Source of the DNA: Escherichia coli
GTDB lineage: Bacteria; Pseudomonadota; Gammaproteobacteria; Enterobacterales; Enterobacteriaceae
Assembly: GCF_003334255.1 (NCBI RefSeq)
Contig: NZ_QOWU01000042.1
Length of the DNA: 47,091 nucleotides
Strand: one strand, 5' to 3'
Shown here: positions 1 through 47,091 of the stretch, one piece after another
Layout of the letters: each line of letters opens with the position of its first letter
Numbering within the stretch: the stretch's first letter is position 1
Program-made: the position numbers and the translations under genes
Notes under the pieces: generated by a model
Databases searched by the model: none
The model's input: the letters and a program-made list of their open reading frames with translations, nothing else
What the model was told of the DNA's origin: nothing

Positions 1-70
1 GCCTGATTGCTGTTGTATGATGATGAAGCGTAAATCGCTGTATAAGTCTTTTGTTTGAGTGGAGTCAGTC

Positions 71-508
71 ATGTCAATACCTTCAAATCTTGATGTTTTT
101 AATGAAACAGTTGGTAAAACTTTTGCGTTTCTTTATGAAACTTTTCCCCGCAAAGTAACTATTGATATTTGTGCCTTAACCGGTGTTTCAGAGCTGACTT
201 TTGAAGAAGACCGATCCTCCAGGAGGCAACTAGTTGAAGCTCTTGAGCTTCGCCGTGACTCCATCGCATGGCTTGTTGATGCTGGTTATGTATCCGCTAA
301 ATCTTCTCCTCCGCATTACTTTTCTGATGCGGTTCTCACGGCCAAAGGTCTTGAATTACTTAAGCTTGATCCAGAGTCACTTAAACAATCATTTGGCGAC
401 AAGCTTGTTGATGCAGCCAAGAGTGGCTCAATGGACGCGATAAAAAGCACCGCATCATCCGCTCTTACTACTGGGTTATCCTTTGCTTTCAAAAGTCTTC
501 TTGGTTGA
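71..508 (+). CDS. hypothetical protein, prophage-associated, unknown function (about 145 aa)
   Basis: ORF track 59..508; a GGAG motif 7 nt upstream favours the ATG at 71. Convergent with the Cox-like gene. No family recognised. Confidence 0.4.
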   Translation: MSIPSNLDVFNETVGKTFAFLYETFPRKVTIDICALTGVSELTFEEDRSSRRQLVEALELRRDSIAWLVDAGYVSAKSSPPHYFSDAVLTAKGLELLKLDPESLKQSFGDKLVDAAKSGSMDAIKSTASSALTTGLSFAFKSLLG

Positions 509-550
509 TTGTTGCGCCCCCGCATAACACCAACGATTAGATTATTTACG

Positions 551-576
551 GCGAAATCTCCTGTTGTGGATTTCGC
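551..576. terminator. hairpin between convergent genes (gcgaaatc / gatttcgc stem, 10-nt loop)
   Basis: Inverted repeat read in sequence, lying between the stop of the 71..508 ORF and the stop of the Cox-like ORF. Confidence 0.35.
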
Positions 577-589
577 TGTGTGTTTGATA

Positions 590-1015
590 TTAAGCTGCTT
601 TTTTACTGATACGTTTATTCCGTGAACCAGCTGCTGGCTTAAATAAAAAAAGTCGGTTTTCCCATTCGTGCCATTCTTGCGGTGCGTTTTCAGTGAGTCG
701 ATCGCAGGCTTCATCCCATGCTTTCCGGTTGATGTAAAGTTCGGCGTTTCCGCCAGGCTTGAGAGGGTCCGCCATGTACACAGCGGGTAATTTCCCTGCT
801 TTTGCCATGCTCACGATGGCGTCAACGGTCTTGCCGATATACATCGCAAACCCTTCTTTTGACAGGAGATGAGAAGGGTTTTGTGAAAGCCTGATTTCTT
901 GGCGTTCAGGGGCTTTGCGCCCGGTCTTTTGGTGTGCGGTTTCTGGCGCATCTGTCAACTGATCGCACTGTGTTTCGGCAGGCGATTCAGGCGCGTTTTG
1001 AGTGACTTCTTGCAT
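590..1015 (-). CDS. P2 Cox-like excisionase/regulator with N-terminal extension
   Basis: C-terminal half (GFAMYIGKTVDAIVSMAKAGKLPAVYMADP...AW) resembles P2 Cox (EFAKLIGKSTGAVRRMIDKGKLPVIDMTDP...AW) as recalled. Start chosen at the ATG at 1013..1015, preceded by GGAGG; the ORF track extends to 1096. Confidence 0.55.
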   Translation of the reverse strand: MQEVTQNAPESPAETQCDQLTDAPETAHQKTGRKAPERQEIRLSQNPSHLLSKEGFAMYIGKTVDAIVSMAKAGKLPAVYMADPLKPGGNAELYINRKAWDEACDRLTENAPQEWHEWENRLFLFKPAAGSRNKRISKKAA

Positions 1016-1122
1016 CTGGTATCCTCCGTTATTGGCCCCTTTTTCGAATAGGGACCATGTAGAACCAATTGCGACTATTCTTGTGTTGCTATACACAAAA
1101 ATTATTGGAGATTAGAAAAATT

Positions 1123-1395
1123 ATGTCAATACCGCAAAATGAGAAATTAAAACTTATCAGAGAGTCCGAACGGATGAAAATGAAGGAACTATCTGATTTA
1201 ATTGGAATTAATTACTATACATATCATGGCTATGAAAGTGGGAAATCTAAGATGCCTCTTGATTTTGGGATCCTTCTTTTGCGGCACGCTCGTTTCCGTA
1301 AATACCGTGACTGGTTTTTGTTCGATGAGGTCGAACCAAAGGCCGGGCAGGTGGTACCGGCTCTCGCACACATTGGGCAAAGCGAAGCGGAATAG
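1123..1395 (+). CDS. P2 C-family immunity repressor paralogue (90 aa), second copy
   Basis: XRE-type helix-turn-helix N-terminus (EKLKLIRESERMKMKELSDLIG...YESGKS) and a C-terminal 33 aa identical to the downstream C repressor. Ends at the TAG at 1393..1395, lacking the last 9 residues of the full-length copy. Confidence 0.55.
   Translation: MSIPQNEKLKLIRESERMKMKELSDLIGINYYTYHGYESGKSKMPLDFGILLLRHARFRKYRDWFLFDEVEPKAGQVVPALAHIGQSEAE
1294..1393. repeat. 100-bp perfect direct repeat, copy 1 (3' end of C-type repressor gene)
   Basis: Identical to 1678..1777 by direct comparison; offset 384 bp. Confidence 0.9.
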
Positions 1396-1506
1396 TTCAT
1401 CTGATACCCTCCGTTATTGGTGCTATTTCTATTAGCACTAGTTAGAGCCGCCTAGATTGTCTATAGGTGTGTTTATTGATGCATAAACTAAGAGAGTTAA
1501 CTTACT

Positions 1507-1806
1507 ATGTCAACTAACGTAGGTGAAAAAATTAGAATCATGCGTAAGTCTGAAATGCTTACACAAGAAAAAATGGCTGAAATTACAGGGCTCACGGTAG
1601 CGGCCCTGCGTCAATATGAACAGGGGAGAAATGAGCCAAATCTTGAATCCACAAAAAAGCTGCTCAAGTCTCCCGTCTTCCGTAAATACCGTGACTGGTT
1701 TTTGTTCGATGAGGTCGAACCAAAGGCCGGGCAGGTGGTACCGGCTCTCGCACACATTGGGCAAAGCGAAGCGGAATCATCCCACTCCGGCAAGAAGACT
1801 GGTTAA
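1507..1806 (+). CDS. P2 C-type immunity repressor (99 aa)
   Basis: 99-aa ORF; sequence (MSTNVGEKIRIMRKSEMLTQ...YEQGRNEP...VPALAHIGQSEAESSHSGKKTG) closely parallels P2 repressor C as recalled (MSNTISEKIVLMRKSEYLSR...YESGRSTP...APALAHFGQNETTSPHSGQKTG). Lies immediately upstream of int. Confidence 0.8.
   Translation: MSTNVGEKIRIMRKSEMLTQEKMAEITGLTVAALRQYEQGRNEPNLESTKKLLKSPVFRKYRDWFLFDEVEPKAGQVVPALAHIGQSEAESSHSGKKTG
1678..1777. repeat. 100-bp perfect direct repeat, copy 2
   Basis: Identical to 1294..1393. Confidence 0.9.
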
Positions 1807-1872
1807 CGGTCCATCTGGCTTTTATTTCTCAAAATTGTGATCAAGATGATGTTTTCATTGGGGGGCTTCCTT

Positions 1873-2868
1873 ATGTCGATTAAGAAGCTCGCTGATGGCA
1901 AATACTGTGTGGACGTGCGGCCTGCTGGATCTGAAGGAAGAAGATTTCGGCGGCGATTTCCTACCCGTGGTGAAGCGGCGATGTATGAACGCCATGTTCT
2001 GACGCATTATCACGATAAGGACTGGGTCGAAAAACCTATTGAACGTAAAGCGTTAAGCGATCTTCTGGAACTGTGGTGGGTGTACCACGGTAAGAATCAT
2101 CGTTATGGCGCGATGAATCGGGTCAGAATTGAAGCGGTTCTTCGTGATATGCAAGAGCTTGGTATTAACAGAAGTGACCACTTAACCCGAAAAAATATTA
2201 TCAGATATCGCCTTGAATTAATGAATCGCGGAATTAAGCAGTCAACGGTAAATCGTTATTGTGCAATGATGAGCGGTTTCTTTGAAAAGCTGATTGATGT
2301 TGAAGAGTTTGTGGGTGATAACCCATTTCACGAGATACGCAAGCTAACAATTAATCAGCCGGAAATGGCTTATCTTGCACATGATGATATTCCCAGGCTA
2401 ACCGCACTTTTATCTGGCGATAATCTTAAGGCTGTATTGTTAAGCCTGGCTACAGGCGGACGCTGGGGTGAAGTTGCCAATATTAAAGGTGAACACATAA
2501 TTGGTGGGAAGGTTATTTTCATGGAGACAAAGAATGGATCGCGGCGGGTTATTCCTATAGCTAAAGATCTTGAATCTCTGATTAAAGTCAAAGCGACGGG
2601 AAGATTAATGAACCCCAGTTATGCGATAGTCAGAAGTGCAATAAGGACTGTGCGGCCTGATTTACCAGTCGGTCAGTCTGTGCATGTTTTACGGCACACA
2701 TTCGCAACTCATTTCATGATAAATGGAGGGAACATTATTACCCTTCAGCGTATTTTAGGGCACAGCACAATTCAGCAGACAATGACCTATGCGCACTTTG
2801 CACCTGATTATCTCCAGGACGCGGTAAGGTTCAATCCGGTTGCGGAGTTGTCCAGATTTTGCCCATAA
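1873..2868 (+). CDS. int: P2-like tyrosine integrase
   Basis: N-terminus MSIKKLADGKYCVDVRP and C-terminus HVLRHTFATHFMINGGNIITLQRILGHSTIQQTMTYAHFAPDYLQDA parallel P2 Int as recalled, including the catalytic R, H-x-x-R and Y. The ATG at 1873 is preferred over the ORF-track start at 1837. Confidence 0.85.
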   Translation: MSIKKLADGKYCVDVRPAGSEGRRFRRRFPTRGEAAMYERHVLTHYHDKDWVEKPIERKALSDLLELWWVYHGKNHRYGAMNRVRIEAVLRDMQELGINRSDHLTRKNIIRYRLELMNRGIKQSTVNRYCAMMSGFFEKLIDVEEFVGDNPFHEIRKLTINQPEMAYLAHDDIPRLTALLSGDNLKAVLLSLATGGRWGEVANIKGEHIIGGKVIFMETKNGSRRVIPIAKDLESLIKVKATGRLMNPSYAIVRSAIRTVRPDLPVGQSVHVLRHTFATHFMINGGNIITLQRILGHSTIQQTMTYAHFAPDYLQDAVRFNPVAELSRFCP

Positions 2869-2958
2869 ACGGGGACTAAATGGCACGATTTTGAACCACT
2901 TTGAACTTGTAACTATTTGATATATCAAGGGGTAGTGCGGTACACGCTACCCCCTTAT

Positions 2959-2982
2959 GCCACCTTCGGGTGGCGTTGTTTT
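2959..2982 (+). terminator. intrinsic terminator downstream of int (gccacc-ttcg-ggtggc followed by a T-rich run)
   Basis: 6-bp GC stem with a ttcg loop followed by gttgtttt, read in sequence. Confidence 0.5.
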
Positions 2983-3325
2983 ATGCGATGTATCTCGCGA
3001 TTTTTTTTTGTAACTTTTCCATCTTTTGCTTTTCTCTCCGAGCCGCTTTCCATATCTGCAATCGCATAAAAAACTCTGCTGGCGTTCACAAATGTGCAGG
3101 GGTAAAACGGGGGCACGCTTTGAACGGTGAGTATGAGTGAGGTCGGCTAACTTCCAGCAAGTGGCTATGAACAGCAAAATGGTGGTCGGGTTTGCTTGTT
3201 CTTACCGTTCAAGCCTTGCAACCGCTGAGAATAATGATGGTGGAATAGAGAGTTTATTTATCGCGGGCATAAAAAAACCCTTACTAACCGAAGCCCGGCG
3301 TTCAGGGTTATTGCGCTAGAAGAAC

Positions 3326-3856
3326 TTATTTATTCTTTGCGCGCTCGAAGGAAGCAACGATTTCAGCTTTAGCGGCTTCTGCGTTTTCCCAACCTTCAAC
3401 TTTCACCCACTTGCCTTTTTCGAGGTCTTTGTAGTGCTCGAAGAAGTGAGCGATCTGCGCTTTCAGCAGCTCTGGCAGATCGTTAACGTCTTTAATGTGA
3501 TCGTATTCTTTGCTCAGCTTTGTGTGCGGAACAGCAATCAGTTTCGCATCTTCACCGGCTTCGTCGGTCATTTTCAGAACGCCAACCGGACGGCAACGGA
3601 TCACAGAACCCGGCTGCAGCGGGTACGGAGTCGGGACCAGTACGTCAACCGGGTCACCGTCCAGAGACAGGGTGTGGTTGATGTAACCGTAGTTGCACGG
3701 ATAGAACATCGCGGTGGACATGAAGCGGTCAACGAACAGTGCGCCGCTCTCTTTGTCGATTTCGTATTTGATCGGATCTGCGTTAGCCGGGATCTCAATA
3801 ACAACGTAGATGTCTTCCGGCAGATCTTTACCCGCAGGGACGTTGAGTAAGCTCAT
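3326..3856 (-). CDS. ppa: inorganic pyrophosphatase
   Basis: 176-aa ORF; translation matches E. coli Ppa as recalled ([34 protein letters not shown]...). Confidence 0.95.
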
Positions 3857-4165
3857 GTCTGTTTCCTTTAAAAATATGTGGCAAACAAGTGCCGAGTATT
3901 ATAGCCAACTCGCGCCGAATGTCTTCGCTTGTTTTCGTCTTCATTTTCCTTTTTCGCCAATTTTAAGACGGTATACAGAGCAGGAAAATCCATAACCGTA
4001 GCCGCATTTTTCATAGTGAGATGAAAGCGATTACAAACTTGTGATTAACGTTTTATTTACTTCTTTGAAGTGTGATGTAACGCAATCCGTTACATAACGA
4101 ATTGTCTATAGTTTTTTCGCGAACATCTTTTCACCAATAATAATTACCCCGACGAGGACAACCCT

Positions 4166-5122
4166 ATGTGGAAACGCTTACTTGTAGTCTCTGCAGTCTC
4201 GGCAGCCATGTCGTCTATGGCGTTGGCCGCTCCATTAACCGTAGGATTTTCGCAGGTCGGATCGGAATCTGGCTGGCGCGCCGCAGAAACCAATGTGGCG
4301 AAAAGTGAGGCCGAAAAACGCGGAATTACGCTGAAAATTGCCGATGGTCAGCAAAAGCAGGAAAACCAGATTAAAGCGGTACGTTCCTTCGTCGCGCAAG
4401 GGGTGGATGCGATCTTTATCGCTCCGGTGGTTGCGACTGGTTGGGAACCGGTATTAAAAGAGGCGAAAGATGCCGAAATCCCGGTCTTCTTGCTCGATCG
4501 TTCTATTGATGTGAAAGACAAATCTCTCTATATGACCACCGTCACTGCCGACAACATTCTCGAAGGCAAGTTGATTGGTGACTGGCTGGTAAAAGAAGTG
4601 AATGGCAAACCATGCAACGTGGTGGAGCTGCAGGGCACTGTTGGGGCCAGCGTCGCCATTGACCGTAAGAAAGGCTTTGCCGAAGCCATTAAGAATGCGC
4701 CAAATATCAAAATTATCCGCTCGCAGTCAGGTGACTTCACCCGCAGTAAAGGCAAAGAAGTCATGGAGAGCTTTATCAAAGCGGAAAACAACGGCAAAAA
4801 CATCTGCATGGTTTACGCCCATAACGACGACATGGTGATTGGTGCAATTCAGGCAATTAAAGAAGCGGGCCTGAAACCAGGCAAAGATATTCTGACAGGT
4901 TCTATCGACGGCGTACCGGATATCTACAAAGCGATGATTGATGGCGAAGCGAACGCCAGTGTTGAACTGACGCCGAATATGGCAGGTCCCGCCTTCGACG
5001 CGCTGGAGAAATACAAAAAAGACGGCACCATGCCTGAAAAGCTGACGCTGACCAAATCCACCCTTTATCTGCCTGATACCGCAAAAGAAGAGTTAGAGAA
5101 GAAGAAAAATATGGGGTATTGA
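4166..5122 (+). CDS. ytfQ: galactofuranose ABC transporter periplasmic binding protein
   Basis: 318-aa ORF with a signal peptide and a periplasmic sugar-binding-like sequence; K-12 gene-order context ppa-ytfQRT-yjfF. Confidence 0.9.
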   Translation: MWKRLLVVSAVSAAMSSMALAAPLTVGFSQVGSESGWRAAETNVAKSEAEKRGITLKIADGQQKQENQIKAVRSFVAQGVDAIFIAPVVATGWEPVLKEAKDAEIPVFLLDRSIDVKDKSLYMTTVTADNILEGKLIGDWLVKEVNGKPCNVVELQGTVGASVAIDRKKGFAEAIKNAPNIKIIRSQSGDFTRSKGKEVMESFIKAENNGKNICMVYAHNDDMVIGAIQAIKEAGLKPGKDILTGSIDGVPDIYKAMIDGEANASVELTPNMAGPAFDALEKYKKDGTMPEKLTLTKSTLYLPDTAKEELEKKKNMGY

Positions 5123-5129
5123 GGGTTGC

Positions 5130-5235
5130 TATGCCTGATGCCGATTCGTAGGCCGGATAAGGCGCTCGCGCCGCATCCGGCGGTGGTGCGCTGAAGCCTG
5201 ATGCGACGCTTACCGCGTCTTATCATGCCTACTGG
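5130..5235. repeat. REP/BIME palindromic units
   Basis: gcctgatgcgacgc... and ...ggccggataaggcg...gccgcatccggc motifs typical of E. coli REP elements. Confidence 0.7.
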
Positions 5236-5261
5236 GAGCACGCTTTACACCGGGGGAAACC

Positions 5262-6764
5262 ATGACGACTAACCAACACCAGGAGATCCTCCGCACCGAA
5301 GGATTAAGTAAATTTTTCCCCGGCGTCAAAGCGTTAGACAACGTTGATTTCAGCCTGCGCCGCGGCGAAATCATGGCGCTGCTCGGTGAAAACGGGGCAG
5401 GAAAATCAACGCTAATCAAAGCATTAACTGGTGTATACCACGCCGATCGCGGCACCATCTGGCTGGAAGGCCAGGCTATCTCACCGAAAAATACCGCCCA
5501 TGCACAACAACTCGGTATCGGCACCGTCTATCAGGAAGTAAACCTGCTACCCAATATGTCGGTCGCTGATAATCTATTTATAGGCCGCGAACCCAAACGC
5601 TTCGGCCTTCTACGCCGCAAAGAGATGGAAAAGCGCGCCACCGAACTGATGGCATCTTACGGTTTCTCCCTCGACGTGCGCGAACCGCTCAACCGCTTTT
5701 CAGTCGCGATGCAGCAAATCGTCGCTATTTGCCGGGCTATCGATCTCTCTGCCAAAGTGCTGATCCTCGATGAACCCACCGCCAGTCTCGACACCCAGGA
5801 AGTGGAGTTACTGTTTGACCTGATGCGTCAGTTGCGCGATCGCGGCGTCAGCCTGATTTTTGTCACTCACTTTCTCGATCAGGTCTATCAGGTCAGCGAT
5901 CGGATCACCGTCTTACGCAACGGCAGTTTCGTAGGCTGTCGGGAAACGTGCGAGCTACCGCAGATCGAACTGGTAAAAATGATGCTGGGGCGCGAGCTGG
6001 ATACCCACGCGCTACAGCGTGCCGGGCGAACATTGTTGAGCGACAAACCCGTTGCCGCGTTCAAAAATTACGGCAAAAAAGGAACGATCGCACCGTTTGA
6101 TCTCGAAGTACGCCCCGGCGAGATCGTCGGTCTGGCTGGATTGCTGGGATCAGGACGTACCGAAACCGCCGAAGTGATCTTCGGTATCAAACCTGCTGAC
6201 AGCGGCACGGCGTTGATCAAAGGCAAACCGCAAAACCTGCGATCGCCACATCAGGCTTCGGTACTGGGCATTGGCTTCTGCCCGGAAGACAGGAAAACCG
6301 ATGGCATCATCGCTGCCGCCTCGGTGCGGGAAAATATCATCCTCGCTCTCCAGGCCCAGCGCGGCTGGCTACGTCCCATTTCCCGCAAAGAACAGCAAGA
6401 GATTGCCGAACGCTTTATCCGCCAGCTTGGCATTCGCACACCTTCAACTGAACAACCGATTGAATTTCTCTCTGGCGGCAATCAGCAAAAAGTGTTGCTT
6501 TCACGTTGGCTACTGACCCGACCGCAATTTCTGATCCTTGATGAGCCAACTCGCGGCATTGATGTTGGTGCCCACGCCGAGATCATCCGCCTGATTGAAA
6601 CGCTATGCGCCGATGGTCTGGCGCTGCTGGTGATCTCCTCCGAACTGGAAGAACTGGTGGGCTATGCCGACCGGGTGATCATCATGCGCGATCGCAAACA
6701 GGTGGCGGAGATCCCGCTGGCAGAGCTTTCCGTTCCGGCGATCATGAACGCCATTGCGGCGTAA
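5262..6764 (+). CDS. ytfR: ABC transporter ATP-binding protein with duplicated ATPase domains
   Basis: 500-aa ORF; Walker A GENGAGKST and a second nucleotide-binding domain; operon context. Confidence 0.9.
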   Translation: MTTNQHQEILRTEGLSKFFPGVKALDNVDFSLRRGEIMALLGENGAGKSTLIKALTGVYHADRGTIWLEGQAISPKNTAHAQQLGIGTVYQEVNLLPNMSVADNLFIGREPKRFGLLRRKEMEKRATELMASYGFSLDVREPLNRFSVAMQQIVAICRAIDLSAKVLILDEPTASLDTQEVELLFDLMRQLRDRGVSLIFVTHFLDQVYQVSDRITVLRNGSFVGCRETCELPQIELVKMMLGRELDTHALQRAGRTLLSDKPVAAFKNYGKKGTIAPFDLEVRPGEIVGLAGLLGSGRTETAEVIFGIKPADSGTALIKGKPQNLRSPHQASVLGIGFCPEDRKTDGIIAAASVRENIILALQAQRGWLRPISRKEQQEIAERFIRQLGIRTPSTEQPIEFLSGGNQQKVLLSRWLLTRPQFLILDEPTRGIDVGAHAEIIRLIETLCADGLALLVISSELEELVGYADRVIIMRDRKQVAEIPLAELSVPAIMNAIAA

Positions 6765-6774
6765 GGAGAACAGT

Positions 6775-7800
6775 GTGATGCCTCAATCTCTCCCGGACAC
6801 TACGCCGCCGAAAAGGCGCTTTCGCTGGCCAACGGGAATGCCGCAGCTGGCGGCACTGTTGCTGGTGCTGCTGGTCGATAGCCTGGTGGCCCCGCATTTC
6901 TGGCAGGTGGTGCTCCAGGATGGGCGTTTATTCGGTAGCCCCATAGACATTCTTAACCGTGCGGCCCCCGTTGCGCTGTTGGCTATCGGAATGACGCTGG
7001 TGATCGCAACAGGTGGGATTGATCTCTCCGTGGGGGCGGTGATGGCTATCGCCGGAGCCACAACGGCTGCGATGACGGTCGCGGGATTCAGCCTGCCGAT
7101 TGTTTTGTTAAGCGCCCTGGGCACTGGCATCCTGGCGGGATTGTGGAACGGCATACTGGTAGCGATCCTCAAAATTCAGCCGTTTGTTGCCACCCTGATC
7201 CTGATGGTCGCCGGGCGCGGCGTGGCGCAACTGATCACCTCCGGACAGATCGTCACGTTTAACTCGCCGGATCTCTCATGGTTTGGCAGTGGATCGCTGT
7301 TGTTCCTGCCAACGCCGGTCATTATCGCGGTGCTGACGCTTATCCTGTTCTGGCTGTTGACCCGCAAAACGGCGCTGGGGATGTTTATCGAAGCCGTTGG
7401 TATCAACATTCGGGCGGCAAAAAATGCCGGGGTAAACACGCGGATCATCGTCATGCTTACCTACGTGTTGAGCGGGCTGTGTGCGGCGATTGCGGGCATT
7501 ATCGTGGCGGCGGATATTCGCGGTGCCGATGCCAATAACGCCGGGTTATGGCTGGAGCTGGACGCCATTCTCGCGGTGGTTATTGGCGGCGGATCGCTGA
7601 TGGGCGGACGTTTTAACCTACTGCTTTCGGTGGTGGGGGCGCTGATTATTCAGGGGATGAACACCGGAATTTTGCTTTCGGGCTTTCCGCCAGAGATGAA
7701 CCAGGTTGTAAAAGCGGTGGTGGTTCTTTGCGTGCTGATTGTCCAGTCGCAACGCTTTATCAGTCTGATTAAAGGAGTACGTAGCCGTGATAAAACGTAA
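6775..7800 (+). CDS. ytfT: ABC transporter permease
   Basis: Hydrophobic multi-spanning ORF; start GTG at 6775 or ATG at 6778, downstream of AAGGAG; short overlap with the ytfR stop. Confidence 0.85.
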   Translation: MMPQSLPDTTPPKRRFRWPTGMPQLAALLLVLLVDSLVAPHFWQVVLQDGRLFGSPIDILNRAAPVALLAIGMTLVIATGGIDLSVGAVMAIAGATTAAMTVAGFSLPIVLLSALGTGILAGLWNGILVAILKIQPFVATLILMVAGRGVAQLITSGQIVTFNSPDLSWFGSGSLLFLPTPVIIAVLTLILFWLLTRKTALGMFIEAVGINIRAAKNAGVNTRIIVMLTYVLSGLCAAIAGIIVAADIRGADANNAGLWLELDAILAVVIGGGSLMGGRFNLLLSVVGALIIQGMNTGILLSGFPPEMNQVVKAVVVLCVLIVQSQRFISLIKGVRSRDKT

Positions 7801-8782
7801 TTTGCCACTGATGATCACCATCGGCGTCTTTGTGTTGGGTTATCTTTACTGCCTGACCCAGTTTCCCGGTTTTGCTTCCACAAGAGTGATCTGCAATATC
7901 CTGACCGATAACGCCTTTCTTGGGATCATTGCCGTTGGCATGACCTTTGTGATCCTCTCCGGTGGGATCGATCTCTCCGTCGGTTCGGTGATCGCCTTTA
8001 CTGGCGTGTTTCTGGCAAAAGTGATTGGCGATTTCGGCCTCTCGCCGCTACTGGCGTTTCCGCTAGTGCTGGTGATGGGCTGTGCCTTCGGCGCATTTAT
8101 GGGGCTTTTGATCGACGCCCTGAAGATCCCGGCATTTATCATTACCCTGGCGGGGATGTTCTTTTTGCGCGGTGTCAGCTATCTCGTTTCGGAAGAGTCG
8201 ATTCCGATAAACCATCCCATTTATGACACGCTCTCAAGCCTTGCGTGGAAAATCCCTGGCGGCGGTCGCTTAAGTGCGATGGGACTGCTGATGTTGGCGG
8301 TGGTGGTTATCGGTATTTTCCTCGCGCATCGTACCCGTTTTGGTAATCAGGTATACGCCATTGGCGGCAACGCAACGTCGGCGAACCTGATGGGGATTTC
8401 CACTCGCAGCACCACTATTCGCATTTATATGCTCTCCACCGGACTGGCAACGCTGGCGGGGATTGTCTTCTCGATTTATACCCAGGCCGGATATGCGCTG
8501 GCGGGCGTAGGTGTGGAACTGGATGCTATCGCCTCAGTGGTAATTGGCGGTACGCTTCTGAGCGGTGGCGTTGGAACGGTATTAGGGACGCTTTTTGGCG
8601 TGGCGATTCAGGGGCTAATACAGACTTATATCAACTTTGATGGCACGCTGAGCTCATGGTGGACGAAAATCGCCATCGGTATTTTGTTATTTATTTTTAT
8701 AGCATTACAGCGTGGATTAACGGTGCTGTGGGAGAATCGTCAGAGTTCGCCTGTGACAAGAGTCAACATTGCGCAGCGATAA
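7787..8782 (+). CDS. yjfF: ABC transporter permease
   Basis: 331-aa hydrophobic ORF; GTG start preceded by AAAGGAG; overlaps the end of ytfT. Confidence 0.9.
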   Translation: MIKRNLPLMITIGVFVLGYLYCLTQFPGFASTRVICNILTDNAFLGIIAVGMTFVILSGGIDLSVGSVIAFTGVFLAKVIGDFGLSPLLAFPLVLVMGCAFGAFMGLLIDALKIPAFIITLAGMFFLRGVSYLVSEESIPINHPIYDTLSSLAWKIPGGGRLSAMGLLMLAVVVIGIFLAHRTRFGNQVYAIGGNATSANLMGISTRSTTIRIYMLSTGLATLAGIVFSIYTQAGYALAGVGVELDAIASVVIGGTLLSGGVGTVLGTLFGVAIQGLIQTYINFDGTLSSWWTKIAIGILLFIFIALQRGLTVLWENRQSSPVTRVNIAQR

Positions 8783-8814
8783 AAACGCCTCTCCGTGTGG
8801 AGAGGCGCAGGAGA

Positions 8815-9813
8815 TTACGCGTCCGGGAACTCACGGATAAAGCGTTCGACATCTTCAACCATATGGTCGTTGCCGACAAAGAACGAACGGCGCTGGTGCA
8901 GAGTTTCCGGGATGATATCCAGAATACGCTCTTTGCCATCGCTCGCTTTACCGCCCGCTTGTTCCGCCAGGAATGCCATCGGGTTGCACTCATACAGCAA
9001 ACGCAGTTTGCCGTCCGGGTGGCTGGCGGTGCTTGGGTAGAGATAAATACCGCCTTTCAGCAGGTTACGGTGGAAATCCGCGACCAGTGAACCGATATAA
9101 CGTGAGGTATAAGGGCGGTTGGTGGACTTATCTTCTTCCTGGCAGAATTTAATGTACTTCTTCACCCCGTTCGGAAACTTAATGTAGTTTCCTTCGTTGA
9201 TGGAGTAGGTTTTGCCTTTCTCCGGGAAGCGCATCCGTTCCTGGCACAGACAGAAAACGCCCAGCGAAGGATCGTAAGTAAAGGCGTGAACACCGCATCC
9301 GGTGGTGTAAACCAGCATGGTAGAGGAGCCGTATACCACGTAACCTGCCGCAACCTGTTTGTTACCAGGCTGGAGGAAATCTTCTTCCGTTACCGGCGTG
9401 CCAACAGGCGTAACGCGGCGGTAGATGGAGAAAATGGTACCGACAGAGACGTTAACATCGATGTTGGACGAGCCATCCAGTGGGTCCATCAGCACCACGT
9501 ATTTTGCGTGTTCACAGCCTTCAAAGACGACAATCTCATCTTCTTCTTCAGAGGCAATGCCCGCAACGATATCGCGTGCTTTCAGTGCGGCTTTCAGTTT
9601 TTCATTAGCGAACAAGTCGAGTTTCTGCTGAACCTCGCCCTGCACGTTCTCAGCACCGCTGGCACCCAGGATATCAACCAGTCCTGCTTTGTTGATATCG
9701 CGATGGATAATCTTGGCGCCCAGTTTTATTGCCGACAGCAAAGCAGTGAGCTCACCGGTAGCATGAGAAAACTCGTGCTGCTTTTCGACAATAAATTCAC
9801 CTAACGTTTTCAT
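8815..9813 (-). CDS. fbp: fructose-1,6-bisphosphatase class 1
   Basis: Translation from [15 protein letters not shown]... to ...FIREFPDA matches E. coli Fbp (332 aa); the ORF-track N-terminal extension was rejected. Confidence 0.95.
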
Positions 9814-9988
9814 AAAACTTTCCCTGCAATGTTTATGGAGTAAAGCGACCGCAACAATCTTAACAAATAATCTCAATGTTGCGCTCAGGTGAATCGCGCC
9901 AGCAAATTGCGGATTATCCTGAAATGCGTTTCTCACTTGCCCGACATATGCGTAAAATGAGCGGCAGATTAAAAAAGGATAGTGACGT

Positions 9989-11362
9989 ATGCGCATTCAT
10001 ATTTTAGGAATTTGTGGCACGTTTATGGGCGGTCTGGCGATGCTGGCGCGCCAGTTAGGCCATGAAGTAACGGGTTCGGACGCCAATGTGTATCCGCCGA
10101 TGAGCACCTTACTTGAGAAGCAAGGCATTGAACTGATTCAGGGTTACGATGCCAGCCAGCTCGATCCGCAGCCGGATCTGGTGATTATTGGCAACGCCAT
10201 GACCCGTGGAAATCCGTGTGTGGAAGCGGTACTGGAAAAAAACATCCCTTATATGTCAGGTCCACAGTGGCTGCACGATTTTGTGCTGCGCGACCGCTGG
10301 GTGCTGGCCGTTGCCGGTACACATGGCAAAACCACCACCGCGGGAATGGCAACCTGGATTCTGGAACAGTGCGGTTACAAACCGGGATTTGTGATCGGCG
10401 GTGTGCCGGGGAACTTTGAGGTTTCGGCGCGTCTGGGCGAAAGCGACTTCTTTGTTATCGAAGCGGATGAGTATGACTGCGCCTTCTTCGACAAACGCTC
10501 TAAATTTGTCCATTACTGCCCACGTACGCTGATCCTCAACAACCTTGAGTTCGATCACGCCGATATCTTTGACGACCTGAAAGCGATCCAGAAACAGTTC
10601 CACCATCTGGTGCGTATCGTTCCGGGGCAGGGCCGTATTATCTGGCCAGAAAACGACATCAACCTGAAACAGACCATGGCGATGGGCTGCTGGAGCGAGC
10701 AGGAGCTGGTGGGTGAGCAGGGGCACTGGCAGGCGAAAAAGCTGACCACCGATGCTTCCGAATGGGAAGTTTTGCTGGATGGCGAAAAAGTGGGCGAAGT
10801 GAAATGGTCGCTGGTAGGCGAACATAATATGCACAATGGCCTGATGGCGATTGCGGCGGCTCGCCATGTTGGTGTAGCGCCGGCAGATGCCGCTAACGCG
10901 CTGGGTTCGTTTATTAACGCTCGTCGCCGTCTGGAGTTGCGTGGTGAAGCGAATGGCGTCACGGTATATGACGATTTTGCCCATCACCCAACGGCGATTC
11001 TGGCAACGCTTGCGGCGCTGCGTGGCAAAGTTGGCGGTACGGCGCGCATTATTGCCGTGCTGGAACCGCGCTCGAATACCATGAAAATGGGGATCTGCAA
11101 AGACGATCTGGCACCTTCATTAGGTCGTGCCGATGAAGTCTTCCTGCTGCAACCGGCGCATATTCCGTGGCAGGTGGCAGAAGTGGCAGAAGCCTGCGTT
11201 CAGCCTGCACACTGGAGTGGCGATGTGGATACGCTGGCAGATATGGTGGTGAAAACCGCTCAGCCTGGCGACCATATTCTGGTGATGAGCAACGGCGGTT
11301 TTGGTGGGATCCATCAGAAACTGCTGGATGGTCTGGCGAAGAAGGCGGAAGCCGCGCAGTAA
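9989..11362 (+). CDS. mpl: UDP-N-acetylmuramate:L-alanyl-gamma-D-glutamyl-meso-diaminopimelate ligase
   Basis: 457-aa ORF, Mur ligase family (GTHGKTTT motif); divergent from fbp as in E. coli. Confidence 0.9.
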
Positions 11363-11369
11363 TTCGGCC

Positions 11370-11500
11370 TTAGCCTGATATAGTGTGCGTAGGCCGGATA
11401 AGGCGTTCACGCCGCATCCGGCATTTGAGCATAGTGCCTGATGCGACGCTTGATGCGTCTTATCAGGCCTACAGGTGCACCGCATCCGGCAAACCATACT
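11370..11500. repeat. REP/BIME cluster
   Basis: Several ggccggataaggcg / gcctgatgcgacgc palindromic units. Confidence 0.7.
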
Positions 11501-11517
11501 CACATCAACAACGAAAA

Positions 11518-12069
11518 TTACCCTTCATTCTCCGCCAGTTCGCGCAGATACTGGAAAATCTGGCGTGCGGATTTCGGCGGCTTATTCCCTTCTTTCTCTT
11601 TCTTCGCGTTGCGGATCAGAGTACGCAGTTGCTGACGATCGGCATCGGGCCACAGATTTAATACCTCAGCGATGGCGTCATCACCTTGATCGATCAGACG
11701 ATCGCGCAGGTTTTCCAGTTTATGGAACAGCACCACCTGCTGGTTGTGACGGTTTTTCAGCTTATCCAGCGCCTGACGAATAGGCTCTACGTCGCGCTGG
11801 CGCAGCATCTTACCGATGAGCTGCAACTGGCGGCGGCGACCTTCCATCTTAATACGCTGGGCGAGCTCAATAGCCGCGCGCAGATCCGCATCTAACGGGA
11901 TCTTATCCAGCGCGTTTTTCCCCAGATCAACAATTTCCGCGCCAAGGCGTTTTAGCTCCTCGGCATCACGTTTAATTTCACTTTTACTGACCCAGATAAT
12001 TTCATCGTCTTCGTCTTCGATGTCATCACCGGGAACGTCGTCGAGCCAGTCTTCGGGCTGCTTAGTCAT
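11518..12069 (-). CDS. yjgA: ribosome-associated protein YjgA (DarP)
   Basis: 183-aa ORF starting [14 protein letters not shown] at 12067..12069 preceded by AAGGAG. Confidence 0.85.
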
Positions 12070-12164
12070 CTCAGGCTCCTTAAAAAAAAAGAGGCTAATG
12101 TTACCAGTTAAGATGCGCACTGAAAAACGGTTCTCTGTTAGACTTCAGAGAAACTCTCTACATT

Positions 12165-13517
12165 ATGGCACTTGCAATGAAAGTAATCTCTCAAGTTGAA
12201 GCGCAGCGCAAGATTCTGGAAGAAGCAGTTTCCACTGCGCTGGAGTTGGCCTCAGGCAAATCGGACGGTGCGGAAGTTGCCGTCAGCAAGACCACCGGCA
12301 TTAGCGTAAGCACGCGTTATGGTGAAGTGGAGAATGTTGAATTCAATAGCGATGGCGCGCTGGGGATCACTGTTTATCACCAGAACCGCAAAGGTAGCGC
12401 ATCATCCACCGATTTAAGCCCGCAGGCCATTGCCCGTACTGTACAGGCGGCGCTGGATATTGCCCGTTATACCTCGCCAGATCCCTGTGCCGGCGTGGCA
12501 GACAAAGAGCTGCTGGCCTTTGACGCACCAGATCTCGACTTGTTCCACCCTGCGGAAGTTTCCCCGGATGAAGCCATTGAACTGGCGGCCCGCGCAGAAC
12601 AGGCGGCATTGCAGGCGGACAAACGCATCACCAATACCGAAGGTGGCAGCTTTAACAGCCACTACGGTGTCAAAGTTTTTGGCAACAGCCACGGCATGTT
12701 GCAGGGTTACTGCTCAACGCGTCATTCGCTCTCCAGCTGTGTAATTGCCGAAGAAAATGGCGATATGGAGCGTGATTACGCCTACACCATTGGTCGTGCG
12801 ATGAGCGATCTGCAAACGCCAGAGTGGGTTGGGGCCGACTGTGCTCGCCGTACTTTATCGCGCCTGTCACCGCGTAAACTCTCCACCATGAAAGCGCCGG
12901 TCATTTTTGCCAATGAAGTGGCAACCGGGCTTTTTGGCCATCTGGTGGGGGCGATAGCGGGTGGATCGGTTTACCGTAAATCCACCTTCCTGCTGGATTC
13001 GCTGGGTAAACAAATTCTGCCGGACTGGCTGACCATTGAAGAGCATCCGCATCTGCTGAAAGGGCTGGCATCGACGCCATTTGACAGCGAAGGTGTGCGC
13101 ACCGAGCGTCGCGATATTATTAAAGATGGCATCCTGACTCAGTGGCTGCTGACCAGCTACTCGGCGCGGAAACTGGGGCTGAAAAGCACCGGACATGCGG
13201 GCGGTATTCACAACTGGCGGATTGCCGGACAAGGGCTAAGCTTCGAACAAATGCTCAAAGAGATGGGTACCGGGCTGGTGGTGACGGAGCTGATGGGCCA
13301 GGGCGTGAGTGCCATTACCGGTGATTATTCCCGTGGTGCAGCGGGCTTCTGGGTAGAGAATGGCGAAATTCAGTATCCGGTTAGCGAAATCACCATCGCA
13401 GGTAATTTAAAAGATATGTGGCGCAATATTGTCACCGTCGGTAACGATATTGAAACACGCAGTAATATACAGTGTGGTTCTGTGCTGTTGCCGGAGATGA
13501 AAATCGCCGGGCAGTAA
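12165..13517 (+). CDS. pmbA: metalloprotease PmbA/TldE
   Basis: 450-aa ORF ([32 protein letters not shown]...) in K-12 gene-order context. Confidence 0.9.
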
Positions 13518-13696
13518 AAAACTGGCGCGACCTGCCGCGCTATAAACTAAAAAATTACACAAAATCATTCGCACTGCATCGAGACGGAAAGTGAATGAGG
13601 GCCGGGGAGCGTACTCGCAGTACGTGACCCGGGCGAATGAGCGTAGCCGTCGATGAGGCAGTGTGAAGGATGAAGTGTAAATAAAAAAGGAAGTGA

Positions 13697-14086
<390 letters not shown>

Positions 14087-14130
14087 TTCCTCATTTCCCT
14101 GTTGCCTGCACTCAGGTAACAGGGAACTTA

Positions 14131-14595
14131 TCATCGCAAATGATGCACCACCTGATTGCTGCTGCCGCGCCAGATCAGGGAAGGGTCTTTTAAATCCTGC
14201 ACAAATTTGCCGTCGACCAGTACGTTAATCAAATCAACAACCTGCATTTGCGCAGCGTTGAGATCGTCGAGTTTATAGCCTGTCCACACCCAGATGTCTT
14301 TATCCGGACACTCGGCGCGGATGCGTTTTACCAGTTTCAGAATATCCGGCACGTTTTGCGGATGCAGCGGATCGCCGCCGGAGAGGGAAATCCCCTGGCG
14401 TTTGATACGAGTGTCATTCAGATCGTTAATGATCTGGTCTTCCATTGCTTTGGTAAATGGCTGACCAGAATTTACCCGCCATGTGCTTTTGTTATAGCAA
14501 CCGGGGCATTCATGAACACACCCGGAGACAAACAGGGTGCAGCGAGTGCCGGGGCCGTTGACGATGTCGACAGGATAGTACTGATGATAATTCAT
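14131..14595 (-). CDS. nrdG: anaerobic ribonucleotide reductase activating protein
   Basis: 154-aa ORF with a radical-SAM CxxxCxxC-type motif (GCVHECPGC); directly downstream of nrdD. Confidence 0.9.
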   Translation of the reverse strand: MNYHQYYPVDIVNGPGTRCTLFVSGCVHECPGCYNKSTWRVNSGQPFTKAMEDQIINDLNDTRIKRQGISLSGGDPLHPQNVPDILKLVKRIRAECPDKDIWVWTGYKLDDLNAAQMQVVDLINVLVDGKFVQDLKDPSLIWRGSSNQVVHHLR

Positions 14596-14609
14596 TATTT
14601 CGCCTGGCT

Positions 14610-14745
<136 letters not shown>

Positions 14746-14752
14746 GTGAAGA

Positions 14753-16891
14753 TTAACCTATCTGCCCATTTCCCAAATGTTTAACGCGGCGCTTAACTTC
14801 TTCCTGCTTACCGGCGTTAAATGGACGTGCATCCGGGCTACCTAAATATCCGCACACGCGGCGAGTTACCGACACACGGGAGGCGTCATGGTTACCACAT
14901 TTCGGGCAAGTGAAGCCTTTGCTGGTGCACTCGAACTCACCGGTAAAGCCACACTCGTAGCACTCATCAATCGGTGTATTGGTGCCGTAATACGGTACAT
15001 GCTGATAGCTGTAATCCCAGACATCTTCCAGCGCCTTCAGGTTGTGCTGAATGTTTGGATACTCGCCGTAGCAAATGAAACCACCGTTCGCCAGCGGCGG
15101 GTAAGGCGCTTCAAAGTCGATCTTGTCGTACGGGTTCACCTTCTTCTCCACATCGAGGTGGAAACTGTTGGTGTAGTAACCTTTATCGGTCACGCCCGGC
15201 ACCACGCCAAACTCAGCAGTATCGAGACGGCAGAAGCGGTCGCACAGGTTTTCACTCGGCGTGCTGTAGAGACTGAAACCATAACCCGTTTCTTCTTTCC
15301 ACTGATCCACTGCCTGACGCAGACGTTCAACAATGGCGATACCTTTCGCGCGAAGCTGCTCGTTGTCGTAAACATGCTCGCCGCCGAACAGCGCGTTAAT
15401 GGTTTCGTGGATGCCGATGTAACCCAGCGAAATAGACGCACGACCGTTTTTGAAGATTTCAGAAACATCATCGTCAGCATTGAGACGCACGCCACAAGCA
15501 CCTTCCATATAGAGGATCGGGGCCACGCGCGCTTTCACGCCTTCGAGACGAGCGATACGGGTCATCAGCGCCTTACGTGCCAGCACCAGACGTTCATCCA
15601 GCAGCTTCCAGAAGGTGGCTTCATCGCCTTTTGCTTCCAGAGCAATACGCGGCAGGTTCAGGCTGATCACGCCGAGGTTGTTACGACCATCGTGGATCTG
15701 CTCGCCGTTTTCATTTTCCCACACGCCGAGGAAGCTGCGGCAGCCCATCGGGGTTTTAAACGAACCGGTGACTTTCACTACCTGATCGTAGTTCAGGATA
15801 TCCGGATACATGCGCTTGCTTGCGCACTCCAGCGCCAGCTGTTTGATGTCGTAGTTCGGATCGCCTTTTTTATGGTTCAGACCATCGCGAATCGCAAACA
15901 CCAGTTTCGGGAACACCGCAGTTTTACGGTTTTTACCGAGACCTGCGATACGGTTACGCAGGATAGATTCCTGAATCAGGCGCGATTCCCAGCTGGTGCC
16001 CAGACCAAAACCAAAAGTTACAAACGGCGTTTGACCGTTGGCGGTATGCAGGGTGTTTACTTCGTACTCCAGCGACTGGAAGGCATCGTAGCACTCTTTA
16101 ATGGTACGAGAGTTAGCGTAGCCTTCTGCGTCCGGGATGCTCCACTCTTCTGCGGTCTTGCGATGTTTGTTGTAGCTGGCGGTGACAAACGGTGCCAGCA
16201 CTTCATCGATACGGTTAATGGTGGTGCCGCCATAAATATGGCTGGCAACCTGAGCAATAATCTGCGCAGTTACCGCGGTTGCCGTTGAGATCGACTTCGG
16301 CGGTTCAATCTCGGCGTTCCCCATTTTAAAGCCCTGGGTCAGCATGCCTTTCAGGTCGATCAACATGCAGTTGAACATCGGGAAAAACGGTGAGTAATCG
16401 AGATCGTGATAGTGAATATCGCCACGCTCATGTGCCTGCACCACGTCACGCGGCAGCAGGTGCTGACGTGCATAGTGTTTAGCCACGATCCCGGCCAGCA
16501 GGTCGCGCTGGGTTGGAATCACCTTGCTGTCTTTGTTGGCGTTTTCGTTGAGTAACGAGGCGTTGGTCTGCTCGACCAGACCACGGATCTCCTGGTTCAG
16601 GCGACCGCGTTTTTCACGTTCAATGTCGCGATCGTGACGGTACTCGATGTAAGCACGAGCCAGTTGTTTGTATGGACCCGACATCAGCTGGTTTTCAACT
16701 GCGGTCTGGATCTCATTGATATCCACCTGGTTGCGGCCCTGCATCTGCTCGCTGACAACCGCGGCAACAGTGGCGCAATAATCGGCATCATCGACTTCCG
16801 CTGCTTTAGCTGCACGCAGAATCGCTTCTTTGATGCGCTCTGATTTAAACGGCACTTTGCAGCCGTCTCGTTTCATCACATGCGGTGTCAT
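14753..16891 (-). CDS. nrdD: anaerobic ribonucleoside-triphosphate reductase
   Basis: 712-aa ORF with a C-terminal glycyl-radical region (RVCGYLG) and a Cys-rich zinc site. Confidence 0.95.
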   Translation of the reverse strand: MTPHVMKRDGCKVPFKSERIKEAILRAAKAAEVDDADYCATVAAVVSEQMQGRNQVDINEIQTAVENQLMSGPYKQLARAYIEYRHDRDIEREKRGRLNQEIRGLVEQTNASLLNENANKDSKVIPTQRDLLAGIVAKHYARQHLLPRDVVQAHERGDIHYHDLDYSPFFPMFNCMLIDLKGMLTQGFKMGNAEIEPPKSISTATAVTAQIIAQVASHIYGGTTINRIDEVLAPFVTASYNKHRKTAEEWSIPDAEGYANSRTIKECYDAFQSLEYEVNTLHTANGQTPFVTFGFGLGTSWESRLIQESILRNRIAGLGKNRKTAVFPKLVFAIRDGLNHKKGDPNYDIKQLALECASKRMYPDILNYDQVVKVTGSFKTPMGCRSFLGVWENENGEQIHDGRNNLGVISLNLPRIALEAKGDEATFWKLLDERLVLARKALMTRIARLEGVKARVAPILYMEGACGVRLNADDDVSEIFKNGRASISLGYIGIHETINALFGGEHVYDNEQLRAKGIAIVERLRQAVDQWKEETGYGFSLYSTPSENLCDRFCRLDTAEFGVVPGVTDKGYYTNSFHLDVEKKVNPYDKIDFEAPYPPLANGGFICYGEYPNIQHNLKALEDVWDYSYQHVPYYGTNTPIDECYECGFTGEFECTSKGFTCPKCGNHDASRVSVTRRVCGYLGSPDARPFNAGKQEEVKRRVKHLGNGQIG

Positions 16892-17126
16892 GATCGCTCC
16901 ATATTTTTAAGAACAGGTTATCCACAGAAATTGGGAAAGGCGTTTTCCGGTTTTTTCGTTTCGTTTTCCGGTGCTTTCCGCAATCGCCATCCGCTTATCC
17001 ACAACGCCGCACCTTTTTCGTGGGGAGCTGTAGTAGCAATTATAGTCGATTAATACAACATATTGGGTTGGGACGCATTTTAAAGTCTATATATAGTGCT
17101 TTGCATCAAGGATGTTTGAACTTTTT

Positions 17127-17140
17127 TTGATGTAGCTCAA
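17127..17140. promoter_or_regulatory. FNR-like site upstream of nrdDG (ttgatgtagctcaa)
   Basis: Match to the TTGAT-N4-ATCAA consensus in the nrdD upstream region; nrdDG is FNR-activated (established knowledge). Confidence 0.4.
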
Positions 17141-17243
17141 AGTAAAAAGCAGAGCGTACGGATGACGGGCGCTACAGCGTTATGTAAATTTTTTAATGAA
17201 TTTGCTGGTTGAAAAATCAACAAAAACAACATGCTGACAGACA

Positions 17244-17272
17244 AAACCCCGGAATGACCGGCATTACCGGGG
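17244..17272 (-). terminator. intrinsic terminator after treC
   Basis: GC-rich hairpin (ccccggaatgaccggcattaccgggg) followed by a T-run on the minus strand. Confidence 0.5.
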
Positions 17273-17284
17273 CTTAGGGAAGAT

Positions 17285-18940
17285 TTACTTCTGTAACCAC
17301 CAGACAGCCTCAAAAGGCCGTAAATTCATGGCACAGGGTTGTGGTGAGGCTTCTTCGTAGTTATGCATCACAAGCTGCCAGTTGCCGCGCATTTGCCCTG
17401 GCTGCCAGGGTTGGATCTCACGGCTAAGGTTGGCAATGACCAGCAAGGTTTGCCCCTTCCATTCACGGCGATAGCACCACAATACAGGGCTGTTTGGCAG
17501 CAGATCCTGGTAATTGCCCCATGTCAGGATGGCTTCCTGTTTACGCAGTGCGATTAACTTTTGGTAGGTGTAAAACACCGAGGAATCATCGGCCAGCGCG
17601 GCTTCTACGTTGATTTGTTGATAGTTATCGCCCAGGCCAATCCACGGTTCGCCAGCCGTAAACCCGGCATTATCGCCGTTGCTCCATTGCATGGGCGTGC
17701 GGCTGTTGTCACGGGATTTACTGGCGAGGATTGCCAATAACTCGTCGGCATCACGCCCATCGTTGCGCAGCTCGGCAAACATATTGAGGCTCTCCACGTC
17801 GCGATAGTCAGTAATGCGCGTGAAATGCGGGTTGGTCATGCCAATCTCTTCGCCCTGGTAGATATACGGCGTTCCCTGCATGCCATGCAGCACCATCGCT
17901 AGCATTTTTGCCGCAGGCACGCGGTATTCACCTTCATCACCAAAGCGAGAAACAATGCGCGGCTGATCGTGGTTACACCAGAACAAGGCATTCCATGCTA
18001 CGTTGTGCATTCCTTGTTGCCAGTGGCGGAACAATGTTTTCAACGCCACAAAGTCAGGTTTAGCCAGCGTCCATTTTTCACCACCGGGATAATCGACCTT
18101 CAGGTGATGAAAATTAAAGGTCATCGATAATTCACTGCCTGCCAGTGCCGCGTATCGCTGGCAATGCTCAAGGCTGGTGGAGGACATTTCACCTACGGTC
18201 ATTAACCCGCGTGGCGTAAACACATCGCGGTTCATCTCGTGCAAAAACTCGTGTGCTCGTGGCCCGTCGGTGTAGAAGCGACGCCCGTCGCCATCCAGGT
18301 CTTCAGGGAAACGCGGGTCTTTGGAGATCAGATTCACCACATCCAGGCGCAACCCATCGACCCCACGATCGGCCCAGAATTCACAGACTTTTTTCAGCTC
18401 TGCGCGTACCGCTGGATTCTCCCAGTTGAGATCCGCCTGTTCTGGTGCAAAGAGATGCAAATAGTACTGTTCGCTTTCCGCATGCCAGCGCCACGCACTA
18501 CCGCCAAATTTTGAACGCCAGTTATTCGGTGGCGTTTCTGGTTCGCCATCGCGCCAGATATAAAACTGGCGGTAAGGGCTTTCTTTGTTCAGCGCCTCGC
18601 GAAACCAGGCATGTTGGGTAGAGGTATGGTTAAACACCATATCGAGAATGATACGAATCCCGCGCGATTTTGCCTGCGTCACCAGTTCGTCAAAATCGTC
18701 CAGCGTGCCGTAGGTGGGATCAATCGCCGTATAGTTCGCTACGTCGTAACCGTTATCGACCTGGGGAGAGACATAAAAGGGGGTTAGCCAGATGGCATCA
18801 ACGCCCAGTTTATGCAGATAGTCCAGGCGTTGGATAACGCCACGTAAATCGCCGGTACCGCTACCCGTGGTGTCCTGAAAACTCTTTGGATAAATCTGGT
18901 AGATAACGCCGTTTTGCCACCAGTGGGGAAGATTAGTCAT
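17285..18940 (-). CDS. treC: trehalose-6-phosphate hydrolase
   Basis: 551-aa ORF starting MTNLPHWWQNGVIYQIYPKSF; the ORF-track 49-aa upstream extension was rejected. Confidence 0.9.
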   Translation of the reverse strand: MTNLPHWWQNGVIYQIYPKSFQDTTGSGTGDLRGVIQRLDYLHKLGVDAIWLTPFYVSPQVDNGYDVANYTAIDPTYGTLDDFDELVTQAKSRGIRIILDMVFNHTSTQHAWFREALNKESPYRQFYIWRDGEPETPPNNWRSKFGGSAWRWHAESEQYYLHLFAPEQADLNWENPAVRAELKKVCEFWADRGVDGLRLDVVNLISKDPRFPEDLDGDGRRFYTDGPRAHEFLHEMNRDVFTPRGLMTVGEMSSTSLEHCQRYAALAGSELSMTFNFHHLKVDYPGGEKWTLAKPDFVALKTLFRHWQQGMHNVAWNALFWCNHDQPRIVSRFGDEGEYRVPAAKMLAMVLHGMQGTPYIYQGEEIGMTNPHFTRITDYRDVESLNMFAELRNDGRDADELLAILASKSRDNSRTPMQWSNGDNAGFTAGEPWIGLGDNYQQINVEAALADDSSVFYTYQKLIALRKQEAILTWGNYQDLLPNSPVLWCYRREWKGQTLLVIANLSREIQPWQPGQMRGNWQLVMHNYEEASPQPCAMNLRPFEAVWWLQK

Positions 18941-18989
18941 TACGTTATTCCTGCGAATGCGAGGGGGCGCAATTGCGCCCCGAAGAAAA

Positions 18990-20411
18990 TTAAACAATGT
19001 CCAGCGTGCCCAGGCGGTATTTCCGCTGATAGATAAACGAGGTGAGTACAATCGGGATGATGATGGCGATAGCCATTGCCAGCGCAAACACCTGCCAGTA
19101 GCTCGGTTGAATCGAGAGAATTCCCGGCAGGCCGCCTACGCCGATGCCATTCGCCATAACGCCGTTCAGGCCGCATAGCAATCCTGCCAGACCAGAACCA
19201 ATCATCGCGCACAGCATCGGGAAGCGATATTTCAGGTTGATGCCGTACATTGCAGGCTCAGTGACCCCAAGCCAGGCGGAGATAGCGGCAGGCACGGAGA
19301 TCTCGCGTTCATTGTGCTTGCGGCTGGAAATGATAATGCCTATCACGGCGGAGCCCTGAGCGATATTCGACAGCGCAATCAGCGGCCACACTGGCGTACC
19401 ACCCATGCTTTGAATCATCTGCAAATCAATAGCAAGCGTGGTCTGGTGTACACCGGTGATCACCAGCGGGGCGTACAGGAAGCCAAACAATGCTGCGCCA
19501 ATAGGTGCAAAGCTGCCGGTCATCAGGTGACGTACCGCAAAGGCAACGCCATCGCCAATCATGCGTCCAAACGGACCAATCAGCGCATGGGCGAGGAACA
19601 CCGCGAGGATCAGCGAACAGACGGGCACCACCACCAGATAGAGGTAATCCGGCACGATGCGTTTAAGGCGAGTTTCAATAACGCCCAGCGCCAGCCCGGC
19701 TAACAGTGCCGGGATCACCTGCGCCTGATAGCCTACTTTGGCGATGCTGAACATGCCAAAGTCCCACACTTCCGGCAGCTGCTGCCCGAGCAGATAAGCG
19801 TTCATCAGCTGTGGAGAAACCAGCGTTACGCCAAGTACGATACCAAGGATCGGCGTGCCGCCCATTTTTTTCACCGCTGACCAGCAAATCCCGACCGGCA
19901 GGTAGAAGAAGATCGCTTCACCGATCAACCACAGAAAATCGTAGATCGTTTGCAGGGAAGGGTACATTTGCGCCAGCGTTTGACCGTTGCTCATGGGCAA
20001 ATCGCCGATCACATTGCGAAAACCGAGGATCAAACCGCCGCTAATCAACGCGGGCAGCAACGGGAAGAAGATCTCCGCGAAATGAGAGATCAACTGCTCA
20101 TGCCATTTCATATTCTGCCGGGCGGCTTTTTTTACCTGCTCTTTATCAACCTGCGCCTGTCCGGTTGACGCAATCAGTGCTTGATAGTAATCACCCACAT
20201 TGGTGCCAATCACCACCTGAAATTGCCCGGCATTGGTGAAACAGCCTTTCACCATGGGGAGTTGCTCAATTTCTTTCGGTCTGGCATTGGCCGGTTGGTT
20301 GAGGACAAAGCGCAGGCGAGTAATACAGTGGCTCACCGTCGCAATATTGCCGCGCCCGCCGACCAGTTCAATCAACCGATCGATATCCGTTTGGTTTATT
20401 TTGCTCATCAT
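18990..20411 (-). CDS. treB: PTS trehalose-specific EIIBC component
   Basis: 473-aa membrane ORF upstream of treC. Confidence 0.9.
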   Translation of the reverse strand: MMSKINQTDIDRLIELVGGRGNIATVSHCITRLRFVLNQPANARPKEIEQLPMVKGCFTNAGQFQVVIGTNVGDYYQALIASTGQAQVDKEQVKKAARQNMKWHEQLISHFAEIFFPLLPALISGGLILGFRNVIGDLPMSNGQTLAQMYPSLQTIYDFLWLIGEAIFFYLPVGICWSAVKKMGGTPILGIVLGVTLVSPQLMNAYLLGQQLPEVWDFGMFSIAKVGYQAQVIPALLAGLALGVIETRLKRIVPDYLYLVVVPVCSLILAVFLAHALIGPFGRMIGDGVAFAVRHLMTGSFAPIGAALFGFLYAPLVITGVHQTTLAIDLQMIQSMGGTPVWPLIALSNIAQGSAVIGIIISSRKHNEREISVPAAISAWLGVTEPAMYGINLKYRFPMLCAMIGSGLAGLLCGLNGVMANGIGVGGLPGILSIQPSYWQVFALAMAIAIIIPIVLTSFIYQRKYRLGTLDIV

Positions 20412-20476
20412 AAAGCCCCATGGCAGATGACATTTTTGGTTGGCTGCAGAATATATTGCGCGGAAAAATTTAAAAA

Positions 20477-20490
20477 CGGGAACGTTCCCG
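20477..20490. promoter_or_regulatory. palindromic operator upstream of treB (cgggaacgttcccg), probable TreR site
   Basis: Perfect 14-bp palindrome between treR and treB. Confidence 0.45.
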
Positions 20491-20529
20491 AAACGCAGCG
20501 AAGATCACAATTTATCGTTCAGGAAACGA

Positions 20530-21477
20530 TCAGGACAGGGTGGCGGGGATGATGATTTGTTGCGGTTCGCTGCGCCCGGTTACCTGTGCGATCAATTGGC
20601 AGGCCGCCTGGCGTCCAGCTTCGGCGTAACCAGGATCTACGGTGACGATCTCCGGATGAAGGAATTTCATTAACGGCGTATTACCGACGCTCGCCAGTTG
20701 CAAGGTGTCGATGCGTTGCTCTTGCAGGTATTTACTTGCGCCAAGTGCCAGCGTGTCGGTTGCGCACAGTAAGGCGGTAGTTTCAGGCGTAATCACTTTT
20801 GCTACGTTCTCATAGCCTTGCTTCATAGCAAGCCCTGGCAGAGCGGCAACGGGATGCAGTTTATGCGCTTTGCAGAACGCCAGGTAGGCTTCGTGACGTC
20901 GCTTACCGGTCGTCACGTCACTGTGCGGCACGCCGAGATAACTGATATTACGATGCCCCTGGTCATAGAGCCGTTGCATCAGGATCTTGATTGCCCCTTC
21001 GTCGTCATAACAGACCGAAGCAAAGCCTTTTGCGTCACGCGCCAGCAGAACCAGCGATGACTGCCAGTGGGCTAACATTTCTTCTGTTATGCCGGTAAAA
21101 CCGAACAGCACTACGCCGTCGATATTACGCCGTTTTAGGATCCCCAAATGTTCGGCAACTAATTGCGGGGAAAACTGACTTTCCATCATGATTGGGTCGT
21201 AACCTTGTTCATAGAACGCTGGCAGCATGGTTTGAACGGCGAGATTTTCTGACAACGAATCCAGGCGGGTAACAATGATGGCGACCACTTTATCGCTTTG
21301 CCCACGCATAGCGCGCGCAGAGCGGGAAGGGGAAAATCCATGCTGATTCATCACTGCTTCCACGCGCTCGCGCGTGCGCTGGCTCACGCCGCTTTCGTTA
21401 TTCAGCACCCGGGAAACCGTAGATTTCCCCACGCCGCTTAAGCGCGCGATGTCTTTGATGGTCAGCCGATTTTGCAT
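20530..21477 (-). CDS. treR: trehalose operon repressor (LacI family)
   Basis: 315-aa ORF with an N-terminal LacI-type helix-turn-helix (IKDIARLSGVGKSTVSRVLN). Confidence 0.9.
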   Translation of the reverse strand: MQNRLTIKDIARLSGVGKSTVSRVLNNESGVSQRTRERVEAVMNQHGFSPSRSARAMRGQSDKVVAIIVTRLDSLSENLAVQTMLPAFYEQGYDPIMMESQFSPQLVAEHLGILKRRNIDGVVLFGFTGITEEMLAHWQSSLVLLARDAKGFASVCYDDEGAIKILMQRLYDQGHRNISYLGVPHSDVTTGKRRHEAYLAFCKAHKLHPVAALPGLAMKQGYENVAKVITPETTALLCATDTLALGASKYLQEQRIDTLQLASVGNTPLMKFLHPEIVTVDPGYAEAGRQAACQLIAQVTGRSEPQQIIIPATLS

Positions 21478-21551
21478 CCTGTTGTCCCGTAACGTGTTGT
21501 TTAATTATTTGAGGCTAACTTTACCCGTGCATTCAGCAATGGGTAAAGTCT

Positions 21552-21568
21552 GGTTTATCGTTGGTTTA
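21552..21568 (+). promoter_or_regulatory. PhoP box (ggtttatcgttggttta) of the mgtA promoter
   Basis: Direct hexamer repeat separated by 5 nt, upstream of a tattatat -10-like element. Confidence 0.5.
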
Positions 21569-21661
21569 GTTGCCAGCAGGTATTATATCGCCATAAATGC
21601 TACGAATATTATTGGATTCTCCTTATTATTTGCGGCGCTTTTTTCACTTACCGGAGGTTAT

Positions 21662-21715
21662 ATGGAACCTGATCCCACGCCTCTCCCTCGACGGAGATTA
21701 AAACTTTTTCGGTAA
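21662..21715 (+). CDS. mgtL: mgtA leader peptide (17 aa, proline-rich) within the Mg-sensing leader
   Basis: Encodes [17 protein letters not shown], about 140 nt upstream of mgtA. Confidence 0.8.
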
Positions 21716-21855
21716 GCCCGTCTTTTCACGGCGTTACCGGATGCGTAAGGCCGTGACGTTTTAACGTCCCTGCTCAGCTTTATTACCTTCAGGTAAGGCT
21801 TCGCCACGCCTGAAGACATTTCTGTACTGTTTCAGACAGTGCGGAGGGACTCCTT

Positions 21856-24552
21856 ATGTTTAAAGAAATTTTTACCCGGCTCATTCGCCATTTACCTTCC
21901 CGTCTGGTTCATCGTGATCCATTGCCTGGCGCGCAGCAGACAGTGAATACGGTGGTCCCGCCGTCCTTAAGTGCGCATTGCCTGAAAATGGCGGTGATGC
22001 CCGAAGAAGAATTGTGGAAAACGTTCGACACCCATCCGGAAGGGTTAAATCAGGCGGAAGTGGAATCTGCCCGCGAACAACATGGTGAAAATAAATTACC
22101 CGCACAACAACCGTCGCCGTGGTGGGTACATTTATGGGTCTGCTATCGCAACCCCTTTAATATTTTACTCACCATTCTCGGCGCTATTTCTTACGCCACG
22201 GAAGATTTATTTGCCGCGGGCGTTATCGCGCTAATGGTCGCCATTTCTACGTTGCTGAACTTTATTCAGGAAGCACGTTCCACTAAAGCGGCAGATGCCC
22301 TGAAAGCGATGGTCAGCAATACTGCGACGGTGCTGCGCGTAATTAACGACAAAGGCGAAAATGGCTGGCTGGAGATCCCGATCGACCAGCTGGTGCCCGG
22401 CGATATTATAAAACTGGCGGCGGGAGATATGATCCCGGCAGATTTACGTATCTTGCAGGCGCGGGATCTGTTCGTCGCTCAGGCGTCGTTAACCGGTGAG
22501 TCTCTGCCCGTAGAAAAAGCCGCAACCACTCGCCAGCCGGAGCACAGCAATCCGCTGGAGTGCGACACCCTGTGTTTTATGGGCACCACCGTGGTGAGCG
22601 GCACGGCACAAGCAATGGTGATTGCTACAGGTGCCAATACCTGGTTTGGTCAACTGGCGGGGCGTGTTAGTGAGCAGGAAAGCGAGCCGAATGCCTTTCA
22701 GCAAGGGATCAGCCGCGTCAGTATGCTGCTGATTCGCTTTATGCTGGTGATGGCACCGGTGGTGCTGTTAATCAATGGCTACACCAAAGGCGACTGGTGG
22801 GAAGCGGCGCTGTTTGCGCTTTCGGTCGCGGTAGGCCTAACGCCGGAAATGTTGCCGATGATTGTTACCTCGACGCTGGCGCGCGGCGCAGTAAAGCTGT
22901 CGAAACAGAAAGTGATCGTCAAACATCTGGATGCTATTCAGAACTTTGGCGCAATGGATATTCTGTGCACTGATAAAACCGGCACCCTGACACAGGACAA
23001 AATTGTGCTGGAGAATCATACCGATATCTCCGGTAAAACCAGCGAACGCGTGCTGCATAGCGCGTGGTTGAACAGTCATTATCAGACCGGACTTAAAAAC
23101 CTGCTCGATACAGCGGTGCTCGAAGGTACGGATGAAGAGTCAGCGCGCTCGCTGGCCAGCCGTTGGCAAAAAATTGATGAGATTCCGTTTGATTTCGAGC
23201 GTCGTCGGATGTCGGTGGTAGTGGCAGAAAATACCGAACACCATCAGCTGGTTTGCAAAGGTGCATTGCAGGAAATCCTCAATGTGTGTTCGCAGGTGCG
23301 TCACAATGGCGAGATTGTGCCGCTCGATGACATCATGCTGCGTAAGATTAAGCGGGTTACTGATACGCTGAATCGTCAGGGGCTGCGCGTGGTTGCGGTG
23401 GCGACGAAATACCTGCCAGCGCGTGAAGGAGATTACCAGCGGGCGGATGAATCCGACCTGATCCTCGAAGGATATATTGCTTTCCTTGATCCGCCAAAAG
23501 AGACAACTGCTCCGGCACTGAAGGCATTAAAAGCGAGTGGAATTACCGTAAAAATCCTTACTGGCGACAGTGAGTTAGTTGCAGCGAAAGTGTGCCATGA
23601 AGTGGGGCTGGACGCGGGAGAGGTGGTCATTGGTAGTGATATTGAAACGCTATCTGACGACGAACTGGCTAATCTCGCACAGCGCACCACGCTGTTTGCT
23701 CGTCTGACGCCGATGCATAAAGAACGCATTGTGACCTTACTGAAGCGCGAAGGGCATGTGGTTGGCTTTATGGGCGATGGTATTAATGATGCGCCCGCCT
23801 TACGCGCTGCGGATATCGGCATTTCTGTGGACGGCGCGGTAGATATCGCCCGTGAAGCGGCTGATATCATCCTGCTGGAAAAAAGCCTGATGGTGCTGGA
23901 AGAGGGGGTTATTGAGGGACGTCGCACTTTCGCCAACATGCTGAAATACATCAAAATGACGGCGAGCTCTAACTTCGGTAATGTGTTCAGCGTGCTGGTG
24001 GCGAGTGCTTTCTTGCCCTTCCTGCCGATGTTGCCGTTACACTTGCTTATTCAGAACCTGCTGTACGATGTGTCACAGGTGGCGATCCCGTTTGATAACG
24101 TCGACGACGAGCAAATTCAAAAGCCGCAGCGTTGGAATCCGGCGGATCTGGGGCGCTTTATGATCTTCTTCGGACCGATCAGCTCGATCTTCGATATTCT
24201 GACGTTTTGCCTGATGTGGTGGGTATTCCATGCCAACACGCCGGAAACGCAAACGCTGTTCCAGTCGGGATGGTTTGTGGTGGGCTTACTGTCGCAAACG
24301 CTGATTGTGCATATGATCCGTACCCGCCGTGTGCCGTTTATTCAGAGCTGTGCATCGTGGCCGTTAATGATCATGACCGTGATCGTGATGATTGTCGGGA
24401 TCGCATTGCCGTTTTCACCGCTGGCCAGTTATCTGCAGCTGCAGGCGCTGCCGTTAAGCTATTTCCCGTGGCTGGTTGCGATTCTGGCAGGGTATATGAC
24501 GTTAACCCAGTTGGTGAAAGGGTTCTATAGCCGTCGTTACGGCTGGCAGTAA
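21856..24552 (+). CDS. mgtA: Mg2+-importing P-type ATPase
   Basis: 898-aa ORF with P-type ATPase motifs (DKTGTLT, GDGINDAPAL). Confidence 0.95.
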   Translation: MFKEIFTRLIRHLPSRLVHRDPLPGAQQTVNTVVPPSLSAHCLKMAVMPEEELWKTFDTHPEGLNQAEVESAREQHGENKLPAQQPSPWWVHLWVCYRNPFNILLTILGAISYATEDLFAAGVIALMVAISTLLNFIQEARSTKAADALKAMVSNTATVLRVINDKGENGWLEIPIDQLVPGDIIKLAAGDMIPADLRILQARDLFVAQASLTGESLPVEKAATTRQPEHSNPLECDTLCFMGTTVVSGTAQAMVIATGANTWFGQLAGRVSEQESEPNAFQQGISRVSMLLIRFMLVMAPVVLLINGYTKGDWWEAALFALSVAVGLTPEMLPMIVTSTLARGAVKLSKQKVIVKHLDAIQNFGAMDILCTDKTGTLTQDKIVLENHTDISGKTSERVLHSAWLNSHYQTGLKNLLDTAVLEGTDEESARSLASRWQKIDEIPFDFERRRMSVVVAENTEHHQLVCKGALQEILNVCSQVRHNGEIVPLDDIMLRKIKRVTDTLNRQGLRVVAVATKYLPAREGDYQRADESDLILEGYIAFLDPPKETTAPALKALKASGITVKILTGDSELVAAKVCHEVGLDAGEVVIGSDIETLSDDELANLAQRTTLFARLTPMHKERIVTLLKREGHVVGFMGDGINDAPALRAADIGISVDGAVDIAREAADIILLEKSLMVLEEGVIEGRRTFANMLKYIKMTASSNFGNVFSVLVASAFLPFLPMLPLHLLIQNLLYDVSQVAIPFDNVDDEQIQKPQRWNPADLGRFMIFFGPISSIFDILTFCLMWWVFHANTPETQTLFQSGWFVVGLLSQTLIVHMIRTRRVPFIQSCASWPLMIMTVIVMIVGIALPFSPLASYLQLQALPLSYFPWLVAILAGYMTLTQLVKGFYSRRYGWQ

Positions 24553-24599
24553 AGAATAAACTGGGCACGATAGCCCCGATTCAGATTGCAGACAAAGTG

Positions 24600-24705
24600 A
24601 GCGTTGTTCATGCCGGATGCGGCGTAAATGCCTTATCCGGCCTACAAATTCAATCAATTGCAGGAATCACGTAGGCCTGATAAGCGTAGCGCATCAGGCA
24701 ATTTT
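24600..24705. repeat. REP/BIME units
   Basis: gccggatgcggcg...ccttatccggcctac and gcctgataagcg motifs. Confidence 0.65.
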
Positions 24706-24757
24706 GCGTTTGTCATCAGATTTAATCCGGGCATGATAGCCCGGATTTCCATCAAGA

Positions 24758-25144
24758 TTAGCGACGAACAGCGATCGCTTCGATCTCAATTTTTACGTCT
24801 TTCGGCAGACGGGCAACTTCAACGCAAGAACGTGCCGGGAAGGTGGCATTGTGTTCGGTGAAGAAGGCTTCGTAGGTAGCATTAACGGTTGCGAAGTCGT
24901 TCAGATCTTTCACAAACACGGTGGTTTTAACGATGTCGCCCACTTTCAGGCCTGCGGCTTCGACGATCGCTTTTACGTTATCCAGCGACTGACGTGCCTG
25001 TGCAGCGACGTCTGCCGGTACTTCGCCCGTTTTCGGATTTACCGGGATCTGGCCGGAGGTGATGATCATATTGCCCAGATCAACGCCCTGTACGTAAGGA
25101 CCGATAGCTGCCGGTGCATTTTCCGTCGCGATAGTTTTGCTCAT
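24758..25144 (-). CDS. ridA: enamine/imine deaminase RidA (YjgF)
   Basis: 128-aa ORF starting MSKTIATENAPAAIGPYVQG; the ORF-track upstream extension was rejected. Confidence 0.9.
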   Translation of the reverse strand: MSKTIATENAPAAIGPYVQGVDLGNMIITSGQIPVNPKTGEVPADVAAQARQSLDNVKAIVEAAGLKVGDIVKTTVFVKDLNDFATVNATYEAFFTEHNATFPARSCVEVARLPKDVKIEIEAIAVRR

Positions 25145-25216
25145 GATTTCTCCTTTATTACAGCGGTAAAAAGTCTGGCTCATTATAGGGAGCCAGACTT
25201 TTATTACCAACCGCAA

Positions 25217-25678
25217 TTAATTGGCCAGCACCACATTATGGGAAAACTCTTTTTCACAGTATTTGCATTTGAGCGCGATGTCATTGGCGCGTTTTCGCAC
25301 GGCAAAGCTGGAAGAAACCGGTTCGGCATGGCTGATACAGTTGCTGTTCGGGCAGACCAGCACATTGTCGATGCGCTCCGGCAGACTGGGGCGCGATTTA
25401 CCCACCACTTCATAGTTGTCGATACGGTTAACCGTGGCTTGCGGCGCATACAATGCCAGTTGATCTACCTGATCTTCACTCAAAAAGGTATTTTCGATTT
25501 TGATCAGATCTTTGCGGCCCATCTCGCCAGAAGGCAGGTTCAGACCAATGGTGATGCGCTGATCCGTTTCGGTCAGCTTGAACAGACTCAACAGCTTAAA
25601 ACCGATCTGGGCGGGGATATGGTCAATTACCGTGCCGCGTTTAATAGCTTCAACCTGCAATTTATTATCGTGTGTCAT
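25217..25678 (-). CDS. pyrI: aspartate carbamoyltransferase regulatory subunit
   Basis: 153-aa ORF with a C-terminal Zn-binding Cys cluster (CPNSNC...CKYC). Confidence 0.95.
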
Positions 25679-25690
25679 CTCTATTTCCCC

Positions 25691-26626
25691 TTACAGTACC
25701 AGATCGCGATTCAGAACCAGTGCCAGTAACGCCTGGCGAGCGAAAATCCCGTTGCCTGCCTGCTGGAAGTACCAGGCGTGTGGCGTTTTATCAACATCCG
25801 TCGCAATCTCATCAACACGCGGCAGCGGATGCAGCACTTTCATATTGGCTTTGGCGTTGTGGAGATCGCTGGCGCGAAGAACAAACTGCGCTTTCACGTT
25901 GGCGTACTCGGACGGGTCCAGACGCTCTTTTTGCACGCGGGTCATGTACAGGATGTCTACTTCCGCCATCACTTCTTCAATAGAGCTGTGCAGACTCCAG
26001 GCGATCCCTTTTTCATCGAGCATATCAAGGATGTATTGCGGCATTGCCAGCGCGTCCGGCGCGATGAAGTAAAAACGGTTGCCGTCGAACTTCGCTAACG
26101 CCTGAGTCAGGGAGTGAACGGTGCGGCCATATTTCAGGTCACCAACCATTGCGACGTGGAGATTGTCCAGACGCCCCTGGGTTTCCTGAATGGTGAATAA
26201 GTCCAGCAAGGTTTGCGTCGGATGTTGGTTGGAGCCATCACCGGCATTCAGTACCGGTACATTGCCAGAAAATTCGGTGGCCAGGCGCGCCGCACCTTCC
26301 TGCGGATGACGCATCACTATCGCATCAACGTAAGTGCTGATAACCGAAATGGTATCGGCCAGCGTTTCGCCCTTTTTACCCAGTGATGTATTGGCGCTGT
26401 CGGAGAAGCCCACCACGCTGGCACCCAGGCGGTGCATGGAAGTTTCGAAAGAGAGGCGGGTACGGGTAGAGGCTTCGAAGAAACAGCTGGCAATGACTTT
26501 GTGCTTCAACAGCTCTGGTTGCGGGTTTGCTTTCAGTTTCGCCGCTGTCGCCAGCACCAGATTAAGGTCATCGCGACTAAGGTCGTTTATGGAAATGATA
26601 TGTTTCTGATATAGCGGATTAGCCAT
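25691..26626 (-). CDS. pyrB: aspartate carbamoyltransferase catalytic subunit
   Basis: 311-aa ORF with the carbamoyltransferase STRTR motif. Confidence 0.95.
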
Positions 26627-26629
26627 CTT

Positions 26630-26764
26630 TTATCTCCTGACGCCTGGGCAAAAAAAAGCCCCTCGATTGAGGGGCTGGGAATGGGTGATCAACGGGAAGA
26701 AAAACGGCAGGCCAGCGTCTTTTTTCAGACGCGGTAAGACAAAATGTCGAACACACTGAACCAT
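26630..26764 (-). CDS. pyrL: pyrBI operon leader peptide (44 aa)
   Basis: Encodes MVQCVRHFVLPRLKKDAGLPFFFPLITHSQPLNRGAFFCPGVRR; ATG preceded by GGAGG. Confidence 0.8.
   Translation of the reverse strand: MVQCVRHFVLPRLKKDAGLPFFFPLITHSQPLNRGAFFCPGVRR
26650..26675 (-). terminator. pyrBI attenuator hairpin plus U-tract
   Basis: gcccctc-gatt-gaggggc stem-loop followed by 8 T on the minus strand, inside the 3' end of pyrL. Confidence 0.6.
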
Positions 26765-27044
26765 ACATCCTCCCGGCAAATTGTCCGGCATTATACTCAT
26801 CGTCAGAAGCGGCGCAAGCATTTGATGCAATATTTTGTCAGCGCAAACGGTTTATTTGAATTAAAAGTCAAGGTATATGCATTTTTATTTGATGTGATTC
26901 TGCAGGGGAACTGTCCTTCGGTATCAATAATTGCAGACATTCCCTGCTTTTTCCTTTTTCACTTTCACGCAATCAGATATGCATTTTATTCCATTCATCC
27001 GACTTATAGGGCGGAGTGTGAAAGCGAACGGCTAACACTCTTGC

Positions 27045-27440
27045 TTACTGCTCAGGGATGCGCGCTATCACTTTAATTTCAAAATCAAAGCCTGCCAGCC
27101 ATGTAACACCCACCGCCGTCCAGTTTGGATAAGGTGGGGCGCTAAATATTTCATTTTTCACCGTCATGATGTCTTCAAATTGGTTTTCTGGATCGGTATG
27201 GAAGCTCGTAACATCAATGATATCGTCAAAAGTGCATCCCGCAGCAGCCAGGGTCGCATGCAAATTATCAAATGCCAGTCTGACTTGTTGCTGAAAATCG
27301 GGTTCTGGTGTTCCGTCCTCTCGACTTCCTACTTGCCCGGAAACAAACAGCAAATCGCCGGAACGAATAGCCGCAGAATAACGATGCTCAGCATACAGTG
27401 AATGTCGGCCAGCAGGGAAAACAGCGGTTCTTTCTACCAT
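27045..27440 (-). CDS. yjgH: RidA/YjgF-family protein
   Basis: 131-aa ORF; K-12 gene-order context. Confidence 0.8.
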   Translation of the reverse strand: MVERTAVFPAGRHSLYAEHRYSAAIRSGDLLFVSGQVGSREDGTPEPDFQQQVRLAFDNLHATLAAAGCTFDDIIDVTSFHTDPENQFEDIMTVKNEIFSAPPYPNWTAVGVTWLAGFDFEIKVIARIPEQ

Positions 27441-27570
27441 TTGGTTATCCTCAAGATTTACGACATGAACAGAAGATTTCTCTTTACCGGGAGCCGCTTT
27501 TAGCGGACGACGTGAGTAAACAAAACCCAGACATCATGGATAATGGCTGGGCTTAATTGAGCGTAGTCGG

Positions 27571-28284
27571 TTATGCGCCAAACGCGCCATCAATGGTATG
27601 CATCGCGCCGGTAACAAAACTGGCTTCTGGCCCTGCTAACCATGCGACCATACCAGCGACCTCTTCCGGTTGCCCATGTCTTTTGATAGCCATCAAACTA
27701 TGCAACATATCGCGCATTGGCCCGTTGGCGGGATTAGCGTCGGTATCAATTGGCCCTGGCTGGACGACGTTAATGGTGATCCCACGCGGTCCAAAATCAC
27801 GGGCCAGCCCGCGCGCCATGCCTTGCAGGGCAGATTTGCTGGCGGCATAAGCAGCCATGCCTGCAACAGGCATACGATCGCCATTCACGGAGCCGATGAT
27901 TAAGATGCGCCCGCCTTCGGGCATCTGCCGGGCGGCTTCAACAGAGGCATGATAAGGAGCATGAATATTGATTTTGAAAAGGCGATCAATATCGTCGGCA
28001 TTTAATTCCAGGGCATCGCCAAAGACGCCAATACCTGCATTTACCACCAGGATATCCAATGCGCCGCTCTTACGAACGACATCAATGACAGCGTCTCTGT
28101 CAGCACTATCTGTAAATACTGCTGTCGCTCCAGTCTCTTGTGCCAGATGTTCAGCGGCATCTTTCGACCCCGCATAGGTGAATCGTACATTGGCCCCATC
28201 AGTGACGAAACGACGTACGATAGCGGCACCGATTCCACGACTGCCACCGAGGATGAGAACTGTCTTACCTGTAAAAGCGCCCAT
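27571..28284 (-). CDS. bdcA: short-chain dehydrogenase/reductase, c-di-GMP-binding biofilm dispersal mediator
   Basis: 237-aa ORF starting MGAFTGKTVLILGGSRGIGAAI (Rossmann motif); ATG preceded by AAGGAG. Confidence 0.85.
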   Translation of the reverse strand: MGAFTGKTVLILGGSRGIGAAIVRRFVTDGANVRFTYAGSKDAAEHLAQETGATAVFTDSADRDAVIDVVRKSGALDILVVNAGIGVFGDALELNADDIDRLFKINIHAPYHASVEAARQMPEGGRILIIGSVNGDRMPVAGMAAYAASKSALQGMARGLARDFGPRGITINVVQPGPIDTDANPANGPMRDMLHSLMAIKRHGQPEEVAGMVAWLAGPEASFVTGAMHTIDGAFGA

Positions 28285-28354
28285 AAGGACTCCTTGATTT
28301 ATTATGTAACATGCATTACAAAACTGTTTTAACTTTCTGTCAACAAGTTTTGTA

Positions 28355-28948
28355 ATGGTCACTAAAAAACAATCTCGCGTTCCAGGTCGTCCCAGACGTT
28401 TCGCTCCTGAGCAGGCAGTCTCTGCGGCAAAAGTGCTTTTTCACCAAAAAGGTTTCGATGCTGTCAGTGTTGCTGAAGTTACTGATTATCTTGGTATTAA
28501 CCCCCCGAGCCTCTACGCAGCTTTTGGCAGTAAAGTTGGGTTATTTAGCCGTGTACTCAATGAATATGTCGGTACGGAAGCTATTCCGCTTGCCGATATT
28601 CTTCGTGATGATCGTCCGGTAGGCGAGTGCCTGGTTGAGGTATTAAAAGAAGCGGCGCGCAGATATAGCCAAAACGGCGGCTGCGCTGGCTGTATGGTTC
28701 TTGAAGGTATTCATAGTCATGATCCACAAGCGCGTGATATTGCCGTTCAATATTATCACGCCGCAGAAACGACCATTTATGACTATATCGCCAGGCGGCA
28801 TCCACAAAGCGCACAATGTGTGACTGATTTTATGAGTACCGTGATGTCAGGGCTTTCTGCGAAGGCACGGGAGGGGCACTCCATCGAACAACTCTGTGCA
28901 ACAGCTGCACTGGCGGGGGAAGCGATAAAAACTATTCTCAAGGAGTGA
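28355..28948 (+). CDS. bdcR: TetR-family transcriptional regulator
   Basis: 197-aa ORF with a TetR-type N-terminal helix-turn-helix; divergent from bdcA. Confidence 0.85.
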   Translation: MVTKKQSRVPGRPRRFAPEQAVSAAKVLFHQKGFDAVSVAEVTDYLGINPPSLYAAFGSKVGLFSRVLNEYVGTEAIPLADILRDDRPVGECLVEVLKEAARRYSQNGGCAGCMVLEGIHSHDPQARDIAVQYYHAAETTIYDYIARRHPQSAQCVTDFMSTVMSGLSAKAREGHSIEQLCATAALAGEAIKTILKE

Positions 28949-29080
28949 TGCTGGCCTTGACCCGAAAGGCGGGAACGCGCCTGCCGATAAGTTGTGATAA
29001 GACAATAATTCACGCGTTAAGGCTAGCGGAATTGATCATCTTTTCGTATAACGATAGAAATGAAACATTGTTTTAATTAA

Positions 29081-29545
<465 letters not shown>

Positions 29546-29667
29546 TGACTTTTCGCCGTAAATAACACCAGGTTTACGGCGAGTTTGTGAAAAGAGCGTT
29601 TTTTGATATTTTTTTGTGAGTAAAATTTGTAATGCTTAGACGTTCTTATTAACTCAAGGAGTCCGTC

Positions 29668-31263
29668 ATGAGCAAAATATCAGATTTGAATTATTCTCAA
29701 CACATTACATTAGCCGACAATTTTAAACAAAAAAGTGAAGTTTTAAATACCTGGCGTGTTGGAATGAATAATTTTGCTCGTAATGCCGAGGGGCAGGATA
29801 ATACAAGAAATATCCTCGATCCTAAGACATTTTTAGAGTTTTTGGTAAAAATATTTACCCTGGGTTATGTGGATTTTAGCAACCGCTCCAACGAAGCGGG
29901 AAGAAATATGATGGCTCATATTGAGTCCTCATCTTATATCAAAAATAATGATGGCAGTGAGATAATGAAGTTTGTTATGAATAATCCTGAAGGGGAGCGA
30001 GCGGATTTATCTAAGGTGGAAATAGAAATTACACTTTCAACTATCACTACTATGGGGACTCGTCAAGGACATACGGCTATTATATTTCAACAACCTGATG
30101 GTTCGACTAATCGTTATGAAGGAAAGTCCTTTGAAAGAAAAGATGAGAGTTCATTACACCTGATTACTAACAAGGTTCTGGCGTGTTATCAACGTGAAGC
30201 TAACAAGGAAGTGGCGCTTCTATTAAATAATCATCAGTTGAACTGGAAGGACGCAATTGATTATAACGAGTTATTAGAAAAGCCATTAGCCAGTACATTA
30301 GAAAAAATAAAGAAAGAACATCTGCTATTAATGCCTCATGTATGTGATGACACGATTCCATACTTACTAGGCGAAGGTGGTATACTTGAAGAAATAAATG
30401 GTCTGAAAACGTTACATGATACCAAAATTGATAGTGGTACAGAAGGTAATGATGAAATTAATAACATCAAAATTAACCTGTCTAATATTCTTATTGATTC
30501 CTTAGATGATGCAAAAATTAATCTCGAAAAGGTCATCGATTCGATGTTGGAGACTTTTTTTAAATTGCCATATATTAATGATGTAAAAATTCTGGAGTGG
30601 TGTTTTAATCAAAGTATGCAATATTCTGATGATACTACAAAGATAAAGCATGCCCGCTCCGTGATCGATCATATTGATTTTAACTGCGATCAGTCTAAAA
30701 TAGCTGAGACATTATTTTTCAACCTCAATAAAGAACCCTATAAAAACAGCCCTGAGTTACAGGAATTGATTTGGGAGAAGTTGGTTGTATATGTCAATGA
30801 TTTTAATTTAAGTAATCAAGAAAAATCGCGCTTAATACTAAGGCTTTTTGATGATGTTAAATTGGTTTTTGATAAAGTGCCTCTCAGCATTTTAGTGAAT
30901 GATATTTTTTTGAAGGATTTTTTCATGAAGCAACCTGATTTTGCTAAGTGGTACTTCTATCAATTACTTAAGAGTTATGAGGGCGAGCAGATGTATCTTA
31001 ATGAGTTAGGATATGTTTATGGTGATGAAGAAAAAACAAAAGAAATTGTAAATAAACTTCCGGGTTATGTCGTTAAGATTTTTGAAGAAAAGATCGATAA
31101 TGAATTAAAAATTAGAACAAGAATGATGGAAATCCTCCGGGATGAGCAAATCAATATATATGAATATATTAATGAAAAACAGTTAGAAAAATTAAATCCT
31201 CAGGGAAATTTACGTATAGCAATAGAAAAATTTGGGTGGAATAATAAACCTATCACTGCATAA
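29668..31263 (+). CDS. yjgL: uncharacterised AT-rich protein YjgL-like (531 aa)
   Basis: Long AT-rich ORF, N/K/E/I-rich; assigned by position between tabA and argI. Confidence 0.6.
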   Translation: MSKISDLNYSQHITLADNFKQKSEVLNTWRVGMNNFARNAEGQDNTRNILDPKTFLEFLVKIFTLGYVDFSNRSNEAGRNMMAHIESSSYIKNNDGSEIMKFVMNNPEGERADLSKVEIEITLSTITTMGTRQGHTAIIFQQPDGSTNRYEGKSFERKDESSLHLITNKVLACYQREANKEVALLLNNHQLNWKDAIDYNELLEKPLASTLEKIKKEHLLLMPHVCDDTIPYLLGEGGILEEINGLKTLHDTKIDSGTEGNDEINNIKINLSNILIDSLDDAKINLEKVIDSMLETFFKLPYINDVKILEWCFNQSMQYSDDTTKIKHARSVIDHIDFNCDQSKIAETLFFNLNKEPYKNSPELQELIWEKLVVYVNDFNLSNQEKSRLILRLFDDVKLVFDKVPLSILVNDIFLKDFFMKQPDFAKWYFYQLLKSYEGEQMYLNELGYVYGDEEKTKEIVNKLPGYVVKIFEEKIDNELKIRTRMMEILRDEQINIYEYINEKQLEKLNPQGNLRIAIEKFGWNNKPITA

Positions 31264-31318
31264 AATAATGTGATGCCGGGATGGTTTGTATTTCCCGGCA
31301 TCTTTATAGCAATATCAA

Positions 31319-32323
31319 TTATTTACTGAGCGTCGCGACCATCACCGCTTTGATGGTATGCATGCGGTTTTCCGCCTGATCAAAAACAATGCTGGCGGCA
31401 GATTCGAAGACCTCATCAGTCACTTCCATTCCGCCATGTAGGCCAAACTCTTCCGCCATTTTCTTACCAAGCGTCGTCTGGTCGTCATGAAAAGCGGGCA
31501 GGCAGTGGAGGAATTTGACCTCCGGGTTACCGGTCAACTGCATCATCTTGCTGTTCACCTGATAATCACGCAGTAATGCAATCCGTTCTGCCCATTTCTC
31601 TTTTGCTTCCCCCATCGACACCCACACATCGGTATAGATAAAGTCAGCACCTTCTACTCCCTTGGCTACATCTTCCGTTAGCGTAATATTCCCGCCATTT
31701 TGCTGTGCCAGAGCGCGGCATTCCGTAACCAGCGCAGCTTCCGGCCAGCATGCCTGTGGCGCGACCAGACGCAAATCCAGACCGGTAAGCGCCGCAGCTT
31801 CGAGCATCGAATTGCCCATGTTGTTACGTGCGTCACCTGCATAGACCAGCGTCATTTCGTTGAACGCTTTGCCAGGTAAATGCTCCTGCATGGTGAGGAG
31901 ATCCGCCAGCAGCTGCGTGGGGTGAAACTCATTGGTCAGGCCGTTCCATACCGGCACGCCAGCGTATTCCGCCAGTGTTTCAACAATCTCCTGACCATAG
32001 CCGCGATACTGAATACCGTCATACATGCGACCAAGCACGCGGGCAGTGTCTTTAATCGACTCTTTATGACCAATCTGGCTGCCGCTTGGGCCGAGATAAG
32101 TAACGCGAGCACCCTGGTCATATGCGGCAACTTCGAAAGAGCATCGGGTACGGGTCGAGTCTTTTTCGAAGATGAGCGCGATGTTTTTACCAGTGAGTTT
32201 GGCTTCTTCTTTACCGCTTTTCTTATCGGCTTTCAGCTTCGCGGCTAACTGCAACAGGCTGTTGAGTTCAGCTGGCGTGAAATCGAGTAATTTCAGGAAA
32301 TGCTTATGATAAAACCCGGACAT
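31319..32323 (-). CDS. argI: ornithine carbamoyltransferase
   Basis: 334-aa ORF with STRTR and HCLP motifs. Confidence 0.95.
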
Positions 32324-32348
32324 AGATCCCTCCTGTGGCTATCGCCTC

Positions 32349-32386
32349 AATGAATTAAAATTCAATTTATATGGATGATTATTCAT
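32349..32386. promoter_or_regulatory. tandem ARG boxes (ArgR operator) upstream of argI
   Basis: aatgaattaaaattcaat and tatggatgattattcatt resemble the ARG-box consensus. Confidence 0.45.
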
Positions 32387-32484
32387 TTGCAAGTCTAAAG
32401 CATAAATCTTTGTCACAAAGGTGGAGGCAATGTCAGTGGTGTGTGACAATAAGAGTATCGGCAGGACATTAAGAGGAATGAGCC

Positions 32485-47091: not shown

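Follow-up and report, generated by a model that had tools for sequence, protein, structure and literature searches.

Two tandem repressor-and-operator immunity units at the right end of a P2-family prophage in Escherichia coli

Results

A P2-family prophage end in the ytfP terminator

The window analysed here is a stretch of 47,091 nt from an E. coli draft genome (NCBI RefSeq assembly GCF_003334255.1, contig NZ_QOWU01000042.1). Positions 1 to 2975 belong to a P2-family (Peduoviridae) prophage and make up its right end. This prophage end is routine apart from two immunity units, each consisting of a repressor gene and its operator region, that stand in tandem. All open reading frames (ORFs) in this part are intact. 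The following features were assigned:

71 to 508, plus strand: accessory ORF of 145 aa, located between cox and early operon and oriented opposite to them; match to phrog_2266 only
590 to 1015, minus strand: cox, Cox-family DNA-binding protein of 141 aa (phrog_1831 at 2.8e-50; phrog_272, Cox-like)
1016 to 1122: switch region A with the predicted leftward early promoter Pe(A) (-35 TTGACA at 1129 to 1124, -10 AATAAT at 1106 to 1101)
1097 to 1105 and 1116 to 1124: direct repeat AAAAATTAT in switch A, copies 19 bp apart
1123 to 1395, plus strand: C(A), P2-type repressor of type A, 90 aa, ended 9 residues early by the junction stop
1294 to 1393 and 1678 to 1777, plus strand: perfect direct repeat of 100 nt in the conserved 3' part of C (100% identity, spacing 384 nt)
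1393 to 1420: junction, comprising a TAG stop, TT and a relic of the cox start codon and ribosome-binding region (relic CATCTGATACCCTCCGTTATTGG, 1398 to 1420); the sequence across it is GCGGAATAGTTCATCTGATACCC
1421 to 1506: switch region B (predicted -35 TTGACA on the C(B) start, 1513 to 1508; weaker -10 TAGTTT, 1490 to 1485)
1484 to 1491 and 1510 to 1517: repeats TAAACTAA and TCAACTAA in switch B, from repeat comparison
1507 to 1806, plus strand: C(B), P2-type repressor of type B, full length with 99 aa, assigned by its match to P2 C
1873 to 2868, plus strand: int, tyrosine integrase of the P2/HP1 type, 331 aa (phrog_1), downstream of C on the same strand
2869 to 2958: phage-side arm of attR with a GC-rich hairpin (2926 to 2950), absent from the empty site, identity with which begins at 2959
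2959 to 2975: attachment core GCCACCTTCGGGTGGCG, 17 bp, forming the stem-loop of the intrinsic terminator of ytfP
3119 to 3243, plus strand: decayed relic of chpB (5' third) in host DNA of the chpSB-less allele (72% nucleotide identity over 125 nt)

A preliminary description of this DNA had recognized a P2-like int-C-cox layout. All genes it named are present in the stated order, and the assignment to the P2 family holds for C, Cox and Int, with gene order and strands as in the annotated P2 region. Int matched the chain 5C6K (“Integrase”), which we take to be the P2 integrase, with an E-value of 1.3e-74 and the HP1 integrase 1AIH with 4.4e-40; it is thus clearly of the P2/HP1 type, and the objection that the integrase might lack P2-family similarity does not apply. 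Proteins identical to Int occur on at least 1000 contigs. Cox matched the P2 Cox structure 4LHF (E 1.2e-5), and an identical protein carries a PF10743 match and the RefSeq name “Cox family DNA-binding protein”. The cox gene is divergent from C, on the opposite strand and 107 nt from C(A), and by analogy to P2 its product would repress Pc and act as directionality factor for excision. The 145-aa ORF, which is also found in the complete genome H1 and in the contigs L005 and L027, has no match in Pfam or PADLOC and no informative PHROG match. The same is true for the alternative ORFs of this variable slot, which is occupied in other variants by unrelated ORFs of 177/181 aa and 76/99 aa. No known RNA family was detected by Rfam in positions 1 to 3330.

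The window begins within the prophage, the left part of which is out of view. As the preliminary description expected, the prophage body runs leftward in close relatives: gpA and P2-type head, tail and lysis genes were found, beyond the window itself, in L005, L027 and the complete genomes H1 and H3. The ENA contig L005 shares 99.96% identity with the window along 11 kb that include the host flank, and runs 8.9 kb further left through early genes and gpA. L027, which has a right phage end 100% identical to that in the window, goes on with SSB, portal, terminase, scaffold, P2-type capsid, gpL, X and lysozyme and hence carries replication, head and lysis genes. In addition, single-cassette close relatives in complete genomes possess tail genes and the second attachment site. 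An isolated int-C-cox remnant, a case the preliminary description had allowed for, is not what such near-identical, leftward-continuing relatives represent. A loss of the left-hand structural genes in this particular genome, leaving int, C and cox only, would be compatible with the truncated view, with the break of the draft contig L014 34 nt left of the window start, and with the ends of L005 and an IMG/VR contig about 28.6 kb into the prophage. The course of L005 and L027 and the undisrupted ORFs of positions 1 to 2975 make such a loss very unlikely. A lysozyme look-up for the left end of an array-bearing contig matched other genomes only.

The target of integration is the terminator of ytfP and not ppa, the 3' end of which the preliminary description had seen as abutting the prophage. 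Comparison with an insertion-free genome, proposed earlier as a check, defined the core as 17 bp shared by attR (window), attL (strain 154) and the empty site attB (SK1144), in which it lies 12 nt past the ytfP stop. A terminator-like score was obtained at 2957 to 2976, and phage P88 matches up to position 2974. The former estimate of about 450 bp between int and the ppa stop agrees with the measured 457 nt (ppa stop at 3326), and the proposed end at 2982 lies at most 7 nt from the real boundary; the true prophage end, at the core, is 350 nt from the ppa stop. Position 3109/3110, where several matches stop, was rejected as phage/host boundary because the empty-site comparison sets the core at 2959 to 2975; it is the boundary of the chpSB indel.

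Between ytfP and ppa no ChpS or ChpB ORF is found, in line with the preliminary description, but only the degenerate chpB relic, which aligns with about codons 7 to 49 of chpB and contains a stop codon and a frameshift. Of 5426 complete E. coli genomes, 2322 (43%) have the chpSB-less allele (at least 80% coverage of query positions 3000 to 3330), some of them with an empty site. The absence of chpSB is a host polymorphism unrelated to the prophage.

Two immunity cassettes in series

The plural “repressors” of the preliminary description proved apt, as two C genes are present in a tandem module of 384 nt. Cassette A (1016 to 1395) and cassette B (1421 to 1806) lie in series between cox and int and are, as far as can be deduced from their sequence, two complete heteroimmune cassettes stacked on each other. 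Each comprises a predicted P2-style leftward early promoter with a -35 box overlapping the C start codon, specific direct repeats at this predicted Pe, and a C gene with its own helix-turn-helix part. The C-terminal third of C is common to both cassettes, and the motif TGTCAA is found at every C start. The predicted operator repeats are spaced by 19 bp in type A, 26 bp in type B and 21 bp in a further type, D, as compared to 22 bp for O1/O2 of P2. Terminator-like sites between 1016 and 1506 were found on neither strand.

Cassette A, including its switch region, is 100% identical to that of the single-A prophage of strain KY202. Its predicted promoter reached a score of 11/12 in the promoter scan, with the -35 box placed on the C start codon as P2 Pe is annotated. 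C(A) matched P2 C (2XCJ/2L49) with an E-value of 1.9e-19 over residues 5 to 89 and occurs in single-cassette prophages in a full-length form of 99 aa. In P2, a C protein without its last 9 residues was reported to be fully functional, and disorder affects the final 14 residues of C (PMC2995052). By this analogy, the truncation at residue 90 spares the part of C that is sufficient in P2.

Cassette B matches single-B prophages. C(B) gave an E-value of 1.6e-26 with the same P2 C structures over residues 1 to 99, is 92% identical to C of phage P88, and has identical proteins on 819 contigs. The predicted Pe(B) has a poor -10 box. The switch B allele common to array copies differs from that of single-B prophages by a 1-nt deletion and three or four substitutions, and most array copies show a T-to-C change within a TATAAA-like motif; inner promoters could be weakened or dead through these changes. 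Switch A copies in inner positions have the single-A sequence unchanged. Since helix 5 and the C-terminal third are identical in the C proteins of types A, B and D, these could form mixed dimers and interfere with one another, a worry voiced by Massad et al. for heteroimmune C proteins.

A single junction at all cassette boundaries

Over 23 nt, the relic cox start between the cassettes repeats the true one (1013 to 1035) with 91% identity. At every internal boundary of the about 35 loci inspected, one fixed junction, TAGT[C/T]CATCTGATACCC, was found. Its sequence occurs in neither parent, as it contains TAGTT and has CTGATACCC in place of CTGGTATCC. We consider a single origin of the junction plausible, probably a tandem duplication at a CATC microhomology with an insertion of 4 nt that created the TAG stop. 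Site-specific recombination by Int and Cox was rejected as its origin, as nothing in the junction resembles the att core.

All arrays detected come from short-read draft assemblies or from one metagenomic viral contig, which could raise the suspicion that a tandem was wrongly assembled from a strain with two heteroimmune prophages in identical flanks. Such an artefact is extremely improbable, considering that the junction holds sequence foreign to both parents, that it is constant in assemblies from NCBI, ENA, Logan and IMG/VR produced by different assemblers, and that the 100-nt repeat is shorter than a typical read.

Distribution and composition of the arrays

Hundreds of E. coli draft assemblies, GCA_053033405.1 among them, contain arrays in which this junction connects A, B and D cassettes, and at least seven orders occur. 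The compositions A-B, B-A, D-A, D-B, D-A-B, D-B-A and A-B-x were detected, all with the identical junction, so that relatives hold up to three C cassettes. The arrays reside in chpSB-positive and chpSB-negative hosts and on several phage backbones. By exact-cluster look-up, truncated C proteins were found on 192+31 contigs for type A, 240+53+20+8+4+4 for type D and 9 for type B, counts that are inflated by clonal sampling because many contigs stem from surveillance sequencing. A homology search with C(B) for further truncated types yielded mostly start-codon variants. Every cassette other than the search query is an intact ORF, with no disrupted one in the about 35 loci, and divergence within each type is near zero. 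The phage end of L009 is identical to the window in 2372 of 2372 positions and its host flank in only 96.7%, evidence that a phage with an array has recently been transferred horizontally.

Among 5426 complete E. coli genomes, searched for A-B and D-B arrays, only single-cassette relatives were found and the junction was absent. An exact scan for the junction (GGAATAGTYCATCTGATAYCCTCC) gave one IMG/VR contig and no match in JGI metagenome contigs or among GTDB species-representative genomes; none of these scans gave a sign that the array exists beyond isolates of E. coli. All 132 deposited phages with a P2-type C carry exactly one C gene each, as compared to two in the window.

The tandem cassettes might be a neutral scar, left by one illegitimate duplication and then shuffled by homologous recombination among co-resident relatives. 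Only the cox-proximal cassette would work, and the others would hitch-hike until deleted. The perfect 100-nt repeat bears on this idea in two ways: together with the low divergence within types it suggests that the arrays may be young, whereas perfect direct repeats should recombine away unless they are selected or very recent. Likewise, the common set of changes in array switch B is consistent with a scar, while the inner switch A is in sequence a functional single-A switch and the truncation keeps exactly the portion of C that suffices in P2. The count of 0 arrays in 5426 complete genomes and contig numbers that may stem from few sampled clones fit a neutral origin as well, but the variety of compositions, hosts and backbones, with not one cassette disrupted, does not. 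On balance, a neutral scar seems rather unlikely to us.

Discussion

A model for stacked immunity

Multi-immunity stacking is the best reading of these arrays and, with the function being deduced from the comparison with P2, a somewhat probable one. According to this reading, homologous crossover within the conserved boundary of about 125 nt would have swapped the types A, B and D and changed their order. Both repressors would be produced by read-through from the first Pc, possibly also from a Pc of their own, and each would shut off its own Pe. The lysogen would therefore be immune to A-type and B-type relatives alike. Since all predicted Pe promoters are aimed at cox with no terminator between them, every repressor would be needed for lysogeny. 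An incoming stacked phage would be fully repressed only where the cell supplies all of its repressors.

Tentatively, the arrays may be seen as an arms-race device among close temperate phages that share one attachment site, although we regard this as doubtful. Stacking would make a lysogen immune to every constituent type, and the serial early promoters, each under a different repressor and all directed into cox, would enable the phage to grow on lysogens missing any one of the repressors. The boundary of about 125 nt would serve as a recombination handle for gain, loss and re-ordering of cassettes, with a logic like that of other cassette systems.

P2-type immunity has so far been viewed as a matter of a single repressor with a single operator set in each phage, new specificities coming about by replacement. 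If specificities accumulate and shuffle within one genome, superinfection immunity and the competition of prophages for a shared site need to be remodelled, and asymmetric exclusion between stacked and single-cassette phages would be predicted. One backbone with A, B, A-B, B-A and D-A-B constitutes a natural test set for repressor specificity, heterodimer avoidance and the interference between serial face-to-face promoters. For genome annotation, two or three helix-turn-helix genes standing side by side in the cox-int interval are not to be dismissed as paralogous noise. The prophage end itself is routine; unexpected are the stacked cassettes, which are present in no sequenced P2-like phage. 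Literature searches brought up no report of P2-like phages with C genes in tandem, although an earlier account may exist.

Comparison with known systems

The int-C-cox module of P2 resembles the one described here in gene order and strands, in the homology of C (over its full length), Cox and Int, in the -35 box of Pe on the C start codon and the direct repeats at Pe (predicted here), and in integration at an intergenic core outside tRNA genes. In contrast to the single unit of P2, two and elsewhere three switch-plus-C units are arranged serially, inner C proteins stop at residue 90, Cox has 141 instead of 91 aa, and the attachment site is the ytfP terminator.

For int and C, the closest deposited phage is Escherichia phage P88 (Xuanwuvirus, Peduoviridae), with 76% nucleotide identity in window positions 1398 to 2974 and 76% over 51% of positions 1 to 3120. 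P88 shares the conserved cox-start motif, and its record starts at the same att core, but it has a single C, and its cox is beyond the reach of megablast. Membership in Xuanwuvirus calls for high identity over most of the P88 genome, and this is not what nucleotide comparison gives: since the array-bearing backbone of L027 aligned with P88, Chuche and 520873 at only about 72% over 29-31% of 12 kb, genus membership is not established. The prophage is thus closest to the P88/Xuanwuvirus group, yet distinct from it.

Several immunity determinants in one lysogen are known from the CTX-phi/RS1 arrays with different rstR alleles and from immC and immI of P22. The former are tandem arrays of whole elements and not repeats of a switch-plus-repressor unit inside one phage genome, and the latter are two mechanistically different immunity regions instead of copies of one unit.

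Among closely related heteroimmune phages of the P2 group (P2, W-phi, P2 Hy dis; classes I-X), the differences lie mainly in the operator spacer and the N-terminal portion of C (PMC1904268, PMC3448106), a pattern repeated among cassettes A, B and D. There, each genome carries one class that is swapped by replacement, whereas here the classes accumulate side by side.

Lysogeny genes and relatives of the prophage

The right end of the prophage (1-2975) carries a set of lysogeny genes next to the host gene ppa.

Features of the prophage end and the adjoining host DNA
71-508, plus strand: ORF of 145 aa (gene call)
590-1015, minus strand: Cox-family gene, cox (gene call; PHROG, Cox-like regulator)
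1123-1395, plus strand: helix-turn-helix gene C(A), 90 aa (PHROG phrog_147, transcriptional regulator)
1507-1806, plus strand: helix-turn-helix gene C(B), 99 aa (PHROG phrog_147, transcriptional regulator)
1873-2868, plus strand: tyrosine integrase gene, int (PHROG, integrase)
3326-3856, minus strand: host gene ppa (gene call)

Among solved structures, the P2 immunity repressor C (2XCJ/2L49) was aligned end to end with the 99-aa protein (E 1.6e-26) and with residues 5-89 of the 90-aa protein (E 1.9e-19). The window Cox matched P2 Cox 4LHF (E 1.2e-5), and the integrase showed P2-family similarity to chain 5C6K (E 1.3e-74) and the HP1 integrase (4.4e-40). Gene order and strands equal those of the annotated int-C/cox region of P2. 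The preliminary description, which had named a Cox-like gene, C-type repressors and a P2-type integrase in P2 arrangement, is correct as stated, and ordinary.

Phage genes to the left of the window, whose absence would have spoken against that description, are present in relatives. An ENA contig (L005) with 99.96% identity to the window over 11 kb and a 100% identical host flank extends 8.9 kb further left into early genes and the gpA replication endonuclease. A further contig (L009/L027), whose phage end is 100% identical, continues leftward beyond the window start with genes for SSB, portal, large terminase, GPO scaffold, P2-type capsid, small terminase, gpL, X and lysozyme. In strain S792, where window 1-1035 recurs with 100% identity, the early region and gpA are similar, and the tail module is full. 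The nearest deposited phages (P88, Chuche and 520873) belong to Xuanwuvirus or its vicinity and align with a minority of the sequence only, at 72-76% identity. Judged by sequence, the prophage is a Peduoviridae lineage without a close isolated representative in the deposited-phage collection searched.

The slot just beyond cox is variable among related prophages. In the window it is occupied by the 145-aa ORF (71-508), opposite in strand to cox, which matches phrog_2266 and has neither a Pfam nor a PADLOC match. Other variants (L006 8166-9050, L010 7420-8235) carry unrelated ORFs of 177/181 aa and 76/99 aa, for which no family match of any kind was found. These ORFs resemble morons and may serve in exclusion or defence.

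Integration site and host flank

The attachment core was defined, as the preliminary description had suggested, by comparison with insertion-free E. coli, using the window, the empty site of SK1144 and the far end of the strain 154 prophage. It comprises 17 bp (GCCACCTTCGGGTGGCG, window 2959-2975), which occur a single time in the empty site, 12 nt past the ytfP stop, and at each prophage end. The core forms the stem-loop of the intrinsic terminator of ytfP, and the T-run behind it is host DNA; the integration target is therefore that terminator, 350 nt from ppa. In attL of strain 154 the hairpin is retained and the T-run is swapped for phage sequence (GCGAAAATTG), and thus ytfP transcription termination may be affected in lysogens. 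The cargo adjoining ytfP there (L023, locus 8811-11180) consists of two Hok/Gef-family genes and a BRCT-domain protein. Right before the core, the phage arm contains a perfect GC-rich hairpin (GGGGTAGTGCGGTACACGCTACCCC, 2926-2950), which may serve as the terminator of int or as a protein-binding element.

The missing ChpS/ChpB ORFs noted earlier are indeed absent, with only a decayed chpB relic at 3119-3243 (codons ~7-49, the 5′ third; 72% nucleotide identity, a stop and a frameshift) and chpS entirely lacking in that region. This absence is not linked to the phage. Of 5426 complete E. coli genomes, 2322 (~43%), prophage-free ones among them, matched window 3000-3330 in one piece with a coverage of 80% or more and at best 100% identity. 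The lack of chpSB is thus a widespread host allele that does not depend on the phage. Genomes with chpSB match 3000-3109 and ~3238 onward only, and in such strains the related prophage adjoins chpS. Because the relic is decayed and the allele so common, the loss looks like an old deletion followed by decay rather than simple absence.

Rfam hits in the host part (5151-5229, 11392-11469, 38301-38472, 21647-21762, 39306-39500, 44588-44669) are ordinary host features, comprising four naRNA4 (REP-type), the mgtA magnesium riboswitch, Ysr276 and one tRNA. At the first REP site, the ytfQ-ytfR interval of some relatives is longer by ~170 bases.

Two stacked immunity cassettes

A perfect 100-nt direct repeat (1294-1393/1678-1777) and a 23-nt repeat of the cox start and ribosome-binding region (1013-1035/1398-1420, 91% identity) bound a 384-nt unit present in two copies. 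These copies, A and B, differ in their middle, that is, in the switch region and the N-terminal two-thirds of C. In complete E. coli genomes, unit B alone was found between the same cox and int in four cases and unit A alone in one (KY202, 100% identical to window 1000-1393); none of those searched contained both. The junction reads GCG GAA TAG TT, then CAT CTGATACCCTCC, representing a stop codon, two bases and a relic cox start, and through this TAG the upstream C ends at residue 90. From the relic ATG and ribosome-binding site a 56-aa ORF (1230-1400, minus strand) extends antisense across the conserved 3′ part of C(A). This ORF, probably the product of an accidental fusion, would be translated from any transcript of Pe(B), the leftward early promoter of cassette B.

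Searches with truncated C proteins revealed further arrays, i.e. at least two cassettes in series. The exact 90-aa C(A) was found in 192 contigs and a one-residue variant in 31, truncated 88-aa D-type proteins in 240+53+20+8+4+4 and a truncated 90-aa B-type protein in 9, all counts being inflated by clonal sampling. Fetched contigs showed the compositions A-B, B-A, D-A, D-B, D-A-B, D-B-A and A-B-x, always between the same cox and int at the ytfP site, in hosts with and without chpSB and with several variants of the early region. The true cox start (TCTTGCATCTGGTATCC) is found at the first cassette in every case, and all internal boundaries show the same junction, TAGT[C/T]CATCTGATACCC, which speaks for a single ancestral junction and later homologous exchange within the conserved boundary. 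This junction may have arisen by tandem duplication via the microhomology CATC, found at codons 91-92 of C as well as at the start of cox, and a subsequent 4-nt insertion making the stop. In L009 the phage end equals the window at 2372/2372 positions while adjoining host DNA differs at 191/5758, and therefore an array-bearing phage has recently moved between distant hosts.

Predicted promoters and proposed function

In the P2 annotation, the -35 of Pe overlaps the C start codon and the -10 is 22 nt upstream, with two flanking 8-bp direct repeats 22 bp apart. In the window, TGTCAA, the reverse complement of TTGACA, occurs at both C starts. The promoter scan predicted Pe(A) as TTGACA-17-AATAAT (score 11/12); the putative Pe(B) has a weak -10. 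Cassette A has two copies of AAAAATTAT 19 bp apart, cassette D two copies of CATATGTRG 21 bp apart flanking a TAGATT -10, and cassette B a weaker repeat pair with a 26-bp spacing. Switch A in inner positions has exactly the sequence of the single-A switch, and switch B in arrays is an allele of its own. Compared with single-B prophages (window 1421-1506 against L001 21036-21122), switch B in all arrays shows a 1-nt deletion (ATTTAG to ATTAG) and substitutions, in most copies with GATGTATAAA changed to GATGCATAAA. These changes may alter a promoter or operator at the inner position. No terminator-like site was found on either strand of 1016-1506; thus, a transcript started at the first Pc, the promoter for C, can cover every C gene and extend into int, and one started at any Pe can reach cox.

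From these sequence features we propose a multi-repressor immunity model for the stacked cassettes. Both repressors would be made, each silencing its own Pe, which would give the lysogen immunity against relatives of both the A and the B type. As the Pe promoters stand in series toward cox, a lysogen would be stable only with all repressors present; a stacked phage entering a cell with one repressor only would still express cox and early genes. The main rival explanation regards the inner cassettes as neutral scars. Cassettes other than the search queries themselves were all intact. Weak points of the multi-repressor model are the weak Pe(B) -10, the distinct switch-B allele, a divergence so low that selection tests are without power, the clonal inflation of contig numbers, possible mixed dimers between C proteins, as helix 5 and the C-terminal third are common to the cassettes, and the absence of arrays from long-read complete genomes, metagenome contigs and species-representative genomes, where none was found.

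Deposited phage genomes with a P2-type C carry it in single copy (132/132), and a literature search for tandem C genes, with the key 2006 survey outside it, found no describing paper. As a form of the P2 switch, the stacked immunity cassettes are new to the literature searched and yield concrete, testable predictions. In P2 itself the last 14 residues of C are disordered, and an engineered C lacking 9 residues repressed equally to wild type (PMC2995052); this mutant has the same truncation point, residue 90, as the upstream C of the window.

Follow-up and report, generated by a model that had tools for sequence, protein, structure and literature searches.

At the int end of a P88-like prophage (Peduoviridae, Xuanwuvirus) that resides beside ppa in Escherichia coli, we found an arrangement that we consider likely to represent two stacked P2-type lysogeny switches, brought about by one joint and subsequent shuffling, with both repressors contributing to immunity of more than one type. 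The window, i.e., the whole stretch of 47,091 nt under analysis, covers only the last 2.9 kb of this prophage and starts 1.1 kb to the left of the first repressor gene, C1. The genes are arranged in the order cox (minus strand), C1, C2 and int (all plus strand), such that C1 faces cox and C2 precedes int, whereas a single C gene does both in relatives with only one cassette. As we read the locus, each of the two cassettes, A and B, would be composed of a 23-nt block with the start codon and ribosome-binding site of cox, a type-specific promoter-operator region, a type-specific DNA-binding half of the repressor gene and a 100-nt block at the 3' end of C.

Organization of the locus

Table 1. Features of the cox-int region and their positions in the window.
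Feature	Position	Strand	Remarks
cox-like gene	590..1015	-	141 aa; PHROG 1831 at 2.8e-50
Conserved 23-nt block, copy 1	1013..1035		cox start codon and ribosome-binding site; borders cassette A on the left
Cassette A switch region	1036..1122		Pe(A) facing cox and candidate operator half-sites
C1, type A repressor, residues 1-90 only	1123..1395	+	ORF list, PHROG 147, alignment to P2 C
56-codon ORF antisense to C1 3' end	1230..1400	-	begins at the ATG and ribosome-binding site left over from cox
100-nt conserved block, copy 1	1294..1393		encodes repressor residues 58-90
Fixed array junction	1393..1397		stop TAG (1393-1395), then TT
Conserved 23-nt block, copy 2	1398..1420		remnant cox start codon and ribosome-binding site, no cox behind
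Cassette B switch region	1421..1506		Pe(B) facing left and weak candidate half-sites
C2, type B repressor, full length, 99 aa	1507..1806	+	PHROG 147, alignment to P2 C
100-nt conserved block, copy 2	1678..1777		direct-repeat search
Tyrosine integrase, 331 aa, last gene of lysogenic operon	1873..2868	+	PHROG 1 at 4e-65

The cox-like gene codes for the lytic-side regulator and excisionase and is the true first gene of the early operon. It also matches PHROG 272, "Cox-like excisionase and repressor", and Pfam family PF10743 (Phage_Cox) was found on the identical Cox protein in related loci; an identical protein is encoded in the prophage of strain DETEC-S792 and in arrays of three cassettes. The ATG of the gene is read as CAT at 1013-1015 on the minus strand and its ribosome-binding site, GGAGG, as TCCTCC at 1022-1027. 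The open reading frame of C1 spans 1069..1395 and yields 90 aa when read from the ATG at 1123, while the 56-codon frame antisense to its 3' end is probably a by-product of the junction. PF00589 was found on the integrase in related loci. A further open reading frame of 145 aa at 59..508 gave no match to PADLOC or NCBIfam.

The two repressors

A sequence-only reading of this DNA had described two P2 C-family repressor genes on units of about 384 nt, the flanks of which are conserved while the specificity core diverges. This structure was borne out by direct-repeat search, PHROG matches and alignment to P2 C. The stretches 1294-1393 and 1678-1777 form a direct repeat of 100 nt with 100% identity at a spacing of 384 nt, and 1013-1035, containing the cox-like ribosome-binding site and ATG, matches 1398-1420 at 21 of 23 positions at a spacing of 385 nt. 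Chance cannot give a perfect 100-nt match within 3 kb. Both proteins match PHROG 147 (C1 at 1e-28, C2 at 8e-33) and align to P2 C (2XCJ/2L49) without gaps, C2 with residues 1-99 to the same positions (E 1.6e-26) and C1 with residues 5-89 to 5-89 (E 1.9e-19). The reservation, made in the same reading, that the upstream frame might have no repressor homologues was removed, as hundreds of them were found. A conserved C-terminal motif, FRKYRDWF ... GQ.xPALAH, is present in 120 homologues.

Over their whole length, C1 and C2 are 52% identical, with matches at 14 of the 57 N-terminal residues and complete identity in residues 58-90; at the DNA level, the variable cores of cassettes A and B share ~56% identity and the flanks 91-100%. 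A variable N-terminal and a conserved C-terminal half are characteristic of P2-type C proteins (PMC3448106). Recognition helix 3 reads YYTYHGYES in type A, VAALRQYEQ in type B and YSALTSYEY in a third type, termed 0, with the helix assignment in the cassette types taken from PMC2995052, and the recognition helix of C2 is nearly the same as that in the repressor of phage P88. Helix 4, which makes a main contribution to the dimer interface, has little in common in C1 (DFGILLLRH) and C2 (LESTKKLLKS). An additional match of C2 to the RstR family was weak and stayed below the threshold. With regard to length, C2 (99 aa) fits the ~99 residues typical of C proteins, whereas C1 (90 aa) does not. C1 ends with GAA TAG and, because this stop codon straddles the end of the 100-nt repeat, lacks the last nine codons (SSHSGKKTG), in agreement with the earlier description of the upstream copy.

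Promoters and candidate operators

The promoter Pe(A), which faces cox, has its -35 hexamer (TTGACA, 1129..1124) over the start codon of C1 and its -10 hexamer (AATAAT) at 1106..1101, and matches the consensus at 11 of 12 positions with a spacer of 17 nt in a promoter scan. Candidate half-sites of cassette A are given by the direct repeat A(C/G)AAAAATTAT at 1095-1105 and 1114-1124, the two copies of which agree in 10 of 11 positions, lie 19 nt apart and cover the -10 hexamer and the spacer. Pe(B) faces left and likewise carries TTGACA (1513..1508) over the start codon of its repressor gene, C2, at a spacing of 17 nt from TAGTTT (1490..1485); this -10 hexamer matches the consensus at only three of six positions, and the promoter falls below the threshold of the scan. 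Compared with the single-cassette prophage S792, the Pe(B) stretch differs by only one substitution, and P88 shares both hexamers. Weak candidate half-sites of cassette B were found at 1467-1476 (GTGTGTTTAT) and 1492-1501 (GAGAGTTAAC); they match at 6 of 10 positions at a distance of 25 nt, and the same geometry is clearer in P88 (8 of 10). Type 0 candidates match at 8 of 9 positions and are 21 nt apart, and every core type has its own direct-repeat pair around the -10 hexamer of its Pe.

By analogy with P2, whose C protein represses the early promoter through binding to two direct repeats (PMC4752584, PMC1904268), we infer that the direct repeats of types A and B may serve as operator half-sites. 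Operators in the form of direct repeats upstream of each copy had been anticipated; such repeats do exist at both, that of cassette B being weak, and both are to be regarded as candidates only. A consensus scan of the plus strand between 950 and 1900 did not reveal a promoter (Pc, from the cox side toward C), no boxes for Cox binding were recognized, and no terminator-like site was found between the cassettes on either strand.

Relatives with a single cassette and formation of the array

In the cox-C-int region, DNA identity to phage P88 amounts to 76-83%, and P88-like relatives are inserted between ytfP and chpS/ppa. Each of the two cores was found alone in sister prophages at 98-100% identity. 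Core A occurs alone, together with a full-length repressor of 99 aa, in E. coli JNEC-KY202, whose DNA matches positions 1036-1393 of the window at 100% identity, while core B occurs alone in DETEC-S792 and three other complete genomes with the same backbone at the same site. The sister prophage in DETEC-S792 is complete, comprises 36.7 kb, is of the P2 type and is 100% identical to the window over positions 1-1035. RecA-dependent deletion at the 100-nt repeat had been put forward in the sequence-only reading, and loss of a unit in this manner fits the data: KY202 (type A at full length) is collinear with what a crossover between the 100-nt repeats would leave behind, and S792 (type B only) with the outcome of a crossover between the 23-nt repeats.

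In every array sampled, each internal junction has the sequence GAATAGT(C/T)CATCTGAT(A/G)CCCTCCGTTATTGG. The four junction bases are AGTT or AGTC, and the conserved block between two cores measures 127 nt (100 + 4 + 23 nt). The junction sequence GAATAGTTCATCTGATACC is absent from all single-cassette phages. That the junction is the same everywhere speaks for a single old illegitimate joint with subsequent shuffling, and the contrast between cores and flanks, together with the occurrence of the cores alone elsewhere, argues for assembly of the array from heteroimmune phages by recombination. A single illegitimate event would have created the junction between a C 3' block and the remnant of a cox start, and cassettes would then have been swapped, gained and lost via homologous recombination in the 127-nt block or in shared cores, a process that would have given the six array compositions described below as well as the single-cassette forms. 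The end of C1 at residue 90 results from the fusion, across the fixed junction, of the 3' block of cassette A to what remains of a cox start in cassette B. The motif CATCTGG is common to the sequence that follows the stop codon of C (TCCATCTGG) and to the start of cox (GCATCTGG), but a simple crossover at this motif was rejected as the source of the joint, as it does not yield the observed sequence.

Distribution and diversity of arrays

Three cassette types, 0, A and B, were recognized, all of them in P88-like prophages of E. coli, and six array compositions were read directly, namely A-B, B-A, 0-A, 0-B, 0-A-B and 0-B-A. In the loci read here, type 0 occupies the cox-proximal end of arrays only, and all repressors but the last are cut at residue 90 (88 in type 0). 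All evidence for arrays stems from draft or metagenome assemblies; among the isolates with an array are GCA_014327545.1 and GCA_002516145.1. Several hundred draft assemblies of independent origin, along with two viral contigs, contain truncated copies, and an index of public assemblies lists the exact 90-aa C1 protein in 226 blocks. Contigs with a truncated repressor amount to 192 + 31 for type A, 9 for type B and 240 + 53 + 20 + 8 + 4 + 4 for type 0; these few hundred are outnumbered by contigs with full-length repressors (A, 976; B, 819; 0, 686).

Arrays reside in hosts with and without chpSB and beside differing early genes. Several alleles exist per core and sit in different arrays, and the 100-nt block of truncated type 0 copies is present in recombinant haplotypes, with four combinations of the alternatives I/V, R/H and T/S. 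Frameshifts or internal stops were found in none of the 51 truncated copies sampled, the DNA-binding parts of which show few differences (three synonymous changes and a non-synonymous one, I3M). The intact reading frames and the excess of synonymous changes could mean recent origin and not selection, as the copies are nearly identical.

The junction was found in none of 5,426 complete E. coli genomes, only 35 of which carry this repressor group, it had no match in JGI metagenomes, and no arrays were found in sequenced phages. A looser pattern for tandem C genes, which requires codons for WF(L/M)FDE in both copies and a gap of 350-380 nt, retrieved nothing from 100,044 representative genomes and two contigs from IMG/VR, both of the P88-like array family; within these two collections, tandem C genes were not detected in other P2-like phage groups.

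Proposed function

A lysogen carrying the array would make both repressors, each of which would silence its own left-facing early promoter; the prophage would stay silent, and the cell would be immune to superinfecting phages of both types. Arrays of three cassettes would provide immunity to three types. P2 C without its last nine residues, C(1-90), represses normally by experiment (PMC2995052), and the tail of P2 C is disordered from about residue 85, even on DNA (PMC2995052; PMC4752584). Because C1 aligns to P2 C position for position, it can be taken as the equivalent of C(1-90), and because this truncation represses normally, multi-specific superinfection immunity appears to be the best reading of the array. 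The missing tail makes C1 a less typical member of the family, and judging from P2, a working repressor should not thereby be less likely. Mixed C1-C2 dimers might form and weaken both repressors, as the shared residues 58-90 include part of the dimer interface.

Tentatively, and with considerable doubt, the arrays may also be seen as a means of attack as well as defense, a sword and a shield, in the competition among sister phages with a common integrase and attachment site. An array phage entering a cell with a single repressor would fire its other promoter or promoters into cox and the early operon, as is expected because each cassette keeps a Pe aimed at cox and no terminator intervenes, and an array lysogen would repress every single-type phage. 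If this were true, dominance would be nested (0-A-B over A-B over B), and a ratchet would operate in which new specificities are added cox-proximally and old repressors are kept. The exclusively cox-proximal position of type 0 in the loci read fits this picture.

Alternative explanations

With regard to origin, in-place tandem duplication of one 384-nt unit with later divergence of the cores into paralogues, as the sequence-only reading had proposed, is very improbable. The regular period of 384/385 nt and the conservation of both unit ends are what such a duplication would leave, but no uniform process of divergence gives cores with ~56% identity between flanks with 91-100%, and other prophages contain one or the other core by itself, with a repressor of full length, on which grounds duplication was rejected; in addition, the order is reversed to B-A in other strains, and a third type sits on the same junction. 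Of the earlier interpretation, the structure therefore stands and the duplication does not, the window being one case among shuffled arrays of two and three cassettes. That the array is an assembly artefact, i.e., a collapsed or expanded repeat or a chimeric joining of two co-resident prophages, is scarcely credible. The perfect 100-nt repeat, the exclusive provenance from draft and metagenome assemblies and the several contigs that end near the array would allow for it; on the other hand, the junction occurs in no single-cassette phage, so that an assembler could not build it from such reads, and the same structure was recovered from isolate assemblies at NCBI, metagenome assemblies at ENA (contig names with NODE_ and k141_), Logan contigs and the two IMG/VR contigs. 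This recurrence of tandem C genes in independent assemblies from different assemblers and sources, taken together with the absence of the junction from single-cassette phages, led us to reject the artefact that the sequence-only reading had allowed for.

With regard to function, the same reading had offered immunity to two heteroimmune phages next to a decoy or dominant-negative role, and we favor the former on the activity of P2 C(1-90). A role of the truncated repressor as decoy, as dominant-negative subunit or as a variant that resists antirepressors, be it owing to the lost tail or to dimers formed with C2, is quite improbable. C proteins do have a conserved tail, for which contacts with other proteins such as RNA polymerase or the P4 E antirepressor have been proposed (PMC2995052), and C1 and C2 do not differ in residues 58-90, yet the truncation is set by the shared junction and hits any upstream type (A, B or 0) and is thus not tuned to one repressor, helix 4, a main contributor to the dimer interface, diverges strongly, and a copy of this kind would destabilize lysogeny, whereas the arrays persist. 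A neutral scar, left by recombination of heteroimmune sister phages or by deletion in a tandem double lysogen, is also unlikely, though less remote; the truncated repressor and the orphan promoter downstream of it would then have no selected role and would decay or be deleted. The illegitimate appearance of the junction, with its 4 intervening nt and a remnant ribosome-binding site and ATG opening a meaningless 56-codon frame, is in line with such a scar, as are the greater abundance of single-cassette forms, the lack of arrays in complete genomes and the lack of tandem C genes in the other phage groups searched. Against it stands the persistence of arrays in several hundred assemblies with at least six compositions, several alleles per core and two host backgrounds, as well as the intactness of all 51 truncated copies sampled; moreover, the same truncation leaves P2 C fully active, so that the copy would repress whether selected or not.

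Comparison with known systems

Phage immunity is commonly taught as one repressor with one specificity per phage, new specificities arising by swapping of immunity regions. The arrays suggest a third route, in which whole repressor-operator cassettes of different specificity are stacked and reshuffled by recombination in the short conserved stretches that bound them. Provided that the cassettes are active, one prophage of 36 kb would shield its host from two or three families of sibling phages competing for the same attachment site, and the number and order of cassettes would constitute a readable record of this competition. The system is small, consists of well-understood P2 parts and is available in hundreds of sequenced E. 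coli isolates, with natural versions of one, two and three cassettes. It raises the questions of whether immunity is additive, whether orphan early promoters lead to escape from single repressors and at which rate cassettes are lost via the 100-nt repeat. Synthetic biology gains from it three compact repressor-operator pairs of natural origin, which are probably orthogonal and share a common scaffold.

Similar principles are known from other systems. In CDI (cdiA-CT/cdiI) and Rhs arrays, variable specificity modules between conserved flanks are swapped by homologous recombination, and older truncated modules are retained and still protect against relatives; the molecules are unrelated to those described here, which are transcriptional repressors and operators of a phage, and what is kept here is an entire repressor gene together with its promoters. 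In CTX-phi/RS1 arrays of Vibrio cholerae, heteroimmune rstR alleles occur in tandem at one site and broaden immunity, but there whole elements are repeated by successive integration, whereas here only a 384-nt cassette is repeated inside one phage genome. Phages P22 (immC/immI) and P1 (immC/immI/immT) possess more than one immunity determinant each; these are regulators of different kinds (repressor, antirepressor control) at separate loci and not stacked homologous cassettes.

A close counterpart is the switch of P2 itself with its convergent promoters Pe and Pc, along with those of the heteroimmune relatives P2 Hy dis and W-phi. It has the same C and Cox families, a tyrosine integrase, the same gene order and a Pe directed toward cox, likewise type-specific direct repeats near the -10 hexamer (candidates in the window) and a C protein with a variable N-terminal and a conserved C-terminal half. 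Unlike in P2, Cox has 141 aa with a long N-terminal extension. Described P2-like phages contain one switch, whereas two or three cassettes are stacked between cox and int in the family represented by the window. A search of largely open-access literature for phages of the P2 or P88 kind with several repressors, in tandem or otherwise, yielded no description of such arrays. Seven immunity classes have been distinguished among P2-like coliphages (PMC2995052). The closest sequenced phage, Escherichia phage P88 (Xuanwuvirus), was recovered from E. coli K88 after mitomycin C treatment (PMC5285337); it has a single cassette and no junction sequence, and related prophages occupy the same int/ppa site. 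In some P88-type prophages, the sole repressor gene carries TCA>TAA at codon 91, which gives a product of 90 aa as well.

Organization of the tandem repressor locus

The window contains two repressor genes of the P2 C family, located one behind the other between a cox-like gene and the integrase gene int (see table below). They had been described from the sequence alone as a tandem duplicated immunity module (1013-1806), and the structural part of this description is borne out. A repeat search returned the perfect 100-nt direct repeat as well as the 23-nt repeat that holds the cox start codon and a GGAGG ribosome-binding site. The upstream type A repressor, C1, and the downstream type B repressor, C2, are 52% identical overall, with 14 of the 57 N-terminal residues shared and residues 58-90 identical, which agrees with the proposed divergence of the N-terminal halves. 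As had also been recognized, the upstream copy is without the final nine codons of C2, its 3' end being GAA TAG at the repeat end. The variable, type-specific DNA cores of the two lysogeny-switch units, cassettes A and B, are ~56% identical. At its 3' end, C1 is overlapped by an antisense ORF of 56 codons that begins where cassette B has its orphan cox start codon and ribosome-binding site; translation of this ORF would need firing of the early promoter Pe(B), and the junction probably produced it as a by-product.

Features of the window
Feature	Position	Strand	Remarks
145-aa ORF	59..508	+	opposite to cox/early genes
cox-like gene	590..1015	-	ORF table and sequence
23-nt repeat	1013-1035, 1398-1420		21/23 matching; spacing 385 nt
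Pe(A) -10	1106..1101		AATAAT
C1, 90 codons	1123..1395	+	ORF table and sequence
Pe(A) -35	1129..1124		TTGACA; overlaps C1 start codon
56-codon ORF	1230..1400	-	antisense to C1 3' end
100-nt repeat	1294-1393, 1678-1777		identical; spacing 384 nt
Pe(B) -10	1490..1485		TAGTTT; weaker than in cassette A
C2, 99 codons	1507..1806	+	ORF table and sequence
Pe(B) -35	1513..1508		TTGACA; overlaps C2 start codon
Integrase	1873..2868		ORF table and sequence
int-ppa interval	2869..3326		without chpSB
chpB-like remnant	3119-3243		72% identical
ppa (host)	3326..3856	-	ORF table and sequence
REP-type naRNA4 elements (four)	5151, 11392, 38301, 38397		Rfam
Magnesium riboswitch	21647-21762		Rfam; ahead of 898-codon ORF
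Ysr276 match	39306-39500		Rfam
tRNA	44588-44669		Rfam

Both repressors match PHROG 147 and align without gaps with the solved P2 C repressor (C2 residues 1-99, E 1.6e-26; C1 residues 5-89, E 1.9e-19), in line with the earlier family assignment. The cox-like protein matches PHROG 1831 and PHROG 272, and PF10743 was found in related loci. The nearest sequenced phage is Escherichia phage P88 (Xuanwuvirus, Peduoviridae), obtained from E. coli K88 after mitomycin C treatment (PMC5285337), with a DNA identity of 76-83% across cox-C-int. Only the final 2.9 kb of its own prophage are present in the window, while the sister prophage of E. coli DETEC-S792, 100% identical to window 1-1035, is a complete P2-type prophage of 36.7 kb between ytfP and chpS. 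The left end of the window lies 1.1 kb left of C1, and several array contigs (L011-L014) stop within the array or shortly left of it; this would fit assembly breaks in repeated prophage sequence and limits statements on prophage completeness. The 145-aa ORF matches PHROG 2266 (unknown function, 1.4e-31), whereas PADLOC and NCBIfam searches gave no match. Its presence in only some sister prophages (e.g., L005, L010, L013, L017 and S792) suggests an accessory 'moron' gene.

Single-cassette relatives and distribution of arrays

Of 5,426 complete E. coli genomes, five have the backbone at ~99% identity, each match being 384-391 nt shorter than the query. In DETEC-S792 and three others, core B and a full-length C2 lie between cox and int, and these four are collinear with the window once 1036-1420 is removed. 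In JNEC-KY202, the same place is taken by core A with a full-length C1 of 99 aa; this prophage matches window 1036-1393 at 100% identity and is collinear with the window if the latter is shortened by a single 384-nt unit between the 100-nt repeats. Since each core occurs alone in sister prophages, A and B are alternative immunity cassettes of one phage lineage, both of which the window has.

The upstream ORF has hundreds of repressor homologues, and its exact 90-aa product is indexed in 226 blocks of a public-assembly collection. Some loci with this protein contain an A-B pair, others three repressor genes (88, 90 and 99 aa) followed by int. Among the loci read, tandem C genes recur in six compositions (d, truncated copy): Ad-B as in the window, Bd-A, 0d-B, 0d-A, 0d-Ad-B and 0d-Bd-A, the third type, 0, always being cox-adjacent within arrays. 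In all ten places listed, of 25 contigs read, full-length type 0 stood by itself. In an exact-sequence look-up all predictable truncated forms exist: type A truncated in 192 + 31 contigs and full-length in 976, type B in 9 and 819, and type 0 (MDIPQK...) in 240 + 53 + 20 + 8 + 4 + 4 and 686, respectively. Sources comprise NCBI isolate assemblies, ENA metagenome assemblies, Logan contigs and two IMG/VR viral contigs. Arrays were absent from the 5,426 complete E. coli genomes, just 35 of which carry the repressor group, and a scan with a tandem-C pattern gave no match in 100,044 species-representative genomes; in IMG/VR it matched this array family only. The feature is real and wider than the sequence-only reading could see, and that reading was right apart from the origin. 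Array hosts occur with and without chpSB beside ppa, and early-gene neighbours vary. The window itself lacks this toxin-antitoxin pair, which many E. coli carry in the int-ppa interval, and has only a chpB-like remnant.

The components are shared with the classical P2 switch, but the stacked arrangement is not, and no description of stacked C cassettes was found in the literature searched. The nearest parallels in logic are CDI and Rhs loci, with their arrays of orphan toxin-immunity cassettes, and the CTX-phi/RS1 arrays, in which the rstR alleles differ. For 31 P2-like regulatory regions, no chimeric region was reported, and duplication or tandem copies were not mentioned (PMC3448106).

Junctions and recombination history

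Every inter-cassette joint in every array reads GAATAGT(C/T)CATCTGAT(A/G)CCCTCCGTTATTGG, regardless of the types joined. It is a sequence of its own, since the C end and the cox start of single-cassette phages read GGAATCATCCC and CTTGCATCTGG, respectively. In the simplest history, one old illegitimate joint would have connected the 3' part of a C gene with the start of a cox gene, either through a crossover of two phages or because a tandem double lysogen underwent a deletion, and would later have spread via homologous recombination. The conserved block between two cores comprises 127 nt (100 + 4 + 23 nt). If a single phage and an array cross over in its 100-nt part, the first cassette would be replaced; a crossover inside a core shared by two arrays (0-A with A-B) would create a three-cassette array, and one between two blocks of the same array would lead to cassette loss. 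Truncated type 0 copies show four combinations of three polymorphisms in the 100-nt block, in two three-cassette arrays copy 0 shares this block unchanged with copies A and B, and every core type has several alleles spread across different arrays; these patterns are direct traces of such exchanges. A comparison of L006, L007 and L011 (e.g., L006 3622-3888) with L008 and L009 shows the truncated type 0 block in the diverged form QVIPALARIGQTEAE and in the A/B-identical form, and intermediate haplotypes are present in other assemblies, which indicates gene conversion or crossovers within the block.

Promoters, operators and specificity

A promoter scan predicted a near-consensus sigma-70 promoter aimed at cox in cassette A. 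In the Pe(B) stretch, the single-cassette prophage S792 differs by one base, and P88 has identical -10/-35 hexamers. The layout agrees with the convergent design of the early promoter Pe and the lysogenic promoter Pc in P2 (PMC1904263). Pc and Cox boxes were looked for and not located, and scanning of both strands revealed no terminator-like sites between cassettes. The binding sites of P2-type repressors are pairs of direct repeats that vary in sequence, spacing and position by immunity type (PMC1904268, PMC4752584). Each core has its own candidate operator pair: A(C/G)AAAAATTAT twice, 19 nt apart, in A, CATATGT(G/A)G twice, 21 nt apart, in 0, and G(T/A)G(T/A)GTT(T/A)A twice, 25 nt apart, in B/P88. 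As these candidate operators and the recognition helix (A YYTYHGYES, B VAALRQYEQ, 0 YSALTSYEY) differ among types, A, B and 0 are likely heteroimmune.

Activity of the truncated repressor and possible role of the arrays

P2 C lacking exactly the last nine residues represses unchanged (Massad et al., PMC2995052), the 14 C-terminal residues show disorder in the crystal (PMC2995052), and the tail is flexible on DNA by NMR (PMC4752584). C1 aligns with P2 C position for position and therefore equals C(1-90). In the P88-type prophages L024 (1295-1567) and L025 (690-962), TCA>TAA at codon 91 of the sole repressor gene gives a natural C(1-90) by point mutation, independent of the array junction. In a small sample, partly picked by exact protein match, 51/51 truncated copies were intact, their DNA-binding parts showing three synonymous changes and one conservative change. 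On the basis of P2 C(1-90) activity, the natural codon-91 stop and this intactness, the upstream copy is taken to be a working repressor.

Given the observed structure, recurrence, common junction, single-cassette counterparts and signs of recombination, we propose that the lysogen would express both repressors, each silencing its own early promoter, and would be immune to both types, or to three in longer arrays. That arrays are assembly artefacts is unlikely in view of their presence in NCBI, ENA, Logan and IMG/VR material, and duplication with divergence, the origin implied by the sequence-only reading, is unlikely and contradicted by the separate existence of each core in sister prophages. 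A decoy or dominant-negative role of the truncated repressor is likewise unlikely, as the shared junction truncates whichever type lies upstream. A neutral scar is the most probable of the rivals, if clearly less so than the proposed immunity; the sampled truncated copies are all intact, but the sequences are too alike for a real selection test.

The absence of arrays from complete genomes, even though just 35 carry the repressor group, counts against the proposed double immunity, and the identical residues 58-90 might permit mixed dimers, although C1 and C2 are strongly different in helix 4 of the dimer interface. Because every cassette is predicted to keep an early promoter aimed at cox, there is a modest chance that an array phage is silenced only by a cell with all its repressors; if so, arrays would dominate single-cassette siblings with the same integrase and attachment site.

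Other features of the window

The Rfam matches are ordinary host features with no connection with the arrays, and the 898-codon ORF behind the magnesium riboswitch is probably mgtA.

Follow-up and report, generated by a model that had tools for sequence, protein, structure and literature searches.

The long form of Cox in a probable P88-like prophage of Escherichia coli and its N-terminal tail

The DNA analysed here, a stretch of 47,091 nucleotides from Escherichia coli (contig NZ_QOWU01000042.1) that is called the window below, carries near its first letter a phage switch region inserted beside the chromosomal gene ppa. The genes follow each other in the order cox (minus strand), a 107-bp spacer, a C-type HTH repressor gene, a second C-type repressor gene, int (all plus strand) and ppa, and the flanking chromosome is E. 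coli ppa-ytfQRT with 98.9% identity. Coordinates are collected in Table 1. We read positions 590..1015 as a cox gene that belongs to a P2-type prophage adjoining ppa, similar to P88 (Xuanwuvirus), and that is translated from its first ATG into a four-part protein of 141 amino acids; to this reading we assign a probability of about 0.85. The four parts would be a 39-residue N-terminal tail predicted to be disordered, a winged helix-turn-helix (wHTH) with the fold of P2 Cox, two C-terminal helices, and a basic disordered C-terminal tail.

Table 1. Positions of genes, signals and protein segments in the cox region of the window.
Feature	Position	Strand	Description
145-aa ORF	71-508	+	just downstream of cox, opposite strand; terminator-like hairpin at 547-580
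cox gene, long form	590..1015	-	141 codons plus TAA stop at 592..590; ATG at 1015..1013
Cox codons 121-141	593..655	-	basic C-terminal tail, 21 residues, net +7, ending Ala-Ala (from composition)
Cox codons 40-120	656..898	-	Cox winged helix-turn-helix domain, net -3 (PF10743, AF2, Foldseek)
Cox codons 28-39	899..934	-	conserved basic patch HQKTGRKAPERQ, net +3, directly before the Cox domain; consensus K.xRKxPEREE
Cox codons 1-27	935..1015	-	conserved tip MQExTQN, then variable acidic disordered stretch, net -6 (alignment; pLDDT <50 for residues 1-32)
N-terminal peptide of predicted long form	from ATG 1015..1013	-	(M)QEVTQNAPESPAETQ..., start MQEV...
Shine-Dalgarno GGAGGA	1022..1027	-	GGAGG at 1027..1023, 7 nt before the ATG
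Candidate early promoter Pe	1101..1129	-	-35 TTGACA at 1129..1124, 17-nt spacer, -10 AATAAT at 1106..1101; 11/12 consensus
C-A, C-type HTH immunity repressor, 90 aa	1123..1395	+	76% identity to 'C protein / immunity repressor' of P2-like phages; divergent partner of cox
C-B, C-type HTH repressor, 99 aa	1507..1806	+	second module
int	1873..2868	+	

The reading frame is as the first-pass annotation had described it, with the same strand, start codon, ribosome-binding site and length, and the peptide quoted there is exact. Over 590..1015 the DNA is 100% identical to a coding sequence of E. coli DETEC-S792 that PGAP annotates as 'Cox family DNA-binding protein' (WP_001561239.1). The regulatory protein of phage P88, also of 141 amino acids, is 84% identical to the window Cox over its full length including the tail; the differences cluster in tail codons 4-27 and in the C-terminal tail. 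Anti-Shine-Dalgarno pairing was compared for all in-frame candidate starts within the first 60 codons. It is strongest at ATG1 (-9.5 kcal/mol), in agreement with the earlier choice of this codon, and moderate at ATG58 (-5.2 kcal/mol), which is preceded by AAGAAGGG. A search for internal TTG or CTG starts with a ribosome-binding site had been proposed; TTG20 and CTG51 lack a Shine-Dalgarno sequence, with pairing of about 0 kcal/mol, and there is no ATG, GTG or TTG near codon 40. A GTG further upstream at 1096 would give an ORF of 168 amino acids but can be dismissed as a start: no Shine-Dalgarno sequence precedes it, its position coincides with or precedes the predicted start of Pe transcription, and other loci carry in-frame stops 6-45 nt before the ATG.

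The extension is shorter than was first proposed. The Pfam Phage_Cox model (PF10743) matches residues 40-120 over model positions 1-86 of 87 (E 1.5e-27). A phmmer search against the PDB aligned residues 53-117 with residues 14-79 of P2 Cox (4LHF, E 1.2e-5), which places Met1 of P2 Cox opposite residue ~40 and therefore leaves an extension of 39 residues. The boundary of the Cox domain is thus at residue ~40 and not at residue 58. The figure of 55 residues given by the first-pass annotation came from taking Met58 as the start of the domain, whereas in the AlphaFold2 model Met58 is inside helix alpha1 (residues 53-60).

The 39 residues are not uniform in charge. The label 'acidic' is apt for residues 1-27, which contain six D/E and no K/R, but not for residues 28-39, where the net charge is positive. 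The same layout is seen in the relatives: of 14 non-redundant representatives, 13 have a net negative charge in the distal tail, and the 12 residues proximal to the domain are usually net positive. The label 'proline-rich' is weak, with 3 prolines in 27 residues and no conservation of proline enrichment among the 14 representatives. The tip MQExTQN is conserved in the E. coli and Salmonella members, and members from Yersinia, Pectobacterium and Rahnella start differently.

Structure prediction agrees with this division. In the AlphaFold2 model, computed with an alignment, pLDDT is below 50 for residues 1-32 and 130-141 and the fold is confident from roughly residue 49 to 124. The predicted elements are a strand at 50-52, helices at 53-60 and 64-72, strands at 78-81 and 92-96, and helices at 97-110 and 113-124. 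Their order is that of the Cox fold, beta1-alpha1-T-alpha2-beta2-L-beta3 followed by alpha3-alpha4, as described for P2 Cox (PMC3936717). A Foldseek search of the PDB returned 4LHF as the only match at E <=0.001, with a TM score of 0.76 on the target and an rmsd of 2.7 A over 76 columns at 26% identity.

Profile searches separate the window Cox from the P2 type. The family phrog_1831 (121 positions) matches residues 25-133 at profile positions 11-119 (E 2.8e-50), and the P2-type family phrog_272 matches residues 44-116 only (E 5.4e-9). NCBIfam gave no family match to the protein, and the N-terminal 48 residues searched alone gave no PHROG match. By profile, fold and gene position the window Cox belongs to the Phage_Cox (PF10743)/P2 Cox family. 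Within it the protein is a member of a long Cox subgroup (phrog_1831; P88-type), whose profile extends N-terminal to the P2-type domain and whose acidic and basic extension starts at a conserved Shine-Dalgarno sequence and ATG. It shares with P2 Cox (91 aa; 4LHF; phrog_272) the Pfam family and the winged-HTH plus two-helix fold, but differs in the low identity of the structural alignment, in having the 39-residue N-terminal tail and the basic C-terminal tail, and in its end, ...KKAA instead of ...GEPR. The long Cox proteins of P88 and related prophages (WP_001561239.1 / WP_001158283.1) have the same long form as the window Cox. The suggestion of a longer Cox variant was therefore sound, since the long form is found in close homologues, in PGAP/RefSeq, in the P88 annotation and in PHROG 1831. 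The subgroup is common in Enterobacterales prophages.

The other explanation offered at first was a mis-assigned start, according to which translation of Cox really begins around residue 40 or at Met58 and what precedes is untranslated leader. P2 Cox, without any extension, gives this idea some appeal, as do the pairing at ATG58, which could conceivably direct a minor internal product, and a few database entries annotated with shorter starts (P0012, 119 aa; P0014, 122 aa; P0079, 102 aa). The homologues, however, do not as a rule start near the conserved region. Nearly all of 137 homologues are 117-178 amino acids long, and 117 of the 119 that contain the anchor motif LLSKEGF, a sample made up mostly of close Salmonella and E. 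coli relatives, have at least 10 residues before the start of the Cox domain (median 32, range 10 to 73). A search with the core only (residues 40-141) among 1.84 billion representatives gave 20 clusters, most with 23-65 extra N-terminal residues and three with none. Two distant members of 41% identity (P0132, P0133) have an unrelated tail sequence with the same acidic-then-Lys-rich layout. Family members that lack the extension include P0127, P0128 and P2 Cox.

The start itself is conserved as well. The cGGAGGATAnCAg-ATG context is kept at eight loci from four genera (E. coli, Salmonella, Pectobacterium and a Yersinia phage), and since in several of these loci in-frame stops occur 6-45 nt upstream, the conserved ATG is the first usable start. 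Residue 58 is Leu in 90 homologues, Met in 31 and Gln in 6, so Met58 is no conserved start. Judging from the model, initiation there would also cost the protein strand beta1 and the greater part of helix alpha1. By itself, an open frame of 39 codons is non-significant, being expected by chance with a probability of about 0.15 (a rough estimate), and the evidence that the extension is translated is therefore its conservation.

Nei-Gojobori counts of pN/pS over 11 loci bear on this point directly. Among the E. coli types, codons 28-45 have a pN/pS of 0.10-0.17 at a pS of 0.47-0.73, which indicates that the protein sequence before the P2-aligned region is under purifying selection; the Cox core has a value of 0.00-0.27. 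Codons 9-27 are near neutral (pN/pS 0.5-1.4), and the frame is always kept there despite many indels. The N-terminal tail is a real, translated, disordered segment with an acidic-then-basic layout and is common to most close relatives; a mis-assigned start is hardly credible. For annotation this means that the call of 141 aa is correct and that cutting it back to the size of P2 Cox would be an error.

The arrangement of the switch region leads to the same start codon. Like P2 cox, the window gene is the first early gene and is divergent from C-int across a spacer of about 110 bp. The -35 element of the candidate Pe overlaps the start codon of repressor C-A and its -10 element is 85 nt before the cox ATG. 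Annotated P2 shows the same overlap of the Pe -35 with the start codon of C; there C and cox are 114 bp apart, and 92 nt separate the end of the Pe -10 from the ATG of cox. In the long-Cox loci that were measured the spacer is 102-126 bp. Because the spacer and the Pe-to-ATG distances match, the geometry of P2 is obtained with the long start but not with an internal one; estimated from the -10 element and ATG58 at 844, the latter would create a 5' leader about three times as long as that of P2. The long-form Cox is an ordinary, already catalogued P2-type switch and excision protein, and its annotated start codon is correct.

Other signals in this region are less distinct. A k-mer search for cox-box repeats shared by the switch region (1000-1125) and the att arm (2830-3060) found only A/T-rich low-complexity words, and at about 26% identity the P2 cox-box consensus may not apply. 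The RNA of the leader and tail-coding part does not fold more stably than shuffled sequences (z = -1.32). An inverted repeat precedes the cox ATG by 10-35 nt, at the place of the Pc -35 element in P2. It is found in the window at 1034-1056 and again at about 1421-1439, and at three further loci (L002, L005, L007). Its arms differ by immunity type and stay complementary (GGTCCCT/AGGGGCC, GTGCTA/TAGCAC, GGTTCC/GGAACC) around a loop that retains a TAGAA/TCGAA motif, and the repeat tracks the repressor module and not Cox. Possible roles are those of an operator or of a hairpin in the leader RNA.

A literature search found no experimental study of P88-type Cox or of its tail. The paper on phage HQ103 manipulates cox and contains nothing on the N-terminus of Cox (PMC10321612). 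Nilsson, Cardoso-Palacios and Haggard-Ljungquist (2011) distinguish a 'group 2' of wHTH Cox proteins that are larger than those of group 1, and their data set includes PhiECA29, a prophage of Erwinia carotovora SCRI1043; the nature of the extra residues is not discussed in that paper (PMC3448106). An indirect link to that data set is a long-Cox homologue of 120 amino acids (P0106), whose source, P. atrosepticum SCRI1043, is the strain that harbours PhiECA29. The window Cox may fall into this group 2.

A record name can obscure the distinction between the two forms. The entry NC_070906.1, called 'Peduovirus P2' (P2SIDE7; locus L011, 1429-1785), encodes a long-type Cox of 118 aa with 60% identity to the window Cox, and not the canonical 91-aa P2 Cox of NC_001895. 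Names of this kind can mislead tblastn comparisons with P2 Cox.

The charge pattern and the homology with P2 Cox suggest how the tail might work. By that homology the window Cox would oligomerise on direct repeats, repress the lysogenic promoter Pc and direct excision together with Int, and its two C-terminal helices would correspond to those that mediate filament formation in P2 Cox. The basic patch could add DNA contacts beside strand beta1. The acidic stretch may fold back onto the basic patch or onto the basic C-terminal tail and serve as an electrostatic shield that would lower non-specific DNA binding and the formation of DNA-free filaments. Basic flanks are needed as partners in such masking, since the wHTH core itself has a net charge of -3. 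Selection would then act only on charge and disorder and not on the sequence of the tail. In the filament crystal of P2 Cox, residues 1-6 are disordered and free (PMC3936717), so an N-terminal addition may be tolerated by the filament.

Analogous systems lend this mechanism some plausibility. In p6 of phage phi29, a DNA-wrapping oligomer, removal of the acidic tail raises DNA affinity and the tail has been proposed to shield a basic patch (PMC10899789). Negatively charged disordered regions are described as a cause of autoinhibition in a further paper (PMC10250230). Both p6 and the D/E-rich disordered regions resemble the window Cox in placing a disordered acidic segment on an oligomerising DNA binder, but p6 has no homology to Cox and carries its tail at the C-terminus, so that the likeness is one of functional analogy. 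We put forward the combination of DNA contacts by the basic patch and shielding by the acidic stretch as a tentative account, possible and somewhat short of probable.

The tail may also be translated and yet have no function. In that case it would be a tolerated, disordered leader peptide, free to drift in both sequence and length and kept only because the Shine-Dalgarno sequence and ATG are fixed near the promoters. The near-neutral pN/pS of codons 9-27, a region that may indeed have little function, is what drift would produce, and the wide range of extension lengths, the low pLDDT and the members without an extension are in line with it. Drift alone does not readily account for the net negative charge of the N-terminal part in nearly all non-redundant representatives, for the conservation of the MQExTQN tip and the basic patch, or for the recurrence of the acidic-then-basic layout in distant relatives with unrelated tails. 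We consider a functionless leader rather unlikely.

Another option is that the tail is a handle for protein interaction, with a short linear motif at its tip to which Int, a host factor or a protease would be recruited, and not a modulator of DNA binding. There is a precedent in lambda Xis, whose disordered C-terminal tail contacts Int. The unstructured tail of lambda Xis and the cooperative binding of attP by P2 Int and Cox (PMC3936717) would fit such a role, as would the conservation of MQE(x)TQN at the extreme N-terminus of an otherwise variable disordered region. The tip is, however, conserved only among E. coli and Salmonella members, and a benefit of A-rich codons for initiation could explain this conservation equally well. 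An interaction handle is decidedly unlikely by our estimate.

Two further features of the protein may be mentioned here. The C-terminal Ala-Ala (codons 140-141, window 593-598) occurs in 94 of the 119 homologues and in 10 of the 14 non-redundant ones, and the residues preceding it vary. Such an ending resembles an ssrA-like ClpXP degron. Codons 10-30 (window about 926-988) are a local hot spot of divergence in cox genes that are otherwise nearly identical: in comparison with locus L013, they show 56-71% identity and the rest of the gene 89-100%. Since synonymous divergence is raised too (pS 0.62 for codons 9-27 vs 0.17 for the core), the comparison points to recombination of this segment and not to relaxed constraint alone. 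No tandem repeats were found in the tail-coding DNA of the window or of a 168-aa Salmonella form, and thus nothing indicates that simple tandem duplication lengthened the tail.

These features can be combined with the shielding mechanism into a wider proposal, in which the tail is a regulatory module specific to long Cox, an electrostatic gate that times filament formation on DNA and sets the threshold for the lysis-lysogeny decision and for excision. Recombination would exchange its hypervariable middle part (codons ~10-30), or satellites or host factors exploiting Cox, for instance, would exert diversifying pressure on it, and the Ala-Ala end would add ClpXP-type turnover. In this full form we think the proposal unlikely. 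If charged tails do tune filament formation or turnover, this would explain how switch thresholds are set differently from P2.

The position of the hot spot raises the question of whether the variable tail is an element of immunity specificity that co-evolves with the cognate C repressor or operator module. The tail-coding DNA adjoins the hypervariable immunity region, and its synonymous divergence exceeds that of the rest of cox. The pairings of tail and repressor contradict the idea: the same tail is combined with repressor type A in E. coli JNEC-KY202 and with type B in DETEC-S792, and in L013 a different tail is paired with type B. The tail thus does not track the repressor type. Co-variation of the two was ruled out by these pairings, and a role in immunity specificity is very improbable.

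The immunity region itself has a tandem organisation in the window. Two different immunity modules, each composed of a spacer and a C-type HTH repressor gene, stand in tandem and in register between cox and int (1013..1397 and 1398..1781). They are bounded by a 23-nt repeat, which contains the cox ATG and Shine-Dalgarno sequence and has an orphan copy at 1398-1420, and by a perfect 100-nt repeat at the 3' ends of the repressor genes (1294-1393 and 1678-1777). In complete E. coli genomes the modules occur singly, A alone in JNEC-KY202 (100% identity), where C-A has a full-length version of 99 amino acids, and B alone in DETEC-S792 (99%). A search with a query spanning both modules found no record covering more than 84% of it. 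From this arrangement, the prophage may have dual immunity, in which early transcription would need release from two repressors. Locus L014 (714-1392; GCA_946062945.1) likewise carries a tandem pair of C-type repressor genes, flanked by a long cox and by int; of the pair, the cox-proximal gene is truncated (85 aa) and the distal one full length (97 aa). Because L014 is an independent prophage, stacking of immunity modules recurs.

On the other side of cox lies the 145-aa ORF. It matches phrog_2266 (E 1.4e-31) and had no match in PADLOC. The ORF is also present in E. coli DETEC-S792, and phage P88 has nothing at that position; it looks like an inserted accessory gene.

Follow-up and report, generated by a model that had tools for sequence, protein, structure and literature searches.

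An integrase gene in the Escherichia coli contig NZ_QOWU01000042.1 is followed, within 115 bp of its stop codon, by two short direct repeats, a palindrome and two potential hairpins. This concentration of motifs raises the question of whether the region between int and the downstream gene ppa is a prophage attachment site and, if so, which of its sequence elements could serve the recombination machinery. We analysed the whole stretch of DNA in which this region is found (47,091 nucleotides, hereafter called the window), for which an original prediction had marked positions 2869-3000 as a candidate attachment-site region. This region is almost certainly the integrase-side junction of a P2-family (P88/Xuanwuvirus-like) prophage that resides in the terminator hairpin of the host gene ytfP. 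The host DNA is E. coli chromosome, and the P2-family prophage end fills positions 1-2958 of the window. The features considered here are the following.

59-508, open reading frame of 145-149 aa beside cox, matching phrog_2266 (function unknown; E 1e-31)
590-1015, minus strand, cox, 141 aa, matching phrog_272, with 35% identity to P2 Cox over 68 aa
1873-2868, plus strand, int, a P2-family tyrosine integrase of 331 aa that reads toward the attachment site (stop codon 2866-2868)
2849-2856 (TGTCCAGA) and 2860-2867 (TGCCCATA), plus strand, putative integrase arm-type sites (P' arm in P2 terms), 11 bp apart, lying over the last int codons and the stop
2876-2910, plus strand, candidate binding module for Cox (excisionase/RDF), with TTTGAAC at 2890-2896 and 2900-2906, one helical turn apart
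2910-2922, minus strand, perfect match to the IHF consensus WATCAANNNNTTR, reading TATCAAATAGTTA on the minus strand and YAANNNNTTGATW on the plus strand
2917-2928, no strand assigned, 12-bp perfect palindrome TTGATATATCAA, the left half of which belongs to the IHF consensus
2929-2953, no strand assigned, GC-rich stem-loop between the IHF site and the core, with a 9-bp stem that includes one G.U pair and a 7-nt loop
2959-2975, no strand assigned, attachment core GCCACCTTCGGGTGGCG, 17 bp common to attL, attR and attB
2976-2982, plus strand, T-tract of the ytfP terminator, host DNA
2984-2999 plus T9, plus strand, stem and T-tract of a second host terminator, identified by the terminator scan
3326-3856, minus strand, host gene ppa, followed by ytfQ and ytfR

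Genes at the prophage end

The integrase shares 44% identity with P2 Int over 324 aa (E 2e-104) and matches phrog_1 integrase (E 4e-65), and its alignment with P2 Int shows both the box II HxLRHT motif and the tyrosine region TYAHF. Its sequence is 100% identical to that of Int from complete prophages in strains 154 (L001) and DETEC-S792 (L004). Phage P88 carries an Int with 80% protein identity, and the corresponding int DNA is 72% identical, with differences at 55% of third codon positions. The core of Cox, which comprises approximately residues 45-107 and corresponds to the region of homology with P2 Cox, is identical in the window, in the heteroimmune relatives L008/L009 and in P88, whereas the C repressors differ among phages with this identical Cox core. 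The DETEC-S792 prophage carries a hypothetical-protein gene of the same size, and in the equivalent position, as the open reading frame at 59-508.

Two C-type repressor genes are arranged in tandem between cox and int. The first immunity module (intergenic region plus C1, 1016-1395) shows 100% identity to the only such module in the JNEC-KY202 prophage. After it come a remnant of a cox start codon and Shine-Dalgarno sequence (about 1396-1420), a second intergenic region and C2 (1507-1806), and this C2 module is that of strains 154 and DETEC-S792. The C1 and C2 proteins are identical in their C-terminal 33 aa and different in their helix-turn-helix parts. Both C modules together occur in 0 of 5,426 complete E. 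coli genomes, among which the best matches to the window reach 92% coverage and carry no second C gene. The tandem immunity modules (1016-1806) may constitute a doubly immune recombinant. An inverted repeat is located just upstream of cox (1032-1055 and 1416-1440 in the window) and is also found in the cox-C intergenic regions of L001-L009, where its position is kept and its sequence differs (GGCCCCT...AGGGACC in the C1-type module versus GGTGCTA...TAGCACC elsewhere).

The prophage junction and its attachment core

The phage/host boundary lies at 2958/2959. From 2959 on, the window has matches in all 5,426 of the complete E. coli genomes, only 33 of which match the int side as well. At empty sites the match starts 12 bp past the ytfP stop codon, both in genomes that lack chpSB (EC590) and in those that carry it (K-12). 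Homology to empty sites begins at 2959 rather than nearer ppa, and both the junction and the core fall inside the region that was originally proposed. Between the attachment site and ppa, the window (2976-3325) and many other strains lack the toxin-antitoxin genes chpS-chpB, which are present in K-12 and others (L003 2000-2875); the prophage is found in both backgrounds.

The window itself contains one junction, and the length of the core is taken from relatives with identical Int. The prophages of strain 154 and DETEC-S792 both sit between ytfP and ppa, and alignment of their junctions with empty sites, which the original prediction had proposed as a check, yields GCCACCTTCGGGTGGCG (2959-2975) as the only sequence common to both junctions and the empty site. 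Among the 5,426 genomes, this arm is present in 35 independent lysogens, and all those examined have it between ytfP and ppa. The same ytfP target is common to phage P88 and 30 P88-type prophages, and excision of P88 at this core is known (PMC5285337). The literature searched contained no link between ytfP and prophage integration.

The published 14-bp attP of P88, GCCACCCGAAGGTG (PMC5285337), is the reverse complement of window positions 2961-2974. Core position 2 is T in P88-type phages, and position 17 is A in the P88 attP and in cq9. At P88-type junctions the phage T at position 2 stays on the int side, whereas the phage base at position 17 is found on the other side. Because the phage bases at these two positions partition by junction, strand exchange is placed within 2961-2974. 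The cq9 lysogen carries an additional variant at core position 13 of the far junction; if this variant is phage-derived, exchange would be confined to 2961-2970.

In P2 nomenclature, the junction at 2849-2975 would be termed BOP'. The far junction, at the other end of the prophage, would read ytfP stop codon, 12 bp, GCCACCTTCGGGTGGCG and CGAAAA, with TTGTCCACA about 47 bp on.

Candidate integrase and IHF sites

The original prediction expected integrase arm sites as well as the crossover core within 2869-3000. The core is located there, but the putative arm-type sites lie upstream, at 2849-2867 in the 3' end of int. The arm consensus of P2 type is tgTGGaCa (PMC3448106), and relative to its reverse complement TGTCCACA the first site TGTCCAGA matches at 7 of 8 positions and the second, TGCCCATA, at 6 of 8. 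In the P2 record, the corresponding part of the int 3' end contains TGTCCACAcagTGTCCACA, with the annotation 'Int P' arm'. In the stretch GAGTTGTCCAGATwTTGCCCATAA, none of the 8 third-codon positions differ between the window and P88 (P ~0.002).

The int-distal arm was read in relatives, in which the core is followed, after about 47 bp, by TTGTCCACATTTTGCCATAG with unchanged orientation. This distal arm comprises TGTCCACA plus a degenerate second unit, oriented as in P2, and it aligns base-for-base with the footprinted IHF site and P-arm repeats of P2. Each side of the core carries two or more direct arm-type repeats, those of the distal side as seen in relatives. Judged by sequence, the candidate arm-type sites are equivalent in both position and sequence to those of P2.

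Host-factor sites had likewise been expected in the region, and one candidate is present there, namely the perfect IHF consensus at 2910-2922. Six perfect matches to this consensus occur in the whole window versus 2.3 expected, and about 0.005-0.01 are expected per 90-bp arm. Among 8 related arms, substitutions are found only at 2914 and 2916, both of which are in the NNNN spacer. A sequence of the form TAAC-NNN(N)-TTGAT is present at the same relative position in L011, L012, L014 and L034, whose Int proteins are 51-53% identical. This pattern of conservation is consistent with a site at 2910-2922 to which IHF would bind.

The perfect 12-bp palindrome at 2917-2928 also exists as originally described. 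It is kept in DETEC-S792 and in P88-type arms, but it is broken in strain 154 (TTGATATATAAA) despite the identical Int. Its candidacy as a site for a dimeric protein is weakened by strain 154, in which TTGATATATAAA occurs with the same Int and Cox. Among the arms compared, the conserved element is the IHF consensus on the left half of the palindrome, not the palindrome itself.

Taken singly, the originally listed motifs are unremarkable in a sequence of this length. The window contains 8 perfect 12-bp palindromes versus 13.8 expected from a first-order Markov model (about 0.04 expected per 132 bp), and 8 direct repeats of 7-mers at 10/11-bp spacing versus 6.7 expected (about 0.02 per 132 bp). 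For TTTGAACNNNTTTGAAC with up to 2 mismatches, 0.6 occurrences are expected in the window. Because the individual motifs are at chance level across the window, support for their function comes from their clustering beside int and from the conservation of some of them in relatives.

A candidate Cox-binding array after int

The two TTGAAC repeats are located at 2891-2896 and 2901-2906, exactly as the original prediction had placed them, and the true repeat unit is the 7-nt sequence TTTGAAC, starting at 2890 and 2900. Binding sites for RDFs are typically direct repeats spaced one helical turn apart, as outlined in PMC7498355, and P2 Cox is known to bind both the Pc region and attP via phased boxes with the sequence TTAAA(G/C)NC(A/C) (PMC3936717). 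The footprinted Cox region of P2 spans 74 bp between the core and the int stop codon, which is the position that the module at 2876-2910 occupies in the window.

A counterpart of this module is found in the heteroimmune relatives L008/L009, in the intergenic region that separates cox from C. The two sequences are colinear, with 30 of 35 aligned bases identical and one 2-nt gap, and the ungapped part (2876-2906) is identical at 26 of 31 positions (84%). Alignments scoring as high were obtained with 0 of 500 shuffles for L008/L009, and with 1 of 500 for the P88 cox-C region. The similarity of the window arm to its own intergenic regions (IG1 and IG2) is not significant, and the arm is closer to the intergenic region of heteroimmune relatives than to its own. 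P88-type arms carry CTTAAGAC in place of the TTTGAAC repeats and show weak similarity to the module with no significant match, although the Cox core is identical.

An equivalent duality is observed in a sister clade (Citrobacter, Cedecea and Serratia; Int 51-53% identical), where T(T/C)TAGGG boxes with approximately 10-bp phasing occur in two places, the cox-C intergenic region and the sequence right after the int stop codon. These boxes lie at about 2520-2630 and 3990-4020 in L011-L014 and L034, and they are likely to be Cox boxes of another specificity. Thus, on the basis of the colinear cox-C match, the identical Cox core, the P2 precedent and the sister-clade duality, 2876-2910 is probably a Cox-binding array, a reading in which we place moderate confidence.

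The TTGAAC repeats were also considered, and rejected, as arm-type sites for Int. They carry no match to tgTGGaCa, the distal arm is without them, and the first copy varies among phages with identical Int, being TCGAAC in DETEC-S792 and CCGAAC in strain 154. Their features fit excisionase (Cox) boxes better than Int sites.

Stem-loops and terminators at the junction

Two stem-loops flank the phage/host boundary. The first, at 2929-2953, had been described as a hairpin with a 7-bp stem; its location stands, but the stem folds as 9 bp. Its predicted stability is -15.5 kcal/mol on the plus strand (z -3.0) and -17.7 kcal/mol on the minus strand (z -3.6). P88-type phages carry a different stem (GGAGGCC/GGCCTCC) with similar stability at the same position. 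This comparison comprises only three distinct stem versions, which the MAFFT alignment A1 places out of structural register. A role as a classical terminator is not supported, since the hairpin is not flagged by the terminator scan and there is no T-tract on either strand, where the sequences that follow are CTTATGCC (plus) and GATATATC (minus). A search of Rfam with positions 2700-3400 returned 0 matches at E values up to 1. Together with the core hairpin, it could form a tandem structure at the 3' end of the C-int mRNA; alternatively, it could act as a barrier to inward transcription.

The second stem-loop, at 2959-2982, folds with a predicted dG of -13.4 kcal/mol (z -4.4), and the scan flags it as a plus-strand intrinsic terminator, in agreement with its original description as a terminator-like hairpin. 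It has the sequence elements of such a terminator, namely a GC-rich stem-loop followed by a T-tract after the end of a gene. Its stem-loop is the attachment core and, at the same time, the hairpin of the host ytfP terminator. The hairpin was located at 2957-2976 in the window, 2499-2518 in L002 and 4323-4344 in L004.

Positions 2976-3009 are 100% identical to empty sites such as that of EC590, and the empty site has both terminators. There, the core hairpin is scored as a terminator on both strands, 12 bp past the ytfP stop codon. In the integrated state, the int-side junction retains a terminator on the plus strand only, facing out of the prophage, and the ytfP-side junction retains one on the minus strand only, which also faces outward. 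Integration thus splits a bidirectional terminator and leaves the ytfP hairpin without its T-tract in lysogens.

When the phage is excised, CGAAAAT takes the place of the T-tract behind the core hairpin. A transcript of C and int would therefore meet a complete terminator, consisting of the core hairpin and the host T-tract, only when the prophage is integrated, and the 3' end of int mRNA might in this way be controlled by the state of the phage. We regard such control as improbable. If true, an equivalent of lambda sib retroregulation would exist in the P2 family, and the hairpin at 2929-2953 would contribute to it. The lambda sib element is located beyond attP.

Most P2-type Int relatives from other genera (L011-L031) carry an intrinsic-terminator-like sequence about 60-120 bp past the int stop codon. 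This distribution suggests that terminator hairpins are a common target of the P2-type integrase family.

A proposed architecture and its alternatives

These elements can be assembled into a recombination site of familiar design. Int would bind the two arm-type repeats in the last int codons (2849-2867), and the helically phased array at 2876-2910 would bind phage Cox, which would direct excision. IHF bound at 2910-2922, roughly halfway from the arm sites to the core, would bend the arm such that arm-bound Int reaches the core. Int would then exchange strands within 2961-2974 of the 17-bp core, beyond which host DNA begins at 2976. The junction position, the core, the homology of Int and Cox to their P2 counterparts and the equivalence of the arm-type sites in position and sequence are direct observations, and we infer the binding of IHF and of Cox as well as any role of the hairpin at 2929-2953.

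A simpler account holds that only the core recombines, and that the motifs between int and the core are the 3' end and terminator of the C-int transcript together with chance repeats. Single motifs are indeed about as frequent in the window as chance predicts, neither the TTGAAC repeats nor the palindrome is intact in every close relative with identical Int, and the two stem-loops are stable as RNA, the second being equipped with a host T-tract. However, P2-family integrases are heterobivalent and require arm and accessory-factor sites, which have been footprinted in exactly this interval of P2. In addition, the variation in the IHF consensus is confined to N positions, and 0 of 500 shuffles match the cox-C region as well as 2876-2910 does, such that this account is very unlikely to be correct. 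The prophage might also be defective and the junction a dead remnant that no longer recombines, as could be suspected from the mere 2.96 kb of phage DNA in the window and from an immunity region rearranged to carry two C genes in tandem. Against this stand the intact int, cox and two C genes, a core and arm elements without damage, and an Int identical to that of full-length prophages, and we consider this possibility unlikely.

Another alternative concerns the module at 2876-2910 alone, which might bind the immunity repressor C, or represent a copy of a promoter, rather than bind Cox. The module is similar to a portion of the early promoter/operator region, at which C acts too, and a -35-like sequence (ATGGCA/TTGGCA) can be discerned by eye within it. 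Yet its best match is in phages whose C helix-turn-helix differs from that of both C proteins in the window, whereas the Cox core is identical throughout. Promoter scans place the predicted Pe at the C-proximal end of the intergenic region, with the module outside it. The C operators of P2 flank the Pe -10 element, and by analogy C would occupy sites apart from the module, which would then lie on the cox-proximal side, where Cox binds in P2. Moreover, attP is bound in P2 by Cox and not by C. We judge a repressor or promoter function quite unlikely, and a Cox array remains the preferred reading of the module.

Comparison with known attachment sites

The original prediction had also called for comparison with attachment sites of the P2 family, and the arrangement seen here matches the P2 order of elements and contains the 14-bp P88 attP inside its core. 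The closest known system is P88 (Xuanwuvirus P88, NC_026014), which shares the host target, a hairpin 12 bp after ytfP, as well as the gene order cox, C, int, att. The two also have in common the arm-type element, the IHF consensus and the placement of a stem-loop. In contrast, its core departs from the host sequence at positions 2 and 17, which leaves 14 bp of identity versus 17 bp here, its stem-loop has another stem sequence, and its arm has no TTTGAAC repeats.

The elements of the P2 record (NC_001895) are ordered ogr terminator, Int P arm, IHF, core, Cox (74 bp) and Int P' arm. The order relative to int is the same in the window, with arm-type repeats inside the int 3' end, with about 75-90 bp between the int stop codon and the core that hold (here candidate) accessory-factor sites, and with homologous Int and Cox proteins. 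The distal arm, here read in relatives, likewise has a putative IHF site and arm repeats, which align directly with those of P2. P2 differs in its core and host site (locI/locH), in its cox-box sequence and in the size of Cox (91 aa in P2 versus 141 aa here). Moreover, the IHF site of P2 is on the other arm only, whereas an int-side IHF consensus and a GC-rich stem-loop are extra elements here. A search of contigs with Int recovered relatives with at most 53% identity, other cores and unalignable arms, and these were used for comparison of architecture only.

In outline, lambda attP follows the same logic, with a core and arm-type sites bridged by IHF bends and with an RDF that binds phased direct repeats on one of the arms. 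The two are unrelated in sequence, however, and the lambda core is not a terminator hairpin.

Implications

The site is an ordinary attachment site of the P2-type family, one already reported for P88. What is newly added is the map of the putative sites on its arm, which is incremental, as only the 14-bp core was described before. Its importance beyond annotation is small: the prophage boundary is fixed at 2958/2959, and what appears to be a terminator after int is host DNA that doubles as a recombination core. The base-level map of candidate Int, Cox and IHF sites could be of use in engineering P88-type phages or in employing the integrase as a tool. For the host, the physiological consequence is a minor one, in that lysogens have ytfP without its terminator, while outward-facing terminators persist at both ends of the prophage.
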